Source: Dehalococcoidia bacterium
GTDB taxonomy: Bacteria; Chloroflexota; Dehalococcoidia; Lucifugimonadales; Australimonadaceae
Assembly: GCA_965116015.1 (NCBI GenBank)
Contig: OZ220477.1
Span: forward strand, 2,020,339 to 2,084,338
Reading direction: 5' to 3'
DNA length: 64,000 nucleotides
Shown here: piece by piece, positions 1-64,000 of the stretch
Layout of the letters: the number at the start of each line of letters is the position of its first letter
Numbering within the stretch: position 1 is the first letter of the stretch
The notes under the pieces: generated by a model
What the model was told of the DNA's origin: nothing
Database searches by the model: none
Seen by the model: the letters and a program-made list of their open reading frames with translations, nothing else
Position numbers and translations under genes: made by a program

Positions 1-7
1 AACAATG

Positions 8-901
8 CTACTCTCCCTGCTGGATGCGCCGGTTTGCGATCTCAGCCATCTGCTCGTCAATCTCGAACCCGACGAACTCCCTGCCTTCTGCGAGGGCGGC
101 AACGCCAGATGTGCCGCAGCCAGCGAATGGGTCGAGCGTCAAGCTGCCTGAAACGCTGAATATGCGAATAAGGTGACGGCACAAATCCACGGGCTTCGTC
201 GTCATATGCTGGTGCCGCTCCCTCGGTTTCGGGACAGGCATCAGTGTGCCGGGGAACATATCAGGTTGAACGACAGGATTCGATACATCAATCAGACCTG
301 TCTCGTGCTCTAGCCAGTTCTCGATGAATGTTCCCGCCTTCGGAGCCTGCGCCAGCACGATAATCTCCATCTGCGGGCGTAGCTGGGGAGTCTTGCGACC
401 ACCTAGCTTACGGATGATCTCGGACTTCTCATCTTCAGACAGCGCCATCTTCCGTACGAAGTGCTCTTGGGAGAAAGCCTTCGCTTGCCCGCTGTACTGC
501 CAAGCAAGCATGTCCCGGATTTCGAACCCCGCCGACTCAATCGCCATAGCCGTCCGATGCGACAGCCTGGGCTGCGCGAAGCAGAGGAAGAATCCGCCCG
601 GCTTGAGCACACGCATCAGTTCCTCAGAGATGGGGGTCAGGAACTCCTGTAGCCGTACGCCCTGCTTGGGATCGAACTTCATCCCAACGGGGAGGCTGCC
701 TATCACCCCTGCGTTCTTCACCCTGCCCCAAAGCCGCTCGTGGTTCCACTCGTCGCCCATCCCGTCAATGAAGTACGGGGGATCGGTGATAACCAGAGAC
801 ACCGAGTTCTCAGGTAGCGAAAGCAGCCCCAACCGGCAATCCATCGCCTGTATGCGCTGACTCTGCTCAATCAGCGCGTCACGCCCCATCATCGTCGTCA
901 T
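8..901 (-). CDS. DNA methyltransferase, beta-class N4-C/N6-A type
   Basis: 297-aa ORF. Motif IV 'VITDPPYF' lies near the N-terminus and the AdoMet motif 'DPFAGCGTSGVAA' near the C-terminus. Confidence 0.8.
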   Translation of the reverse strand: MTTMMGRDALIEQSQRIQAMDCRLGLLSLPENSVSLVITDPPYFIDGMGDEWNHERLWGRVKNAGVIGSLPVGMKFDPKQGVRLQEFLTPISEELMRVLKPGGFFLCFAQPRLSHRTAMAIESAGFEIRDMLAWQYSGQAKAFSQEHFVRKMALSEDEKSEIIRKLGGRKTPQLRPQMEIIVLAQAPKAGTFIENWLEHETGLIDVSNPVVQPDMFPGTLMPVPKPRERHQHMTTKPVDLCRHLIRIFSVSGSLTLDPFAGCGTSGVAALAEGREFVGFEIDEQMAEIANRRIQQGE

Positions 902-1101
902 GACTTTCTCCTACGTTTCTTCTTGCCCCGAAGCAGTCGGTCAACGTCCTCCTTTGGTATCCGCACTACTCGCACTGGCAATGCCGCACGAGTTAGTTCG
1001 CCTCGCTTGAGCAGCCGTCGCACCGTAGGTTGCGACACCCTGAGAATCGCAGCCGCCTCTGCAACTGTCAACACCTTATTCGACTCTTCTGGTTCTCTCA
1101 T
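898..1101 (-). CDS. Excisionase/MerR-type helix-turn-helix DNA-binding protein
   Basis: 67 aa with 'LTVAEAAAILRVSQPTVRRLLKRGEL', a typical excisionase-family HTH. Overlaps the methylase start by 4 nt. Confidence 0.7.
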   Translation of the reverse strand: MREPEESNKVLTVAEAAAILRVSQPTVRRLLKRGELTRAALPVRVVRIPKEDVDRLLRGKKKRRRKS

Positions 1102-1245
1102 ATCCTCTACTATGCTCTGATGGTTCTTTGTAGTCTCTAGTATTCATAAATGCTCTAAAAGAGTCAATAGGTATCACATATGTCCTTGACTATTCTGCTG
1201 AGTCATGGTAGAGTGGGACGAAATGACCCAGCCCTAGAGGTGAAC

Positions 1246-2190
1246 ATGGCGCAATGCGGTCCAGGTCGGTATGAGCGAAAGGGAATCAGCCTGAAAGAAG
1301 CAGTGAAGCTTGCGGCAGACAACGCCGCAGCTGAGCAGTGGTTCGAGAGCGTTCGCTGGCCTGACGGCGTACGATGCCCACGCTGCGATGGAAGCAACAT
1401 CCTCGAACGCAAGAACCGCAAGCCGATGCCCTACAAATGCCGATCCTGCAACCGCAACTTCTCGGTCAAGGTGGGAACAGTGATGCAGGCGAGCAAGATC
1501 CGCTACGGCGACTGGTGGCTCGCCTGCTACCTGCACTCCACGAACCTCAAGGGCGTGTCCAGCATGAAGCTGTCGCGCGACCTCGGACTCACCCAGAAGC
1601 ACGCGTGGCACCTGCTCCACCGCATCCGCAAGGCTTGGGACGATGGCAGCACCCCGCGCTTCGACGGAGAGGTCGAAGCCGATGAGACCTACATCGGGGG
1701 CAAGGAGCGGAACAAGCACGAGTCGAAGAAGCTGCGCGAGGGGCGAGGCGCAGTCGGCAAGGTCGCAGTCGTCGGCGTGAAAGACCGCGATACCGGCATG
1801 GTCAAGGCAAAGGTCGTTCCGTCAACCGACGCCCGCACGCTACAAGGATTCGTCGAAGAAGCCACTGAGCCTGAAGCCACCGTCTACACCGACGAGGCGC
1901 GTGCGTATCAGGGGATCAACCGCCAACACGAGGCGGTCGCCCATAGCGCGAAGGAGTTCGTGTACGGGCATGCCCACACGAACGGGATCGAGAGCATGTG
2001 GTCGATGATGAAGCGCGGCTATATGGGCGTGTACCACCACTGGAGCGCCAAGCACTGCCAGCGGTATGTTGACGAGTACGCCGGACGGCATAACGCCCGC
2101 CCGCTCGACACCATCAAGATACTGGCGCGAATCGTAGTCGGGATGAATGGCAAACGCCTGACTTACCCCCAGCTCATCGGCACGGTATAA
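1246..2190 (+). CDS. IS1595-family DDE transposase
   Basis: N-terminal zinc ribbon 'CPRCDGSN...CRSCNRNF'. 'EADETYIGGKERNKH', 'VYTDEARAY' and 'NGIESMW' match the DDE_Tnp_IS1595 pattern. ATG at 1246 is preceded by AGAGGTG; the track ORF starts at 1180. Confidence 0.85.
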   Translation: MAQCGPGRYERKGISLKEAVKLAADNAAAEQWFESVRWPDGVRCPRCDGSNILERKNRKPMPYKCRSCNRNFSVKVGTVMQASKIRYGDWWLACYLHSTNLKGVSSMKLSRDLGLTQKHAWHLLHRIRKAWDDGSTPRFDGEVEADETYIGGKERNKHESKKLREGRGAVGKVAVVGVKDRDTGMVKAKVVPSTDARTLQGFVEEATEPEATVYTDEARAYQGINRQHEAVAHSAKEFVYGHAHTNGIESMWSMMKRGYMGVYHHWSAKHCQRYVDEYAGRHNARPLDTIKILARIVVGMNGKRLTYPQLIGTV

Positions 2191-2215
2191 TGGGGGCAGT
2201 ACGCAGAGTGAAGGA

Positions 2216-2419
2216 GTGATGAGAGTGAATTTCCTAGCGATATCGTGGGGCGTGATTCTCGTGGGCATATTCTTAGTGCTGGCATATGGGGTGTTCACTT
2301 TTCATAGTGTCGGAGTGCCTGCGGTTTTGACGCAACTGCTTGGTGCTTACCTCATGGTTCCTTTCCCGCCCGCTGCGGCTGTAGTCGCAGTAGAGACTCC
2401 TCGCAGGATTCGGATGTAA
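2216..2419 (+). CDS. Small hypothetical membrane protein (two hydrophobic helices)
   Basis: 67-aa ORF with two hydrophobic stretches. No recognisable motif. Confidence 0.3.
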   Translation: MMRVNFLAISWGVILVGIFLVLAYGVFTFHSVGVPAVLTQLLGAYLMVPFPPAAAVVAVETPRRIRM

Positions 2420-2431
2420 GGGAGAGCACTG

Positions 2432-3073
2432 ATGGCTAATCGATTTGCTGCGACATCCCCGGATTACCCGCTCAGCATAAGCAGACTCGAAACTCGCATC
2501 GGGTCAGATCCAGCCAAGAAGGGATGGTATGAGGTCTCCTCCAAGCACCAGCGAAGAGCTAATCAGTTCCTGAAAGCTACACGAGAGCTTGCGCAGAAGA
2601 GGATACTAACGGCTGGCGAGCGCATGCGCGTATCCAACAACGCGTGGGGAGCTCTGTCCCAAACCGTCAAGGCTATCGCGGCATTGCACGGATGGACTGT
2701 AGTGGGGCCTGAGTCAACAAAGAACTTTGTGAGAGAACTTGGGCGCCGAGCGAAAGACCCAAACATCAGTTCAATGATAGGCGGTATCTATGCGCTGCAC
2801 GAGAATTACTATGCGGATCACTCGCTTGAAGCGGAGGTGCGAGAGGCTCCCCACAATACCGCCGCATTGATAGACCGCCTTTGGGATGCTGCGCCAAGTC
2901 TCGAAAGCGGGAAGAAACCTGATGGCGCACGAGACATGCAGCAACGGCGGATTTTCAAGGAGAATCACACGCCTCACCAGAGAGCGAGGGTTCGCAATGA
3001 CCTGCGAGCGAAGAGTAAGCAAGAGACAAGGCGAGCCATACCGAGTGTGTTCCGCTCCCCACGAGTGCGGTAA
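2432..3073 (+). CDS. Hypothetical protein, possibly PaREP1/HEPN-like; distant paralog of 11796-12434
   Basis: 'AWGALSQTVKAIAALHGW ... LHENYYAD' parallels 'VWGVAAHAVKKIAAERGW ... AHSNYYDD' in the other copy. Both are ~212 aa with basic tails. Confidence 0.5.
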   Translation: MANRFAATSPDYPLSISRLETRIGSDPAKKGWYEVSSKHQRRANQFLKATRELAQKRILTAGERMRVSNNAWGALSQTVKAIAALHGWTVVGPESTKNFVRELGRRAKDPNISSMIGGIYALHENYYADHSLEAEVREAPHNTAALIDRLWDAAPSLESGKKPDGARDMQQRRIFKENHTPHQRARVRNDLRAKSKQETRRAIPSVFRSPRVR

Positions 3074-3104
3074 TTGCCAGAGAGCGAAAGGACAAGTGAT
3101 GTAA

Positions 3105-3434
3105 ATGGCAACACTAGAAGAAAATCTGACGACAGCAGCTGATGCCGCAAAGAACTTGGGAGATTGGCTCGACGATAGAGAGGTATATATAACGAAGGAT
3201 GTTCATCGAGCTATAGCAATGCTGCATTCTAGCCTGGTAGATGCAATGAATAAAGTACAATCAGGAGAGATGGAACAGGCACTAGATATTATGCGACCCA
3301 CGGAAGTTCTAGCTGGTGTAATCGAGTACGTTGTAATGTACTCCCCCGACGAAAGAATGGGTGAAGAAGTAAAAGACTTCGCTACCAGAGCATTCCTAAC
3401 TGCAAGTACAGCCAGACATCAACTGGGGTGGTAG
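3105..3434 (+). CDS. Hypothetical protein
   Basis: 109-aa ORF in a visibly AT-richer stretch. No motif recognised. Confidence 0.4.
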   Translation: MATLEENLTTAADAAKNLGDWLDDREVYITKDVHRAIAMLHSSLVDAMNKVQSGEMEQALDIMRPTEVLAGVIEYVVMYSPDERMGEEVKDFATRAFLTASTARHQLGW

Positions 3435-3455
3435 TTTCGACATCTGCCGCTCAAC

Positions 3456-3480
3456 GCGTGTCATTTGGGATATAATCCCC
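3456..3480. repeat. Transposon terminal inverted repeat, copy A (right-end orientation)
   Basis: GCGTGTCATTTGGGATATAATCCCC is identical to 12510-12534 and is the reverse complement of 5062-5086. Confidence 0.9.
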
Positions 3481-3534
3481 AAATAAAGATACCAAATGAA
3501 TTGCAGGGCTGGGAAGATCTTTCCATAGAAGAAC

Positions 3535-4491
3535 GTGCCCCAGCTCTATCAGAGTGCCTCGCGGAATATGGGATTCCTGACACTGAGTGGAGGGGAGATA
3601 CTAGTCCCGATTGATGGACAGCATCGTGCAAAAGCGCTTGGTTTCGCCATGACCGGCACTAATAGCGACGGGAAATCCATCCCAGGCATAAAGGGCAACA
3701 CCGCGCTTGCCGAAGACTACGCGCCTGTTATACTGATGCGATTCAATGGCCCAGGGGTGCGTCGAATATTCAACAAGATCAATCGATACGCCAGAGCCAC
3801 ATCAAAAGGACAGAACATCATCACGGACGACGATGACTCTCTCGCTGTCCTCACACGAGAATTGCTTGGCGAAGATGGCCTTATCCCTGCCAGACTAGTG
3901 CGGATTGACGCAAACACGCTCACCGCAAAAGCTCCTGAATTCACGACGCTCGCCACGTTTTACGAAGCCAATATAGCTATAGTACTTGGACTTGGACTAG
4001 AGGGTCCAGGCAAACCGCAAGGCATGAATGACGGGAAGAGAGAAGTTGCCACAGAAGCCGCACGACGTATATGGGAAACTCTTCTCCAGCGCGTTGACCT
4101 CTTCTCCGCGGCTTTGGCGGACACCACGGAGCGGGGAGACGGCGCGCGCATCAGAATTCGCGAAGAAACACTGCTCGGCAAACCCATTGGGCAACTAGCT
4201 CTGGTCCGCGCCTTTATGGAGATGCGCGAACGCTGTGCTGGGATTCACGAGACAACCCTTTGCGACCGCCTTAACCGCATCGACTGGAGCATCGACGCCG
4301 ATCTCTGGAGGGGCGTACTCGTGGCCCCGAATGGTCGCGTCCTCGCTGGCAAGACCACCGTAAACAGGGCAGCTATATTCATTGCCCACCTCGGCGGCGT
4401 CCAGCTAACAGCTGGAGAGCGCGAGACGCTCCTCGAAGCAATCCACGGCGAAGACTGGCGTAGCCACCAGCTTCCCAATCCCGTGGCGTAA
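3535..4491 (+). CDS. DGQHR-domain (DndB-like) protein, probably 5'-truncated or degenerate
   Basis: 'ILVPIDGQHRAKALGF' occurs only ~27 residues from the ORF start. In-frame stops lie at 3484 and 3526. The transposon end is 55 nt upstream. Confidence 0.6.
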   Translation: MPQLYQSASRNMGFLTLSGGEILVPIDGQHRAKALGFAMTGTNSDGKSIPGIKGNTALAEDYAPVILMRFNGPGVRRIFNKINRYARATSKGQNIITDDDDSLAVLTRELLGEDGLIPARLVRIDANTLTAKAPEFTTLATFYEANIAIVLGLGLEGPGKPQGMNDGKREVATEAARRIWETLLQRVDLFSAALADTTERGDGARIRIREETLLGKPIGQLALVRAFMEMRERCAGIHETTLCDRLNRIDWSIDADLWRGVLVAPNGRVLAGKTTVNRAAIFIAHLGGVQLTAGERETLLEAIHGEDWRSHQLPNPVA

Positions 4492-4549
4492 TCCCCGCCC
4501 GTGCTATCATTCTCCTAACCCGCTAACCCTTCCCTGAGAAACCCGCCGC

Positions 4550-5062
4550 ATGGTCCTCCCTCCTCCAAGTGGCTCTCCCTCCGCCGCGGCTTACTTATAC
4601 CGCTGCATTGCGTTAACCAGCCTTGCACTCGTCGCGCTTGCTCTAACGCTCGCTGCCTGCGCGCAGCTGACTCCCACGCCAACCCCCGCTCCTACCTCTA
4701 CCCTCACGCCCACGCTGCCCCCGACTCCTACGCTCTGGTGGAATTCGCTCCAAATTTCCACGCCCGAGTCGACTCCCGCGCCAACACCAACTCACACCAC
4801 CGCGCCGACTCCCACGCTTGCGGCAACCCCCACACCCGCGCCAACCGCTACGCCTACGCCGGTGCCGGACTTACCCCCTTCGCAAGCAGCCTTCACCTTT
4901 GACTTGAAAGAACTGGTGACTGCTTACGAACAAAACAAAGTGCTTGCCAATACGCGTTTGCGTTTCCTTGAAAATGGCTTGCAGCCTGTCACTACTAGTG
5001 GTTTCGTCGCGGACATCGAACAATTTTACTTCGAGCTTCATCCTGAAGAAGGCATGTTTTAG
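4550..5062 (+). pseudogene. 5' fragment of a lipoprotein/trypsin-like serine protease gene split by transposon insertion
   Basis: Signal peptide with lipobox 'LTLAAC', a Thr/Pro-rich linker, then the first half of an OB-fold-like domain. The ORF ends in a TAG created at the transposon junction. Confidence 0.8.
5054..5061. repeat. 8-bp target-site duplication ATGTTTTA (left)
   Basis: Identical direct copy at 12535-12542, immediately outside the opposite terminal repeat. Confidence 0.85.
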
Positions 5063-5088
5063 GGGATTATATCCCAAATGACACGCAG
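5062..5088. repeat. Left terminal inverted repeat
   Basis: GGGGATTATATCCCAAATGACACGCAG is the exact reverse complement of 12508-12534. Confidence 0.9.
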
Positions 5089-5119
5089 CCTGAGCGATGC
5101 GCACGCTCCTGCGTCCGGG

Positions 5120-5797
5120 CTAGGGGTTGCTGGCTACAGCGTATTGGTTGTAGCCGAGGCCGCGAACGTGCGGCTCCCGGTGGAGCAGATTGCGCAGGCG
5201 CCCTAGCTCCGCTGCGTCCCAGCCCATCGCTTCCGCGACCGCCTCGTCCCACAGACGCCGCACCTCGCATTCCCCGTCGCGGAACTGCGGGACGATCGTC
5301 TCCCGCGTACGCTCCCAGCAGTCCGCAAGAACTTGGCGGATGCGGTCATCCTTGATGTCAGGAACCCTCAGATTGCCCGCCTCCGTCGTGCTGTAGATGG
5401 GGAAATTGATTTTCCTTCCAGGGTGTCGCATCAGCTGAAGGCGGCCTGCTGTTGAGTTGATGAATACGGCGAGCGCTTTCGCTTCGGTGGGCGATAACCC
5501 GCTTACCGGCATCCATCCGTTGCCGACATAGCACTCGTCGCTCGCGACTGCGGTCAGGCGTGCGGTTCCCGTGTCTTGCCCAGCCGTCATTAGCAGGTAT
5601 CCGGCCTTTAGCAGGATATTATCGACTTCGGGGTAGGAGCCGCCGCTGGCTCGCCGGATGGTCTCGTTGCGGTTCTTGGGGATCCAGTGCTGGTCGGGTT
5701 GGCTCTGTATCCTCGTTTGTCCATCAGCGCTTTTGGACTTCAAAATCGGGAAACTGCTGGAATCGTGGGCGGTTGCCCGTTTAAAAGAACCGCGCAA
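5120..5797 (-). CDS. Target-recognition-domain-like module, in frame with the upstream Type ISP ORF
   Basis: 225 aa with 'AKALAVFINSTAGRLQLM', the xLNS-type motif seen in methylase specificity domains. Same reading frame as 5816-10075, separated by TAG plus 6 codons. Confidence 0.55.
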   Translation of the reverse strand: MRGSFKRATAHDSSSFPILKSKSADGQTRIQSQPDQHWIPKNRNETIRRASGGSYPEVDNILLKAGYLLMTAGQDTGTARLTAVASDECYVGNGWMPVSGLSPTEAKALAVFINSTAGRLQLMRHPGRKINFPIYSTTEAGNLRVPDIKDDRIRQVLADCWERTRETIVPQFRDGECEVRRLWDEAVAEAMGWDAAELGRLRNLLHREPHVRGLGYNQYAVASNP

Positions 5798-5839
5798 AAG
5801 GCGGCCTGTCTCATCCTAATGAGACAGGCCGCCTTTTGC
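5794..5839 (-). other. Perfect 20-bp-stem hairpin with the Type ISP stop codon in its 6-nt loop
   Basis: Arm 5794-5813 pairs perfectly with 5820-5839. The TAG (5816-5818) lies in the loop. On the minus strand the hairpin is followed by CGCGGTTCTTTTAAA. Confidence 0.85.
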
Positions 5840-8800
5840 CATAGGCTGCAAACCTGCATCGTTGGCGAATCCAAAAGCGGCTTCAGCTAGCTCAGGAGAG
5901 CGCCAGACTGCTGGAGTCCAATCACCATCCTCGATGCGCTCCGCTGGCCACTCAGAGACCTCGCCCCAGCCATGCTCTAGGAGACCGCCTTCGCAGCGTG
6001 TAAGGCAATCGTGCAAGTCCGCTGCTTCATTATTGTCGGATGGCCACCTGTCGAGTTGAATGAATCGAGTGGGGGCCTGATGCTCGCCGCGCCTCTTGGC
6101 AACGATGATGCTCTCGTTAATCTTGACGTGCTGGCTGAGATTGATCTGTCCGGGCAAGTGGCAAGTGAGAACGTCGCTAATGTGGTAGCGCTGGGCTAGC
6201 GTACGCCGTGTAACCGATGCAGACGTTGCTGTCATGGCAATGGTTGGGTGGACCATCGCGAGAACGCTGTGCGATGAGTCCAAGCACTTATCCGCCAGAG
6301 CCACGAACAAGGGCGCTATCGAGTTTTTATCAGCGAAATCTCCCATATCCCTGTCGTTACGGACGAGAGTTTCCTCCATGGTGTCGGCTCGCGACCGCAA
6401 TGCCTGCTGCATTTCTCTAGGGAACTTTTCGCCCATCTTGGCGCGATTAGTGAACGGCGGATTCATAATGACAATGCGGGCGTCTTTGGCGGCGTCCACG
6501 GCGTCTTCCAGTTCGACATCGTCGCGGGGGTCCCACACCTGCTTCGACTTGATGGCCTCGTCCGGCAAGTCCAATTCGCCGACTCTGGGGAGAAGCTCCC
6601 TTTGGCCTAGCAGCTCCAGCGTGCCGGTGAACACCCTTGCGGAGTCATGCGGGGACGGCCCGTAGGGCATCAGGCGCAGCCCCATCCGCCGGTAGCGAAT
6701 CTCGTGGTTGCCCGCCGTCAGCTGCGACGCCGCCAATTGCAGCGACACAGGGTTGATGTCGAGTCCCTTGATAGTGTCCTCGACGGCGAGCTTCTGCAAC
6801 GCGGCTAGCTTCTCCTCGCTGGCGCCCTGCGCTCTGGCGCGGCGCTTCATCTCGGCGAGCATAGCCGCCAGCAGCGTTCCGCTGCCGCAAGCCAGGTCGA
6901 CAATCTTGTGCGCCTTCCAGACTTCAGGGTCGCTCCAGTCCACGTCGCCGCAGGCGTCGAGGGTAAGGCTTGCGGCGATGAACGCCGCCGTTGGCCGCGT
7001 GAAGAACGCCCCGTCGCTCGCCTGATTCCCCATCACGCGGTTGAAGAGCGGCCCTGCGTGGTCAGCGCCCATATCAGCGTAGGTTTCGGCGATGCGCTCC
7101 GCCTCCGCCGCGATGTGCCACAGCGCCCGCTCCAGCCCCGCCAGCTTTCCCGTGTCCTCGGCAGCCTGAATGGCCTTGATCGCAGGATCTAGCACTGCCT
7201 TGAAGTCGCGGCTCATAATCTCGTTCCATTCCCGAAGGAGCCGCCGGACGACGTTGACATCGTTCTTGACGCTCTCCAGGGGGCTTACGCCGGAGATCCA
7301 GCGTCCGCTGGCGATGCGCTGGTGGAGCATTGCGGCGTTCATCATCAGCAGCGCGGCGATAGTGCAGCCGTCGGCCTGCTTGTTGCGGCTCTCCGTCTTC
7401 AGGTTGTCGAGTTGGAAGTGGGCGTCCAGTGCGTTCGACAGGCGGTCTTCGCGCAGATGCCGCGCCGCCTCCCCGACGCCCGCTTCGAGGATGTTCAGAT
7501 CGCGCATCACCCGATTCGTGCGCAACCCCGACTTGGAGAGCAAGTTCACGATGATGGCGTCAGTGAGGTTTGGTGAGGGTGCGGGAACTGATGAGCAGTG
7601 TTGCTTCTCCGCTCCGGCGAGTAAATCGAGTAAGCGCTGAGCGTTGCTCTCTGCGACATCCTCGGTAGTACGCTTGACGCGAGGCGGCAAGCGTATGCCG
7701 GCGTCTTCGTTGATCATTTTCTTGGCTTTGTCGATAGTCTTCTCGATGTTCAACTGTCCCGGTGCGCCGTCCGGTCCGGGATTGTCGCGACCGACGCTGT
7801 CAATGCGCGTCTCGACTTCTCCGCCGTCGTTCACCTTCGCGGTGATGATGGCCGTCGGAATCAGCGGCGTGTCTTCGGAGCCGTAGTCGGTTTCTGGATC
7901 TTCGGTTTCCCGCGCATAATCGTCAAGAGGCGTGAGAGTGCCGGGATAAGTCTGCTGCCCCTTCGCGATGGCCTCGGCGGTTTCTTGCGCTTCCCCTGGC
8001 TTGCCAGCGTGCACCCAAGTCTGGATTTTCGTTTCCGGAGTCGCAGTAGCGACGACGGTGGCTTCCTCTTCCGGTTCGGGAGGCAGGTACACCTTCATCA
8101 AGTGCCTTATCTCGTCTTCAATGCGGCTGTCGTGAGCGCGCAGCGCCCGCAGGATCTGCCCTAGCTCCTGCCATCCGTCTTGCGGCCCGCTGGCGGCCAA
8201 CCACTGCTCGGCTTCCGCATTTGGGGGAAAGACGATAGGGCAGATGATGTACCCCATCTCCTTGCCTTGCGCGCTGCGCATAACGCGCCCCACGGCCTGT
8301 ATGACGTCGATGGGACTCTTGCGCGGCTCCAGGAACGCCACCGCGCTGAGGGACGGCGCGTCCGTGCCCTCCCCAAAGATGCCAACGTTGACGATGCCGT
8401 GCGGGTTCTCCCTGTCAGCGTTCGCCAGCCTACTCTTGGCGTTCTCCCGAGCGGCGACGTTGCTGGTCGCGTCCAAGTGCTCCAGCGTGTACTGCGCTGC
8501 GGCGGGCGCTCGCGGAGTTGCCTCTAGCCGTCCCCTCAGCCACTCCCTTACCTTGTCGGTCTGGAGGTGCCTCGCCATATTCTTCGATTTCTCGACGGTG
8601 TTCATAAAGGCGATGCAAGACTTGATGGACACGCTGTCGACCTCGTTGCTCTGCGTGGCTCCGCCCATTGCCAGCGTGAAAGCCAGCCCGCGGAGAAAGT
8701 GCGTGGTCGTGAGCGACTGCCGCCCCTCGTTCGTGGCGTCCGAAGCCAGCGCGTTTGCCGCTTCGTACGCTTCGAGGTCGTTTACTCCGAGGGCGATGAT

Positions 8801-10075
8801 GCGGTAGTCGGAGAGCCACCCGTTGCTGACCGCCTCCTTATAGCTTCTACGGTACAGCTCAACTCCGAAGACGGTTGCGTCGTCCATACTCCGCACGACC
8901 CAATCCTCTTGCTTGTGGCGCTGCTGCTCTTTGGCGTCGTACACGCGCGGCGTAGCGGTCTGATAGACGCGGTATGTGGCGGGGAATCTGCCGTTGTCGT
9001 GGCAGATGGTGAAGTCGCGCAGCTGCTTCTCCAACTTCGGCATGCGGCGCAGACCCGCCGTGCGGTGCGCTTCGTCGGCGATGAGGACAGCGGCGACGGC
9101 TCCGGACGCGACCAGCGCTTCGCCTATCTTGTGGCTGCTCTGATAGGTCCCGAAGATGACGTTGACTCGTTCGCTGCTCTGCCCTGCGCGTATCCAGTCG
9201 GCAATCTCCCCTGAGTCGGTGGTTACCTTGCCTTTCACCTCAGACGCGCTGACGTAGCTTGCGTCCAGCGTGGGGTCGGCGGCGCGGTCCAGCGAACTCT
9301 CCTTAGGGGCGACGGTTGGATCGGAGCACACGGCGAGCGCACAGATGGACTTGCGAGCGTTCTGCAAGTACTCGCGCCGTATCTGGGCGACAAGCGCTAT
9401 GGAAGGGCATAGCACGACAGCCAGCTCTCCCTGCTGGGTCAGCTCCTCGATGATGCGCAGGGAGATGCGGGTCTTGCCCGTGCCGCAAGGAAGGACGATC
9501 TTCCCGCGAGCCTGTCCTGCCGGCAGCCCGCCGCTATCCGACTGTACGTGCTCCTTGAGGGCGTTGACGCTCTCCTCCACGGCCTCGTTCTGCATGCACT
9601 GCAGAGTTTGGCGGGGCGGGTTGCCGTCGTCGTCGCGCGCGGCGTCCGGGTCGCAGTGAGGGCAGTACTCAGCCTGCTCGACGAGCGGCTGGGCGAGAAG
9701 GTCGGCGTGGATGTTGACGAGCTTGAGTTGCTGCGCGGCTACAGACAAGCCCTGCTTGGCTTCGCTGCTCAGCTGATTGGCGCCGTTGGTGACAAGCCAG
9801 CGCTCCGCCCAAATCGGCGCGCTGGCGGCTGCGGTGAACTTGTCCAGCTCGCCTTTGTGGATATCGTCGCCCTTGCCAGAGGCATCAAGCTTCCGCGCCT
9901 TGCACTGGATGGCTATGTACTGATCGCCGCGTTTGGCGACGGCATCGATGCCGACATCCGTTCTGGTGGATTCTGGGAAACGCCCTGTCCGTTCGGGCCA
10001 GTCGCCCCAGAGCCAGCACTCCTCGATGTCCCAGTCCTTGATGTGCGGCCCTGCCTCGACGACGAGGTTCTCCAA
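5816..10075 (-). CDS. Type ISP-like restriction-modification enzyme (Mrr-like nuclease + SF2 helicase + gamma-class N6-A methyltransferase)
   Basis: PD-(D/E)xK-like 'DVGIDAV...IAIQCK'. Helicase motifs 'CGTGKT', 'IADEAHR', 'QTATP', 'QAVGRVMR'. Methylase motifs 'DLACGSGTLL' and 'IMNPPFT'. TTG start. Confidence 0.8.
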   Translation of the reverse strand: MENLVVEAGPHIKDWDIEECWLWGDWPERTGRFPESTRTDVGIDAVAKRGDQYIAIQCKARKLDASGKGDDIHKGELDKFTAAASAPIWAERWLVTNGANQLSSEAKQGLSVAAQQLKLVNIHADLLAQPLVEQAEYCPHCDPDAARDDDGNPPRQTLQCMQNEAVEESVNALKEHVQSDSGGLPAGQARGKIVLPCGTGKTRISLRIIEELTQQGELAVVLCPSIALVAQIRREYLQNARKSICALAVCSDPTVAPKESSLDRAADPTLDASYVSASEVKGKVTTDSGEIADWIRAGQSSERVNVIFGTYQSSHKIGEALVASGAVAAVLIADEAHRTAGLRRMPKLEKQLRDFTICHDNGRFPATYRVYQTATPRVYDAKEQQRHKQEDWVVRSMDDATVFGVELYRRSYKEAVSNGWLSDYRIIALGVNDLEAYEAANALASDATNEGRQSLTTTHFLRGLAFTLAMGGATQSNEVDSVSIKSCIAFMNTVEKSKNMARHLQTDKVREWLRGRLEATPRAPAAAQYTLEHLDATSNVAARENAKSRLANADRENPHGIVNVGIFGEGTDAPSLSAVAFLEPRKSPIDVIQAVGRVMRSAQGKEMGYIICPIVFPPNAEAEQWLAASGPQDGWQELGQILRALRAHDSRIEDEIRHLMKVYLPPEPEEEATVVATATPETKIQTWVHAGKPGEAQETAEAIAKGQQTYPGTLTPLDDYARETEDPETDYGSEDTPLIPTAIITAKVNDGGEVETRIDSVGRDNPGPDGAPGQLNIEKTIDKAKKMINEDAGIRLPPRVKRTTEDVAESNAQRLLDLLAGAEKQHCSSVPAPSPNLTDAIIVNLLSKSGLRTNRVMRDLNILEAGVGEAARHLREDRLSNALDAHFQLDNLKTESRNKQADGCTIAALLMMNAAMLHQRIASGRWISGVSPLESVKNDVNVVRRLLREWNEIMSRDFKAVLDPAIKAIQAAEDTGKLAGLERALWHIAAEAERIAETYADMGADHAGPLFNRVMGNQASDGAFFTRPTAAFIAASLTLDACGDVDWSDPEVWKAHKIVDLACGSGTLLAAMLAEMKRRARAQGASEEKLAALQKLAVEDTIKGLDINPVSLQLAASQLTAGNHEIRYRRMGLRLMPYGPSPHDSARVFTGTLELLGQRELLPRVGELDLPDEAIKSKQVWDPRDDVELEDAVDAAKDARIVIMNPPFTNRAKMGEKFPREMQQALRSRADTMEETLVRNDRDMGDFADKNSIAPLFVALADKCLDSSHSVLAMVHPTIAMTATSASVTRRTLAQRYHISDVLTCHLPGQINLSQHVKINESIIVAKRRGEHQAPTRFIQLDRWPSDNNEAADLHDCLTRCEGGLLEHGWGEVSEWPAERIEDGDWTPAVWRSPELAEAAFGFANDAGLQPMAKGGLSH

Positions 10076-10475
10076 CCACCTGCCGTCGGTGCTATGAGGG
10101 TTCTTCTCGTCCAGAATGCTGAGCGCCCACTCGATAACGCTCTTCCGCTAGCGCACCTACTCCGCTACGCCCCCCCCCAGTCCCTCCTAAATCCCAAATT
10201 TGGAGCGCACGACAGGCGGCAGAATTGCCCGCTGCCACTATTGTGCCTTCCTTTCGGTATCAGAGGACTTGGGCGGAGTGGAGAGCAGCGCCGCTGCAAT
10301 GTCCCTGACTGGTCGGTTTATTGGCTCTGGGAGCGGATCAGTCGGGTGTTCGCGCTTCTTACTTGCAGGCTTACGCTTCTCCATGATGCACCTCTTTCTT
10401 GCTGCTCGGTATGCGACCTGGAGGGCTTTGCGCATTCCCGCAGTAGGTGCCCCTGTCGCCCCATCATCGTCGTCA

Positions 10476-10670
10476 TTACTTTCTCCTACGCTTCTCGCCT
10501 AGGAGTAGTCGGTCAACGTCCTCCTTTGGTATCCGCACTACTCGCACTGGCAATGCCGCACGAGTTAGTTCACCTCGCTTGAGCAGCCGTCGCACCGTAG
10601 GTTGCGACACCCTGAGAATCGCAGCCGCCTCTGCAACTGTCAACACCTTATTCGACTCTGGTTCTCTCAT
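10476..10670 (-). CDS. Excisionase/MerR-type HTH protein (copy 2)
   Basis: 64 aa, near-identical to 898-1101 apart from a one-codon indel and a divergent C-terminus. Confidence 0.7.
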   Translation of the reverse strand: MREPESNKVLTVAEAAAILRVSQPTVRRLLKRGELTRAALPVRVVRIPKEDVDRLLLGEKRRRK

Positions 10671-10806
10671 ATCCTCTACTATGCTCTGATATTTTCTATA
10701 GTATGCATAAATGCTCTAAAAGAGTCAATAGGCATCACATATACCCTTGACTATTCTGCTGAGTCATGGTAGAGTGGGGCGAAATGACCCAGCCCTAGAG
10801 GTGGAC

Positions 10807-11751
10807 ATGGCGAAATGCGGTCCAGGTCGGTATGAGCGAAAGGGAATCAGCCTGAAAGAAGCGGTGGAGCTTGCGGCGGACAATGCCGCAGCTGAGCAGT
10901 GGTTCGAGAGCGTCCGATGGCCTGACGGCGTACGATGCCCACGCTGCGATGGAAGCAACATCCTCGAACGCAAGAACCGCAAGCCGATGCCCTACAAATG
11001 CCGATCCTGCAACCGCAACTTCTCGGTCAAGGTGGGAACAGTGATGCAGGCGAGCAAGATCCGCTACGGCGACTGGTGGCTCGCCTGCTACCTGCACTCC
11101 ACGAACCTCAAGGGCGTGTCCAGCATGAAGCTGTCGCGCGACCTCGGACTCACCCAGAAGCACGCGTGGCACCTGCTCCACCGCATCCGCAAGGCTTGGG
11201 ACGATAGCAGCACCCCGCGCTTCGACGGAAAGGTCGAAGCCGATGAGACCTACATCGGGGGCAAGGAGCGGAACAAGCACGAGTCGAAGAAGCTGCGCGA
11301 AGGGCGGGGCGCAGTCGGCAAGGTCGCAGTCGTCGGCGTGAAAGACCGCGATACCGGCATGGTCAAGGCAAAGGTCGTTCCGTCCACAGACGCCCGCACG
11401 CTACAAGGATTCGTCGAGGAGGCCACTGAGCCTGAAGCCACCGTCTACACCGACGAGGCGCGTGCGTATCAAGGGATCAACCGCCAGCACGAGGCGGTCG
11501 CCCATAGCGCAAAGGAGTTCGTGTACGGGCATGCTCACACGAACGGGATCGAGAGCATGTGGTCGATGATGAAGCGTGGCTATATGGGCGTGTACCACCA
11601 CTGGAGCGCCAAGCACTGCCAGCGGTATGTTGACGAGTACGCCGGACGGCATAACGCCCGCCCGCTCGACACCATCAAGATACTGGCGCGAATCGTAGTC
11701 GGGATGAATGGCAAACGCCTGACTTACCCCCAGCTCATCGGCACGGTGTAG
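10807..11751 (+). CDS. IS1595-family DDE transposase (copy 2)
   Basis: 314 aa with only 4 substitutions relative to 1246-2190. Confidence 0.85.
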   Translation: MAKCGPGRYERKGISLKEAVELAADNAAAEQWFESVRWPDGVRCPRCDGSNILERKNRKPMPYKCRSCNRNFSVKVGTVMQASKIRYGDWWLACYLHSTNLKGVSSMKLSRDLGLTQKHAWHLLHRIRKAWDDSSTPRFDGKVEADETYIGGKERNKHESKKLREGRGAVGKVAVVGVKDRDTGMVKAKVVPSTDARTLQGFVEEATEPEATVYTDEARAYQGINRQHEAVAHSAKEFVYGHAHTNGIESMWSMMKRGYMGVYHHWSAKHCQRYVDEYAGRHNARPLDTIKILARIVVGMNGKRLTYPQLIGTV

Positions 11752-11795
11752 TGGGGCGGTACGCAGAGTGAAGGAGTTGATTGAGTTAACCCAAG

Positions 11796-12434
11796 CTATC
11801 GCGGGTTCCCTTTGCGCGTTTTTGGATAGCGAGCGCGGGCAGGTCGCTGCTTGCTCCGAGATTCTCCTGTGTAGTTGCTGACAGCATCCCTAATGTTTAT
11901 CTTTAGAAGGTTGCGGTAGTCCTTGAATGCCGGGATCTCCAAATCACTAGGCACACCTCTATGCATCTTGCCTAGAGCGGAAACGAAATCACGGGCGATA
12001 GACGCATTGGCCTCTAGCATCGACGGTGTCATCACATCGTCATAGTAGTTGGAATGCGCCGCCTGCGCTGTATTCCAACCAGCGGAGACGACCTTTACAG
12101 TTTCAGCCGCATCAGGCGCGCCAGTCTCACTATATTCAGACGCCAACCACTCCACGACTGCGGAGAGACTTTGATGCGATTTAGTCGGCCATCCCCTCTC
12201 TGCCGCAATCTTTTTGACAGCATGCGCCGCAACTCCCCACACCATCTCGGACGCAGCGATGCGCTCCTTGCGCGTCCGCAACTCCTTGCCGAGAATCTGT
12301 AGGTTCTCAACGTGATACTCGTGCGGAGATTGAGGTTCGCCGATGATGTATGCAGCGACTTCCTTGTCGAGATAGTCTAAATCCTCAGGACGCTTATCCG
12401 CAGCCGCTTTGAGCTTCGATTCTAACGTCGTCAT
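11796..12434 (-). CDS. Hypothetical protein, possibly PaREP1/HEPN-like; paralog of 2432-3073
   Basis: Shares motifs with 2432-3073. Lies between the transposase and the right terminal repeat, as in the other element, but on the opposite strand. Confidence 0.5.
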   Translation of the reverse strand: MTTLESKLKAAADKRPEDLDYLDKEVAAYIIGEPQSPHEYHVENLQILGKELRTRKERIAASEMVWGVAAHAVKKIAAERGWPTKSHQSLSAVVEWLASEYSETGAPDAAETVKVVSAGWNTAQAAHSNYYDDVMTPSMLEANASIARDFVSALGKMHRGVPSDLEIPAFKDYRNLLKINIRDAVSNYTGESRSKQRPARARYPKTRKGNPR

Positions 12435-12507
12435 CGCCCAGTACCCTCATAGTCGGATATTCAGCCTACTCTACAACTATCACACGCTAGGCTATTTGTC
12501 AAGCGCA

Positions 12508-12534
12508 CTGCGTGTCATTTGGGATATAATCCCC
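12508..12534. repeat. Right terminal inverted repeat
   Basis: CTGCGTGTCATTTGGGATATAATCCCC. Confidence 0.9.
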
Positions 12535-13264
12535 ATGTTTTATGGTAGCGGTGTGGATTGCTACTACGAAGACACGAGGACAGCCCTCGCTATTACTAGA
12601 AATCAGCTAATTACGGTGAGTGGCCGCATCAGCGGGTTCGAGTATGGCGATATCGTCATGTTCATGTGCGGTATTTGGGGGGTGGACTTAGAAAGGAACC
12701 AGGCACTGACAGCAACTCAGACAAGAAGCAGTGTTGTCAGAGTGCACTGTGAACCTGGCAACGACCTACTCAAATCTCTGCTGCCTGTTTCCTATGGAAC
12801 AGGAATAATTATAGACAAAATGCGAGGACTAGTGCTAACAGCGCATCATGTTGTTGAAGACTGCGGGCGCATCGCAGTAGAGCCACTGCCGGGCGGTGCG
12901 AGGATGGCGGCCACGCTCGTGAAGCGCTGCGCCTCTGTCGATCAAGCCTATGTACAGGTAGAGCGAGATGGGCTATCGCGCCTTGATGCTCCTCAGCTCT
13001 ACGCTGCAAGCGCACCGGCTCAGCGCGACCAAGCGGTCTACTTCTGGGCCTGGGGTTCAGAAGGATTCCGGTGGCAGAGCGGGATTAGTGAATAACGCGC
13101 CAACTCTCTTCCAGAGAGACTACCGAGGTGTAGACGCCTACGCTGTTCCGGGAGATTCCGGATCTCCTGTGTTCAACGAGTTTGGGCACTTGCTTGGGAG
13201 CCTCACTAGAAGCAACCGCTCAGACGAAGTCACCTACAATGCTTGGGATTGCAAGCCACCCTAA
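12535..13264 (+). pseudogene. 3' fragment of the split lipoprotein/trypsin-like serine protease gene, with an additional frameshift
   Basis: Starts with the TSD copy. His ('LTAHHVV') and Asp regions are in the frame of ORF 12409-13095. The Ser motif 'GDSGSPV' is in the frame of ORF 12968-13264, with the shift near 13080. Confidence 0.75.
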
Positions 13265-13300
13265 CGCTAACTGCTGCTTCAACCATGGGCTAAGCGCACA

Positions 13301-14374
13301 ATGGGCAGCAACCACACTTCCCGACCCACAATCCTCCGGAGCCCCCCATCCCGCATGACCCTCCTCCCAGAACCCCCGCACTTCACTCGCGAGTGGCTCA
13401 TCGACGCCCTCCGCTACGTGCGCCGCGATTTCGAAGCCGCCGCGTCCGGCGACGCCGAAGACGGACGCGCCCGCTCGCGTATGGAGATGGCCCGCCAGAT
13501 GGGACTCGACGCCATCGCCAGCGAGATGCTGGACACCCTCGATCGCGGCGCCGCCGACGCGGCGCGCCTCGAGTGGCCCGGCGGCCTCGAAGTCCGCTAC
13601 CTCGCCCTCCTCGGAGCCCTCAGGACGCTCGCCAGCGTCAGCAGCGCGCTCAACGAACACACGAACGACCGCCCGCATCTCGCATACCTCGCCGAGGCAA
13701 TGGCGAAAGCCGAACTCGCCGCCGGATCAATCCGCCGGCGCCGGGAGGCCGAACGCTTCCGCGGCCTCTACGTGATCGTCGACCCCGCCCTCACTAACAA
13801 CCGCGACCCGCGATGGGTCGCCGAAGAGGCCATTCGAGGCGGCGCGACTGCTATCCAACTGCGCGTGAAAAACGCCGACAAGGGCGAGTGGCTGCAAACC
13901 GCCGCCGACATCTGCAGCATCTGCCGCAGCGCCGGAGCCGCGTTCATCGTCAACGACCACCCGGATGTTGCCGTCGCTGTCGGAGCGACGGGAGCGCACC
14001 TCGGACAGCGCGACCTCCCGCTTCCCAAAGCCCGCGAAACGCTCCGACCCTGGCAGATTGCGGGAACATCGAACGCGCTGCTCGCAGAGGCGATAGCCTC
14101 CCACAAGGCTGGAGCGGACTACATCGCCGTGGGGCGTATATTCCCCACAGACTCGAAGAGCAACACTCGCCCGGCAGGCCCTGAGACGCTAAGGGCAGTG
14201 CGAGAGGCTATCCCCTCCAACGGAGGCCCTCCCCTTCTCGCCATCGGAGGCATCACGCCGGAGAACTCCGCGGACATTGTCGCCGCAGGCGCCGACTGCC
14301 TCTGCGTCATCGCCGCAGTTACCCAGTCCGCGCAGCCTCGCGAGGCCGCCGCGCGCCTCCTCGCAGCATTCTAG
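13301..14374 (+). CDS. thiE: Thiamine-phosphate synthase with an ~150-aa N-terminal extension
   Basis: C-terminal ~210 aa carry 'YVIVDP', 'AIQLRVK', 'FIVNDHPDVA' and 'LAIGGITPEN'. The true start is uncertain. Confidence 0.75.
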   Translation: MGSNHTSRPTILRSPPSRMTLLPEPPHFTREWLIDALRYVRRDFEAAASGDAEDGRARSRMEMARQMGLDAIASEMLDTLDRGAADAARLEWPGGLEVRYLALLGALRTLASVSSALNEHTNDRPHLAYLAEAMAKAELAAGSIRRRREAERFRGLYVIVDPALTNNRDPRWVAEEAIRGGATAIQLRVKNADKGEWLQTAADICSICRSAGAAFIVNDHPDVAVAVGATGAHLGQRDLPLPKARETLRPWQIAGTSNALLAEAIASHKAGADYIAVGRIFPTDSKSNTRPAGPETLRAVREAIPSNGGPPLLAIGGITPENSADIVAAGADCLCVIAAVTQSAQPREAAARLLAAF

Positions 14375-14378
14375 CCCC

Positions 14379-15875
14379 CTACAACAGCAGACCCCGCGCC
14401 GCCGTCTGCGCGATGTCGAACAGCCCTCCCGGCCACAGTCCGAGCACGAGAATGGCGAGTGCGGCGACGCCCAGCCCGACACGGATCCCGCCGGGCGTGG
14501 CGATTGCTGAGGGATCGCCCGGCTCGCGCAAGTACATCGTCCGAATGATGCCCACATAGTAGTACGCCGAAACCACTGAGTTGACGACGCCAACAAGGGC
14601 AAGCCACATAAGGTCGGCGTTCACCGCGGCGTTGAACAGGAAGAGCTTCCCCATGAACCCCACTGTCGGCGGGATGCCGGTGAGACCGAGCAACGCGAAC
14701 GCAAACGCGGCGGCGGCGAACGGCGAACGCTTGCCGGCGCCGGCAAGCGACTCGATGCGCTCGTCGTCCGCGTCGGCGAGCGCCATTACCGCGAAGAATG
14801 CGGCAAGCGTCATCGCCGCGTAGCCGCAAAGATAAAAGAGCACGCTCGCAATCCCAAGCGAAGCGTCCCCAGCCTCCTGACTACGCCCCGCGATTGCCGC
14901 GACGCCAATGAGCATGTAGCCGGCATGGGCAATCGCGCTGTAACCGAGCAGCCGCTTGATATTCGACTGCGCAATCGCCACGAGGTTGCCCACAGTCATC
15001 GTGATTGCCGCGAGAACCGCGAACATCGCCGACCAGTCCGGCGCAACGTCCCCCAGCGCGGTGTAGAACAGCCGCAGCACAATAGCGAACGCCGCGGCCT
15101 TGCTCGCCGTCGCCAGGAACGCCCCCACGGGCGTAGGCGCCCCCTCATACACGTCGGGCGTCCACATCTGGAACGGAACCATCGAAAGCTTGAACCCGAA
15201 CCCCGCCGTCGCGAGCACAGCCCCAACCATAACGGCGGTCCCTCCGAACGCGAGAGACGAGTCCCCCACCGCGACAACCTGACCGATAGTCGGCTCCCCG
15301 ACCAGCCGCATAGTGCCCGTCGCGCCGTACAGAAACGCGAACCCATAGATGAGTATCGCCGACGATATCGCAGACAGCACAAGATACTTAACCGCCGCCT
15401 CCACCGATTTCATCTGCAGCTTGGTGAACGCCGCCAGCGCGACGACCGGCAGCGTCGCCAGCTCCAGCGCGAGGTACACAGTGATGAGATCCCCTGCCGC
15501 CGCGAGCAGCATCAGCCCGCTCGCGGAGAAGAGCACGAGCCCAACGAACTCCGCCTGATACGGGTGGAACCGCTTCACGTAATCGAGGCTTGCGACCAGC
15601 GCAAGCGCAATGATCCCCACGATGAGGAATTTGAAGAACAGCGCGTACTTGTCAACAAGCAGCGACCCGCCGAACGCCGTCTGCGGGCCGTTCGCGTGGA
15701 TATCGCCCCACAGCAGCAGACCAAGGATGAGCGGCGCCGCAAGCCCCCCTAGCGCCAGCGCGAGAGCGCCGCGCCGTCCGCGGAACAGCAGATCCGCAAG
15801 GATGACAGCAGTCGCGAGCGTGGCCGTCGCCAGCTCGGGCGCTACGAGATAAAGATCCCGTCCCGTAATGCCCAC
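14379..15875 (-). CDS. nuoN: NADH-quinone oxidoreductase subunit N
   Basis: Polytopic antiporter-like protein, last gene of the nuo cluster. GTG at 15875 lies 1 nt after the nuoM stop; the track ORF extends to 15959. Confidence 0.85.
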   Translation of the reverse strand: MGITGRDLYLVAPELATATLATAVILADLLFRGRRGALALALGGLAAPLILGLLLWGDIHANGPQTAFGGSLLVDKYALFFKFLIVGIIALALVASLDYVKRFHPYQAEFVGLVLFSASGLMLLAAAGDLITVYLALELATLPVVALAAFTKLQMKSVEAAVKYLVLSAISSAILIYGFAFLYGATGTMRLVGEPTIGQVVAVGDSSLAFGGTAVMVGAVLATAGFGFKLSMVPFQMWTPDVYEGAPTPVGAFLATASKAAAFAIVLRLFYTALGDVAPDWSAMFAVLAAITMTVGNLVAIAQSNIKRLLGYSAIAHAGYMLIGVAAIAGRSQEAGDASLGIASVLFYLCGYAAMTLAAFFAVMALADADDERIESLAGAGKRSPFAAAAFAFALLGLTGIPPTVGFMGKLFLFNAAVNADLMWLALVGVVNSVVSAYYYVGIIRTMYLREPGDPSAIATPGGIRVGLGVAALAILVLGLWPGGLFDIAQTAARGLLL

Positions 15876-15876
15876 G

Positions 15877-17358
15877 CTAGCCTCCGAGCCTGGCCATAAT
15901 CGGCGCGAGGCCGGCGTCAAAGATGTCCGTAACGATGGCGGGGTAGACCCCAACGACAAAGATGGGAATCACGAGCACGGCCATCGCTCCAATATCCACC
16001 GGCGTAGCGTCCGTAAGCGCGTCCCACCGCTCGACGCGTGGGCCGAACATCGTGCGCTGGGCAGTCCAGAGAATGTAGCCGGCGGCGAGGACAACCCCGA
16101 ACGCGGCCAGCGCCGTGGCGAGCCCGTACACAGGGAACGTCCCAAGAAACACCATAATCTCCGCCACAAACCCGCTCGTCGTCGGCAGCCCCAGCGAGGC
16201 GAGCCCGGCAATCATGAACCCGATGGCGATGAGCGGCATCTGCTTCGCCATCCCCCCCATATCAGGAATGTGCCGCGTATGCGCCCGGTCGTACACAAGC
16301 CCGACAACCACGAACAGCAGCCCCGTAATCGTCCCGTGCGTGAAGAGCTGGAGCGCGGCCCCGTTCAACCCCGCCGCGCTGAGCTGTCCCGACGCCGCTC
16401 CCGCAGACGCAAGGCCCAGCACGACAAACCCCATATGGCTCACGCTGCTATAGGCGACGAGTCGCTTCAGGTCGGTCTGGCGCATCACAATGAATGCCCC
16501 GTACAGCACATTAACGACCGCTAGGAACGCCAGCAGCGGCGCCGTCGCCGCAAGCTCCTCCGGGAACATCCCCGCGTTGATGCGCAGCAAACCGTAGCCG
16601 CCCATCTTCAGCAGCACGCCGGCGAGCATCACGCTCACCGCCGTCGGCGCGTCCGTGTGCGCGTCTGGCAGCCAGGTGTGGAGCGGAAACACCGGCAGCT
16701 TAACCGCGAATGCGATGAGAAATCCGGCGAACACCAGCGACGACGGCACGATGAGGTTAGTCAGATCCTTGTGGATGAGCGCCGTCATATCGAACGTGCG
16801 CTCCGGCCCTGGCAAGGAAAAGTAGATCGCAAGGATCGCCGCGAACATAAAAGCCGACCCAAGAAACGTGAAGATCAGAAACTTCATGGCCGAGTACTCG
16901 CGGCGCCCCGTTCCCCATATCGATATGAGAAAGAACATCGGCACGAGCTCGAGCTCCCAGAATACGAAGAAGAGAATGAGATCGAGCGAGACAAACACGC
17001 CCATCACAGCGCCCTGCAGCACGAGCAGCCACATAAAGTACTGCCTGGCTCGATCAGCAACGTTCCAGGACACCAGCACTGCCGCAACCCCGAGAATGCC
17101 GTTGAGCAGCACGAGCGGCGCGCTCAAACCATCAACTCCCACGAGAAACTGCACGTCGAACGCCGGCGCCCAGTCTGCCCGCTGCACGAACCGGACTCCG
17201 CCGTCCGACGCGCTGTACAGACCGTACATCGCCGCGGTCAGCGCGAGCTCAGCGAGCACGGCCGCGAGCGCCATCCGCCGCGCCGCGCGAGCATCCGCCC
17301 GCGTCGCCATAATCAGAACCCCTGCGACGATGGGCAGAAATGTGATCGCCGTCAGCAT
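15877..17358 (-). CDS. nuoM: NADH-quinone oxidoreductase subunit M
   Basis: 493-aa antiporter-like subunit in operon position. Confidence 0.85.
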   Translation of the reverse strand: MLTAITFLPIVAGVLIMATRADARAARRMALAAVLAELALTAAMYGLYSASDGGVRFVQRADWAPAFDVQFLVGVDGLSAPLVLLNGILGVAAVLVSWNVADRARQYFMWLLVLQGAVMGVFVSLDLILFFVFWELELVPMFFLISIWGTGRREYSAMKFLIFTFLGSAFMFAAILAIYFSLPGPERTFDMTALIHKDLTNLIVPSSLVFAGFLIAFAVKLPVFPLHTWLPDAHTDAPTAVSVMLAGVLLKMGGYGLLRINAGMFPEELAATAPLLAFLAVVNVLYGAFIVMRQTDLKRLVAYSSVSHMGFVVLGLASAGAASGQLSAAGLNGAALQLFTHGTITGLLFVVVGLVYDRAHTRHIPDMGGMAKQMPLIAIGFMIAGLASLGLPTTSGFVAEIMVFLGTFPVYGLATALAAFGVVLAAGYILWTAQRTMFGPRVERWDALTDATPVDIGAMAVLVIPIFVVGVYPAIVTDIFDAGLAPIMARLGG

Positions 17359-17361
17359 CCG

Positions 17362-19365
17362 TTACCGTTGCAGCAGATAGAACATCAGAATGACGACCAC
17401 CCCCATCGATACGCCGACGCCGTACGCCTGCGCTTGCCCTGTTTGCAGCTGCGCCACCGCGCGGCCGCTATGGCGTCCCAGCCAGCCAACCAGGTCAACG
17501 AACCCGTCAACGATGTGCCGGTCAATCCAGTCGGACGCAAGGAAAACGCCGCTGTAGAGCGCGCGCCGAACGATGATGTCCTCATACAGGCGATCCATAT
17601 AGAAACGCTCCGCCAGCGCGCGTTGCCCGAACCGCCCGATGCGCCCCAGATTGTCGAAAGACACGCCTCCCCTGCCGTAAATCAGCGCCGCAAGCGCAAT
17701 GCCTGCGGCCGCGACCACTGTCGACACGGCGGCGATGCCAACGTTGAAATCGGCCGCTTTTTCATGCAGGAAATGCGAGAACCAGTGCGCCGGAACCGGC
17801 CCGAGATCGAAAAGCGAATTGGCCACGAACCCGGAGCCCACAGCGAACACGGCGAGCACAATCATCGGCCCCGTCATCGTCAACGACGACTCGCTCTTGT
17901 GAACGTGATGATGCGCCTCGTCGGGGATGCGCTCGCTATGCGGAACAGCGTCGATTCCCCCGCGGAACTCGCCGTGAAACGCGAGAAAAACCAGACGGAA
18001 CACATAGAATGCCGTCATGAAACCCGCGGCGAGCGCAAGCCAGAACACAACCTGCGCCACCGCCTCGCTCGCTGCATAGTCGGCTGAGAACGCTGCTCCC
18101 AGCGCCTCGTCCTTCGACCAGAAACCAGCCAGCGGGAACACGCCTGCTAAACTGAGCCCCCCTATGAGCGTCGTCGCGTAAGTAATGGGCATCCACTTCC
18201 GCATTCCCCCCATCAACCGGAGGTCGAACGTGTGCGCCGAGTGGTGCGCCGACCCAGCTCCGAGGAAGAGCAGGCACTTGAAAAACGCATGATTGAAAAG
18301 ATGGAACATCGCTACGCCCGGCGCCCCAACTCCCAACGCGAGGAACATATAGCCCAGCTGGCTCACCGTCGAGAAAGCCAGCACGCGCTTGATGTCGGTG
18401 GCCGCCAGCCCCATCGCCGCCGCAAATATCGCTGTGAACCCGCCAATTAACGCTGTCGTGTTCATCGCCACAGCGCTCTCTGCGAACAAATCGAACATCC
18501 GCGCCGTAAGAAACACTCCAGCGGCGACCATCGTAGCGGCGTGGATTAGCGAACTCACCGGCGTCGGCCCCTCCATCGCGTCGGGCAACCACGTATGCAG
18601 CGGGAATTGCGCCGACTTCCCCACCGCGCCTGCGAACAACCCCAGAGAAACCCATGTCGCCACTCCCGCCGGAAGGGCCGGCGCAGCCTCGAGAATGGCC
18701 GGAATCTCGAACGGGTTCAGCCCGAGCTCAACGAATGCGGCCCTGTTGAAATACAAGTACATAATGCCGAGGAGAAACCCGAAGTCCCCTATCCGCGTAA
18801 CGATGAACGCCTTCTTCGCCGCCGCCGCCGCCGCAGGACGATGGCTCCAGAACCCGATGAGCAGGTACGAGAACAACCCCACAAGCTCCCAGAACACGAA
18901 CATCTGCACGAGGTTGTATGCAAGCGTCAGCCCCAGCATCGACGCCGTGAACAGCGACATATATGCAAAATAGCGCGGATAGTCGACCCACTCGCCGCCC
19001 TCTGCCTCCGCCTCTTTGCGCATATACCCGAGCGAGTAGAGCTGCACAAGCATGCTCACGCCCGACACCACCGCGGCCATGATCGCCGAGAGCGGATCGA
19101 GCAGCACACCCACCGTCATCTCGAACGCTGCCGTCCCCGGCTCGCCCACCACGAACCACACATGCGGCGCGAAGCCAACCTCCCCATCCATAGCCGCCCA
19201 GACAGCCAGCAAGCTCAGCGCGAACGCCCCCCCGACTCCGGCAATGCCGACTACCCCTGCGGCGGGCCACAGCGATCGCGCCCACGGACGGATGACTCCA
19301 ACGTTGACCAACCCCGCAAGCAAGGGCAGGCCGACGATGAGCCATGCTGCCGCTTCGGGCATCAT
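17362..19365 (-). CDS. nuoL: NADH-quinone oxidoreductase subunit L
   Basis: 667-aa antiporter-like subunit with a long C-terminal extension. Confidence 0.85.
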   Translation of the reverse strand: MMPEAAAWLIVGLPLLAGLVNVGVIRPWARSLWPAAGVVGIAGVGGAFALSLLAVWAAMDGEVGFAPHVWFVVGEPGTAAFEMTVGVLLDPLSAIMAAVVSGVSMLVQLYSLGYMRKEAEAEGGEWVDYPRYFAYMSLFTASMLGLTLAYNLVQMFVFWELVGLFSYLLIGFWSHRPAAAAAAKKAFIVTRIGDFGFLLGIMYLYFNRAAFVELGLNPFEIPAILEAAPALPAGVATWVSLGLFAGAVGKSAQFPLHTWLPDAMEGPTPVSSLIHAATMVAAGVFLTARMFDLFAESAVAMNTTALIGGFTAIFAAAMGLAATDIKRVLAFSTVSQLGYMFLALGVGAPGVAMFHLFNHAFFKCLLFLGAGSAHHSAHTFDLRLMGGMRKWMPITYATTLIGGLSLAGVFPLAGFWSKDEALGAAFSADYAASEAVAQVVFWLALAAGFMTAFYVFRLVFLAFHGEFRGGIDAVPHSERIPDEAHHHVHKSESSLTMTGPMIVLAVFAVGSGFVANSLFDLGPVPAHWFSHFLHEKAADFNVGIAAVSTVVAAAGIALAALIYGRGGVSFDNLGRIGRFGQRALAERFYMDRLYEDIIVRRALYSGVFLASDWIDRHIVDGFVDLVGWLGRHSGRAVAQLQTGQAQAYGVGVSMGVVVILMFYLLQR

Positions 19366-19368
19366 CGC

Positions 19369-19563
19369 CTACAGCTTCCTCATAATTTCGTCCGCCACAT
19401 GCTCCCGTCCTCGGGGCACCATCACACGGAAGGACACAGTCTCGCCGTAGTCAAGAATGTCGCCCTCGGGCAGCAGCCTCACGGGAAGCCCCTCGCCTTC
19501 GAGGATCTCCTTCCACATCTCGGCCAGCATCAGGTTCGGCGCTTTCTTGTAATCGACCCACAT
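19369..19563 (-). CDS. Small soluble protein (DUF2007-like pattern) inserted between nuoK and nuoL
   Basis: 64 aa, tightly spaced (3-6 nt) from both neighbours. 'LMLAEMWKEILEGEGLPVRL' resembles small PII-fold proteins. Confidence 0.45.
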   Translation of the reverse strand: MWVDYKKAPNLMLAEMWKEILEGEGLPVRLLPEGDILDYGETVSFRVMVPRGREHVADEIMRKL

Positions 19564-19569
19564 CTCCAG

Positions 19570-19914
19570 TTACCGCCGCATCTGACTCAGATCTGAGATA
19601 GCGACGGTGTCGCGCCTGCGCGCCAGCGCAATGATGAGCGCAAGCCCCAGCGCCACCTCTGCCGCCGCCACGACGATTACGAACAACGCAAGCGTATGAC
19701 CAGCGAGCAGAAACCGCTCCGCATCTTCCGGAGCGTTCGCAAACCGGAAAACTGCGGGGGCGGTATAGCGCGAGAACGCCACCAGCGCCACGTTCACCGC
19801 ATTGAACATAATCTCAACCGACATCAGCACGGCAATGATGTGCCGCCGCGACAGCGCCCCATAGAGCCCGATGCAGAACAGAATCGCCGAAACAATGAGC
19901 AGCCGCTCCAACAT
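19570..19914 (-). CDS. nuoK: NADH-quinone oxidoreductase subunit K
   Basis: 114-aa three-helix membrane protein in operon position. Confidence 0.8.
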   Translation of the reverse strand: MLERLLIVSAILFCIGLYGALSRRHIIAVLMSVEIMFNAVNVALVAFSRYTAPAVFRFANAPEDAERFLLAGHTLALFVIVVAAAEVALGLALIIALARRRDTVAISDLSQMRR

Positions 19915-19916
19915 CC

Positions 19917-20435
19917 CTACCGCTCCCGCACGAGAGCCAGCGCCCCCACCACTGCCGCGAGCAGCAGCGCCCCGGCCGCCTCGAACGCCAGCACGAAATC
20001 AGCAAGCAGTAAACGCCCCAGCCGCGCAGGCGAGTCCACGAACACAGCGGCTAGGGGCTCCGGGAGTGTATCCGGCAGCAACCGCCACTCGGCCTGCACG
20101 ATGCTGTAAAGAAGCGCCCCAAGCAGCGCTGCCCCCATCATCAGCGCCACAGGCTGCGCGTGCGTGCTCTGGTTCCCCAGATCGACGTCCCGCGTCATCA
20201 TCACCGCGAATATCACTAGCACAGCAATCCCCCCCCCGTAGATGAGAACCTGAACAACAGCCAGGAACTCGGCGTGCGCCATCGCAAAGAGCCCTGCAAC
20301 TCCCACGAAACTGACAACCAACATCAGCGCGGCGCGAAATATGCTGCGCAGATGCACTACCAGCGCGGCGGCAATCACGCTCGTCCCCGCCAGCAGCCAG
20401 AACACAATCTCCGTGAACAGATTATCCAAAGTCAC
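19917..20435 (-). CDS. nuoJ: NADH-quinone oxidoreductase subunit J
   Basis: Membrane protein. GTG at 20435 lies directly after the nuoI stop; the track ORF extends to 20486. Confidence 0.8.
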   Translation of the reverse strand: MTLDNLFTEIVFWLLAGTSVIAAALVVHLRSIFRAALMLVVSFVGVAGLFAMAHAEFLAVVQVLIYGGGIAVLVIFAVMMTRDVDLGNQSTHAQPVALMMGAALLGALLYSIVQAEWRLLPDTLPEPLAAVFVDSPARLGRLLLADFVLAFEAAGALLLAAVVGALALVRER

Positions 20436-20437
20436 GC

Positions 20438-21031
20438 TTAGCGCTCGCTCTCGTAGTCGCCATCGGCGCTCGCCCGCTGGTCCCACTCCTCAGGCAGCTG
20501 CGCCGGACGAGTGGGATGCCAGAACGCAGGCTCCCGTCCCGCGTCCTCCCACTCACGTGCGGCAGACCCTCGCGGATCGAACGCGTCCCGCTCCAACTGC
20601 GGCCGGAACCACGTGCTTGGGCGCTTCTCGCGCTCCTTCAACGCCTCCACGTTGATCACTAAGTCCTCGCGGCGGTACGCCGCCGCCTCGAACCCCGAAC
20701 CCATATGCAGAGCATCGTACGGGCACGCCTCGACGCACAGCCCGCAGTACATACAGCGCGCCTGATCGATATCGAACACGTCCACCTTGTAGCTGCCGCC
20801 ATCCTGCTCGTTCCCGCCGTTCGGATCGGTCACGATTCGAATGATGCCAAGCGGACAGTACTTCGCGCAGCTTGCGCAGCCGGTGCACCGCTGCTCGTAC
20901 CACGTGAACTCCTGCCCGCGAAAGCGCGGGTGCTGCTTGTTCCTTTGCTCCGGGTACTGCACGGTGAACGGGCGGCGCAACAGATTCCTCAGTGTTACGG
21001 CCATTCCCCGAAGCATCCCTGCCCCGTACAT
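20438..21031 (-). CDS. nuoI: NADH-quinone oxidoreductase subunit I (2x[4Fe-4S])
   Basis: 'CTGCASCAKYCP' and 'CMYCGLCVEACP'. Confidence 0.9.
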   Translation of the reverse strand: MYGAGMLRGMAVTLRNLLRRPFTVQYPEQRNKQHPRFRGQEFTWYEQRCTGCASCAKYCPLGIIRIVTDPNGGNEQDGGSYKVDVFDIDQARCMYCGLCVEACPYDALHMGSGFEAAAYRREDLVINVEALKEREKRPSTWFRPQLERDAFDPRGSAAREWEDAGREPAFWHPTRPAQLPEEWDQRASADGDYESER

Positions 21032-21032
21032 A

Positions 21033-22202
21033 TCAGCTCGCCTCCATAGCGCGAGCAGCGGAGGGCGCCGGCGTTCGCAGCGAAACTACCCGCGACCACA
21101 GCAGCGCGGCGGGCGCCGTTACGCTCCAGTTGATCGCCGCCATTATGGCAAGCTCCAACGCTCCGCGCTCAGGCCAGACGAGCGTCTCAGCGCCCAGCAG
21201 CAGCACATTCAGCAGGCTAAGCGGGAAAAGATACTTCCACGCCGCCGCGAGAATCTGGTCGAGCCGGAAACGCGGAAGCGTCGCGCGCACCCACACCGCC
21301 GCGAACACGAACATCCCCACCTTCGCCAGAAACCAAACGTGCGACGGCAACACAGCCCACTTCCAGCCTTGCAGAAAAAGCACTGCGAAGATAGCTCCCG
21401 CCACCACCGTGTTCGCAAACTCCGCCAGCATGAAAACCCCGTACTTCATCCCGCTGTATTCCGTCATATAGCCAGACACCAGCTCCGACTCCGCCTCAGT
21501 AACGTCGAACGGCGCGCGGTTCAGCTCCGCCGAAATCGCCGCCAGAAAAATGAGCGCTCCCAGCGGCGTAACCAGCAAGAACGGCAGCGCCTGCGCCTCC
21601 ACAATGTCGACCATCGACATCGACTGCGCTAACACAGTAACCCCCAGCAGCGCCATCACGAGCGGAACCTCGTAGCTCACAAGCATAGCCACTGCCCGCA
21701 TACTCCCGAACAAAGCGAAACTGTTCGGCGACGCGTAGCCCGCCATCATCACCGCTATCGTCGCGATCCCGCTCACCGCCGCTATGTACAGAACCCCCAC
21801 ATTGATGTCGGCCAGCCACGAATTCGCCCCGAACGGGATGACCGCGAGCACGAGCAGCGTCGGCGCCAGCATCACAACCGGCGCGAGCGTGAACGCTACG
21901 CGGTCAGCCCCCCTAACAATGACATCCTCTTTCGTTAGCAGCTTCACCGCGTCGGCAAGCGGCTGGAAAAGCCCGAATGGCCCTGCCCTGTTCGGCCCCA
22001 GCCGCCCCTGAAAACGCCCCAGCAACCGCCGCTCAAACCAGGTGTACCCTGTCCCTATGGCAAGCGTCGCATTGACCACGAGCATAATGATCGCGAACCC
22101 CGCAACGCCGTACGCAAGCCACGCCCACTCTTGCCCCAGCGCATCAACCACCACCGTATAAACGTTGCGGTAGAGCGCGTTCTCTGCGAGCGCCTCGCCC
22201 AT
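21033..22202 (-). CDS. nuoH: NADH-quinone oxidoreductase subunit H
   Basis: 389-aa polytopic protein. ATGA overlap with the nuoD stop. Confidence 0.85.
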   Translation of the reverse strand: MGEALAENALYRNVYTVVVDALGQEWAWLAYGVAGFAIIMLVVNATLAIGTGYTWFERRLLGRFQGRLGPNRAGPFGLFQPLADAVKLLTKEDVIVRGADRVAFTLAPVVMLAPTLLVLAVIPFGANSWLADINVGVLYIAAVSGIATIAVMMAGYASPNSFALFGSMRAVAMLVSYEVPLVMALLGVTVLAQSMSMVDIVEAQALPFLLVTPLGALIFLAAISAELNRAPFDVTEAESELVSGYMTEYSGMKYGVFMLAEFANTVVAGAIFAVLFLQGWKWAVLPSHVWFLAKVGMFVFAAVWVRATLPRFRLDQILAAAWKYLFPLSLLNVLLLGAETLVWPERGALELAIMAAINWSVTAPAALLWSRVVSLRTPAPSAARAMEAS

Positions 22203-23323
22203 CAGCGGTCCACCTCTCCCATATTAAAATCGAGGCTGCCAAGCGTAACGATGGCGTCAGCCAGCTTCCAACCCACCAGCATCTCCCTGAAAAGCGTCAG
22301 GCTCATAAAAGACGGTGACCGTATGTGGCAGCGGTACGGCGCGATAGAGCCGTCGCTCACCAAATAAAAGCCAAGCTCGCCCTTCGGAGCCTCTATCGGA
22401 ACATAAGCCTCCCCCGGCGGCGGGCGAAACAACATCGCCGGCGTCGCCCGCACCGGCCCAGGCTCAATCTGCTGATAGCACTGCTCGATGATGCGCAGCG
22501 ACTGACGCACCTCCAGCATCCGAACCCAGAACCTGTCGTAGTTGTCTCCCGTCTGCGCGGTCGGCGCCTCGAACTGCACCCTGTCGTACACGTCGTAAGG
22601 CGCCTGCTTCCTCCAGTCCCACTCGACTCCAGACGCCCGCAAAATAGGCCCAGTGAACGATGCGTCGAGCGCGGCCGCCGCCGAAACGCTCGCGACCCCC
22701 TTCGTGCGCGCGAGCGTCACCTCGCTCTCGAACACCAGCGCCTGCAGCTCGTCTCCGTACGCCGGCATCTCGTCGAGAAAATGCCGCAATGCCGGCCAGA
22801 ACTCGTCCGGCGCATCCTGAAAAACCCCCCCGATGCGCATGTACGACACTGTGATTCGCGCTCCGCACAGCATCTCGAACATATCAAGAATGCGCTCGCG
22901 CTCGCGGAATGCGTACATCAACGCGGTGCCACCGAACACGCCAAGCTCCTGCAAAAAGAAACCAACCCCCACCAGATGGCTCGCGATCCGCTGCAACTCG
23001 GCGGCGATTACCCGCAGATACTTGCCGCGCTCCGGCGCCTCGATCCCCACAAGCCGCTCGCACGAAAGCACATAGGCCTGGTTGTTCGTCATCGACGACA
23101 CATAGTCGAGCCGGTCGGTGAGCGTCACTACCTGCGTGTACTGCCGCTCCTCCGCAAGCTTCTCCGTGCCCCGGTGCAAGTACCCAATCACCGGCTCCGC
23201 GTCGAGAATATTCTCCCCGTCGAACGTGAGCTTCATCCGAAACACGCCGTGTGTGCTGGGATGGTGCGGCCCAACGTTAACCACAACAGGTTCGGTGCGC
23301 AGCGTCATCCCGCTATCCCCCAT
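22202..23323 (-). CDS. nuoD: NADH-quinone oxidoreductase subunit D
   Basis: 'VNVGPHHPSTHGV', 'GYLHRGTEK', and a C-terminal '...DFNMGEVDR'. Confidence 0.9.
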   Translation of the reverse strand: MGDSGMTLRTEPVVVNVGPHHPSTHGVFRMKLTFDGENILDAEPVIGYLHRGTEKLAEERQYTQVVTLTDRLDYVSSMTNNQAYVLSCERLVGIEAPERGKYLRVIAAELQRIASHLVGVGFFLQELGVFGGTALMYAFRERERILDMFEMLCGARITVSYMRIGGVFQDAPDEFWPALRHFLDEMPAYGDELQALVFESEVTLARTKGVASVSAAAALDASFTGPILRASGVEWDWRKQAPYDVYDRVQFEAPTAQTGDNYDRFWVRMLEVRQSLRIIEQCYQQIEPGPVRATPAMLFRPPPGEAYVPIEAPKGELGFYLVSDGSIAPYRCHIRSPSFMSLTLFREMLVGWKLADAIVTLGSLDFNMGEVDR

Positions 23324-23789
23324 GAGGCCAGGAGTAAGGAAGCGGAGGTTCGATGTAATCGCGCCGGAGAGGATGCCCCTGAAACCCCTCCCACGTGAGG
23401 ATGCGCTTCAGATTCGGATGCCCCTCGAACGCCACCCCCAGCAGATCCCACACCTCGCGCTCCTGCAGCGCTGCTCCGCGCCAAACACCGCTCACCGTCG
23501 GCAGCGACGGCTCATCGCGACCGTACACCCGCGCCTTCAGCGCCGCCATCATGTTCCGGCTCAGCGAGGTGAGACGGTAAACAACATCGAAATGCTCGAC
23601 ATAATCCACCGCCGTTATCGAATTCAGCAGCCTGTAGTCGTGCGCCGGATCGTCCCGCAGGAACCGGCAAACCTCGGCAATAGCCTCCGGCGCAACAAAC
23701 GCCGCAATCGCGTCCGCGCCGATTACCGCGTCCGCGAACCGGGAGCGCAGCTCGCCGGCCAGCTCGCTGCCGGAGAGCTCCGTCGTCAT
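23313..23789 (-). CDS. nuoC: NADH-quinone oxidoreductase subunit C
   Basis: 158 aa from 'MTTELSG'. The track ORF (to 24056) over-extends into nuoB. Confidence 0.8.
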
Positions 23790-24454
23790 GGACGCGACAC
23801 TCCCGCCGCGTTCCGAGCGACGCTGTACTTCTTGATCTTCTCGTGCAGCTGCATAATCCCGTACAGCAGCGCATCGGGCCGCGGAGGGCACCCCGGCACA
23901 TACACATCGACCGGCGCTATGTGATTCACCCCAGGAACCACGCTGTAACCCTGGTAGTACGGCCCCCCGCTCGTGGCGCACACACCCATCGCAATCACCC
24001 ACTTCGGCTCCGCCATCTGATCGTAGATGCGGCGCACCGCCGGAGCCATCTTCCACGTCAGCGTCCCCGACACAATCAACAAGTCAGCCTGACGCGGCGT
24101 CGCGCGCATCGCCTCCATCCCGAAACGCGCAAGATCAAACCGCGACATCGCAGACGCGATCATCTCGAACACGCAGCAAGCCAGACCGAACGCCAGCGGC
24201 CACGTCGCCGACCTCCTGCCCCAGTTCAGCAACGCGTCCACCGACGTAACCGCAACATTGTTGCTCAGCCCCTCAGGAACGTGTATCGACGGCTCCGGAA
24301 ACGCCTCTTGCGAACTCCACTTCAACTGCTCGACGGACTCGCCCTCGATGCGGTCGGTGTCCCACCCCACAAGCGGCGTGGGCGTCGCCCGACCATGCGC
24401 CCAACCGGGCTCGGCGGGCAGAGTCTGCTCGGTTGACTCGTTTCCGTTGACCAT
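23786..24454 (-). CDS. nuoB: NADH-quinone oxidoreductase subunit B with an ~60-aa N-terminal extension
   Basis: '[14 protein letters not shown]', '[10 protein letters not shown]', 'VPGCPPRP'. Start chosen at 'MVNGNE'; the track ORF extends to 24769. Confidence 0.8.
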
Positions 24455-24723
24455 GGCCGACTCGGCAACGTTCTCCGGCAGGAGCCCCTCTTGGCGGGCA
24501 GTGATGCCCCGCCCTCCGACAATTCGTGCGAGACAGGGGGAGCTCCCCTCGGCGGACAGTATTATGACGATGGCGAGCATAGCATACGAAGGGCGTAAGT
24601 GAAACGCCGCACAATCTCCTGCGACCAACCCCAGCCTCCAGCGTGCTTGTCCGGAACTCCGCCACGCTGTCCCTCTCTCGACTGTCCTTCCCATCGCTCC
24701 CGTTAAGCGGAATCCCCTCCTAG

Positions 24724-25071
24724 CCTCAACCTCTCGGGTCCACGAGAACGGACGCGCGACCCCTCCCAAGCGACATCGGCGTCGAGACCGCCGCCTATCT
24801 CAACGGCCTCGCCGAAGGCGCCAGCGAACTCCGCCGCTACATCCTCGACTCCCTCCGACGCGACGACGACTCACGCTCCGAAGAACTGATGCGCTATATG
24901 GACGATGCCTACAACGCCCTCATCGTAATGGACTTCCCCGACGCCTTGACCTCCGGCCTTCGCCGCACGACCGACCAGCTGCGCGGCGTACTAGAGCGCA
25001 CCCGCGGCGACCTCACCCTCGCCCTTCGCCAGTGCCCTTCGCAGTGCCTCCTCGCCGCCGCCGAGAGCTAG
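24724..25071 (+). pseudogene. Possible 3' fragment of a translin-family gene
   Basis: The open frame from 24724 reads '...[22 protein letters not shown]...MDDAYNALIVMDFPDALTSGLRRTTDQLRGVLERT', which resembles translin C-termini. There is no room for the N-terminal half. Confidence 0.35.
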
Positions 25072-25074
25072 AAA

Positions 25075-25102
25075 GAGCTGTTTCGGCACGCCGAAACAGC
25101 TC
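25075..25102. terminator. 12-bp perfect hairpin between convergent or unrelated units
   Basis: GAGCTGTTTCGG-CACG-CCGAAACAGCTC. No clear U-tract on the plus strand; TTTCT follows on the minus strand. Confidence 0.3.
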
Positions 25103-25176
25103 ATCGGCTAGAGGGTCAAGCACGCTGCAAACCTCCGCGTACAGATCCTCGTCAGAGTCAATGTACCGGCTGCTTC

Positions 25177-25266
25177 GCCGAACCCGGACCGCGCGCAGGG
25201 AAACGGCCATTGACATCGCTAGAGGGGCGGGTGGCGGGCCGAACCCGGACCGCGCGCAGGGAAACG
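25177..25266. repeat. Two identical 29-nt direct repeats separated by 32 nt
   Basis: GCCGAACCCGGACCGCGCGCAGGGAAACG at 25177-25205 and 25238-25266. The intervening 32 nt are unrelated to the flanks. Confidence 0.8.
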
Positions 25267-25486
25267 CCTGACGAGGGCCTTTGCGAGTAACTCAATTCTC
25301 CTGCCACGTGAGCACAAGGCGGGCGCCAAGCGCCTCCTCGCTGCTTCTTCCTATAGCTCTTACCCTCGAATGTCCCCCGCCCCCTCCCCCGCTCCCTCAC
25401 ACGAACCCCTCTCTGCCTGTAGAATGGACGCCGACATTCGTCCCGGAGCGCCTCAACCCTCGCGCTCCCTACAGGAGGCACCACTG

Positions 25487-27555
<2,069 letters not shown>

Positions 27556-27556
<1 letters not shown>

Positions 27557-27599
27557 GGGAGCTTATGCTCCCCTGTTCCCTCAAAGTCGCGAGGGAACA
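27556..27599 (+). terminator. Two tandem hairpins downstream of hppA
   Basis: GGGGAGC-TTAT-GCTCCCC followed by TGTTCCCTC-N8-GAGGGAACA. Weak U-tract. Confidence 0.3.
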
Positions 27600-27697
27600 G
27601 AACAGATCAGAAAGCAGGGGAAATCTCCCGCCCTTCCCCTGCCATCCTCCCGGCCCCTCTGGCGACAGAGGACGCCCGCAAACTTAAGGAGTCTTGC

Positions 27698-28498
27698 ATG
27701 GACTTGGGAATCGACGGTAAGAGAGCGCTCGTAACCGGAGGCTCCCGCGGCATCGGCTACGCCGTCGCGCTGGAGCTCGCCCGCGAGGGCGTCGACATCG
27801 CGCTCTGCGCCCGCGACGCCGACGCCGCTGCCGGCGCGGCAGCCCGGATTGCGAGCGCAACCGGCGCGCGTGCCTTCGGATTCCGCGCCGACACCGGCGT
27901 TGCAACCGACATCGAACAGCTCGTCGCCGGCGCCGCCTCCGTCCTTGGCGGAATAGACATCCTCGTCAACAACGCCGCGCGAGTCGGAGGCACAGGCGGC
28001 CCCGACTCCCTCGCGCAGCTCAACGAGCCTATGCTGCAAGCCGACTTCAACGTGAAGATTATGGGCTACCTGCGCTGCGCCCGCGAAGCCGTTCCCTTTA
28101 TGGAGCAGGCCGGGTGGGGCCGCATCATCAATATGGATGGCATGGCCGCGCGCAACGCCGCAGGCGTCAGCGGCGGCCTGCGCAACGCCGCCGTTATGAA
28201 CTTCACCAAGGTGATGTCCGAAGAGCTTGGCCCCAAAGGAATCACCGTCAACGCCGTCCACCCTGCCGTCACCAAGACCGAGGCGCTGATCGAGCGTCTT
28301 CAAACGAATGCCGAACGCGACAGCATAACAATCGAAGAAGCGGAACGGCGCATCGCCAGCGCAAACGCCATCAAACGCCTGGTGACCGCAGACGAAATCG
28401 CATCGGTCGTCGCATTCCTCTGCTCGCAGCAAGCGGGCTGCATCACCGGCGAAGCCGTTGCCCCAGCCGGCGGCAACTCCCGCTCAGTCTTCTACTAA
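27698..28498 (+). CDS. Short-chain dehydrogenase/reductase (FabG-like)
   Basis: 'VTGGSRGIGYAVA' Rossmann motif, 'NNAA', 266 aa. AAGGAG precedes the ATG. Confidence 0.8.
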   Translation: MDLGIDGKRALVTGGSRGIGYAVALELAREGVDIALCARDADAAAGAAARIASATGARAFGFRADTGVATDIEQLVAGAASVLGGIDILVNNAARVGGTGGPDSLAQLNEPMLQADFNVKIMGYLRCAREAVPFMEQAGWGRIINMDGMAARNAAGVSGGLRNAAVMNFTKVMSEELGPKGITVNAVHPAVTKTEALIERLQTNAERDSITIEEAERRIASANAIKRLVTADEIASVVAFLCSQQAGCITGEAVAPAGGNSRSVFY

Positions 28499-28588
28499 AG
28501 GCTCCGGAATATCAGAAGCTGCCGGCCCAAGCAGCGAACAGAGCACGCCGAGGGCGCTTCGATCGACCTGCTAGAGAACCCCATAGCA

Positions 28589-28975
28589 ATGCCCCGATCC
28601 AACATCAGCGGCAATAGCCCTTACGAAAGCGCCATCGGCTACTCGCGCGCAGTCCGCGTGGGAAGCGCAGTCTACGTCTCAGGGACCGTCGCAACCACAG
28701 ACGATGGCTCGCCGGCGCCCGCAGGCGATGCCTACGCCCAGGCGAGGCAGGCGCTCGCTAACATCCAAACCGCCCTCGCCGAGGCGGGAGCCGCCCTCGC
28801 CGATGTCGTCCGCACCCGGATGTACCTCGTTAACGCCAACGACTGGGAAGCAGTCGCCCGCGCTCACCGCGAATTCTTCGGCGAAACGCGCCCAGCCGCA
28901 ACAATGATCGAGGTCAGCCGCCTCCTCGACCCCGAAATGCTCGTGGAGATAGAAGCGGATGCCGTCATCGAGTGA
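28589..28975 (+). CDS. RidA/YjgF-family protein
   Basis: 128 aa with a '...RTRMYL...ATMIEVSRLLDPEMLVEIEADAV' C-terminal pattern. Confidence 0.7.
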   Translation: MPRSNISGNSPYESAIGYSRAVRVGSAVYVSGTVATTDDGSPAPAGDAYAQARQALANIQTALAEAGAALADVVRTRMYLVNANDWEAVARAHREFFGETRPAATMIEVSRLLDPEMLVEIEADAVIE

Positions 28976-29057
28976 TTCCGCCCACTGTCGGCCAAGGTAT
29001 CGCCGCAATGCCCCCGTTGCCTGTCGCAAGCTCGTCCACTCCCCCTTGCAGCCGCTC

Positions 29058-30165
29058 CTAAACCTGCGACCCGTCGACGCTCCACAACAGATACGCGCGC
29101 ATCAGCTCGTTCAGCTCCCCGTCGAGCACAAGCTCCGGATTGGTCGACTCGAACCCCGTCCGATGATCCTTCACAAGCTTGTACGGATGCAGCACGTAGC
29201 TCCGTATCTGGTTCCCCCAGCCGGCAGCGACGTGCTCCCCCTTCAACGCAGCGCGCTCCTCCGCGTGCTTTCGCTCCTCGATATCGATTAGCCGCGCGCG
29301 CAGAATCTTCATCGCCGCCTCGCGGTTCTGTAGCTGCGACCTCTCATTCTGGCAAGAGACCACCAGCCCCGACGGAAGATGCCGAATGCGCACCGCCGTC
29401 GAATTCTTCTGCACGTGCTGCCCACCCGCCCCGCTCGCCTTGAACACCTCCATCTCGATGTCGTCAGGATCGATCCGCACCTCAATATCCCCTTCAGCCT
29501 CCGGAAGCGCCTCCACAAGCGCGAACGACGTGTGCCGGGCGTGCGCAGCGTCGAACCGCGAAAGACGAACCAGCCGGTGCACGCCCCGCTCGGCTTTCGC
29601 GTACCCATACGCGTTCGGCCCCGAAATCTCCAGCGTAACGCTCTTCACCCCAGCCTCTTCCCCAACCGACAGATCAAGCGCCGCCGACCGGTATCCCGAA
29701 AGCTCCGCCCACCGCGTATACATCCGCATCAGCATCTCAGTCCAGTCCTGCGCGTCAGTCCCCCCGGCCCCCGCGTGGATTGCGATGATCGCTCCGCGGT
29801 CGTCGTGCTCCCCCGAGAGAATGAGATCAATCTCCCGCCGCTCCGATTCCGCCGCCAGCTGCTCGAACTCAGCGCCCAGCTCCGCGGCAATCTCTGCATC
29901 TTGCGCCTCGATCGCCAGCTCCGTCAGCTCCGCCGCGGAGGCGATTCGCCCTTCAAGCCCCCGCCACCCGTCGATGCTCGACCGCAGACGCGCCAGACGC
30001 TTCATCGTCGCTTGCGCGCTCACAGGGTCGCTCCAGAAATCAGACTCCGCCGCCGCCGCTTCCAGACGGTCGGCCTCTACCGCGCGGCCAGCAACGTCAA
30101 AGACGCGCCATGACATCGGCGACGTGCTCGCCTAAGTCGGCGAGGCGCTGGCGCAGCTCATCCAT
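29058..30165 (-). CDS. prfB: Peptide chain release factor 2 (programmed +1 frameshift)
   Basis: Frame 0 (30165-30100) reads 'MDELRQRLADLGEHVADVMARL' and ends at CTT TGA C. The +1 frame (30098-29058) carries 'SGAGGQHVQK' (GGQ) and the RF2 domains. Confidence 0.9.
30096..30102 (-). promoter_or_regulatory. RF2 autoregulatory +1 frameshift site CTT TGA C
   Basis: Exact canonical heptamer on the minus strand. The downstream frame continues the RF2 protein. Confidence 0.85.
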
Positions 30166-30246
30166 GGCGCATGCTCCTTCGAGCGAATCGAATAGCCAGC
30201 CCGCTTCCCTCCGGACTGCGTCTTGCCAGTATAACCACAACCCCGA

Positions 30247-30340
30247 CTCGCGACCCCGTGCGCGCAATGCCAGCGCCTCTGACTGTCGCTGTAGCGCATC
30301 GTCGACGCTCGCGACCCCGTGCGCGCAATGCCAGCGCCTC
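30247..30340. repeat. Two identical 33-nt direct repeats separated by 28 nt in the prfB / tRNA-Pro divergent intergenic region
   Basis: CTCGCGACCCCGTGCGCGCAATGCCAGCGCCTC at 30247-30279 and 30308-30340. Confidence 0.8.
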
Positions 30341-30373
30341 CGCTCAGGAAGCCGCTACCCGCCACGTGAGGCA

Positions 30374-30403
30374 TTGAACGCCCAGCCCCGGCTGTGCTAC
30401 GCT
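30374..30403 (+). promoter_or_regulatory. Possible promoter for tRNA-Pro
   Basis: TTGAAC (30374-30379), an 18-nt spacer, then TACGCT (30398-30403). The tRNA starts 16 nt downstream. Confidence 0.3.
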
Positions 30404-30418
30404 CATCTCCCCTGCGGT

Positions 30419-30495
30419 CGGGGTGTGGCGCAGCCCGGTAGCGCACCTGCATGGGGTGCAGGGGGTCGTTGGTTCAAATCCAATCACCCCGACCA
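30419..30495 (+). tRNA. tRNA-Pro (anticodon GGG)
   Basis: Cloverleaf read by hand: acceptor CGGGGTG/CACCCCG, anticodon arm CCTGC-ATGGGGT-GCAGG, T-loop TTCAAAT, encoded CCA. Confidence 0.85.
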
Positions 30496-30562
30496 ACTCT
30501 CCCGAACTCGCATCGCGGCGCAGGCGAGCAGACCTCCCTTGCAGCCGCGCGGAGGCCCACCG

Positions 30563-30988
30563 ATGACGACATCCGGCGGCAAACCAGAGTGGGTGCTCGA
30601 CCATCTCCAGCGCTATCGCGACTCCGACGGCGAAGACGGCCATATGTGGCGCGGCTACCCCACGCTCCTCCTCACGACCACCGGCCGCAAGTCCGGAACT
30701 GACATCACAACCCCGCTGATCTACGGAGAACACGAAGGCCGCTACCTCGTCGTCGCCTCGCGCGGCGGCGCCCCCGAGCACCCCCAGTGGTACAAGAACC
30801 TGTCCGTAAACCCCACCGTCGGAGTCCAGATCAAGGCCGACAAATTCCGCGCTGTCGCCCGCGCCGCAGATTACAAAGAGAAGCCGCCCCTGTGGCGCCT
30901 TATGGCTGGCGTCTACCCCCCGTACGATGAGTACCAGAGCCGCACCGAACGCGAAATCCCCGTCGTTATCCTCGAACGCGTCGGCTGA
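30563..30988 (+). CDS. Deazaflavin (F420)-dependent nitroreductase-family oxidoreductase (DUF385/FDOR-A-like)
   Basis: 141 aa with 'LLLTTTGRKSG...PLIY...YLVVASRGGAPEHPQWYKNL'. The track ORF from 30110 runs through the tRNA and is not credible upstream of 30563. Confidence 0.7.
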   Translation: MTTSGGKPEWVLDHLQRYRDSDGEDGHMWRGYPTLLLTTTGRKSGTDITTPLIYGEHEGRYLVVASRGGAPEHPQWYKNLSVNPTVGVQIKADKFRAVARAADYKEKPPLWRLMAGVYPPYDEYQSRTEREIPVVILERVG

Positions 30989-31053
30989 TCCCGATGCGCC
31001 CTGCCCCCGCAGCCCTCTACCCTGCGCGGCCCCCGACCTCAGGAAGACAGGTA

Positions 31054-31851
31054 ATGAGGCCTCGCTTCGTATACGTGATGAGCACACTCCTCCTGGCGGC
31101 AGCCGGTCTGCTGCTGACCGCCTGCGGGAGCGACCCAACGCCAACCCCGACGCCCACGCCTACGCCAACTCCAACTCCAACTCCAACGCCTCCAACAGTT
31201 CTGGCGATTACCAGCGATTACCACCCCTTCAACTTCATCAACGACGCAGGCGAGGTCGATGGCCTCGACCGAGAAGTAGGCGAGGGGTTGTGCCGCCGCG
31301 CCAACATCGAATGCGTGTGGGAGGTCCACGAGTGGGATACGCTCATCCCCAACCTCATAGCAGGGGAATTCGACGCCGTCATCGCCGGTATGAGCATCAC
31401 CTCCAAGCGCGAGGAACTCATCGACTTCACAGAGGCCTACTACCCGCCAGTCCCCTCCGTCTACATCGCCAGAGCTGGTGAAGGCGCCGCCGCCCTCAAC
31501 GGCAGAATCGGAGCCTCAGTCAACACCATCTTCTCCGACTATTTCACCGAAATAGGAGAACCGTTCGTGCCGCTCGACGGCTCTGTGAACGTCATCATTG
31601 CCCTCCTCAACAACGACGTGGATGCCGTCATCGTCGATCACGGCTACGCCGTAGACCAGCTCTCGCACTACGAAGGACAACTGGAGATCGTGGGCGACCC
31701 CGTGCAGATAGACCGCGGCCTCGGCGTCGGCGTGCGCAAGGGCAGTCCACTGGAGGCCAAGCTCGACGAAGCCCTCGCCTCGATGAAAGCCGACGGCTCC
31801 TTGAACGCCCTCCTCCTCAAGTGGATAGGCGCAGACGCAGCCACATTCTGA
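31054..31851 (+). CDS. ABC transporter substrate-binding lipoprotein (amino-acid-binding family 3 type)
   Basis: Lipobox 'LLLTACGS', a TP-rich linker, then 'FDAVIAGMSITSKREE', typical of polar amino-acid binding proteins. Confidence 0.7.
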   Translation: MRPRFVYVMSTLLLAAAGLLLTACGSDPTPTPTPTPTPTPTPTPTPPTVLAITSDYHPFNFINDAGEVDGLDREVGEGLCRRANIECVWEVHEWDTLIPNLIAGEFDAVIAGMSITSKREELIDFTEAYYPPVPSVYIARAGEGAAALNGRIGASVNTIFSDYFTEIGEPFVPLDGSVNVIIALLNNDVDAVIVDHGYAVDQLSHYEGQLEIVGDPVQIDRGLGVGVRKGSPLEAKLDEALASMKADGSLNALLLKWIGADAATF

Positions 31852-31938
31852 TTCCCAGGCCCCTGCTTCTCCCCGTCGTTCCCGCTCCCCTCGGTCCCCC
31901 GCTCAAGCGACTGCCTCCCACAGGAGAGCTCTCCTTGA

Positions 31939-34900
31939 CTAGCCCTCTAGCCCGTCAGAACAGACAGTGCGGACCACCTGCGGCTCGCGCGCCTGTGGAC
32001 GATCGGAATCCTCGGGCGGAGCGAGACGGAAACGCGCGCGCAGCGCCTCCAGCCGTGTGCGGAGCTCTGAACCAGCCAATCCCTGCTCCCGAATCTTGCT
32101 CAACTCCTGCTCCGCCTGCTGCGGCAGATCCCCCGTAAAGATGCGCCGGAGCGCGTCGATGCGCCCCGCATCGACCGCCTCCCCCGCCTCTCGCAGCGCG
32201 GCATTGAGCCGCCCCGACACGTAGCGCCGCGCTCGCGAGTCATGGGATCTCCTCGCCCTCCCCAAGCGACGTTGAAACTCCCGCTTGAACGCCTCGAACG
32301 CAGCCGTCACCCGCTCGTTCGTATCTTCCGGCAGCGGCTCCGCCGGAGCGTCCGGCTCGCACCTCGCCGCCTCCACGAACTGCGCCGGAGTGATAGCCCG
32401 CGGCTGAAGATCAGACCCAACTGCGTAGCAACCGTTCACCCCTCGCGATCCTCCCGCGCCCAGCAGAACGATAGTCTCCGAAGGCTTGGGAGCCTCGAAC
32501 GGCGACGGCGCCATCGTCGCCGGCGACATCAGCGGCGCCTGCTCCCCGTCGACCGTCGCCCCGTTCCGCGCGTAGTTGTCGTCGCCGAACTCCGACCGCT
32601 CCGGACGCGCCCTGAGCGCCGACCGTATCCCGTCGGGAAGCTCCGTGATCGTTCGCCAAAGCTCAGGATCGCCCTCCTTGATTCGCTGCAACTCCGCCGT
32701 CGCATGCTGATGCGCTGTCACCTCGCCCAGCCCATCCTCCGCATCCGGCATCTCCTTCCTGTCGTAGATGCAATAGAGCGCATCGTCGTTAAGATGCTCC
32801 CCCTCAGACAGCAGCTGGTTATCCAGCCCTATGGCGTCGTGAAACGACTGAATGCGGCGCCCTACCCGCTCCGTCAAGGATAGACCCGCATCCACCTCCA
32901 CATCCGGCCACATATTGTGCAACCGGATGACAGAATGCCGCGTTCCGATGCGGTCCACCCGCCCGAAACGCTGGATGAGACGCACCGGATTCCAGTGCAG
33001 ATCGTAATTCAGCGCCCGGGCGCAGTCCTGCAAGTTCTGACCCTCCGAAACAATGTCCGTGGCCAGCAGAATTCTGATCTCCGGCCCCGGACGCTTCTCA
33101 TTTCGCGACAGGTTCGACCCCGGAGAGAACCGCTTGACCACGCTCTCCGCCTGATGTCGCACGCTCCCCGTCAGCATCGCGATTCCCGGATCGCCCTCCC
33201 CTGGATTCAGCTCCCGATACAGATACGAAATCGTCGTCTCCGCCTCCGAGAAGATCAGAATCTTCTCGCCCTTCACCTCCTCCCGCTCCAGGAAATCCCG
33301 CAGCGCCCGCAGCTTGTCGTCGTCCTCCGCCGTGATGCCGCTCACCCGCGACAGAACGCCGCTCAGAACCCCGTGATCCGCATCGAGGTCGTCCATCCAC
33401 CTGACAACATCGAAGTCGGCGACATCATGAACCAGCTTGGCGCTCGCATTCCCCTGCCCTCGCCGCCGCTCCTCTTCCTGCGACAGCATCTCCAGGAGAT
33501 CCCCCGCCTCGAAAGCCTGACCCGCCAGCATCCGCGCCGCCGTATCGCCGATAGGAACGTACCCGCCCCCCAGCGCCGACCGGAAGTTCCGATTGCTCTG
33601 ACTCAACGCCCTCAGCGTGGAGCGGAACGCCTCGATGCTCGACTCCAACCGCTTGAGTAACAGCACGTTCATCAGCGCGGCGATGCGGTGCGCCGCCCTG
33701 AACAAATCCCGGTACTCGTCCTTGCCCCTCGCTTCCGCCCTCACGTAATCAGTAGCCCGGTACCGCGCCCCCTTGTGCTGGCGCAGTCCTCCCACTAGCT
33801 CCTCCAGAGAGCCCGCCTTCGCGTAGACCCTATCGAGACGATACGCAACATTGTCCAGAACCGGCTCCGGAAAAACGACCGGCTCCCCCGCCACCATTGC
33901 CGTATCACCGTACAGCCGCTCGATATCCTTGCGCCTCCGCCGTATGAACACAGGAGCCAGCGCCTGCGCGATATCCGCCTTCGGAACCGATGGCGCGGCC
34001 GGCGGCAGCGGAGGCGCCGTCGCCGCCTTGCTCGCTTCCCACGCCCTGAACTCCCGCTCGTACTCCTCGAACTCAGCCCGATGTTGCTGCCACCTCTGAG
34101 CGTTGTTGAAATACGCGCTCAGGCTCGCCGGCTCGATATTCAGCCCGTGCTCCATGTCGTCGAGAAAGAGCGTCAGCTGCCGGTAAATGTCCATCGGCCC
34201 CAGATTCTGCGGCGTCGCGCTGAGCAAGATTACCTTGTGGTCGCCAGACTCTAGGTAGCTGCGCAACCCGATGGACCGCCGATTCACGTTGCGGAAGTTA
34301 TGAGCCTCGTCCACCAGCACCGCCCCCCTGTTGGGATACGCCTGCCCCAGAACGATTCCCTGCCCCGCCCTCTCAGACTCCACATACCGCCCCAACTCCT
34401 CGTCGAACTCAGCGTCCGGAGGCGGCGCGACGACGCTGTGCGAAACAACCGCCGCTCCCAGCGCGAACCGCTCGTTGAACGACTCCCACATCGACTTCAG
34501 CCCCGCCGGACACAGAATCAGCGGCGGCCCGTCGTTCGGATAGCTCGCCCGCAGCTGCCGCAGCAGCTCCGCCCCCACATACGTCTTCCCCAGCCCAACC
34601 ACATCGCCGATATAAGCTCCCCCGTGCTCCTCAATCATCCGCAGCCCCTGACGCACCGCATCCATCTGAAAATTCGCCAGCTCCTCCGTGCGCTGAGGCC
34701 GAAGCTCGACATCCGGAACATCTGCGTAGTACAGCTCGTACAGCCCCTTCAGATAAACGTGATACGGAGGCGTAGCCGCCAGCGGCCACGACCGCGCCAG
34801 CGCCGCCTCGAGCGCCTCGCTGATGTCCTGCGAATCCTTCCACAGCGTCTCGAACCACTCGCGCAGAGCCTCCATCTCCGCATCCCCAGTCACGCGAACA

Positions 34901-35439
34901 TTCAGCTCCGTATTCCCCGAGAACCCCGCAAGCGTCATATTCGACGACCCCACCACCGCCGCTCCCGGCTCCGCATGATTCTCGTACCAGCACAGGTACG
35001 CCTTCGCGTGCAGCGGACTCCGAAGATACGCCCTAACCTCCGCCTTCCCCGACGCAATCATATCGCGCAGCGAGCGCACCGCCCGCTCCGAATCAGCATC
35101 CTGTGGAAGAGACGCCACCCCGGCCGCGACGTGCTCCACCGACTCCCGAGCCGCGCTCTCCCGCTCCCGACGCTGCACGATGCTGTCCGCCTCCAGTTGC
35201 GCCCGCAGCGCCTCGGCCTGCTGCGCCCCGAGCGCCGCCTCCTCCAGCGTCGGACGATCCGACCGCCCCACAAGAATGCGAACCTTCTCCAGCCGCTCGA
35301 AACTACCCGCCACCTTTTGGAACCCCGACATAAACAGATAGCCCACCGCGATATCCGCCCGCGCCGAACTCCCAAGCATCTCCTGCAGCCGCGTCAGCAG
35401 ATTAGGCTCAGTCGTCGCATGCAGAATGTTCATAGCCAT
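31939..35439 (-). CDS. PLD-family nuclease domain fused to an SNF2-family helicase, with a long uncharacterised C-terminal region
   Basis: Single HKD-type motif 'LHAKAYL...VGSSNMT' at the N-terminus. SNF2 motifs 'GLGKT', 'VLVDEAHNFRN', 'LLSATPQN', 'SEGQNLQD...WNPVRLIQRFGRVDRIG'. Confidence 0.8.
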   Translation of the reverse strand: MAMNILHATTEPNLLTRLQEMLGSSARADIAVGYLFMSGFQKVAGSFERLEKVRILVGRSDRPTLEEAALGAQQAEALRAQLEADSIVQRRERESAARESVEHVAAGVASLPQDADSERAVRSLRDMIASGKAEVRAYLRSPLHAKAYLCWYENHAEPGAAVVGSSNMTLAGFSGNTELNVRVTGDAEMEALREWFETLWKDSQDISEALEAALARSWPLAATPPYHVYLKGLYELYYADVPDVELRPQRTEELANFQMDAVRQGLRMIEEHGGAYIGDVVGLGKTYVGAELLRQLRASYPNDGPPLILCPAGLKSMWESFNERFALGAAVVSHSVVAPPPDAEFDEELGRYVESERAGQGIVLGQAYPNRGAVLVDEAHNFRNVNRRSIGLRSYLESGDHKVILLSATPQNLGPMDIYRQLTLFLDDMEHGLNIEPASLSAYFNNAQRWQQHRAEFEEYEREFRAWEASKAATAPPLPPAAPSVPKADIAQALAPVFIRRRRKDIERLYGDTAMVAGEPVVFPEPVLDNVAYRLDRVYAKAGSLEELVGGLRQHKGARYRATDYVRAEARGKDEYRDLFRAAHRIAALMNVLLLKRLESSIEAFRSTLRALSQSNRNFRSALGGGYVPIGDTAARMLAGQAFEAGDLLEMLSQEEERRRGQGNASAKLVHDVADFDVVRWMDDLDADHGVLSGVLSRVSGITAEDDDKLRALRDFLEREEVKGEKILIFSEAETTISYLYRELNPGEGDPGIAMLTGSVRHQAESVVKRFSPGSNLSRNEKRPGPEIRILLATDIVSEGQNLQDCARALNYDLHWNPVRLIQRFGRVDRIGTRHSVIRLHNMWPDVEVDAGLSLTERVGRRIQSFHDAIGLDNQLLSEGEHLNDDALYCIYDRKEMPDAEDGLGEVTAHQHATAELQRIKEGDPELWRTITELPDGIRSALRARPERSEFGDDNYARNGATVDGEQAPLMSPATMAPSPFEAPKPSETIVLLGAGGSRGVNGCYAVGSDLQPRAITPAQFVEAARCEPDAPAEPLPEDTNERVTAAFEAFKREFQRRLGRARRSHDSRARRYVSGRLNAALREAGEAVDAGRIDALRRIFTGDLPQQAEQELSKIREQGLAGSELRTRLEALRARFRLAPPEDSDRPQAREPQVVRTVCSDGLEG

Positions 35440-35451
35440 TCTCCAGTGCCA

Positions 35452-36276
35452 TCACACACTCCGCGCCCGGCGCAGACGATCCCCCACCAGCTTCGCGACC
35501 CCCTCGTACACCGCATCGCGCTCCCCCGACGTCAACCCCAGCGCGTCGAACACCGCGTCGTCCACCTCACGCCGCGCAGCCGACGGCGCAAGCACATCCC
35601 ACTCCGTGCTCTCGAACACTCCCGCGTCTACCTCCGGCAATAGCTCAGGGTTGACTATGGAAAGATTCCTTGTCTCGTAAGTTTGAATCTCTAGCACTCC
35701 TTCTCCGAAATTCGATCTGCTTTCGATATTCACCATCAGTTGGAACAGTGTTGAGTTGATGGCTTGGCATAGCTGTATTGAAGAAACACTGTCGGTTGCA
35801 GACATCACCTGGAAATTGTCAGTGAACAGAGCCCCCGATACTGCCAAGAAAGCCCGCGCGACCGTATTCACGAATTTGTTCATTCCCAGATGAACATTGT
35901 CCCGTTTTCCCAAATCGTACCATCGATGTCGAGACATGATTCCCTTCGTGAGATTAAATCCTTTCCGTTCGCCCCATTCGATGTATTTCAGCGCACCGGA
36001 GCCCCTCAGATTGCCTTTTGCCATATGGCACATGAACAGACGCTTCGGCAACGCCGCCGGATTCACGACAATGTTGCGCGATTCCCGAGGCGTGCTCATA
36101 ACAGGACGGCAGTACTCCGGCTCGATGCCGAACTCAGCAATGCGCTCCGATGTCAAACAGAAGAAAGCATTAGCCCCGGTCAAGACACCGAGCCGCACAG
36201 TCGCCACATCGCCTAGCCTCGCGAGCCTGTCACCGTACTTCGCCCGGATATGATGATAGATATCCGGCGCGCGCAA
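35452..36276 (-). CDS. C-terminal specificity (TaqI_C/TRD-like) part of the methyltransferase, in frame with 36421-38613
   Basis: 'LGDVATVRLGVLTGANAFF' and 'LCQAINSTLFQLM'. The frame is open and continuous up to the TAA at 36421-36423. TTG at 36276 is preceded by GGGGAGGA. Confidence 0.65.
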   Translation of the reverse strand: MRAPDIYHHIRAKYGDRLARLGDVATVRLGVLTGANAFFCLTSERIAEFGIEPEYCRPVMSTPRESRNIVVNPAALPKRLFMCHMAKGNLRGSGALKYIEWGERKGFNLTKGIMSRHRWYDLGKRDNVHLGMNKFVNTVARAFLAVSGALFTDNFQVMSATDSVSSIQLCQAINSTLFQLMVNIESRSNFGEGVLEIQTYETRNLSIVNPELLPEVDAGVFESTEWDVLAPSAARREVDDAVFDALGLTSGERDAVYEGVAKLVGDRLRRARSV

Positions 36277-36393
36277 GTACTTTCCTCCCCACTTATCGCC
36301 GACATACTTGCCGTCGCTCGTTCCCGCGGCAATCAGCTCATCGCGGCTCTTGCGTATCTCGCGCCGTTGAGTTGGGTCAGAAACCGCAATCGC

Positions 36394-36445
36394 GAATTGG
36401 GCGCGTAGCGACGAGTCTCTTTACTCGTCGCTACGCGCCCAATTC
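36394..36445 (-). other. Perfect 23-bp-stem hairpin spanning the methyltransferase stop codon
   Basis: Arm 36394-36416 pairs perfectly with 36423-36445. The loop is 36417-36422. The TAA (36421-36423) sits at the loop/stem junction. Confidence 0.85.
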
Positions 36446-38613
36446 CTGCTGACAACACTGATTATCGTATTGATATCCGCGGTAGCGAACTGCCGCTCCA
36501 CCGCGCTCTCGTAGATTGCTTGCACATGCGCGTTCGTCAGCAAATACTCCTGCAATTTCGCTCCGTAACTCACATCCAGCCAGCTGTTGGAGCACACGAA
36601 TACGTGCATACCGCCCTTGCGCAGCAGCTGCAATCCCCGCGCATAGAAATAGCAGTACAGGTCGGAGCGCGCGACAACAGCATCCCCGTACTGCTTGACT
36701 AGCGCTGCCTTATCAAGCTTGGCCAGACCGGCCTTCTCCGAGCCGATAAGCTCCTGCCGAACATACGGCGGATTAGCGATTGCCACGTCGAACCCCCCGC
36801 GTCCAGCGAACACCTCGGCGAACTCCACCCTCCAGTCCACCACCCCGCACTTACGCTCCAACGCTCCCATAGCCGCGCGCAACTCGCCCTTCAGCGACTC
36901 AATCTCACCGCGCAGCCACTGCTTGCGTCCGCCATCGGATTCGCGCAAGTACTCCCCCTTCAGCTCCCCCAGCCGCCGGACGCGCTCCACATCCTGCCCC
37001 AGCGTGCCCTGAACCTCCACTCCCGCGCTCGGATCCGGCCCGCCCAAGCTGTCCCCCTGCACAATCTTGAGATCAAGGTTGGGCAACGGCTCCGGCGCAT
37101 CCCCGTCATGCTCAATCGCCAGCGACAACCACAACCGCAGCATAGCAATGTTGACCGCAAACTCGTCGATATCCACGCCGTAGAGATTGCGCTGGATAAT
37201 TTCCAGCTTCAGTTCGTACAGGCTCTTGGCGTCCACGCCGGCGTTGTAGAGCGCCGACTGCAACTCGATAAGCTCCTGCATCATCCCCAGCAGATACGCG
37301 CCGGAGCCGCATGCCGGATCCGCCACAGTTACTTGCGCCAGCGCGTCCGCAATCCTCCGCGCCTGCGCCATCCCCAGCCCATCAGTGTCGTGAGCGTTCA
37401 CGAACCGCTCAACCGCGTCGTCGTCGAGCTCAGGAACCTGTCCCTTCAGGTAGCCCTTGAGCGCCTCCCCGCACATAAACGACACCACCTGCCGCGGCGT
37501 GTAGTACGCCCCCGACGAATGTCGCCCCGTAACCAGCTCCTCGAACACCTTCCCCAGCATCTCCGGGTCAACCGCAACCTCAATATCGAATGGCGTAGAC
37601 TCCATAACCGTGAAGTTGAAGCGATCGAAGAGCTCGCTCAGAACGCGCTCGATAATCGCGTCCGGCACAACGACGCCGTCGACCTTGTCCGGATCAGTCC
37701 TCTCGAACAGTCCGCCATTGAGAAAAGGAACATGCCCAATGAGGGGATCCAATCCCCTAGTCAAGTTCCTCGAATCCGGATTGTTAAGTCCATTGAAGAA
37801 CAGCGGCTGAAGCCTCGACTTGTAGAAATTGCTATCCCCCGACGCTTGGTGTGCATTCCACAGAGCGTTGAGATAGTCGTAGTCCCTCCGCCTCTCCTTG
37901 CCCTCGCCCTCCTCAAGGTGGAGCCAGCCCTTGCGCTGCAAGAAATACACGAACATCAAACGGTTGAAGAGAGTGAGAACGAACATCCGCCGGTCGTTGT
38001 CGTCGTTTGGGAACCCTGAAATACTAGCCTCCGCCGCAGCGAATATCCTCTTGTACGCCTCGAAGAATTCCCGCGTAACCGGCTCCACATCGAAAGCCTG
38101 CCGCAAAGCAATGCGGATGTTCCCGCTATCACTGTAACGCCAGTAGATTTTGGACACCTGCTGAACAGCAGTGCGTCGCGCCAGATCGCGTTCCACAGTC
38201 ATCCGCCTCAGCGTGGGCCTCGCGCCCTCGAAGCTCGGCAACACAAGCTGCAAACGCTCCCCCCGCTCATCCACGACCGCCAGCAGCAAGTCGTCCCCTA
38301 AATCCTTGGCGAGCGCCCGCGCGGCGGCGACTACCGCATCCTTGCGAACGCGCCCCGATTTCGACGCCGGCAAGCGGACAAGCGCAACCTGAACGCCGTC
38401 CAGCTCCGCTATGCGCTCTGCCGCGTCGGGGAGCCGCATCCCGGCGGCGGCTCCTGCCAGGCTCACCTCCCCGTTAGCGGCGTGGAAGTCCAGCGCCTCC
38501 ACGAACAACCTGCGCACAGCAGTGCCAAGACTCTCCCGCGACGCCGAAGAGGCGGCGGCAAAGATCTCCTCGATATGCCTCTCCACATCTCGCGCGTCAT
38601 CCAGTCTTTGCAT
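36421..38613 (-). CDS. N6-adenine DNA methyltransferase, MmeI/PglX (Eco57I)-like, truncated by an in-frame stop
   Basis: 'FVYFLQRKGW', 'VPFLNGGLFE', motif I 'ADPACGSGAYLL', motif IV 'IANPPYV'. Confidence 0.8.
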   Translation of the reverse strand: MQRLDDARDVERHIEEIFAAASSASRESLGTAVRRLFVEALDFHAANGEVSLAGAAAGMRLPDAAERIAELDGVQVALVRLPASKSGRVRKDAVVAAARALAKDLGDDLLLAVVDERGERLQLVLPSFEGARPTLRRMTVERDLARRTAVQQVSKIYWRYSDSGNIRIALRQAFDVEPVTREFFEAYKRIFAAAEASISGFPNDDNDRRMFVLTLFNRLMFVYFLQRKGWLHLEEGEGKERRRDYDYLNALWNAHQASGDSNFYKSRLQPLFFNGLNNPDSRNLTRGLDPLIGHVPFLNGGLFERTDPDKVDGVVVPDAIIERVLSELFDRFNFTVMESTPFDIEVAVDPEMLGKVFEELVTGRHSSGAYYTPRQVVSFMCGEALKGYLKGQVPELDDDAVERFVNAHDTDGLGMAQARRIADALAQVTVADPACGSGAYLLGMMQELIELQSALYNAGVDAKSLYELKLEIIQRNLYGVDIDEFAVNIAMLRLWLSLAIEHDGDAPEPLPNLDLKIVQGDSLGGPDPSAGVEVQGTLGQDVERVRRLGELKGEYLRESDGGRKQWLRGEIESLKGELRAAMGALERKCGVVDWRVEFAEVFAGRGGFDVAIANPPYVRQELIGSEKAGLAKLDKAALVKQYGDAVVARSDLYCYFYARGLQLLRKGGMHVFVCSNSWLDVSYGAKLQEYLLTNAHVQAIYESAVERQFATADINTIISVVSRNWARSDE

Positions 38614-38838
38614 AGCTAGTCCTGTCCTCTTTCGGCGTGACTAGCGCCATTCTAGATGCGAGGGGAATTACGCGCCAGCAGCGAGCGCTATAGCCGCCGG
38701 CGAATCCCCGTCGTTCCCGCGAACCTCAACGCCGCATCCCCCGTTGCCCGCCTGTCGCTCCCGCGAAGAGTGAACTCCCGGGCATCTGCGTGGCGCGCAG
38801 GCGGCGGCGGGCAACAGCGTAAAACCGAAAAGACGAAA

Positions 38839-38915
38839 TGGTGGGCGGTAGAGGACTCGAACCTCTGACCTCCGCGATGTCAACGCGACGCTCTAACCAA
38901 CTGAGCTAACCGCCC
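38839..38915 (-). tRNA. tRNA-Val (anticodon GAC)
   Basis: Reverse complement reads GGGCGGT..TCGCG-TTGACAT-CGCGG..GGTTCGAGTCC..ACCGCCCACCA. Confidence 0.85.
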
Positions 38916-39125
38916 ACAAAGGAGCGACAAGTATAGAGCCGCCTCGCTCAGCCCGTCTACCAAACCAGCGCTTCCGTGCCAAGCGCCCCGCGCATCGCCC
39001 GCCAGCTGTCGACTCCTCAGTAGCCCGATACGCCTCCGCCCGAGCCTCCCGCGCCCGCTATTTCGCGCCAACCTGCCGCCAAAGCCCTACCAGCAACCCG
39101 CCCCGGCGCCCGATAATAGAAGACT

Positions 39126-40031
39126 ATGGCGCGCGCAACCGCTCCCCGCCGCTCTCGCAGAGCATTCCAAACCGGGATCGCCCTGCTCGCCGCAGGAGTG
39201 CTCCTCCTGGCCGCGGCGGCCTTCTACTACGGATACGGCGTCGTCGCCTCCCGCAACCTCGACAACATCGTCGTCCAGAACCCCGACGCGGTGGAGCTGC
39301 TCCCCCAAACTACCCCTCCCTCAGGCGCCTCCTCGCAGCCAACCGCCCCCTACCAGCAAGAAGTCCTTCCTCAGCCCACCCTTGCCGCCCCCGACTCCGG
39401 CGCTCCCGAGCCCCCCCGCCCCGATCCAGAGCTCGCCCAGCTCTACCCCGGCTCCCTCCTGCCGGCTCGCCAATGGGCCGACCCCCGGGGAACGATCGCC
39501 CTCCCTCAACCCGACATCAGCGGATTCACACCCCTCAGCAGCGCCGGACAACCCGTCATCAACGGCGTCCTCGGCAGAGCCGATCGCATCGTCATCCCGC
39601 AGCTGCACATCGACGCCCCCGTCGAAGAGCTCGGAATCGCAGACCCCGCATCCAGCATCGCCTACGAAACCCCGAAATTCATCGTCGGACACATCCCCGC
39701 AACCCCAAACCCCGGCTCCCACGGCAACGGGTGGTACTTTGGCCACCTCGAAAGCCCCGTCGAAGGAGAAGGCAACGTCTTCGCTTCCCTCCCCCGCATC
39801 GCCAACCTCATCCGCGACGGCGAAGATGTCCACGCCATCCTCCGCGCCGGCAACCGCGAGTACCTCTACGCCGTCAGCCGCGTCGACCTGCTCCACCGCG
39901 ACGAAATGAAAATCTACGGCTCCGACGACGCCCGCGTTACGCTAGTAACCTGCTACCCCAGACTGCGCTACGACCACCGCCTGCTAGTAACCGCCCAACT
40001 GATAGGGTTCAAGAATGCTCAACCCGCATAG
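39126..40031 (+). CDS. Sortase-family transpeptidase
   Basis: N-terminal TM helix, 'FIVGHI' His region, catalytic 'TLVTCYP', and a conserved Arg in 'HRLLVTAQL'. Confidence 0.75.
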   Translation: MARATAPRRSRRAFQTGIALLAAGVLLLAAAAFYYGYGVVASRNLDNIVVQNPDAVELLPQTTPPSGASSQPTAPYQQEVLPQPTLAAPDSGAPEPPRPDPELAQLYPGSLLPARQWADPRGTIALPQPDISGFTPLSSAGQPVINGVLGRADRIVIPQLHIDAPVEELGIADPASSIAYETPKFIVGHIPATPNPGSHGNGWYFGHLESPVEGEGNVFASLPRIANLIRDGEDVHAILRAGNREYLYAVSRVDLLHRDEMKIYGSDDARVTLVTCYPRLRYDHRLLVTAQLIGFKNAQPA

Positions 40032-40309
40032 GCAAACCAAATCCGGCTCACGCCGCCAACTGCTAGGGTTCAGAGAATGCTGAAGCCGCATAGCAAAGAC
40101 TGCATCCTGCCCGCTGCTGCCACCTACGGAATCGGCCTCCCCGCAAGAGACGCCCGCCGCCTTTCTCCACCCGACAGCGTGCGCCAACCCCGTGGAGTCG
40201 TGCTGTGTTCCGGCTCCCGGGTCGAGGCTCAGCTGCGCGGACCAACTCGCCATCAAATGGCGTCGTCGGCGGAGCCGAGCGCATCGGCCATCCCGCAGCT
40301 ACAGCGCGC

Positions 40310-40388
40310 TACCCCCCGATTGCGATACAATCAACGCCTGCCCGTGACCGCCCAGCCAGCAGGGTTCAGGAATGCTGAAACCCCGTAG
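40310..40388 (+). pseudogene. Degenerate duplicate of the sortase 3' end
   Basis: 'PRLRYNQRLPVTAQPAGFRNAETP*' compares with the sortase end 'PRLRYDHRLLVTAQLIGFKNAQPA*'. A third partial copy lies at about 40043-40091. Confidence 0.5.
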
Positions 40389-40434
40389 AGAACGCGCCGC
40401 TCGCTCCCTCCTGCGCACGACGCAACGTTACACA

Positions 40435-41538
40435 ATGTTACGAAATGTTACGGCAGTCGCAGTAATTGCCGCCGCGCTCGCCGCCTGCTCCCCCGCCGAC
40501 CCAACCGCCACGCCTGCCCCGCCTCCCTCTGAGCCGGCAACCACTTCTGCGCCAACCCTATCTCCAACAGCCCTAGATGATCTCACGGCGCAACATACCG
40601 CAACACCAGCTCCCCCCACCGCGACACCAGCGCCCTTTGCCGCGACGCCCAACTCCCCTGAGGCCATGCCAAGCCCCGCCGCGACCCCCACGCCCGCCAA
40701 TGGCGACGGCGAGCACGTATCCTTCCCTCCTACCCTGCCTCCCTCCGACCGCGCGCCCGCGTCAACTCCTACCCTGCCTCCCTCCGACCGCGCGCCCGCG
40801 TCAACTCCTACCCCGCCTCCCTCCGACCGCGCGCCCGCGCCAACTCCCACCCCGCCTCCCTCCAACCGCGTCTCCGCTCCAACTCCCACCCTGCCTCCCT
40901 CCAACCGCGTCTCCGCTCCAACTCCCACCCTGCCTCCCTCCAACCGCGTCTCCGCTCCAACTCCCACCCTGCCTCCCTCCAACCGCGCGCCCGCCCCAAC
41001 TCCCACCCTGCCTCCCTCCAACCGCGTCCCCGCGCCAGCCCCTACTCCTACCTCTATTCCCACGCTAGCTCCCACCCCAGTCCTAGCCGCCGCCTGGCGT
41101 GTCGACATCCCCGTTGGAGCCGAAATCGGCGACCGCGCGTCCGACGCAACCCTCACACTTCCCAACGGAACCACAGCGTCGCTCCAGGAGCTGGCCGCCG
41201 GCAAGCCGCTCCTCCTCTACTTCTTCGCCACGTGGTGACCAACCTGCCGCGCCGAGTTCCGGACGCTGGGAGAACTCTACGACGACTACCGCGACGACAT
41301 CGTCATCGTCGCGGCAGGCTGGAACGAAACCGCCGCAACGCTCGGCCGGTACGCGTCCGACAATGGACTCGATTGGGTATTCGCTCAGGGCGAGCTCGAC
41401 CTTGTCTCTAGCTATCAAGTGCGGTCGCAGTCGTCCAAGGTGGCTATCGACGCCGACGGCGTAATCGCTATGCGCTCCGGCTATCGCCGCGGCGGCGGCG
41501 ACTACTGGCGCGCTCTCCTCGGCAGCCTCAGAGAGTAA
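40435..41538 (+). CDS. Lipoprotein with a Pro-rich repeat linker and a TlpA/ResA-like thioredoxin-fold domain; in-frame TGA at the first Cys of WCxxC (candidate selenoprotein, or pseudogene)
   Basis: Lipobox 'AALAACS'. '...GKPLLLYFFATW-TGA-PTCRAEFRTLGELYDDY...' reads through in frame to the TAA at 41536-41538. Confidence 0.55.
40730..41041 (+). repeat. Eight tandem 39-bp (13-aa) repeats, PTLPPS(D/N)R(A/V)(P/S)A(S/P)T
   Basis: Units read directly. Several adjacent units are identical. Confidence 0.9.
41254..41277 (+). other. Small hairpin 16 nt downstream of the in-frame TGA (possible SECIS-like element)
   Basis: GAGTTC(C)...(G)aGAACTC: a 6-7 bp stem with a bulged A and an ~8-nt loop. Confidence 0.25.
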
Positions 41539-41745
41539 AACGCCAACCCAGACCGCCCCTGCGCAGGAGAGATTCGGAAGCTAACAGGGAGCAGCCCCAA
41601 CGCCCGCAAGGCGACAGGCGCCCGCTACCTCACCGAACTTCAAACAGGGAATGCCAGCGCAAAGCGCCCGCAAAGACAAGCCTCATGAACCGGTGCACAG
41701 TAGCCTACAAACACGTACAGGACGACAGGCCAACTACCCGCTCAG

Positions 41746-42099
41746 TTAGCGCTTGGCGGCGATCGGACGCTCCTTGATGCGAGCAGCCTTGCCGGAGAGC
41801 CCCCGCAGATAGTACAGCTTGGCGCGGCGCACAACGCCCCGGCGCGCCACCTCGACGCTATCCACATTCGGCGAGTGGGTGAAGAACGAGCGCTCGACGC
41901 CAACCCCGGAGGCCACCCGCCGAACAGTGAACGAGCTTGCAGGCCCCCCTCGCCTCATCCGAATGACGACGCCCTGGAAGCTCTGCTGCCGCTGGCGGTC
42001 GCCCTCGCGGATCCACACATTCACCTTGACAGTGTCGCCAGGTTTGAACTCGGCGACCTTCTCGTTGGGTTCGAGCGCTACTGCTTCGCGCGCTTCCAT
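41746..42099 (-). CDS. rplS: 50S ribosomal protein L19
   Basis: 117 aa from 'MEAREAV...' with '[29 protein letters not shown]'. The track ORF over-extends to 42270. Confidence 0.9.
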
Positions 42100-42199
42100 A
42101 GCTATATGCTCCCCTCGCCGTTGACGGCGTTGCGCTGCGCCCGCCCAGCGGCGGGCAACTAAGCTAGTGTACGGGCAAACGCACTCGGCGGCAAGGAAC

Positions 42200-43165
42200 C
42201 TAAGAGGACGCAATCGTCTGAACCCGGTCGAGCATCGCATCCCACGGGTCTGCGCGTGGAGGCAGCGCATCTCCCGGAAGCGCTATGCACCCGTTGTTCC
42301 TCCAGCACACAAGCCTGCCCGATTGCCCGTCGAGCAACGCATCGACGGCGGCTACTCCCATCCGCGTTCCCAGGATGCGGTCGAACCGCGAAGGCGACCC
42401 CCCTCGCTGAATGTAGCCGAGCACGGTGTAGCGTGCGGAGTACGGCTCCGTCGAGCGGTTGATCAAGTCGGCGAGCTCGGCGGCGTTCCAGCGCGCGCCC
42501 TCCGCCAGCACGATGATGAAATGACGCTTCCCTCGCCCCCACACCCCTCGAATCTCACTGAACACATCCTCGAGCTCGACAGGCCGCTCCGGAGTAAGCA
42601 CCATCTCCGCCCCTGTGGCCAGGCCAGCCTGCACCGCGATGTAACCGCAGCGCCTTCCCATCACCTCCACAATCATCGCCCGCTGGTGCGCGCTTGCCGT
42701 GTCGCGGAGCCGGTCAATCGCTTCCATCGCCGTGTTGATGGCAGTGTCAGCGCCAAGTGTCGCCTCAGTTCCAGGCATGTCGTTGTCGATAGTGCCCGGA
42801 ACCGTGATTGTGGGGAAGCCAAGCTTGTGAAGCTCCCACGCCCCAGCCAGCGAACCCTCCCCCCCGATGACGATGAGCCCCTCGAATCCCGCAGACCGCA
42901 GGTAGTCCACAGCCTCCCGCCGAACCCCGTCGTCGAAGAACGAATCGCATCGCCCAGCCCCGATAATGCTGCCTCCGCGCTGGAGGGAGCCCGAGACCGA
43001 CCGAGTGTTCAGCTGCTCGCAGCGGCGATTGAGTAGGCCGTTGTACCCGTCCCAGAATCCCCACACTTCGACGTCGCGATAGAGTGCGGCTCTGGTGGCC
43101 GCGCGAATGGCGGAGTTCATCCCCGGCGCATCTCCTCCGCTCGCCAGCAATCCAATCTTCTTCAT
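42200..43165 (-). CDS. pfkA: ATP-dependent 6-phosphofructokinase
   Basis: '[21 protein letters not shown]', 'GGEGS', 'TIDND', 'MGR'. Start at 43165; the track ORF extends to 43267. Confidence 0.9.
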
Positions 43166-43332
43166 AACCCCCTGTACGTCTGCTCCCTCTGGGAACATAG
43201 CAGCTTCCTCAGCGCGTTCCACGCCTGGAGACTGGAAATTCGCAAGCAAGCGCCCCGGCCACAGCAACTAGTAGGTTTTGAGCAGGAATCGAGTATAGGC
43301 CAGGGAGAGCGCCTAAAGAGCGGGAAGAAGTC

Positions 43333-43362
43333 TTGACGACCTCCCTCCTTTTCCCTTACCAT
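43333..43362 (+). promoter_or_regulatory. Probable promoter of the 5S rRNA gene
   Basis: TTGACG (43333-43338), an 18-nt spacer, then TACCAT (43357-43362), 7 nt before the predicted 5S 5' end. Confidence 0.4.
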
Positions 43363-43368
43363 ACTCCC

Positions 43369-43486
43369 GCTTGGTGGTTAGAGCGGAGTGGAACCACCCG
43401 TACCCATCCCGAACACGGAAGTGAAACGCTCCAGCGCTGACGATACTGGTAGGGCGACTTGCTGGGAAAATAGGTCACTGCCAGGC
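43369..43486 (+). rRNA. rrf: 5S ribosomal RNA, stand-alone
   Basis: Conserved 'CCACCCGTACCCATCCCGAACACGGAAGTGAAAC'. The terminal helix 43369-43377 / 43478-43486 pairs. No 23S rRNA upstream. Confidence 0.85.
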
Positions 43487-43496
43487 TTTCAAAAGA

Positions 43497-43529
43497 GCCC
43501 GGGCTAGTATGCCCGGGCCTTTATGTTTT
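43497..43529 (+). terminator. Rho-independent terminator after the 5S rRNA
   Basis: GCCCGGGC-TAGTAT-GCCCGGGC followed by CTTTATGTTTT. Confidence 0.7.
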
Positions 43530-43730
43530 GACTTGACTTGACGACGCGCCATTTAAACGCGAGGGCGCGCAAGGATCGATGCTCTGACCTGGGGACGCGC
43601 CTGTCGTCAGCGCTCCCAACCCTCAAGTCGCGCCGATGCGTGCTCGCTTTCGGTTTACACCCTCGCGTCGGCAAGCGTAGAATAGGGATACTCCAAGAGG
43701 TGGCGCAGCCGCTGGGGGACTAAAGTACCC

Positions 43731-44903
43731 GTGATTGATCAGCCGATTGAGGGCCGCCCCGGCGAACCCACGATGGCCGAACTCCTCGAACAAGAGGAGA
43801 CGCAACCGCAAGAGCTTCAGCGCGGGGACATCGTCGAAGGGCAAGTGATGGGCATCGACGCCGACGGCATCCTCGTGTCCGTCGGGCACAAATCCGAAGG
43901 CATGGTTCCGCCGCGCGAATTCCGCTCTATCGGGCCCGATCCCTCCGCTCGCTACCAGATAGGCGACGCCATCGACGTGTACGTTCTCGATACACTCGGA
44001 CGCGAAGGCCAAGCCCTGTTGTCGCTTGATCGCGCCCGCGCGGCCTCCGCATGGGTCGAACTCGAAGCGGCCGAACAGAGCGGCGGGACAGTGCGCGGCA
44101 TCATCACGGGACACAACAGGGGCGGCGTCGTCGTCGACATTAGTGGCCTGCAAGGCTTCGTTCCTCTCTCCCAACTCGCTCTGCCTCCCGGCGCCGATCA
44201 TGCGTCCGCGCTGGCGGCTCGCGTCGGAGAAGAGGTGACGCTCAAGGCGCTTGAGGTGAACCGCAAGCGCAATCGCGCGGTTCTCTCCGAGCGAGGAGCT
44301 CTTCGCGAACTGCGCGAGGGGTTGAAAAACCAATTGCTCAACGAACTGCAAGAAGGCGATCGCCGCCATGGCCGCGTAACCGGCATATCGAGCTTCGGGG
44401 CATTCGTGGATATCGGAGGAGCCGATGGCCTCGTCCACATCTCCGAACTTTCCTGGGCGCCTGTCTCCAATGTAGAGGACTGCGTGCGGATTGGCCAGGA
44501 AATCGACGTGCAAGTTATGCGTGTCGACCGAGAGAACCGCCGCATCGCGCTTAGCCTGCGTCGTTTGGAGCCAACGCCTTGGGAGACCGCGTCGGAGCGG
44601 CTTGCAGTCGGTCAGCTCGTCGAAGGAACGATCACCAAGCTCTCCGATTTCGGGGCGTTCGCGCGAGTCGACGGCGCACTTGAAGGGCTGATCCACATCT
44701 CGGAATTGACCGAAAGGCACATCCGCCATCCAAGGGAAGTCGTGGAGATTGGCGATACAATGGCGCTTCGGGTTGTGAGCCTGGACCTCGAGCGTCGACG
44801 CCTCGGTCTGAGCCTGCGTCAAGTAGAGGAAGATAACACGACAACCGATTACCATGACCCGGTGGACTACTACGACCCCTACGGCTACGACGACAACCAC
44901 TAA
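43731..44903 (+). CDS. rpsA: 30S ribosomal protein S1 (four S1 domains)
   Basis: Repeated 'G.(I/V)V.G.V...' S1 motifs. GTG start at 43731, or ATG at 43773. Confidence 0.85.
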   Translation: MIDQPIEGRPGEPTMAELLEQEETQPQELQRGDIVEGQVMGIDADGILVSVGHKSEGMVPPREFRSIGPDPSARYQIGDAIDVYVLDTLGREGQALLSLDRARAASAWVELEAAEQSGGTVRGIITGHNRGGVVVDISGLQGFVPLSQLALPPGADHASALAARVGEEVTLKALEVNRKRNRAVLSERGALRELREGLKNQLLNELQEGDRRHGRVTGISSFGAFVDIGGADGLVHISELSWAPVSNVEDCVRIGQEIDVQVMRVDRENRRIALSLRRLEPTPWETASERLAVGQLVEGTITKLSDFGAFARVDGALEGLIHISELTERHIRHPREVVEIGDTMALRVVSLDLERRRLGLSLRQVEEDNTTTDYHDPVDYYDPYGYDDNH

Positions 44904-44945
44904 GGCCGCCAAACGGGTTGTGGATAGATAGGGAGCGTACTTGTT

Positions 44946-47495
44946 ATGGCCAGTAGATTCGAGAAATTCTCCGAACGCGCCCGCAGAGTGCTGTCGCTTG
45001 CCCAGGAAGAGGCCCAGCGCTTCAACCACAACTACATCGGAACCGAGCACATCCTGCTCGGCCTCGTCCGCGAGACAGACGGCGTCGCCGCGCGTGTGCT
45101 CAGCAGCCTTGGCGTCGAGCTCTCCAAAATCCGCTCGGCAGTCGAATTCATCATCGGCAGAGGCGAACGTCCCTCCCCGGGCGACATTGGCCTTACGCCT
45201 CGCGCCAAGAAAGTCATCGAACTGGCCGTCGACGAGGCGCGTCGCCTGAGCCATCACTACATCGGCACCGAACATCTGCTCATCGGCATTATGCGCGAGG
45301 GCGAGGGCGTCGCTGCAGGCGTGCTCGAGAGCCTCGGCGTCTCGCTTGACAAGGTGCGCTCAGAGACAACCCGCATCCTCAACCAGAGCGTCTCCCAAGG
45401 CCAGGGCCAGCCCCGTATGAGCGCACGCACCCCTACGCTTGACCAACTCGGCATCGACCTAACCGCTGCCGCGCGTGCCGGTAAGCTTGATCCCATCATC
45501 GGCCGCAGCAAAGAGATCGCCCGCGTCGTGCAAATCCTGAGCCGCCGCACCAAAAACAACCCCGTGCTTATCGGTCCTCCCGGCGTCGGCAAAACCGCTA
45601 TCGTCGAGGCGCTCGCCCACCAGGTAACCTCAGGAGACGTCCCGGAGAACCTGACCAATCGCCGTGTGGTGACGCTCGATATGGGAGCGCTCGTCGCAGG
45701 CACCAAATACCGCGGCGAATTCGAGGAACGCCTCAAGAAAGTGGTCGAAGAGATCAAATCCGCAGGAAACTGCATCCTGTTCATCGACGAGATGCACACG
45801 ATGGTCGGCGCCGGCGCCGCCGAAGGTGCAGTCGACGCGGCCAACATCCTCAAACCTTCGCTTGCCCGTGGCGAGCTCCAGTGCATCGGCGCCACGACGC
45901 TCGACGATTACCGGAAGTACGTTGAACGCGACCCCGCTCTCGAGCGCCGCTTCCAGCCTGTCACCGTCGAGGAACCGTCAACTGAGGAGACAGTCGATAT
46001 CCTCCGCGGCATCAAAATCAAGTTCGAGGAGCACCACAGCGTCACCATCGAGGACGAGGCTCTCCAAGCCGCTGCGTCGCTCGCGTCTCGCTTCATCGCC
46101 GATCGCTACCTTCCGGATAAAGCCATCGACCTTATGGACGAGGCAGGTTCGCGTGTGCGCATCCGCACTAGCGGCGCTCCCCTCTCCGTCAAGGAATCGC
46201 AGAAGGTGCTCGAGACCGTCCGCCGCGAGAAAGACGAGGCAATCTCGGGTCAGCAATATGAGTACGCCGCCGAGCTGCGCGATCGCGAGATGAAGCTCGC
46301 CGAAAAACTGAACCAACTCCAAACTGAGTGGCAGGTGACAGCTTCCGAAGACCAGCCAGTGGTTACCGGCGAGGAAATTGCCGAAGTCGTCAGTATGTGG
46401 ACCGGCATCCCCGTTACGCGCATGGCAGTTGAGGAGACCGAACGGCTCCTGCATATGGAGGAGCACATCCACCGCCGTATCGTAGGCCAGGAAGAAGCTA
46501 TCGTTGCGATTGCCAAAGCAGTGCGCCGCGCCCGCGCCGGCCTGAAAGACCCTCGCCGCCCTATTGGCAGTTTCCTCTTCCTCGGCCCCACCGGCGTGGG
46601 CAAGACCGAGCTCGTGCGCGCCCTCGCTGAATTTATGTTTGGTTCCGACGAAGCCATGGTGAGGCTCGATATGTCGGAATTTATGGAGCGTCACACCGTA
46701 GCGCGGCTCGTGGGCGCCCCTCCCGGCTACGTCGGCTACGAAGAAGGCGGCCAGCTTACCGACGCCGTCCGGCGTCGCAGCTACACGTGCATCCTGCTCG
46801 ACGAGATCGAGAAGGCCCATCCCGAGGTCTTCAACATCCTGCTGCAGATCTTCGACGACGGCCATCTGACCGACGCCAAGGGCCGCAGAGTCGACTTCCG
46901 CAACACCATCATCGTTATGACATCCAACATTGGCTCCGACCTGATCAAGAGAGACACGTCGCTCGGCTTCTCAATGGTGGATCAGGCGAAAATGACAGAG
47001 AACGCCTACGAGAAGATGAAGACCAAGGTCGAGGAAGAGGTCAAACGCTTCTTCCGTCCCGAGTTCCTCAACCGCGTCGACGGCCAGATTGTCTTCCATG
47101 CCCTAACGATGGATCACATCGTCAGCATTGTTGACCTGATGCTGAACGACGTTCGCAAACCTATGCTTGAAAAGGGGCTCAGCCTCGAAGTAACTCAGGA
47201 AGCGAAGCAATGGCTCGCAGCCAAAGGGTTCGACCCTACATTCGGCGCTCGCCCGCTTCGCCGCACCATCGAGCAGAAGATTGAAGATCCCCTCTCCGAT
47301 GAGGTGCTCAGCGGTGTCTACGAGCCTGGGCAAACCGTAGTCGTCGACATCAACTCGGAAGATGACGAGCTGGTTATCCGCGCACAGATCGGTCCTCTTG
47401 GCGCCCTCGGCGCCCCTGACACCCCCGAGGAAACGCCTGCTCCGAGAGTGCTCGAGGAGCCGGTTTCGTCCGGCGAGGGCGCATCTGACAACTGA
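44946..47495 (+). CDS. clpC: ATP-dependent Clp protease ATP-binding subunit ClpC
   Basis: Double Clp_N repeat, two AAA+ modules ('GPPGVGKT', 'GPTGVGKT'), and a UVR-like linker. Confidence 0.9.
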
Positions 47496-47837
47496 GGGAA
47501 AGCGGGAACGCTGTCCCTGCGCGATGCAGCTACGGCACGCGCCGCGATAGAGACGCAACCTCTGCTTCTGCTGGGACTCCTACGCCGGTTGGCGAAGGAA
47601 GTAGCTCTGTAGCGCGTCGTTTGGTTGCCACCCCGGCTTCATGATGAGCTCGCCGCTTCCCGGAGTCACGCCAATGGGCTCGTCATTCCAGCGAGTTCCA
47701 GTTGACCGCTGAGAGGAGAGCTTCCCCACTCGGGGGGACAGGGAGTCAGCCTCGTCGAGGGCTAATCCGGCTGCCCCGAGAGAGCCGCCCTGTTTGGGAC
47801 AAGCATCCCTTGCGCGGTAGGCGCGCTGTTCCGCACG

Positions 47838-49244
47838 ATGCGGGACGTGGTCCGCGATACGACTAAAACAACCTTCCTCTGCCAGGACTGCGGTCACACA
47901 TCGCCCAAATGGAACGGGCGCTGCCCCTCCTGCGGCGCATGGGGCACGACTAGAGGTTTCACCGAAACGAAGAACAATCCTCTAGCCTCTCGCTCCCTTC
48001 TGATGCCGAAAGGCGGCGGCGCTTGCCCTCTGGTCGAACAACCCTCCTCCGATGGCGCCCGCGTTCCAACCGGCCTCAGCGAACTCGACCGCCTGCTCGG
48101 AGGAGGCATCGTCGGTGGTTCCGTTCTCCTTCTGGCGGGCGACCCCGGCGTGGGGAAATCGACGCTACTCTTGCAAGTCGCGGGACTCGTGGCAATCGAC
48201 GGGCGGCGCGTTCTCTACGTGTCGGGCGAGGAGTCAGGCGCTCAGGTGCGGCTGCGAGGCCAGCGTCTCGGCGTCGACGACCCGCGCGTCCTGTTCGCCG
48301 CCGAGACCGACGCAGGGGAAGTGAGTGCGCTTCTCGAAAGCGTTCGGCCCGACCTGCTCGTTATCGACTCAGTGCAGACCCTTGCGTCGGCGGATGTCGC
48401 CTCTACGGCGGGCAGTGTGGCGCAGGTGCGCGAGTGCGCGCATTTGCTGCTCGAATGGGCCAAATCGTCGGGCGCGCCCGTCTTTATGACTGGCCACGTG
48501 ACGAAAGACGGCAACATCGCCGGCCCACGGGTGCTGGAGCATATGGTCGACGTGGTGTTAGCGATGGAAGGCGAAGCAATCGGCAACTTGCGCTTACTCC
48601 GATGCGTGAAGAACAGGTTCGGCTCCACCAACGACGTTGCGCTCTTTGAGATGAGCGGCGAAGGACTCGCAGAAGTCGCCGACCCGTCATCGTTGCTTGT
48701 GGGCGAGCGCGACGCCACAGCTCCGGGATCGGCCGTAGCCGTAACGATGGAGGGCAGCAGGCCGCTCCTGTGCGAGGTGCAAGCCCTTACGAACGTCTCG
48801 GCGTTCTCGCCGCCGCGCCGCTCGGCGACCGGCATCGATTTCAACCGCATGGCAATGCTTGCCGCAGTACTCTCCCGCCGCGCGCGTCTCAACCTCGGCA
48901 ATCAGGACGTTATGGTGAACGTCCCCGGCGGCCTGCGCATCATAGAGCCGGCGCTCGACCTCGCCATCGCTGCGGCTATCTCGTCAAGCTACCTCGACTG
49001 CCCCATCGATCCAGCAACAGCTCTGATAGGCGAAGTGGGGCTGAATGGCGAAGTCCGGAGCGTAGGCCGCCTGGATCGCCGCCTCAGCGAAGCGGCTCGC
49101 CATGGATTCAGGCGCGCGCTCGTGCCCCAAGCCTCGCTCCGCAACCTTCCTGCTACACCCGGTATCGAACCGGTTGCAGTCGGCAGCATCCTCGACGCGC
49201 TCACTGCATGCGCGGCAAGGGCAGGACAGGCGGCGCCGTCCTGA
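47838..49244 (+). CDS. radA: DNA repair protein RadA/Sms
   Basis: Zinc finger 'CQDCGH...CPSCGAWGT', Walker A 'GDPGVGKST', 'KNRFG', and a Lon-like C-terminal domain. Confidence 0.9.
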   Translation: MRDVVRDTTKTTFLCQDCGHTSPKWNGRCPSCGAWGTTRGFTETKNNPLASRSLLMPKGGGACPLVEQPSSDGARVPTGLSELDRLLGGGIVGGSVLLLAGDPGVGKSTLLLQVAGLVAIDGRRVLYVSGEESGAQVRLRGQRLGVDDPRVLFAAETDAGEVSALLESVRPDLLVIDSVQTLASADVASTAGSVAQVRECAHLLLEWAKSSGAPVFMTGHVTKDGNIAGPRVLEHMVDVVLAMEGEAIGNLRLLRCVKNRFGSTNDVALFEMSGEGLAEVADPSSLLVGERDATAPGSAVAVTMEGSRPLLCEVQALTNVSAFSPPRRSATGIDFNRMAMLAAVLSRRARLNLGNQDVMVNVPGGLRIIEPALDLAIAAAISSSYLDCPIDPATALIGEVGLNGEVRSVGRLDRRLSEAARHGFRRALVPQASLRNLPATPGIEPVAVGSILDALTACAARAGQAAPS

Positions 49245-49423
49245 TTCTCACTTTTCGCGCTGGTATACTGGCCCTCGCTCGCACGCTCCGGTAAGCGCCG
49301 TCGCAACGGGGTGCCCTGCTGGCTCTCCCTGAGCGATTCGAGACTCAGTCAACGCGATGGGATTACAGGTGGGCAGGCGGCCTGACCTGCGCGCCGGTTC
49401 ATTCGTTGCCGTAGGAGGTCCAG

Positions 49424-50977
49424 TTGCCTCGCATTACACCCCCCTGCCTCGCGATCATCGCTCTCGCTCTCATCGGGGGAGGATGCGCGGCGCAATCTCC
49501 CGAACCCACACCCGACGTCGCCGCGACCGTCGCCGCCAGCGTTGCAGCGACTATCGCCGCACAGCCGACCCCCACGCTCGCTCCGATATCGACGCCCACG
49601 CTTGCGCCTACTGCGACCCCTACGCCAGTGCCGACCCCTACTCCTACTCCCACCTTCACGCCGATGCCAACGCCCACGCTTGCGCCTACTGCGACCCCTA
49701 CGCCAGTGCCGACCCCAACCCCTACTCCCACCTTCACGCCGACGCCAACGCCCACGCTTGCGCCTACTGCGACCCCTACGCCAGTGCCGACCCCAACCCC
49801 TACTCCCACCTTCACGCCGACGCCAACGTTTACCCCCACTCCCACCGGCACTCCAACTCCAACACCCATTTCAAGTGTCGAAGACGTTATCGCTGAGGTT
49901 GCGGCGAGCGTCGTGCACATCGTTGCCGACAACTTGCATGGCTCCGGCGTTGTCGTGCGCGAGGACGGCATAGTCTTAACTGCCTATCACGTAGTGCGGG
50001 GAGCTAGCAGCATCATCGTCGAGTTCCCAGATGGATCGAGGGAAGAAGGCGTTCTGCGAGGTCGCGACATAGGCCGCGACCTCGCAGTCATCAGCGCCAA
50101 ACGCACGGGGCTCAACGCCATTCCCTTCGCCGACCCAGGAGAACTCCGAGTCGGCCAATCGCTCATCAAGCTGGGTTACGGAGCAGGCGTCGAAGGCACA
50201 GCTGCTGTTACATTCGGAGTCGTATCGACCCTGCTCGAACCGACGCGCGTCACGCCTGCGCGAGTACAAACCGACAACGCCATCAGCAGCGGAGACTCAG
50301 GGGCTCCGCTTATTACGCGCGACGGACGCATGGTCGCAGTAGTAACCACCAAACTCATTGGCATTCACATTGAGGGCATCAGCTACGGTAGTCTTCTGGA
50401 AAATGGCGACTCCCTCGTGGACAGAATGGCCGAGGGCGAAGTCATCTGCCAGCCGGCGCCTCCGCTCACCCCCGCGGCCGCCGATGCAAGTTCCACATAT
50501 CGCAACAGCGACTGGGGCTGGTTCATTCAACTCCCGACCCACTACTCCTATCTCGACTTTGAGCGAGGCGCCCTCTTTCACCGTTCGGATGAGCCCGTGT
50601 ATCCCGTCGACGCGAGATCCCAGTGGCCCGCGCTGGTCTATGTCTACCCCCCTTGGCTAAAAACTGCTTACCCCAGCGCGGAAGCCTTGATAAGCGCCGC
50701 CCTCAGAGTGTTCGAGGACCAGGGTCTCGGAATCCACCCTCGCAACAGCGTACGAGAAGTCTGCCGTGGCAGCGATCTGTCCTGGGAGCAAGACTTCAGG
50801 CTCGTCAACCAGGTGCGTGGCTACGTGGAGGAGAACCGCTTTCTGGTGGTCGACGATGGCTCGCTCTGGTATCTGCTCCACGTAGTTACCTGGCCGAACC
50901 AGCTCGATCGATACAGCGAAGAGACGGACACGATCCTCTATTCATTCCGCTCGAACAGAACGCCGCTCGAGCCATGA
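49424..50977 (+). CDS. Lipoprotein with a Thr/Pro-rich linker, a trypsin-like serine protease domain and an extra C-terminal domain
   Basis: Lipobox 'LIGGGCA', 'LTAYHVV' (His), 'SGDSGAPL' (Ser). Same architecture as the transposon-split gene. Confidence 0.8.
49592..49825 (+). repeat. Three tandem 78-bp (26-aa) Thr/Pro-rich repeats
   Basis: ACGCCCACGCTTGCGCCTACTGCGACCCC... recurs at 49592, 49670 and 49748. Confidence 0.85.
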
Positions 50978-51189
50978 CGTCTCAACCCTGCACTGACCAC
51001 TCCCCGCATTGCGGGGTGCGTCGCGCCGGCGCGTAGCTCCGCCGAGGAGGACATGCACGGAGCAAGGGGACGATGAAGCGCGACCGCGCGAAACGCTCTA
51101 TCCCTCCGGAGAGGCGCTAGTGGAAGATTCGGGGGGCGCTCGCGCATCCGGCGTTCGATGGCGCACTCGCGGCACTCGCCTTCGCCATC

Positions 51190-51323
51190 GGCGCGCAGCT
51201 GCTACGGATGAGCGCATCGACTACATTTGGGTGTCGCCCGACCTGCTGGCGAGTGGGTGCTCCGCGCGCGTGACACAGGCGTCCGATCACCTTCCTGTCG
51301 CCGCAGCAATATCGCTGCGGTAA
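51190..51323 (+). pseudogene. Possible 3' remnant of an endonuclease/exonuclease/phosphatase-family gene
   Basis: Only the terminal 'RIDYIWVSPDL...SDHLPVAAAISL' resembles EEP C-termini. Upstream sequence in this frame is not EEP-like. Confidence 0.3.
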
Positions 51324-51452
51324 ACCTTGCCACGCGCAGATACATCGCTTGACACGAGGTTCGCGAGGGTGGTAGCCTCTGTTTTCGCGCAATTCGGTCC
51401 GGCCGGGTCTCGAACCGCAAGCCGGCACTTTCCTGAAAGGGGGGCTGCTTGA

Positions 51453-51830
51453 TTGGAAGCGCTCGGTCGTCACATCCTACTCGAACTTCGGTTCTGTAAC
51501 TCCTCATCCCTCGATGATGCCTCCTTCATCGAGGAGACAATGGTGCATGCCGCCGAAGAAACCGGCGCCACCATCATTGGCAAGATCTTCCACCAGTTCA
51601 GCCCGCAGGGCGTCACTGGCGTTGTCGCGATTGCAGAGTCCCACCTTTGCATCCATACGTGGCCTGAGCACAGCTACGCCGCTGTCGACATCTTCACGTG
51701 CGGCGAGAACTTCGATCCCGCCGAGGCGGCTCGCCTGATTATCCGCTCGGTTGAATCGCGAGACCCTCAGCTAACAGAGATTGAGCGCGGGCGTATCGGC
51801 CATCCGGCTATGCCTGTCGCGGTCGTCTAG
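51453..51830 (+). CDS. speH: S-adenosylmethionine decarboxylase proenzyme (class 1, pyruvoyl)
   Basis: 'LGRHILLEL', self-cleavage/active region 'AESHLCIHTWPE', 125 aa. TTG start with a G-rich SD. Confidence 0.85.
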   Translation: MEALGRHILLELRFCNSSSLDDASFIEETMVHAAEETGATIIGKIFHQFSPQGVTGVVAIAESHLCIHTWPEHSYAAVDIFTCGENFDPAEAARLIIRSVESRDPQLTEIERGRIGHPAMPVAVV

Positions 51831-51834
51831 CGTC

Positions 51835-52764
51835 GTGCAAGGACTCCCTGCTCGCACAATCTGGTATGTAGAGCAGATCACCCCCGACCTCGTTCAGGCT
51901 TCTGGCGTGCGAGGCATCATTTACGAGGGTGATACGCGCTGGCAGCACGTGCAGCTCCTCGAAACGGCGCCCTTCGGACGGATGCTGGCGCTCGATGGCA
52001 AGACCCAGTCGTCCGAGGCTGACGAGTGGGCTTACCACGAGGCGCTCGTCCATCCGGTTATGACTGCTCACTCCAACCCAGAGCGCGTGATGGTCGCAGG
52101 CGGCGGCGAGGGAGCCACCATCCGCGAGGTCCTCCGTCACAAGCAGGTCAAAGAAATTGTTATGGTCGACCTCGACCGCGAAGTGGTGGAACTCTGCAAG
52201 ACTCACCTTCCCAACCACCACCAGGGAGCGTTCGATGACTCCCGTGTCTCCCTCCTTTACGAAGACGCGTTAGCCTACCTGGAGCAACGTGCGACTCCCT
52301 TCGACGTCATCATCATCGACGTCCCCGATCCTCTTGAGGGAGGCCCCGCCTACTTGCTGTACACGGTCGAATTCTACCAACTCGTTCGCTCCCGCCTCGG
52401 TCCTGGCGGACTGATGGTCGCCCAGTCCGGCCCGACGTCGCCCACGAACGTTCACGAGGTGTTCACTGCCGTGGCCCACACGATGCGGGAGGCGTTCGAC
52501 CACGTCTCCGGCTGCCAAGTGAATGTGCCAAGCTTCGGCACGATGTGGGGGTTCATCGCCTGCGGCGGTGCTGATGCTCCTGTTGTCGCCGACCTGCCTC
52601 CCGCTGAAGTCGACGCGCGTCTTGCAGCTCGTATCGAGTCGCCGCTCCGCTTCTACGATGGTGTGGCTCATCGCGGCATCTTCTCGCTCCCGAAGTACAT
52701 CCGGGATAGTGCCGCCGCCGATACCCGCACTATCACAAGAGACAACCCTCTTTACGCCACGTAG
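51835..52764 (+). CDS. speE: Spermidine synthase (polyamine aminopropyltransferase)
   Basis: 'YHEALVHP', 'GGGEGATIREVL', 'VDLD', 'DVPDP'. GTG at 51835 lies just after the speH stop; the track ORF starts at 51781. Confidence 0.85.
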   Translation: MQGLPARTIWYVEQITPDLVQASGVRGIIYEGDTRWQHVQLLETAPFGRMLALDGKTQSSEADEWAYHEALVHPVMTAHSNPERVMVAGGGEGATIREVLRHKQVKEIVMVDLDREVVELCKTHLPNHHQGAFDDSRVSLLYEDALAYLEQRATPFDVIIIDVPDPLEGGPAYLLYTVEFYQLVRSRLGPGGLMVAQSGPTSPTNVHEVFTAVAHTMREAFDHVSGCQVNVPSFGTMWGFIACGGADAPVVADLPPAEVDARLAARIESPLRFYDGVAHRGIFSLPKYIRDSAAADTRTITRDNPLYAT

Positions 52765-52809
52765 CGCGCTCCGCCATAGTGCAAGGATGCCATTCTCGCG
52801 AGGCATTGC

Positions 52810-53352
52810 ATGAACTGGATGGACTTCACGGCGCTGGCGATGATGCTAAGCGGCGCCGCTCTTGGTTGGTTCAAAGGCCTCCTACGCGGAGGGTTCATAC
52901 TAGCAGGATCTGTCGTAGCTCCTGTCATCGCGGGACAGTTCTACGCTGAAGTCAGTTCTCCGATCGAGGGAATCATCAGCAACGACGCTCTTCGTCAAAT
53001 CGTTGCATTCAGCGCTGTTTTCATCTGCGTCATTCTCATTGCCGTGCTCCTCGCGGGCATGTTGAAGAAAGCCCTCACGATCGTCTTGTTAGGCTGGGTC
53101 GACAACGCGTCCGGCATGGCCTTTGGATTCTTCTCGGGATTCCTAATCGCAGCAGCTTTTATCTGGGCGTTCGGCATCGTTCCTTCCGAATTCACTCGTG
53201 AGACCGTGCGCGAGTCAATTCTCGCCGGCCCTATCATTGGGGCAACGTCGTTCTTGCTTGCCTTCCTTCCGCCGGAGTTTGAGTCGTTTAGGCAAGCGCT
53301 CGACCGAAGCGCCGCTCTGTACGACCTCACAACAGGACAAAAATCTGGATAG
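52810..53352 (+). CDS. CvpA-family membrane protein
   Basis: 180 aa, four hydrophobic helices, N-terminus 'MNWMDFTALAMMLSGAALGWFKGLLR', typical of CvpA. Confidence 0.6.
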   Translation: MNWMDFTALAMMLSGAALGWFKGLLRGGFILAGSVVAPVIAGQFYAEVSSPIEGIISNDALRQIVAFSAVFICVILIAVLLAGMLKKALTIVLLGWVDNASGMAFGFFSGFLIAAAFIWAFGIVPSEFTRETVRESILAGPIIGATSFLLAFLPPEFESFRQALDRSAALYDLTTGQKSG

Positions 53353-53416
53353 CTTGCCGTTCTGCGCGAGGCCCCCGTATGATACTTGCGTATAAGGGGG
53401 TTGCCCCGGAGGCGCG

Positions 53417-53956
53417 ATGCCCATGAGCGGAGCCGTCCTCATCCTGAACCAGAACTATGAGCCGTTGAATGTCTGCGGCGTTCGTCGTGCGCTCGTGCTC
53501 ATCTTAGGCCGCAAAGCCCAACCGCTTGAGATTGGCGAAGGCGAGTGTCGCGCCATCTCCGAAACTTTCGCTATACCATCGGTCATTCGGCTGTTGTACC
53601 TCGTGAAGCGTCCGATCTTCACAAGGCGCTTGTCCCGCCGTGAGATCTTCTGGCGTGACCGATTCACCTGTCAGTACTGTGGGAGGCAAACGAAAGAGCT
53701 GACGCTCGACCACGTGACTCCTCGCGTGATGAACGGCCCGCATACGTGGGAGAACGTTGTTGCCGCATGTGTTCCATGCAACCATCGCAAAGCGGGACGA
53801 ACACCCGCGCAGGCGAATATGCGTCTCTTGAGTGAGCCAGTGGCGCCTAGAGCAAACCCTTACTATCACCTCATGCACCGCAGCCTCCCCAACGAATGGG
53901 AGATATATCTCCCCTGGATGCGGCAGATCCGCGACGAAGAGCTCGTTCCTGCCTAG
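53417..53956 (+). CDS. HNH endonuclease-family protein
   Basis: 'CQYCG...LTLDHVTPR...WENVVAACVPCNHRK'. Confidence 0.8.
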   Translation: MPMSGAVLILNQNYEPLNVCGVRRALVLILGRKAQPLEIGEGECRAISETFAIPSVIRLLYLVKRPIFTRRLSRREIFWRDRFTCQYCGRQTKELTLDHVTPRVMNGPHTWENVVAACVPCNHRKAGRTPAQANMRLLSEPVAPRANPYYHLMHRSLPNEWEIYLPWMRQIRDEELVPA

Positions 53957-54073
53957 ATAGCCGTCCCCTCCCCGCGCTTGGTGCGCGACAGGGGTTTACC
54001 TGACGACAGCGCGCCCCGCTCTGTGGTAGACTTGCGAACAGTATCCCGTAACCGCGCGGGACGTCTCCTGCGT

Positions 54074-54150
54074 CGGGGAGTGGCACAGTTCGGTAGCGCG
54101 CTACGTTCGGGACGTAGAGGCCCCGGGTTCAAATCCCGGCTCCCCGACCA
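54074..54150 (+). tRNA. tRNA-Pro (anticodon CGG)
   Basis: Acceptor CGGGGAG/CTCCCCG, anticodon arm CTACG-TTCGGGA-CGTAG, T-loop TTCAAAT, encoded CCA. Confidence 0.85.
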
Positions 54151-54220
54151 CCCGGCTCCTCTGTTTGTCGGGCTCTCGGTATCGTCAGTCTGCGGTGCTA
54201 ATTTTCGGTGCGGCGTCCAA

Positions 54221-55390
54221 CTATGCCGCCCCTGGCGGCGGTTGCGCTGCAACTGGAGCCGCAGCGGCGGTATCGTCGTCTGCTTGCACGAATGCCTCTT
54301 CCGCCGGCAGCATCTTGCAAGCTCCTGGCTGAACTGAGAGGTAGATGCGTTCGCCCCGCTGGAACCCTTCGTCTGGGCGCACCGAAGCTTTGAGCGGGTA
54401 GCCGGCGACATCCACGCGGCAATCCAGCGCATCTCCTAGGAACACGAGCGTTTCGATGGTTCCTTCCAGGCAGTTGCCATCGTCAACGCGCTCGCGCGAG
54501 ATCGCGATGGCTGCCGGTCGAACTGCAATCGACACTTCCTCGCCGACGCCCGCTGGAGATGTGCCCTCACAGCGCAGCTGGCCCTGCGGCGTGTCCACGA
54601 CGGTCAGGCTTGCGTCGCTGCTTGCCACCGTTCCGTGCAGCAGGTTCGTGGTGCCAATGAACTCGGCAGTGAACCGCGAATTCGGGTCCGAGTAGATCTC
54701 TTCTGGCGAGCCAAGTTGGATGATTTCGCCGTCGCGCATTACGGCGATCTGATCCGACAGCGTCAGCGCTTCAAGCTGGTCATGCGTCACGAACAGCGTT
54801 GTGATGTGCAACCGCTCCGTGAGCGACTTTAATTCTACGCGCATCTCGTCCCGCAATTTCGCATCCAAGTTCGACAGCGGCTCATCGAGCAAGAGCGCTT
54901 TCGGCTGACGAACGAGCGCCCGCGCGAGCGCAAGGCGCTGCTGCTGCCCGCCCGAAAGTTGCGGCGCCGGACGCTTCTCCAGGCCGTCTAGCCGCACAAG
55001 GCTCAGTGCTTCCCGCACACGCTCGCGCACCTCCGCCTTCGGCAGCTTCCCTTTTCCCTGCGAGATGGGGAACGCAACATTGTCGAACACGTCCATATGG
55101 GGCCAGATGGCGTACGACTGGAACACCATGCCGATAGGCCGCTGGTGCGCCGGCACATGCCCTCGCGCGGACACGACCACCATATCCTCGATAGCGATTT
55201 CGCCCCCGTCGGCTTTCTCGAGCCCTGCGATGCACCGCAGGGTCGTCGATTTCCCGCACCCTGAAGGTCCTAGCAGCGTGAAGAACTCGCCAGACTCGAC
55301 ATCGAACGACACGCCTTTCACAGCGTTCACTGCTCCCTCGTCAGTGTCGTATCTTTTCACCAGGCTCTCGACGCGAACAGCGACTACCAT
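54221..55390 (-). CDS. ABC transporter ATP-binding protein (PotA/FbpC-type with a TOBE-like C-terminus)
   Basis: Walker A 'GPSGCGKST', signature 'LSGGQQQR', Walker B 'LLLDEP'. Confidence 0.85.
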   Translation of the reverse strand: MVVAVRVESLVKRYDTDEGAVNAVKGVSFDVESGEFFTLLGPSGCGKSTTLRCIAGLEKADGGEIAIEDMVVVSARGHVPAHQRPIGMVFQSYAIWPHMDVFDNVAFPISQGKGKLPKAEVRERVREALSLVRLDGLEKRPAPQLSGGQQQRLALARALVRQPKALLLDEPLSNLDAKLRDEMRVELKSLTERLHITTLFVTHDQLEALTLSDQIAVMRDGEIIQLGSPEEIYSDPNSRFTAEFIGTTNLLHGTVASSDASLTVVDTPQGQLRCEGTSPAGVGEEVSIAVRPAAIAISRERVDDGNCLEGTIETLVFLGDALDCRVDVAGYPLKASVRPDEGFQRGERIYLSVQPGACKMLPAEEAFVQADDDTAAAAPVAAQPPPGAA

Positions 55391-55399
55391 GCGGGCCTC

Positions 55400-57145
55400 C
55401 TATCCGTGTTCTCTCGTGAGACGCAGCGTCACAACTCGCGCCACGACGACGATGGTTGTCATCAGCGCCATCAGAATCACCCCGAGCGCGGTCGCCTCGT
55501 CGATTCGTCCGTTCTCCCAAGCGGACCACGCAACAATCGACAGTATCTGACTGTCGCGCGTCGTGAGCAGCAACGCCATTGAAAGCTCTCGCCCGCTGTG
55601 AATCGCAACCCATATCCAGCCAGCCACGAGCGAGGGCACTAGCAAACGGAGCGTGATTTGCCGAAACACGGTAAGCCAGCCGACTCCACTCGTCGCTCCA
55701 GCCTCCTCCAGCTCCTTGTGCAGCTGGAACATAGCTCCGTTCGTCGCGCGCGTCCCGTAGGCGAGGAACCGCGCAACATGAACGAGAACGATGAGCCAGA
55801 TCGTGCCGTACAGCGGTATCCAGTCGACCCACAGCGCCATCAGAAAGAACGCGAGGCCGAAGACGATGCTTGGCGCAGTGAAAGGCACGAATGCTAGCGT
55901 GTCGAGAATGCCTCGCCCTTTTGCCTTTGAGCGTACGACAATCCACGAAATGACTGCCGATAACAGAATCGTCGAAACAGGCACCACTGCTATCAGAAGC
56001 AGGGAGTTCCGCAGTCCTATCCAGAATGCCTCCTGCCCGAACACGATTCGGTACCCCTCGAGCGACGCGTTCTGGAACGCAAAAATGGAGGGTGGACGGA
56101 AGAAGGGCTGTGTGCTCGCGTACAGCAGCACGACTGTTGGCAGCACGACCATGAGGAAGAAGTATCCGAGGATCCCGACGCCCGCCCAGCGGCGGTACTT
56201 CCCCAAGTCAATCCGCCGGGGCCGGTACCCTTTTCCCGTGATCGTAGCGAAGCGCTGTTGGATGCGCGTTACTCGGTGGTAATAGAAGATGCCCACGATG
56301 CCTACGGCCGCAGCGACTGTTCCCAGGCTGGTAGCCAACCCGTAATCCCGCGGCACTTGGCTCGTTGCCAGGTAAATCCGTGTCGCGAACACGTGGATGC
56401 CTTCCGGCATACCGAGGATTGCCGGGATTTCGAAGATGCCAATCGTGGCCGTCCCGACGAATATCGTGACTCCCAGCAGTCCCGGCAGCATAACCGGGAA
56501 CGTAACCTTGCGCATCGTCGTTAGTGTCCCAGCCCCTGAGGTGGAAGCCGCTTCTTCTAGCGAAGGGTCCATGCTGCGGAACAGTCCTACCACCATGAGG
56601 AAAATCGTCGGCGTCAGCCGAAACGCCTCGACTACAACCAGCGTGCCGAGTGTATGCGGGTCGAAGATGCCCTCACGCCAGCCAAGCCACTGCGTAAACG
56701 GGATGTTGAACACGCCAGTGCGTGGGTTCAGGAGGAATACCCATGTCATCGCGTACAGGATAGGGGGGATGCCCGCAGTGATAATTGCGACGACGAAAGC
56801 GAAGTTGCGCAGCGGCGCGTTCGTTCGCTCCACCACCCATGCAAGCGTCACTCCGAAGACAAGCCCCAGCGCGACTGAGCCGACGCCAAACACTGCGGTG
56901 TTGAAGAGCAGCTCGTACGTTGTGGAATTGAGGAACGTCTTCCTGTAATTCTCGAGCGTGAAGTGGCCTCCGGAATCTGCGGGTCCGACGCTCCACAGGC
57001 TGTAAAAGAGGAGAATGGCCAGCGGCGCAAGCACCAGCAGCGCAAGAATGAGCCCCAGCCCGCCAACGAAAATGACGTACTGAGGCTCGGCGTTGGCTAA
57101 GCGACTAGGCAGCGCTCTTCTGGCAACGCGGCTTGCGATGGCCAC
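55400..57145 (-). CDS. ABC transporter permease, fused double-domain (iron(III)/thiamine/polyamine-type)
   Basis: 581 aa with ~12 hydrophobic helices, between the ATPase and binding-protein genes. Confidence 0.75.
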   Translation of the reverse strand: MAIASRVARRALPSRLANAEPQYVIFVGGLGLILALLVLAPLAILLFYSLWSVGPADSGGHFTLENYRKTFLNSTTYELLFNTAVFGVGSVALGLVFGVTLAWVVERTNAPLRNFAFVVAIITAGIPPILYAMTWVFLLNPRTGVFNIPFTQWLGWREGIFDPHTLGTLVVVEAFRLTPTIFLMVVGLFRSMDPSLEEAASTSGAGTLTTMRKVTFPVMLPGLLGVTIFVGTATIGIFEIPAILGMPEGIHVFATRIYLATSQVPRDYGLATSLGTVAAAVGIVGIFYYHRVTRIQQRFATITGKGYRPRRIDLGKYRRWAGVGILGYFFLMVVLPTVVLLYASTQPFFRPPSIFAFQNASLEGYRIVFGQEAFWIGLRNSLLLIAVVPVSTILLSAVISWIVVRSKAKGRGILDTLAFVPFTAPSIVFGLAFFLMALWVDWIPLYGTIWLIVLVHVARFLAYGTRATNGAMFQLHKELEEAGATSGVGWLTVFRQITLRLLVPSLVAGWIWVAIHSGRELSMALLLTTRDSQILSIVAWSAWENGRIDEATALGVILMALMTTIVVVARVVTLRLTREHG

Positions 57146-57227
57146 CCTTCTACCTCCCGACGTAGTTTCATGGAAGGCGCGGGGGCTTCGCTGCGCAAGC
57201 GAACTAGCCCCCGCGCATATGCTGCGT

Positions 57228-58349
57228 CTAGCTGGTCGGGATGCCCAGAATCTCGCGGTACTTGGTCTGTAGCCGAGTAAAGTGATCGGCCATCTCGATG
57301 CCTGTGTACCCGATCTTCAGTTCCAGTCGAGCGGCGCGCTCGCCGATGAGGTCGCCCGAATTCGGATCAAGCGTCGTGCCTGGCTGCACTTCGATGCGAA
57401 CCGGTATGCCCTGATCAGCATTGAGCAGCCAGCGAAGGAAGAGCCTGCCTCCTGCAGGGTTCGGCCCATCTGCGACAGCCCCTACGAGCCACTGCTCTAT
57501 GGCGTTCGGCGTTACCGGCGCGAGCTCCACTGGGTGCCCCTGCATTATCGCGTTCCCTATCGATGAGAAGTTCACATCAGGGCTGATTGCCGATTCGCCG
57601 CTCGCCACATCGTTTGACACCGCGGTGTTGCCGTGCAGGATCTTCGGATCCTGCTCCGCTAGCTTTGCAAGGTAATCGGCGACCTCGGCTTCCGGCCAGA
57701 GATTCTCGTACCGGCCGCCGTACTCTTCCAGGTCTGTCAAGTAGATGAATCCCTTTAATCGGTCTTCGAGCACCAAATCGCCCTTCCACTTGGGATCGAG
57801 CAGGTCATCGTATGTCTGTGGGATGTCGCTGCCCGTTACGCGGTCAGTGTTGTACATCACGCCGTGAGCTAGCGGCACATAGAGCGTCGCCAGTCCGTTC
57901 GCGTAGCGAGCCTCCTCAGGAATTCCCAAGTCGTCGAAGATGTCGGAACTGTTCGAGAAAATGCCTCTGTCGAGCAACCTGCTGTCGCGTCCGGGGTCAG
58001 CAATGTCGGCTGTAACATTCCCGGCTTGGTGCTCGAGCAGCAGCCCTTCCGTAACCTCGCTGGTGCTCTTCTGGGTATGCACGACCGAGAGTCCCGGGTA
58101 GTCCGCCTCGAATGCGGCAATGACCTGCTCGGCTTGCGCCGCGCGAGTGGGGAAGACCCAGTTGATCTCGCCGCTGTGTGTGGCCAGAGCATCTTTGTAC
58201 AGTTGCTCCTCGAGCGACAGCTCCATCATTGGGGTTGGAGTAGCTGCCGCCTGGGGCACAGGGGTGGGTGTCGCGGTCGGATCGGAACCGCACGCTGCAA
58301 GAGCCGGCAGCGCCAGCAGAGCCAGTAGCACAAACAAGAGTTTTCTCAC
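57228..58349 (-). CDS. ABC transporter substrate-binding lipoprotein (solute-binding family 1)
   Basis: Lipobox 'LPALAACGS', 373 aa, first gene of the three-gene transporter operon. Confidence 0.75.
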   Translation of the reverse strand: MRKLLFVLLALLALPALAACGSDPTATPTPVPQAAATPTPMMELSLEEQLYKDALATHSGEINWVFPTRAAQAEQVIAAFEADYPGLSVVHTQKSTSEVTEGLLLEHQAGNVTADIADPGRDSRLLDRGIFSNSSDIFDDLGIPEEARYANGLATLYVPLAHGVMYNTDRVTGSDIPQTYDDLLDPKWKGDLVLEDRLKGFIYLTDLEEYGGRYENLWPEAEVADYLAKLAEQDPKILHGNTAVSNDVASGESAISPDVNFSSIGNAIMQGHPVELAPVTPNAIEQWLVGAVADGPNPAGGRLFLRWLLNADQGIPVRIEVQPGTTLDPNSGDLIGERAARLELKIGYTGIEMADHFTRLQTKYREILGIPTS

Positions 58350-58505
58350 TGGATTCCTCCCATTAGCATCGAACCGGCGTCCTGGCGACGCTCGGCGCTC
58401 CGAAAGTAGCGCGCAACCTATACTGTACGCGCGGTATCGTCAACACAGCCCCTGCTCATCAGGGAGGCAGCAGAGGAGAGTCCGCCTGCTACAATGACTC
58501 CGTAT

Positions 58506-58595
58506 GGAGGGATGGCAGAGAGGACGAATGCGGCGGTCTTGAAAACCGCTGTACGGGCGACTGTACCGTGGGTTCGAATCCCACTCCCTCCGCCA
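58506..58595 (+). tRNA. tRNA-Ser (anticodon TGA)
   Basis: Acceptor GGAGGGA/TCCCTCC, anticodon arm GCGGT-CTTGAAA-ACCGC, long variable arm, encoded CCA. Confidence 0.85.
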
Positions 58596-58704
58596 GCCGA
58601 TTCGACGAGAGAAGCCGCACCATGAGGCGCCCGTCGCCCGTATGGAAGCGGGACCCTCGCCTCAGGACAGGAACGGCGCGCTCAATCCGCGCACAGATCG
58701 GGCG

Positions 58705-59187
58705 CTAGTTCACCTGTTCGTAGCGGCCCTCGTAGAAGACAAGCGCCCTGCCGTCGCCGTGGATGTAGGCCTCTTCAATCTCGGCGATGAACAAGGTGTG
58801 ATCGCCCGCCTCCACCTGCTGTTCGACGCGGCACACCATCACCGACAGGGCGTCGTCGAACAGCGCCATCCCGTGTTCGTGTTGCGCGTGGGCATCAGGC
58901 AGGCGTCGGCGCTCCTCCCAGCGGCCTCTTCCGTAGAAGTCCGCAAGCGCAGATTGATCATCCCTTAGGAAGTTCACCGCGAACCACCGCTCACGGTGCA
59001 GGTTCGCGCAGGTGTTGCCCGCTGTTGCGACGCTCAGCGCCAGCAGCGGAGGATCGAGCGACACCGATAGCACAGCGTTTGCTGTTGTTGCGTATGGGTC
59101 GCCCTCGACGGTGCGAGTAGTTACGACGGTGACCCCCGTCGGGAACCGGCGCCATGCGCGACGCAGCACGTCGGGCGTGACGGTCAT
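58705..59187 (-). CDS. Flavin reductase-like (FMN-binding split-barrel) protein
   Basis: 160 aa from 'MTVTPDV' with 'FPTGVTVVTT...ANAVLSVSLDPPLL'. The track ORF over-extends to 59589. Confidence 0.7.
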   Translation of the reverse strand: MTVTPDVLRRAWRRFPTGVTVVTTRTVEGDPYATTANAVLSVSLDPPLLALSVATAGNTCANLHRERWFAVNFLRDDQSALADFYGRGRWEERRRLPDAHAQHEHGMALFDDALSVMVCRVEQQVEAGDHTLFIAEIEEAYIHGDGRALVFYEGRYEQVN

Positions 59188-59189
59188 TT

Positions 59190-60053
59190 TTACAGCGCTC
59201 CAGCGGGCGCGCGGACTCCCAGCCACTCCGGAACGACCCGGAACAGGTCGTCTTCCTTGTTGTGCCAGCCGTGGTCGCCGCCCTCGAGATGCACCCACGT
59301 AACGTTGGATTTCCCCTCGCAAAGCGCCGCCATGTACTTGCCTGCGTCGCGCATGCGGGGGTGGGACTCCTCCGTGCCGGTCAGCACTAGCAGCGGACAG
59401 TCTATCTCGTTCGTGTGCGCTTTCGTAATGTCGTAATGCTCGGAGCAGTGACGATCGAGGTACACATCGGCAGAAAAGTAGGAGCCCGGATTTGGAAAGT
59501 CGACGAACATAATTTCGTGGCCGCGGCCTGCCTCGGCGAGCGCTTTCGCGGTCGCGTAATTGTGCAGGTGTTCCTCGCCCATCTCGCATGCGGCGTAGTA
59601 TTCATGGGAGAAGCGGAGCGGCGCGAGCGAAATGACTGCGGCCACGCGAGGGTCTTTGTTCTTCGCCTGCGCGAGCACGACCCGAACAGCCCCGAGGCTG
59701 CTTCCCCAGATGCCTATCCGCGAGTAGCCTCGGCTGACCATAAAGTCGACCATCGCCCGTAAGTCGAGGTGCGTCTCCGAGAGCTTTTCGTAGGCGTTCC
59801 CGGTGCGCGTCTTGCCTGCGCGACCTCCCACGACGTCGTGCCCTCTAGTGTTGAACAGCGCCGTTGGTATTCCCATGTCCCGAAGTTTCGCCGCGCGTGG
59901 GTTCGATGGCGACAAGTAGAAATTCCCCGCCGACCCGTGAACCATTACCATGGCGTCCACAAGCAAATCGCTGCGCGGCGCCTCCGGCTCGAGCACAATT
60001 CCGCTCAGCGTTACGTCGTCGATGGACTTCGCGTGTACTAAGTCAACTAGCAT
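59190..60053 (-). CDS. Alpha/beta hydrolase
   Basis: Nucleophile elbow 'GIWGSSLGA', 287 aa. Confidence 0.6.
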   Translation of the reverse strand: MLVDLVHAKSIDDVTLSGIVLEPEAPRSDLLVDAMVMVHGSAGNFYLSPSNPRAAKLRDMGIPTALFNTRGHDVVGGRAGKTRTGNAYEKLSETHLDLRAMVDFMVSRGYSRIGIWGSSLGAVRVVLAQAKNKDPRVAAVISLAPLRFSHEYYAACEMGEEHLHNYATAKALAEAGRGHEIMFVDFPNPGSYFSADVYLDRHCSEHYDITKAHTNEIDCPLLVLTGTEESHPRMRDAGKYMAALCEGKSNVTWVHLEGGDHGWHNKEDDLFRVVPEWLGVRAPAGAL

Positions 60054-60210
60054 TGCTCATCCTTTCTCTAGTTGCCGTTGCGTCTACCTGTTCGTATCGT
60101 CGTCAATTGCGCGGCTGCCTTGCAGGAACCCTAGCCTGCTTGCCCCACTGCGGGCAAGCTCTGGCCGGTGCCTTTAACGGTGGAGCGATGTTGAGCAGAG
60201 AGCCTAGCGG

Positions 60211-61509
60211 TCAAGGATTCAGGAGTTTGCGGAATCGCGCCTCCGACCGGTAAGGTCCGACGACCGACAAGCGGTAGGCTCTTGGCCCGAAGTAACGCCG
60301 TGCAGCAGATTCCAAGTCGTCTGTCTCGAGCTCGCGCAGCTCCGCAACTATCGCATCCGGAGTCCGCACTCGGTCGTGCAACAGCTCTTGAGTCCCCATC
60401 CAGCTCATTACCGCGCGAGTGTCCTCCATCCTCAGCTGAAGCCGCCCTACTGAGTACTCGACGGCGCGCGACAGCTCCTCTTCCGTAATGCGCTCCTGCG
60501 CCTTCTCCAACTCGCTGGTGATTGCTGCAATAGCAGCGTCGGCATTTCCCTTGTCCACCCCGCAGCCTACGACGAACGCTCCGCAGTCACTGAAGTGCAT
60601 TGCCCCACTGTGCACGTCGTAGGCCAAGCCCAGCCGCTCTCGGATCTCCATAAAGAGCCGGCTCGTCATGCCTTCGCCCAGCGTCGCGCTAAGCATATCA
60701 ACCGCGTACCGGTCGTCCGCCAACGCAGGTGCGCTCTCTACCGCAAGGCAGATGTGCGCCTGATCCGTGGAACGCCGCCCCAGCTCAACGCGCACTCCTG
60801 CCCCGTTCGTCTCCACAGGGCGCATAGGGAGCGTTCGCGACGCCCCGCCGCCGTCGAACAGTGCTCCAACTTTGGCGACGACCTCCTCGTGGGTGACATT
60901 GCCCGCTGCCGCCACCACGATGTTGGCAGGGACGTACTGTCTAGCGTGGTAATCGATGAGTTGCTGCCGCGTGATGCCATCTACGCTCTCTCGCGTGCCG
61001 CCAACGTCGCGGCCCATCGGCTGATCAGGCCACAGTGCGCGATCGATTAGCAGATCGGCGAACGCGTCAGGCTGGTCGTAGGTCATTGCAAGCTCTTCAA
61101 TGATGACCCCGCGCTCGCGCTCGACCTCCTCGGCGGCGAACAGCGGGTGGCGGCACATATCTGCCAGGACGTCGAGGGCGACATCGAAGTGATCGCGCGC
61201 CACTTTGGCATAGTAAACAGTCGCCTCGCGGTCGGAGCTCGCGTTGAACACGCCGCCAACCGACTCGATAGCTCCGGAGATCAGTTCCGGGGCAGGCCGT
61301 TTCGTGCTTCCTTTGAAGAGCACATGCTCGAGGAAGTGAGAAGCGCCGGCGATAGCGTCGTCCTCATACCGCGACCCTGTTCCTACAAATACGCCGGTCG
61401 ACACCGACCGAACATGGGGCATCGAGCTCGTCAGCAGACGGAGCCCGTTCGGGAAGATAGTTCGCTCGTACAACCCTAAATTTGTTCCTTTCATTTCAGC
61501 TCTGGACAT
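60211..61509 (-). CDS. M16-family zinc metallopeptidase (insulinase-like)
   Basis: Inverted zinc motif 'HFLEH' in 'GASHFLEHVLFKGS'. Confidence 0.85.
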   Translation of the reverse strand: MSRAEMKGTNLGLYERTIFPNGLRLLTSSMPHVRSVSTGVFVGTGSRYEDDAIAGASHFLEHVLFKGSTKRPAPELISGAIESVGGVFNASSDREATVYYAKVARDHFDVALDVLADMCRHPLFAAEEVERERGVIIEELAMTYDQPDAFADLLIDRALWPDQPMGRDVGGTRESVDGITRQQLIDYHARQYVPANIVVAAAGNVTHEEVVAKVGALFDGGGASRTLPMRPVETNGAGVRVELGRRSTDQAHICLAVESAPALADDRYAVDMLSATLGEGMTSRLFMEIRERLGLAYDVHSGAMHFSDCGAFVVGCGVDKGNADAAIAAITSELEKAQERITEEELSRAVEYSVGRLQLRMEDTRAVMSWMGTQELLHDRVRTPDAIVAELRELETDDLESAARRYFGPRAYRLSVVGPYRSEARFRKLLNP

Positions 61510-61654
61510 TCACCTGGCGCGGCGATGTCTAAACTTCGGCTGCGGCCGACTCCTGATGCGCGCCAATGGACGCCACGGGTGACCTTTGTGCGTTGCTTCG
61601 CTTGCCTTACGCCGATGGTATCCCAGCCCTGACCCGGCCGACAAACGACGCGCG

Positions 61655-62941
61655 CTAGACCGGCGTCAGCCTGCGCTGGCCGCCCATGTATGGAGCCAAC
61701 GGCTCCGGCAGTTCCACGCTGCCGTCGGGCTGCTGATACGTTTCGAGCAAAGCGATGATCACCCGAGGAAGCGCGAGTCCTGATCCGTTCAGCGTGTGCA
61801 CGAATTCCGTCCGCCCTCCGCGATCCTGCCGGAGTCGGATATTCGCGCGGCGCGCCTGGAAATCGGCGCAGTTCGAGCAAGAGCTCACTTCTAGCCATTC
61901 GTCCGACGCCGGAGTGTAAATCTCGATGTCGTAGCTCTTGACGGACTGGAAACCGAGATCGCCGCTGCACAGCTGAAGCGCGCGGAACGGCAGCCCCAGT
62001 CCGCGCACGACGTCCGATGCCTGCTCAACTAGCTCGTCGAGCGCGGCCATCGACGCGGCAGGCGCGACGAACTGGTACATCTCCACTTTCTCGAACTGGT
62101 GGACGCGCTTGAGCCCCCGCACTTGACTGCCCGCGGCTGCCCGCTCGCGACGGAAGCAAGGGCTGTGCGCCATATACCGGATGGGCAGCGCGTCGGCGTC
62201 GAGCAGTTCCCCCGCGTGGAGGCTTGTGAGCGGCGCCTCCGCCGTGGGGATCAGCCACAAATCCTCCTCCGCGTCGTGATACAGCGCGTCGGCGAACTTT
62301 GGCAGGTTGCCGCTGTTCTCCATCGTCTGTCCGAGCACGAGAAAGGGCACGCCCTGCTCGGTGTAGCCGTGCCGCTCGCGGTGCAGGTCGATCATGTACT
62401 GCGCGAGTCCGCGCTGCAGGCGCGCGCCCGTTTCGCCGAGCACATAGAACATCCTGCCGGACACCCGGGAGCCGCGTTCGAAGTCTGTTACTCCAAGCGA
62501 TTCCGACAGCTCCCAGTGCGGTTTGAGCGGGAAGTCGTATGACCGACGCGCGCCTTCTTCCCACGCCACGACGTTCTCCTCCGCATCGTCTCCGTCCGGC
62601 ACATCGTCCGACACCATGTTAGGGATCGTAAGCATCACAGCGCGGAACGACGCAGCAAGCTCGCGCTCCTCGTTCTCGAGCGCACCGAGCCGCCCGCCGA
62701 GCTCGCGGACTTCCTCCCGTTGCGTATTCGCCTCGCGGCCTCCGCCGCGCTTCATCAGCGCGCCTATCTGCTTGCTCGCCTCATTCCGCCGGGAGCGCAA
62801 CTCTTCCACCTGCGCCAGCGCATCCCGCCGACGCGCATCCAGCGCAACAAGATCGTCCACGACCGATGGGTCCTCGCGCCGACGCTCGAGCGACCGACGG
62901 ATGGCGTCGGGATTCCGCCGCAGCAAGTCGGCGCTAAGCAT
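61655..62941 (-). CDS. serS: Seryl-tRNA synthetase
   Basis: N-terminal coiled-coil arm, class II motifs '...FRRE...' and 'HTLNGSGLALPR'. Confidence 0.9.
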   Translation of the reverse strand: MLSADLLRRNPDAIRRSLERRREDPSVVDDLVALDARRRDALAQVEELRSRRNEASKQIGALMKRGGGREANTQREEVRELGGRLGALENEERELAASFRAVMLTIPNMVSDDVPDGDDAEENVVAWEEGARRSYDFPLKPHWELSESLGVTDFERGSRVSGRMFYVLGETGARLQRGLAQYMIDLHRERHGYTEQGVPFLVLGQTMENSGNLPKFADALYHDAEEDLWLIPTAEAPLTSLHAGELLDADALPIRYMAHSPCFRRERAAAGSQVRGLKRVHQFEKVEMYQFVAPAASMAALDELVEQASDVVRGLGLPFRALQLCSGDLGFQSVKSYDIEIYTPASDEWLEVSSCSNCADFQARRANIRLRQDRGGRTEFVHTLNGSGLALPRVIIALLETYQQPDGSVELPEPLAPYMGGQRRLTPV

Positions 62942-64000
62942 CGCGCTCTCCCACAGCTTGCCGTACTTGAGGGAAAAACATCACATCGCGGATAGTCCGC
63001 TGTCCTGCGATGAGCATCACCAGTCGGTCGATGCCAACGCCGAGCCCGCCTGTTGGCGGCATGCCGTGCTCTAGTGCTGTCAAGAAGTCATCGTCGAGCC
63101 GGTCGAGATCCTCACCCTGGTAGAGTTTACGCAGCTCCTCCTGGTCCACTAGTCGCTGTCGCTGCGCGTCGGGGTCGTTCAGCTCCGTGAACGAATTGGC
63201 AATCTCCATTCCTGCCGCGAATGCTTCGAATCGTTCAGCGTAGCGCGGGTCGTTCGGGCTTGCTTTAGCGAGCGGCGACATCTCCACCGGATAGTCGACG
63301 AGGAACGTAGGCTGCACGAGCTTCGGCTCGACGAACATCCCTACGAGCTTGTCGATCAGCCTGCCTCGGCTCTCCGCATACGTTGCGGGGGCGCCGAGCT
63401 CTCGCATCCGCTTGGCAAGCGACTGCGCGTCGGGATAGTCGTCGAGGTCAACTTCGGCGTAGTTGCGCACAGCGTCGTGCAGCGATATGCGCGGCCACCG
63501 GCCCGCAAGTTGGATGACCTCGCCGCCGAACTCGACGTTCGTGGAGGCAACCGCTCCCAACGCGACCTCCGGCACGAGCTGCTCGACCAAATCCATCATG
63601 TCATTGTAGTCGGCGTATGCCTCGTACGACTCCAGCATCGTGAACTCAGGATTATGGTTCGCGTCGATTCCCTCGTTCCTGAACACGCGGCCTATTTCGT
63701 ACACCTTGTCCATGCCGCCTACGATGAGGCGCTTCAGGTACAACTCGAGTGCGATGCGCAGAAACAACTGACGATCGAGCGCGATGTGCTGCGTAGCGAA
63801 CGGCTGTGCCATCGCGCCTGCAGGCACGGGGACCAGCGCCGGAGTATCGACCTCCAGATAGCCACGGCGATCGAAGAACGCCCGCACGGCCGAAATCGTC
63901 CTGCTGCGCGCCCGCATCGTCTCGTGCACATCGCGGTTCGCTATCAAATCCAAGTAGCGCTGACGGTATCGCTGTTCCACATCCCGCAGTCCGTGGAATT
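62934..64000 (-). CDS. lysS: Lysyl-tRNA synthetase, class II (5' end beyond the window)
   Basis: 'RQRYLDLI', 'RVFRNEG', 'PPTGGLGVGIDRLVM'. The N-terminal anticodon-binding domain is missing, so the gene continues past 64000. Confidence 0.85.
   Translation of the reverse strand, partial: FHGLRDVEQRYRQRYLDLIANRDVHETMRARSRTISAVRAFFDRRGYLEVDTPALVPVPAGAMAQPFATQHIALDRQLFLRIALELYLKRLIVGGMDKVYEIGRVFRNEGIDANHNPEFTMLESYEAYADYNDMMDLVEQLVPEVALGAVASTNVEFGGEVIQLAGRWPRISLHDAVRNYAEVDLDDYPDAQSLAKRMRELGAPATYAESRGRLIDKLVGMFVEPKLVQPTFLVDYPVEMSPLAKASPNDPRYAERFEAFAAGMEIANSFTELNDPDAQRQRLVDQEELRKLYQGEDLDRLDDDFLTALEHGMPPTGGLGVGIDRLVMLIAGQRTIRDVMFFPQVRQAVGERDA

Follow-up and report, generated by a model that had tools for sequence, protein, structure and literature searches.

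The UGA codon at positions 41236-41238 of the window, i.e. the whole 64-kb stretch of DNA that was analysed (64,000 nucleotides), in all likelihood encodes selenocysteine (Sec), and the gene that contains it appears to specify one polypeptide of about 367-388 residues. This Sec-type TlpA-like lipoprotein gene lies on the plus strand at 40372..41538 and comprises 388 codons, UGA included; translation would start at ATG 40372 or at ATG 40435, the latter being the start taken in an earlier interpretation of this DNA (the sequence-only reading). Gene callers report the ORF as 40372..41238, ending at the TGA, and in the read-through frame the stop of the whole gene is TAA 41536-41538. The sequence-only reading had described the local sequence, TTC TTC GCC ACG TGG TGA CCA ACC TGC CGC, and a continuation of 99 more codons up to that TAA, and both descriptions hold. 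In the read-through translation, ...LLYFFATW*PTCRAEFRTLGELYDDY..., the TGA stands where a W-C-x-x-C motif would have its first Cys. The selenoprotein interpretation, put forward there as a candidate, is now supported by conservation of the TGA, by Cys in distant homologues, by a covarying SECIS-like hairpin and by confirmation of the base itself.

As regards the base call, which had been marked for checking, TGA is present in independent assemblies of runs X1 and X2 (depths ~224 and ~92). The Logan contig of X1 (4031 nt, depth ~224) has zero differences from positions 40999-41700, and the Logan contig of X2 (3421 nt) has six, none of them at the TGA. An open frame of 99 codons is in itself unremarkable in such GC-rich DNA. 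There are 124 TGA sites in the window with at least 60 and at least 40 open codons on their flanks, and a redox motif together with a domain spanning the TGA is seen only at 41236; no other selenoprotein gene was found among these 124 sites. Past the TGA, the GC content of the three codon positions (0.67/0.49/0.79) agrees with the values of solid genes of the window, such as nuoH (0.65/0.45/0.78), and is in this respect beyond chance.

The N-terminus, MLRNVTAVAVIAAALAAC, is a predicted signal peptide with an L-A-A-C lipobox (40435..40488, plus strand; read by eye from the translation), and the Cys predicted to be lipidated, Cys39, is encoded by TGC 40486-40488. By eye, most of the homologues that include an N-terminus, both Sec and Cys forms, show a lipobox of the form (L/F)-A-A-C-(G/S). 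The Pro/Thr-rich linker (40727..41037, plus strand) is made of a 39-nt tandem repeat, with a 13-residue unit PTLPPSNR(V/A)(S/P)APT, in 8 copies with 94% matches; Logan contigs break into many short pieces at this repeat, so that the number of copies may vary or be uncertain.

The thioredoxin-fold domain (TlpA/ResA/Redoxin-like; 41089..41535, plus strand) has 149 residues including Sec. With the TGA read through, it matches the Pfam families Redoxin (E = 1.6e-12, 47.9 bits, cutoff 26.6), AhpC-TSA (2.7e-12, 47.2 bits, cutoff 26) and Thioredoxin_8 (31.3 bits, cutoff 27). One Redoxin/AhpC-TSA match covers residues 14-127 of the 149, with the TGA at residue 50, and a single match that spans the TGA in this way is beyond chance. 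The putative Sec codon (41236..41238, plus strand) occupies the N-terminal, attacking position of U-P-T-C, and TGC 41245..41247 on the same strand encodes the second, resolving Cys of UxxC, which is invariant in alignment A1. By sequence, the solved structures (PDB) closest to the domain are those of a thioredoxin, tryparedoxins and ResA, and the W-C-P-P-C of the two with the best scores, 4fyu (thioredoxin) and 9fov (tryparedoxin), aligns on W-[U]-P-T-C. Among NCBIfam models the best match of the domain is ResA (NF002854), at 50.9 bits and far under its cutoff of 170; DsbE (TIGR00385) scores 33.5 bits with a cutoff of 123.15, and TlpA (NF047696) 24.2 with a cutoff of 230. Scores so far under the cutoffs indicate that this is not an equivalog of ResA, DsbE (CcmG) or TlpA. 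The protein would nevertheless work like the ResA/DsbE/TlpA enzymes, from outside all three named families.

TGA is found at the same codon in 20 distinct homologous sequences (34-74% identity), and Cys occupies the UGA column in 7 other, more distant homologues. A scan of a genome collection found two Dehalococcoidia MAGs with TGA at this codon, L001 (74% identity; the complete chromosome OZ241740.1) and L002 (66%), and contigs L003 and L005 have it too; in all four the frame is open after the TGA and ends with a stop at the same position. L002 and L003 each contain a tandem pair of paralogues, with TGA in both copies of each pair. P0005 and P0006, the only database proteins that are close, end in ...YFFATW, that is, they are truncated at the TGA, and the contigs from which they come (L003 and L005) go on in frame beyond it. 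The orthologue comparison that had been proposed has thus returned TGA and not Cys in two Dehalococcoidia genomes and several metagenome contigs, with conserved in-frame sequence after it.

A scan of metagenomes seeded with LQELAAGK and LLYFFATW, which are blind to the difference between Sec and Cys, recovered 20 loci, namely 15 with TGA (35-49% identity), four with Cys and one with His (L025). The 15 TGA loci have the motifs U-P-S-C, U-P-T-C, U-P-V-C, U-A-V-C, U-T-V-C, U-P-I-C and U-P-H-C. Cys at the UGA column is seen, in alignment A1 and in locus translations, in P0001-P0004, L017, L018, L023 and L024; the Sec form L016 has a near-orthologue in P0001, and in the close Cys form L026 the codon is TGC and the local sequence is otherwise identical. 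A further paralogue occurs in the same samples. For the 99 codons downstream of the TGA, six pairwise comparisons by the Nei-Gojobori method gave dN/dS of 0.30-0.47 at dS of 0.31-0.86, and the 49 domain codons before the TGA gave 0.07-0.22. The downstream values indicate that this part is translated and under purifying selection, and that the gene is neither a pseudogene nor ended by a true stop at the TGA.

The prototype of a bacterial SECIS is that of E. coli fdhF. In the present gene, a conserved SECIS-like hairpin, GCGCCG-AGUUC-CGG-A-CGC, occupies 41249..41266 on the plus strand and is indicated by RNAalifold, by covariation and by synonymous sites. Alignment A3, which covers -6 to +48 in 18 distinct Sec forms, was given to RNAalifold unaided, and one hairpin was returned, in which 41249-41254 makes up the 5' arm, opposite 41260-41262 and 41264-41266, with A41263 as a bulge. 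The apical loop is at 41255-41259, with a conserved G at 41256; the loop reads AGUUC in the window and is GUU closed by A-U in most orthologues. The UGA-to-loop distance is 16-17 nt, and the apical G-U lies 17-18 nt past the UGA. The hairpin is short (6-7 bp and a bulge), and in the window sequence its stem is extendable to 41244-41272. Folding of its 22-nt core gives a minimum free energy (MFE) of -8.3 to -9.0 kcal/mol, and a 40-nt segment reaches -13.8. [quoted passage not shown] 2 legend). The hairpin at 41249-41266 is within all these limits, the upper part of its stem, 3-4 bp before the bulge, being at the lower limit of the model.

The fold of the window sequence taken alone has no significance (z = -1.64, single sequence), so the case for the hairpin rests on comparison. 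The hairpin is conserved in 18 of the 18 aligned Sec-form sequences, with compensatory changes at four of the six pairs of the RNAalifold version. In a version with nine pairs, both sides have changed at five, and 78% of cells are paired, vs. 27-41% in slid-register controls; neither the covariation score nor the percentage paired was reached in any of 500 shuffles. The compensatory changes include C-G to G-C in L006_2236, L003_11417, L019 and L022, and G-C to A-U in L006_868. The hairpin lies within the codons for the conserved peptide C-R-A-E-F-R-T-L, and conservation of its nucleotides is in part due to the protein; the tests of synonymous sites and of covariation deal with this overlap, on a base of about 20 related sequences. 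Four-fold codons inside the hairpin are near-fixed (CGC 13/14, GCC 17/17, CGG 17/19, ACG 17/18), the exceptions being the compensated ones, whereas comparable codons outside it are free (Thr(-2) 10/20, Ala(-3) 15/20, Leu(+10) 9/19, Val(+21) 8/15). Likewise, Phe is TTT in 13 of 15 cases inside the hairpin and TTC in 38 of 40 just upstream. The hairpin survives in just one of seven Cys forms, the closest (L026); it is disrupted in L027 and absent from the others.

A different small hairpin, 41254-41277 (GAGTTC...GAACTC), had been pointed out in the sequence-only reading, with doubt as to whether it could be a SECIS on its own, and that doubt agrees with the single-sequence z of -1.64. The hairpin does exist in the window sequence and is not conserved in orthologues, L001 having GAGTTT...GGCATC in its place; it was rejected as a SECIS candidate and replaced by 41249-41266. 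The proposed search for a SECIS has therefore ended with a covarying hairpin that agrees with the bSECIS criteria, though not with the one first noticed. Rfam, in a gathering search of the window and a permissive search of 41150-41400, gave no match to a SECIS or tRNA-Sec family. The lone permissive match in 41150-41400 was to a miRNA, by chance (E = 3.8).

Elsewhere in the window TGA is an ordinary stop, as had been stated: it ends nine of the 33 Pfam-supported genes. The window also contains prfB, the gene of release factor 2 (RF2), at 29058..30165 on the minus strand (TIGR00020, 450.5 bits, cutoff 370); CUU UGA C, the site of its programmed +1 frameshift, lies at 30102-30096 of that strand. 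The RF2 encoded here has SRF, i.e. Arg where the stop-recognition tripeptide SPF has Pro; SPF or SPY is found in each of the 17 aligned RF2 relatives, and the change is also present in the assemblies of runs X1 and X2. RF2 of L001 (P0012) has SPF. No suppressor tRNA was found in the window by ARAGORN, and no tRNA-Sec in the 64-kb window or 19 fetched loci by the same program; SelA, SelB and SelD were not found by Pfam among the 40 large ORFs of the window, nor were selA, selB and selD seen in the fetched loci. Several UGA-containing paralogues per contig and the further paralogue in the same samples argue for a working Sec system. The Sec trait in Dehalococcoidia is taken here from the literature (PMC4918011, PMC13326102), our own scan for the machinery having covered the window and the fetched loci: selC, genes for Sec synthesis and selB occur in the cultured Dehalogenimonas alkenigignens (PMC4918011), and some Dehalococcoidia MAGs in BSepDB have as many as 46-49 selenoproteins (PMC13326102).

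There are other ways to account for an in-frame UGA at this place. It might be recoded or read through as a standard amino acid, either Cys or, via a near-cognate tRNA, Trp, perhaps favoured by the SRF form of RF2; the variant is real in both X1 and X2 and stands apart from 17 of 17 relatives, and no Sec machinery turned up in the window or in the loci fetched. We give this only a slim chance, in view of three observations. The TGA is also conserved where RF2 is canonical, for example in L001, which makes the UGA independent of the variant RF2; a covarying hairpin at SECIS distance is needed by SelB-dependent decoding and not by simple read-through; and an enzyme with Trp as its catalytic residue would be inactive. 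Slightly less probable again is termination at the UGA, which is what gene callers predict and which would leave a 288-residue lipoprotein fragment, with the downstream part untranslated or made separately, as might be thought from the separate small ORFs called after the TGA in L003 and L005. Such a fragment, however, would end in the middle of the thioredoxin fold, just before the active site, and the small ORFs called downstream begin about 20 codons past the TGA, beyond the second Cys; no part of the protein is more conserved than the stretch they leave out. Moreover, every homologue stays in the same frame through the TGA, with the downstream dN/dS values given above.

A recent nonsense mutation of TGC to TGA, making a pseudogene, or a sequencing error would require a single-base change, and the close Cys form L026 does have TGC in an otherwise identical local sequence. 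The probability that this is the right explanation is nonetheless very close to nil: the TGA recurs in 20 distinct sequences with identities as low as about 35%, the part downstream of it has not decayed, and independent assemblies (depths ~224 and ~92) carry it. The nonsense mutation, which the sequence-only reading had kept as its alternative, is excluded by this conservation together with dN/dS of 0.30-0.47 downstream. Its opinion that wholesale reassignment of UGA to a sense codon was unlikely has stood up, at least for the window, where such reassignment is refuted by the TGA stops of nine of the 33 supported genes, which fall at the expected protein ends, and by an RF2 with a UGA-dependent autoregulatory frameshift site, no suppressor tRNA being present there; genome-wide, we consider reassignment to be every bit as improbable as the mutation.

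Incorporation of Sec at 41236-41238 is thus the preferred explanation, and may proceed as follows. The mRNA hairpin 41249-41266 would act as a bacterial SECIS, which SelB-GTP-Sec-tRNA(Sec) would bind, delivering Sec to the ribosome in competition with RF2. The product would be a lipoprotein, tethered by its lipidated Cys to the outer face of the cytoplasmic membrane, with the Pro/Thr-rich repeat linker carrying the TlpA/ResA-like thioredoxin-fold domain, as predicted from the sequence. At the putative U-P-T-C active site, the selenolate would be the attacking nucleophile and Cys the resolving residue. The most likely function, judging from the sequence, is that of an extracytoplasmic thiol-disulfide reductase or isomerase. 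SelB-dependent decoding, export, lipidation, the reductase direction and the substrates are all elements that we infer. A look for RNA runs returned none.

In the close clade (the window, L001-L003 and L005), the gene follows a tRNA-Val gene and a sortase gene and precedes rplS and pfk; the sortase neighbour is kept in this clade only. Distant Sec forms have different neighbours, including glutamine synthetases, MFS transporters, a P-type ATPase and molybdopterin enzymes, and a conserved gene partner was rejected on account of these unrelated neighbours. Among the large ORFs of the window, no gene for cytochrome c maturation or for CcdA/DsbD was seen. It is conceivable, although we regard it as improbable, that the close clade constitutes a distinct subfamily, with a lipoprotein-anchored UxxC and a minimal SECIS of 6-7 bp with a GUU loop in the C-R-A-E-F-R-T-L block. 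The 47-nt block of UGA and hairpin would then be a module shared at the nucleotide level between otherwise unrelated paralogues, and the function would be tied to the adjacent sortase. The tie might consist, for example, in keeping the catalytic Cys of the sortase, or the sortase substrates, reduced outside the cell. In addition, the SRF form of RF2 in this strain might make UGA a weaker stop and thereby favour insertion of Sec.

Selenoproteins with UxxC of the TlpA-like and Prx-like kinds have been known since 2004-2005 (PMC1088965, PMC13188914), and the TlpA-family (cd02966) and Prx-like (PF00578) UxxC proteins are listed as known families (2026 review PMC13188914; PMC1088965). The gene described here is very probably a further, unannotated case of the known UxxC TlpA-like selenoproteins, and selenoprotein-rich Dehalococcoidia have already been published, so general knowledge of selenoproteins is left unchanged by it. 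What it corrects is annotation: the gene and its orthologues stand in protein databases only as lipoprotein fragments that end in ...YFFATW (P0005, P0006), and such truncation at the TGA makes a whole Dehalococcoidia clade of extracytoplasmic selenoenzymes, if that is what they are, invisible to standard gene calling. A compact and well-supported putative SECIS with natural compensatory variants, together with Sec and Cys sister genes, should be useful for training selenoprotein finders, and the same hairpin variants and sister genes for studying the conversion of Sec to Cys.

One of the closest known counterparts, perhaps of the same subfamily, is the thiol-disulfide isomerase-like selenoprotein first reported from the Sargasso Sea metagenome (PMC1088965; Table 1 of PMC13188914). 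This family (cd02966; representative MGB1650493.1), likened here by descriptors alone, i.e. the TlpA-like domain and UxxC, shares with the window protein the TlpA-like thioredoxin fold, Sec at the first position of UxxC, widespread Cys homologues, and discovery through Sec/Cys pairing in uncultured marine or environmental bacteria. The window protein differs from it in having the lipobox and the long Pro-rich repeat linker, and in the sortase gene that adjoins in the close clade. The Prx-like thiol:disulfide oxidoreductase selenoprotein (PF00578, UxxC/UxxU; WP_010940744.1, PMC13188914 Table 1), also likened by description, has in common with it the AhpC-TSA match (2.7e-12) and a thioredoxin-like UxxC, as opposed to the TxxU of peroxiredoxins; in the window protein, however, the Redoxin, ResA and TlpA models score equally well or better. 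ResA, CcmG (DsbE) and TlpA (PDB 4nmu, 1st9, 2b1k) share the fold, the position of W-C-x-x-C, and attachment to the membrane with an extracytoplasmic catalytic domain, the last being a prediction for the window protein, in which Sec would replace the nucleophilic Cys of these Cys forms. The SECIS-like hairpin, for its part, agrees with the bacterial SECIS consensus (the bSECISearch model, PMC13188914) in that its stem-loop lies within the coding region, directly 3' of the UGA, with a small apical loop containing G and then U, and with spacing and MFE within limits. It departs from that consensus in its very compact form, 3-4 bp, a one-base bulge and 3 bp, and in having the bulged A on the 3' arm.

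The homologues of the TlpA-like lipoprotein gene (40372..41538, plus strand), in which the in-frame TGA at 41236-41238 is very probably read as selenocysteine (Sec), include a near-orthologous pair that differs at that codon: it is TGC in the cysteine form (locus L026, position 250; protein P0001), whereas the Sec form (locus L016, position 65) has TGA. Since the hairpin is still intact in the cysteine form, where it looks like a fossil SECIS, comparison of the two sequences points to a recent Sec/Cys switch. In the Sec-form homologue on two marine metagenome contigs (L020, position 522, and L021, position 1150), a 1-nt deletion interrupts the 5' arm of the hairpin, directly past the Sec-x-x-Cys motif, and shifts the reading frame; the homologue is a pseudogene there, or else an assembly error is common to both contigs.

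The 47-nt stretch 41223-41269, which comprises FATW-UGA-PTCRAEFRTL and the hairpin, is the sole part of the gene matched by further Logan contigs of the sequencing runs X1, X2 and X3. These contigs, of 3303, 1386 and 1496 nt, match it with 2-3 mismatches, and their flanks are wholly different from the window. To judge from such matches, the same samples appear to hold a second thioredoxin-fold gene, with the UGA and SECIS block common to both at the nucleotide level.

The linker of the probable selenoprotein is encoded by a 39-nt tandem repeat (40727-41037, eight copies, 94% identity), each unit specifying 13 Pro-rich residues, and its length differs greatly among orthologues. The copy number may be variable or mis-assembled, because the assembly graphs of both X1 and X2 fall apart here into numerous short pieces of high depth. 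Between 14000 and 42000, about 28 kb, GC skew on the plus strand is strongly negative (-0.11 to -0.27), independent of gene strand; beyond 42 kb it weakens to about -0.05. A solitary 5S rRNA gene lies at 43370-43486, with no 16S or 23S rRNA gene anywhere in the 64-kb window.

The S-P-F tripeptide of release factor 2 (RF2), involved in stop-codon recognition, is usually regarded as invariant, and SPF or SPY is found in all 17 of the closest relatives aligned. In the prfB gene of the window (29058-30165, minus strand), codon CGG at 29556-29558 makes it S-R-F. This is a real strain-level variant, since the window sequence is reproduced by Logan contigs from both X1 (depth 262) and X2, and in X3 a related strain carries G at 29557, which gives the canonical Pro codon. 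The same gene has a programmed +1 frameshift site of the classical type, CUU UGA C (30096-30102, minus strand), 22 codons past the ATG at 30165-30163, and ORF lists therefore give the downstream frame only.

At the start of the window, two transposase genes of the IS1595 family (1180-2190 and 10747-11751), almost identical and pointing the same way, flank genes for a DndB-like protein (3535-4491) and a Mrr/ResIII helicase-nuclease of 1419 residues (5816-10075); an N6/N4 methylase gene (8-901) lies just beyond. The bracketed island is defence-like, and it resembles a composite mobile element.
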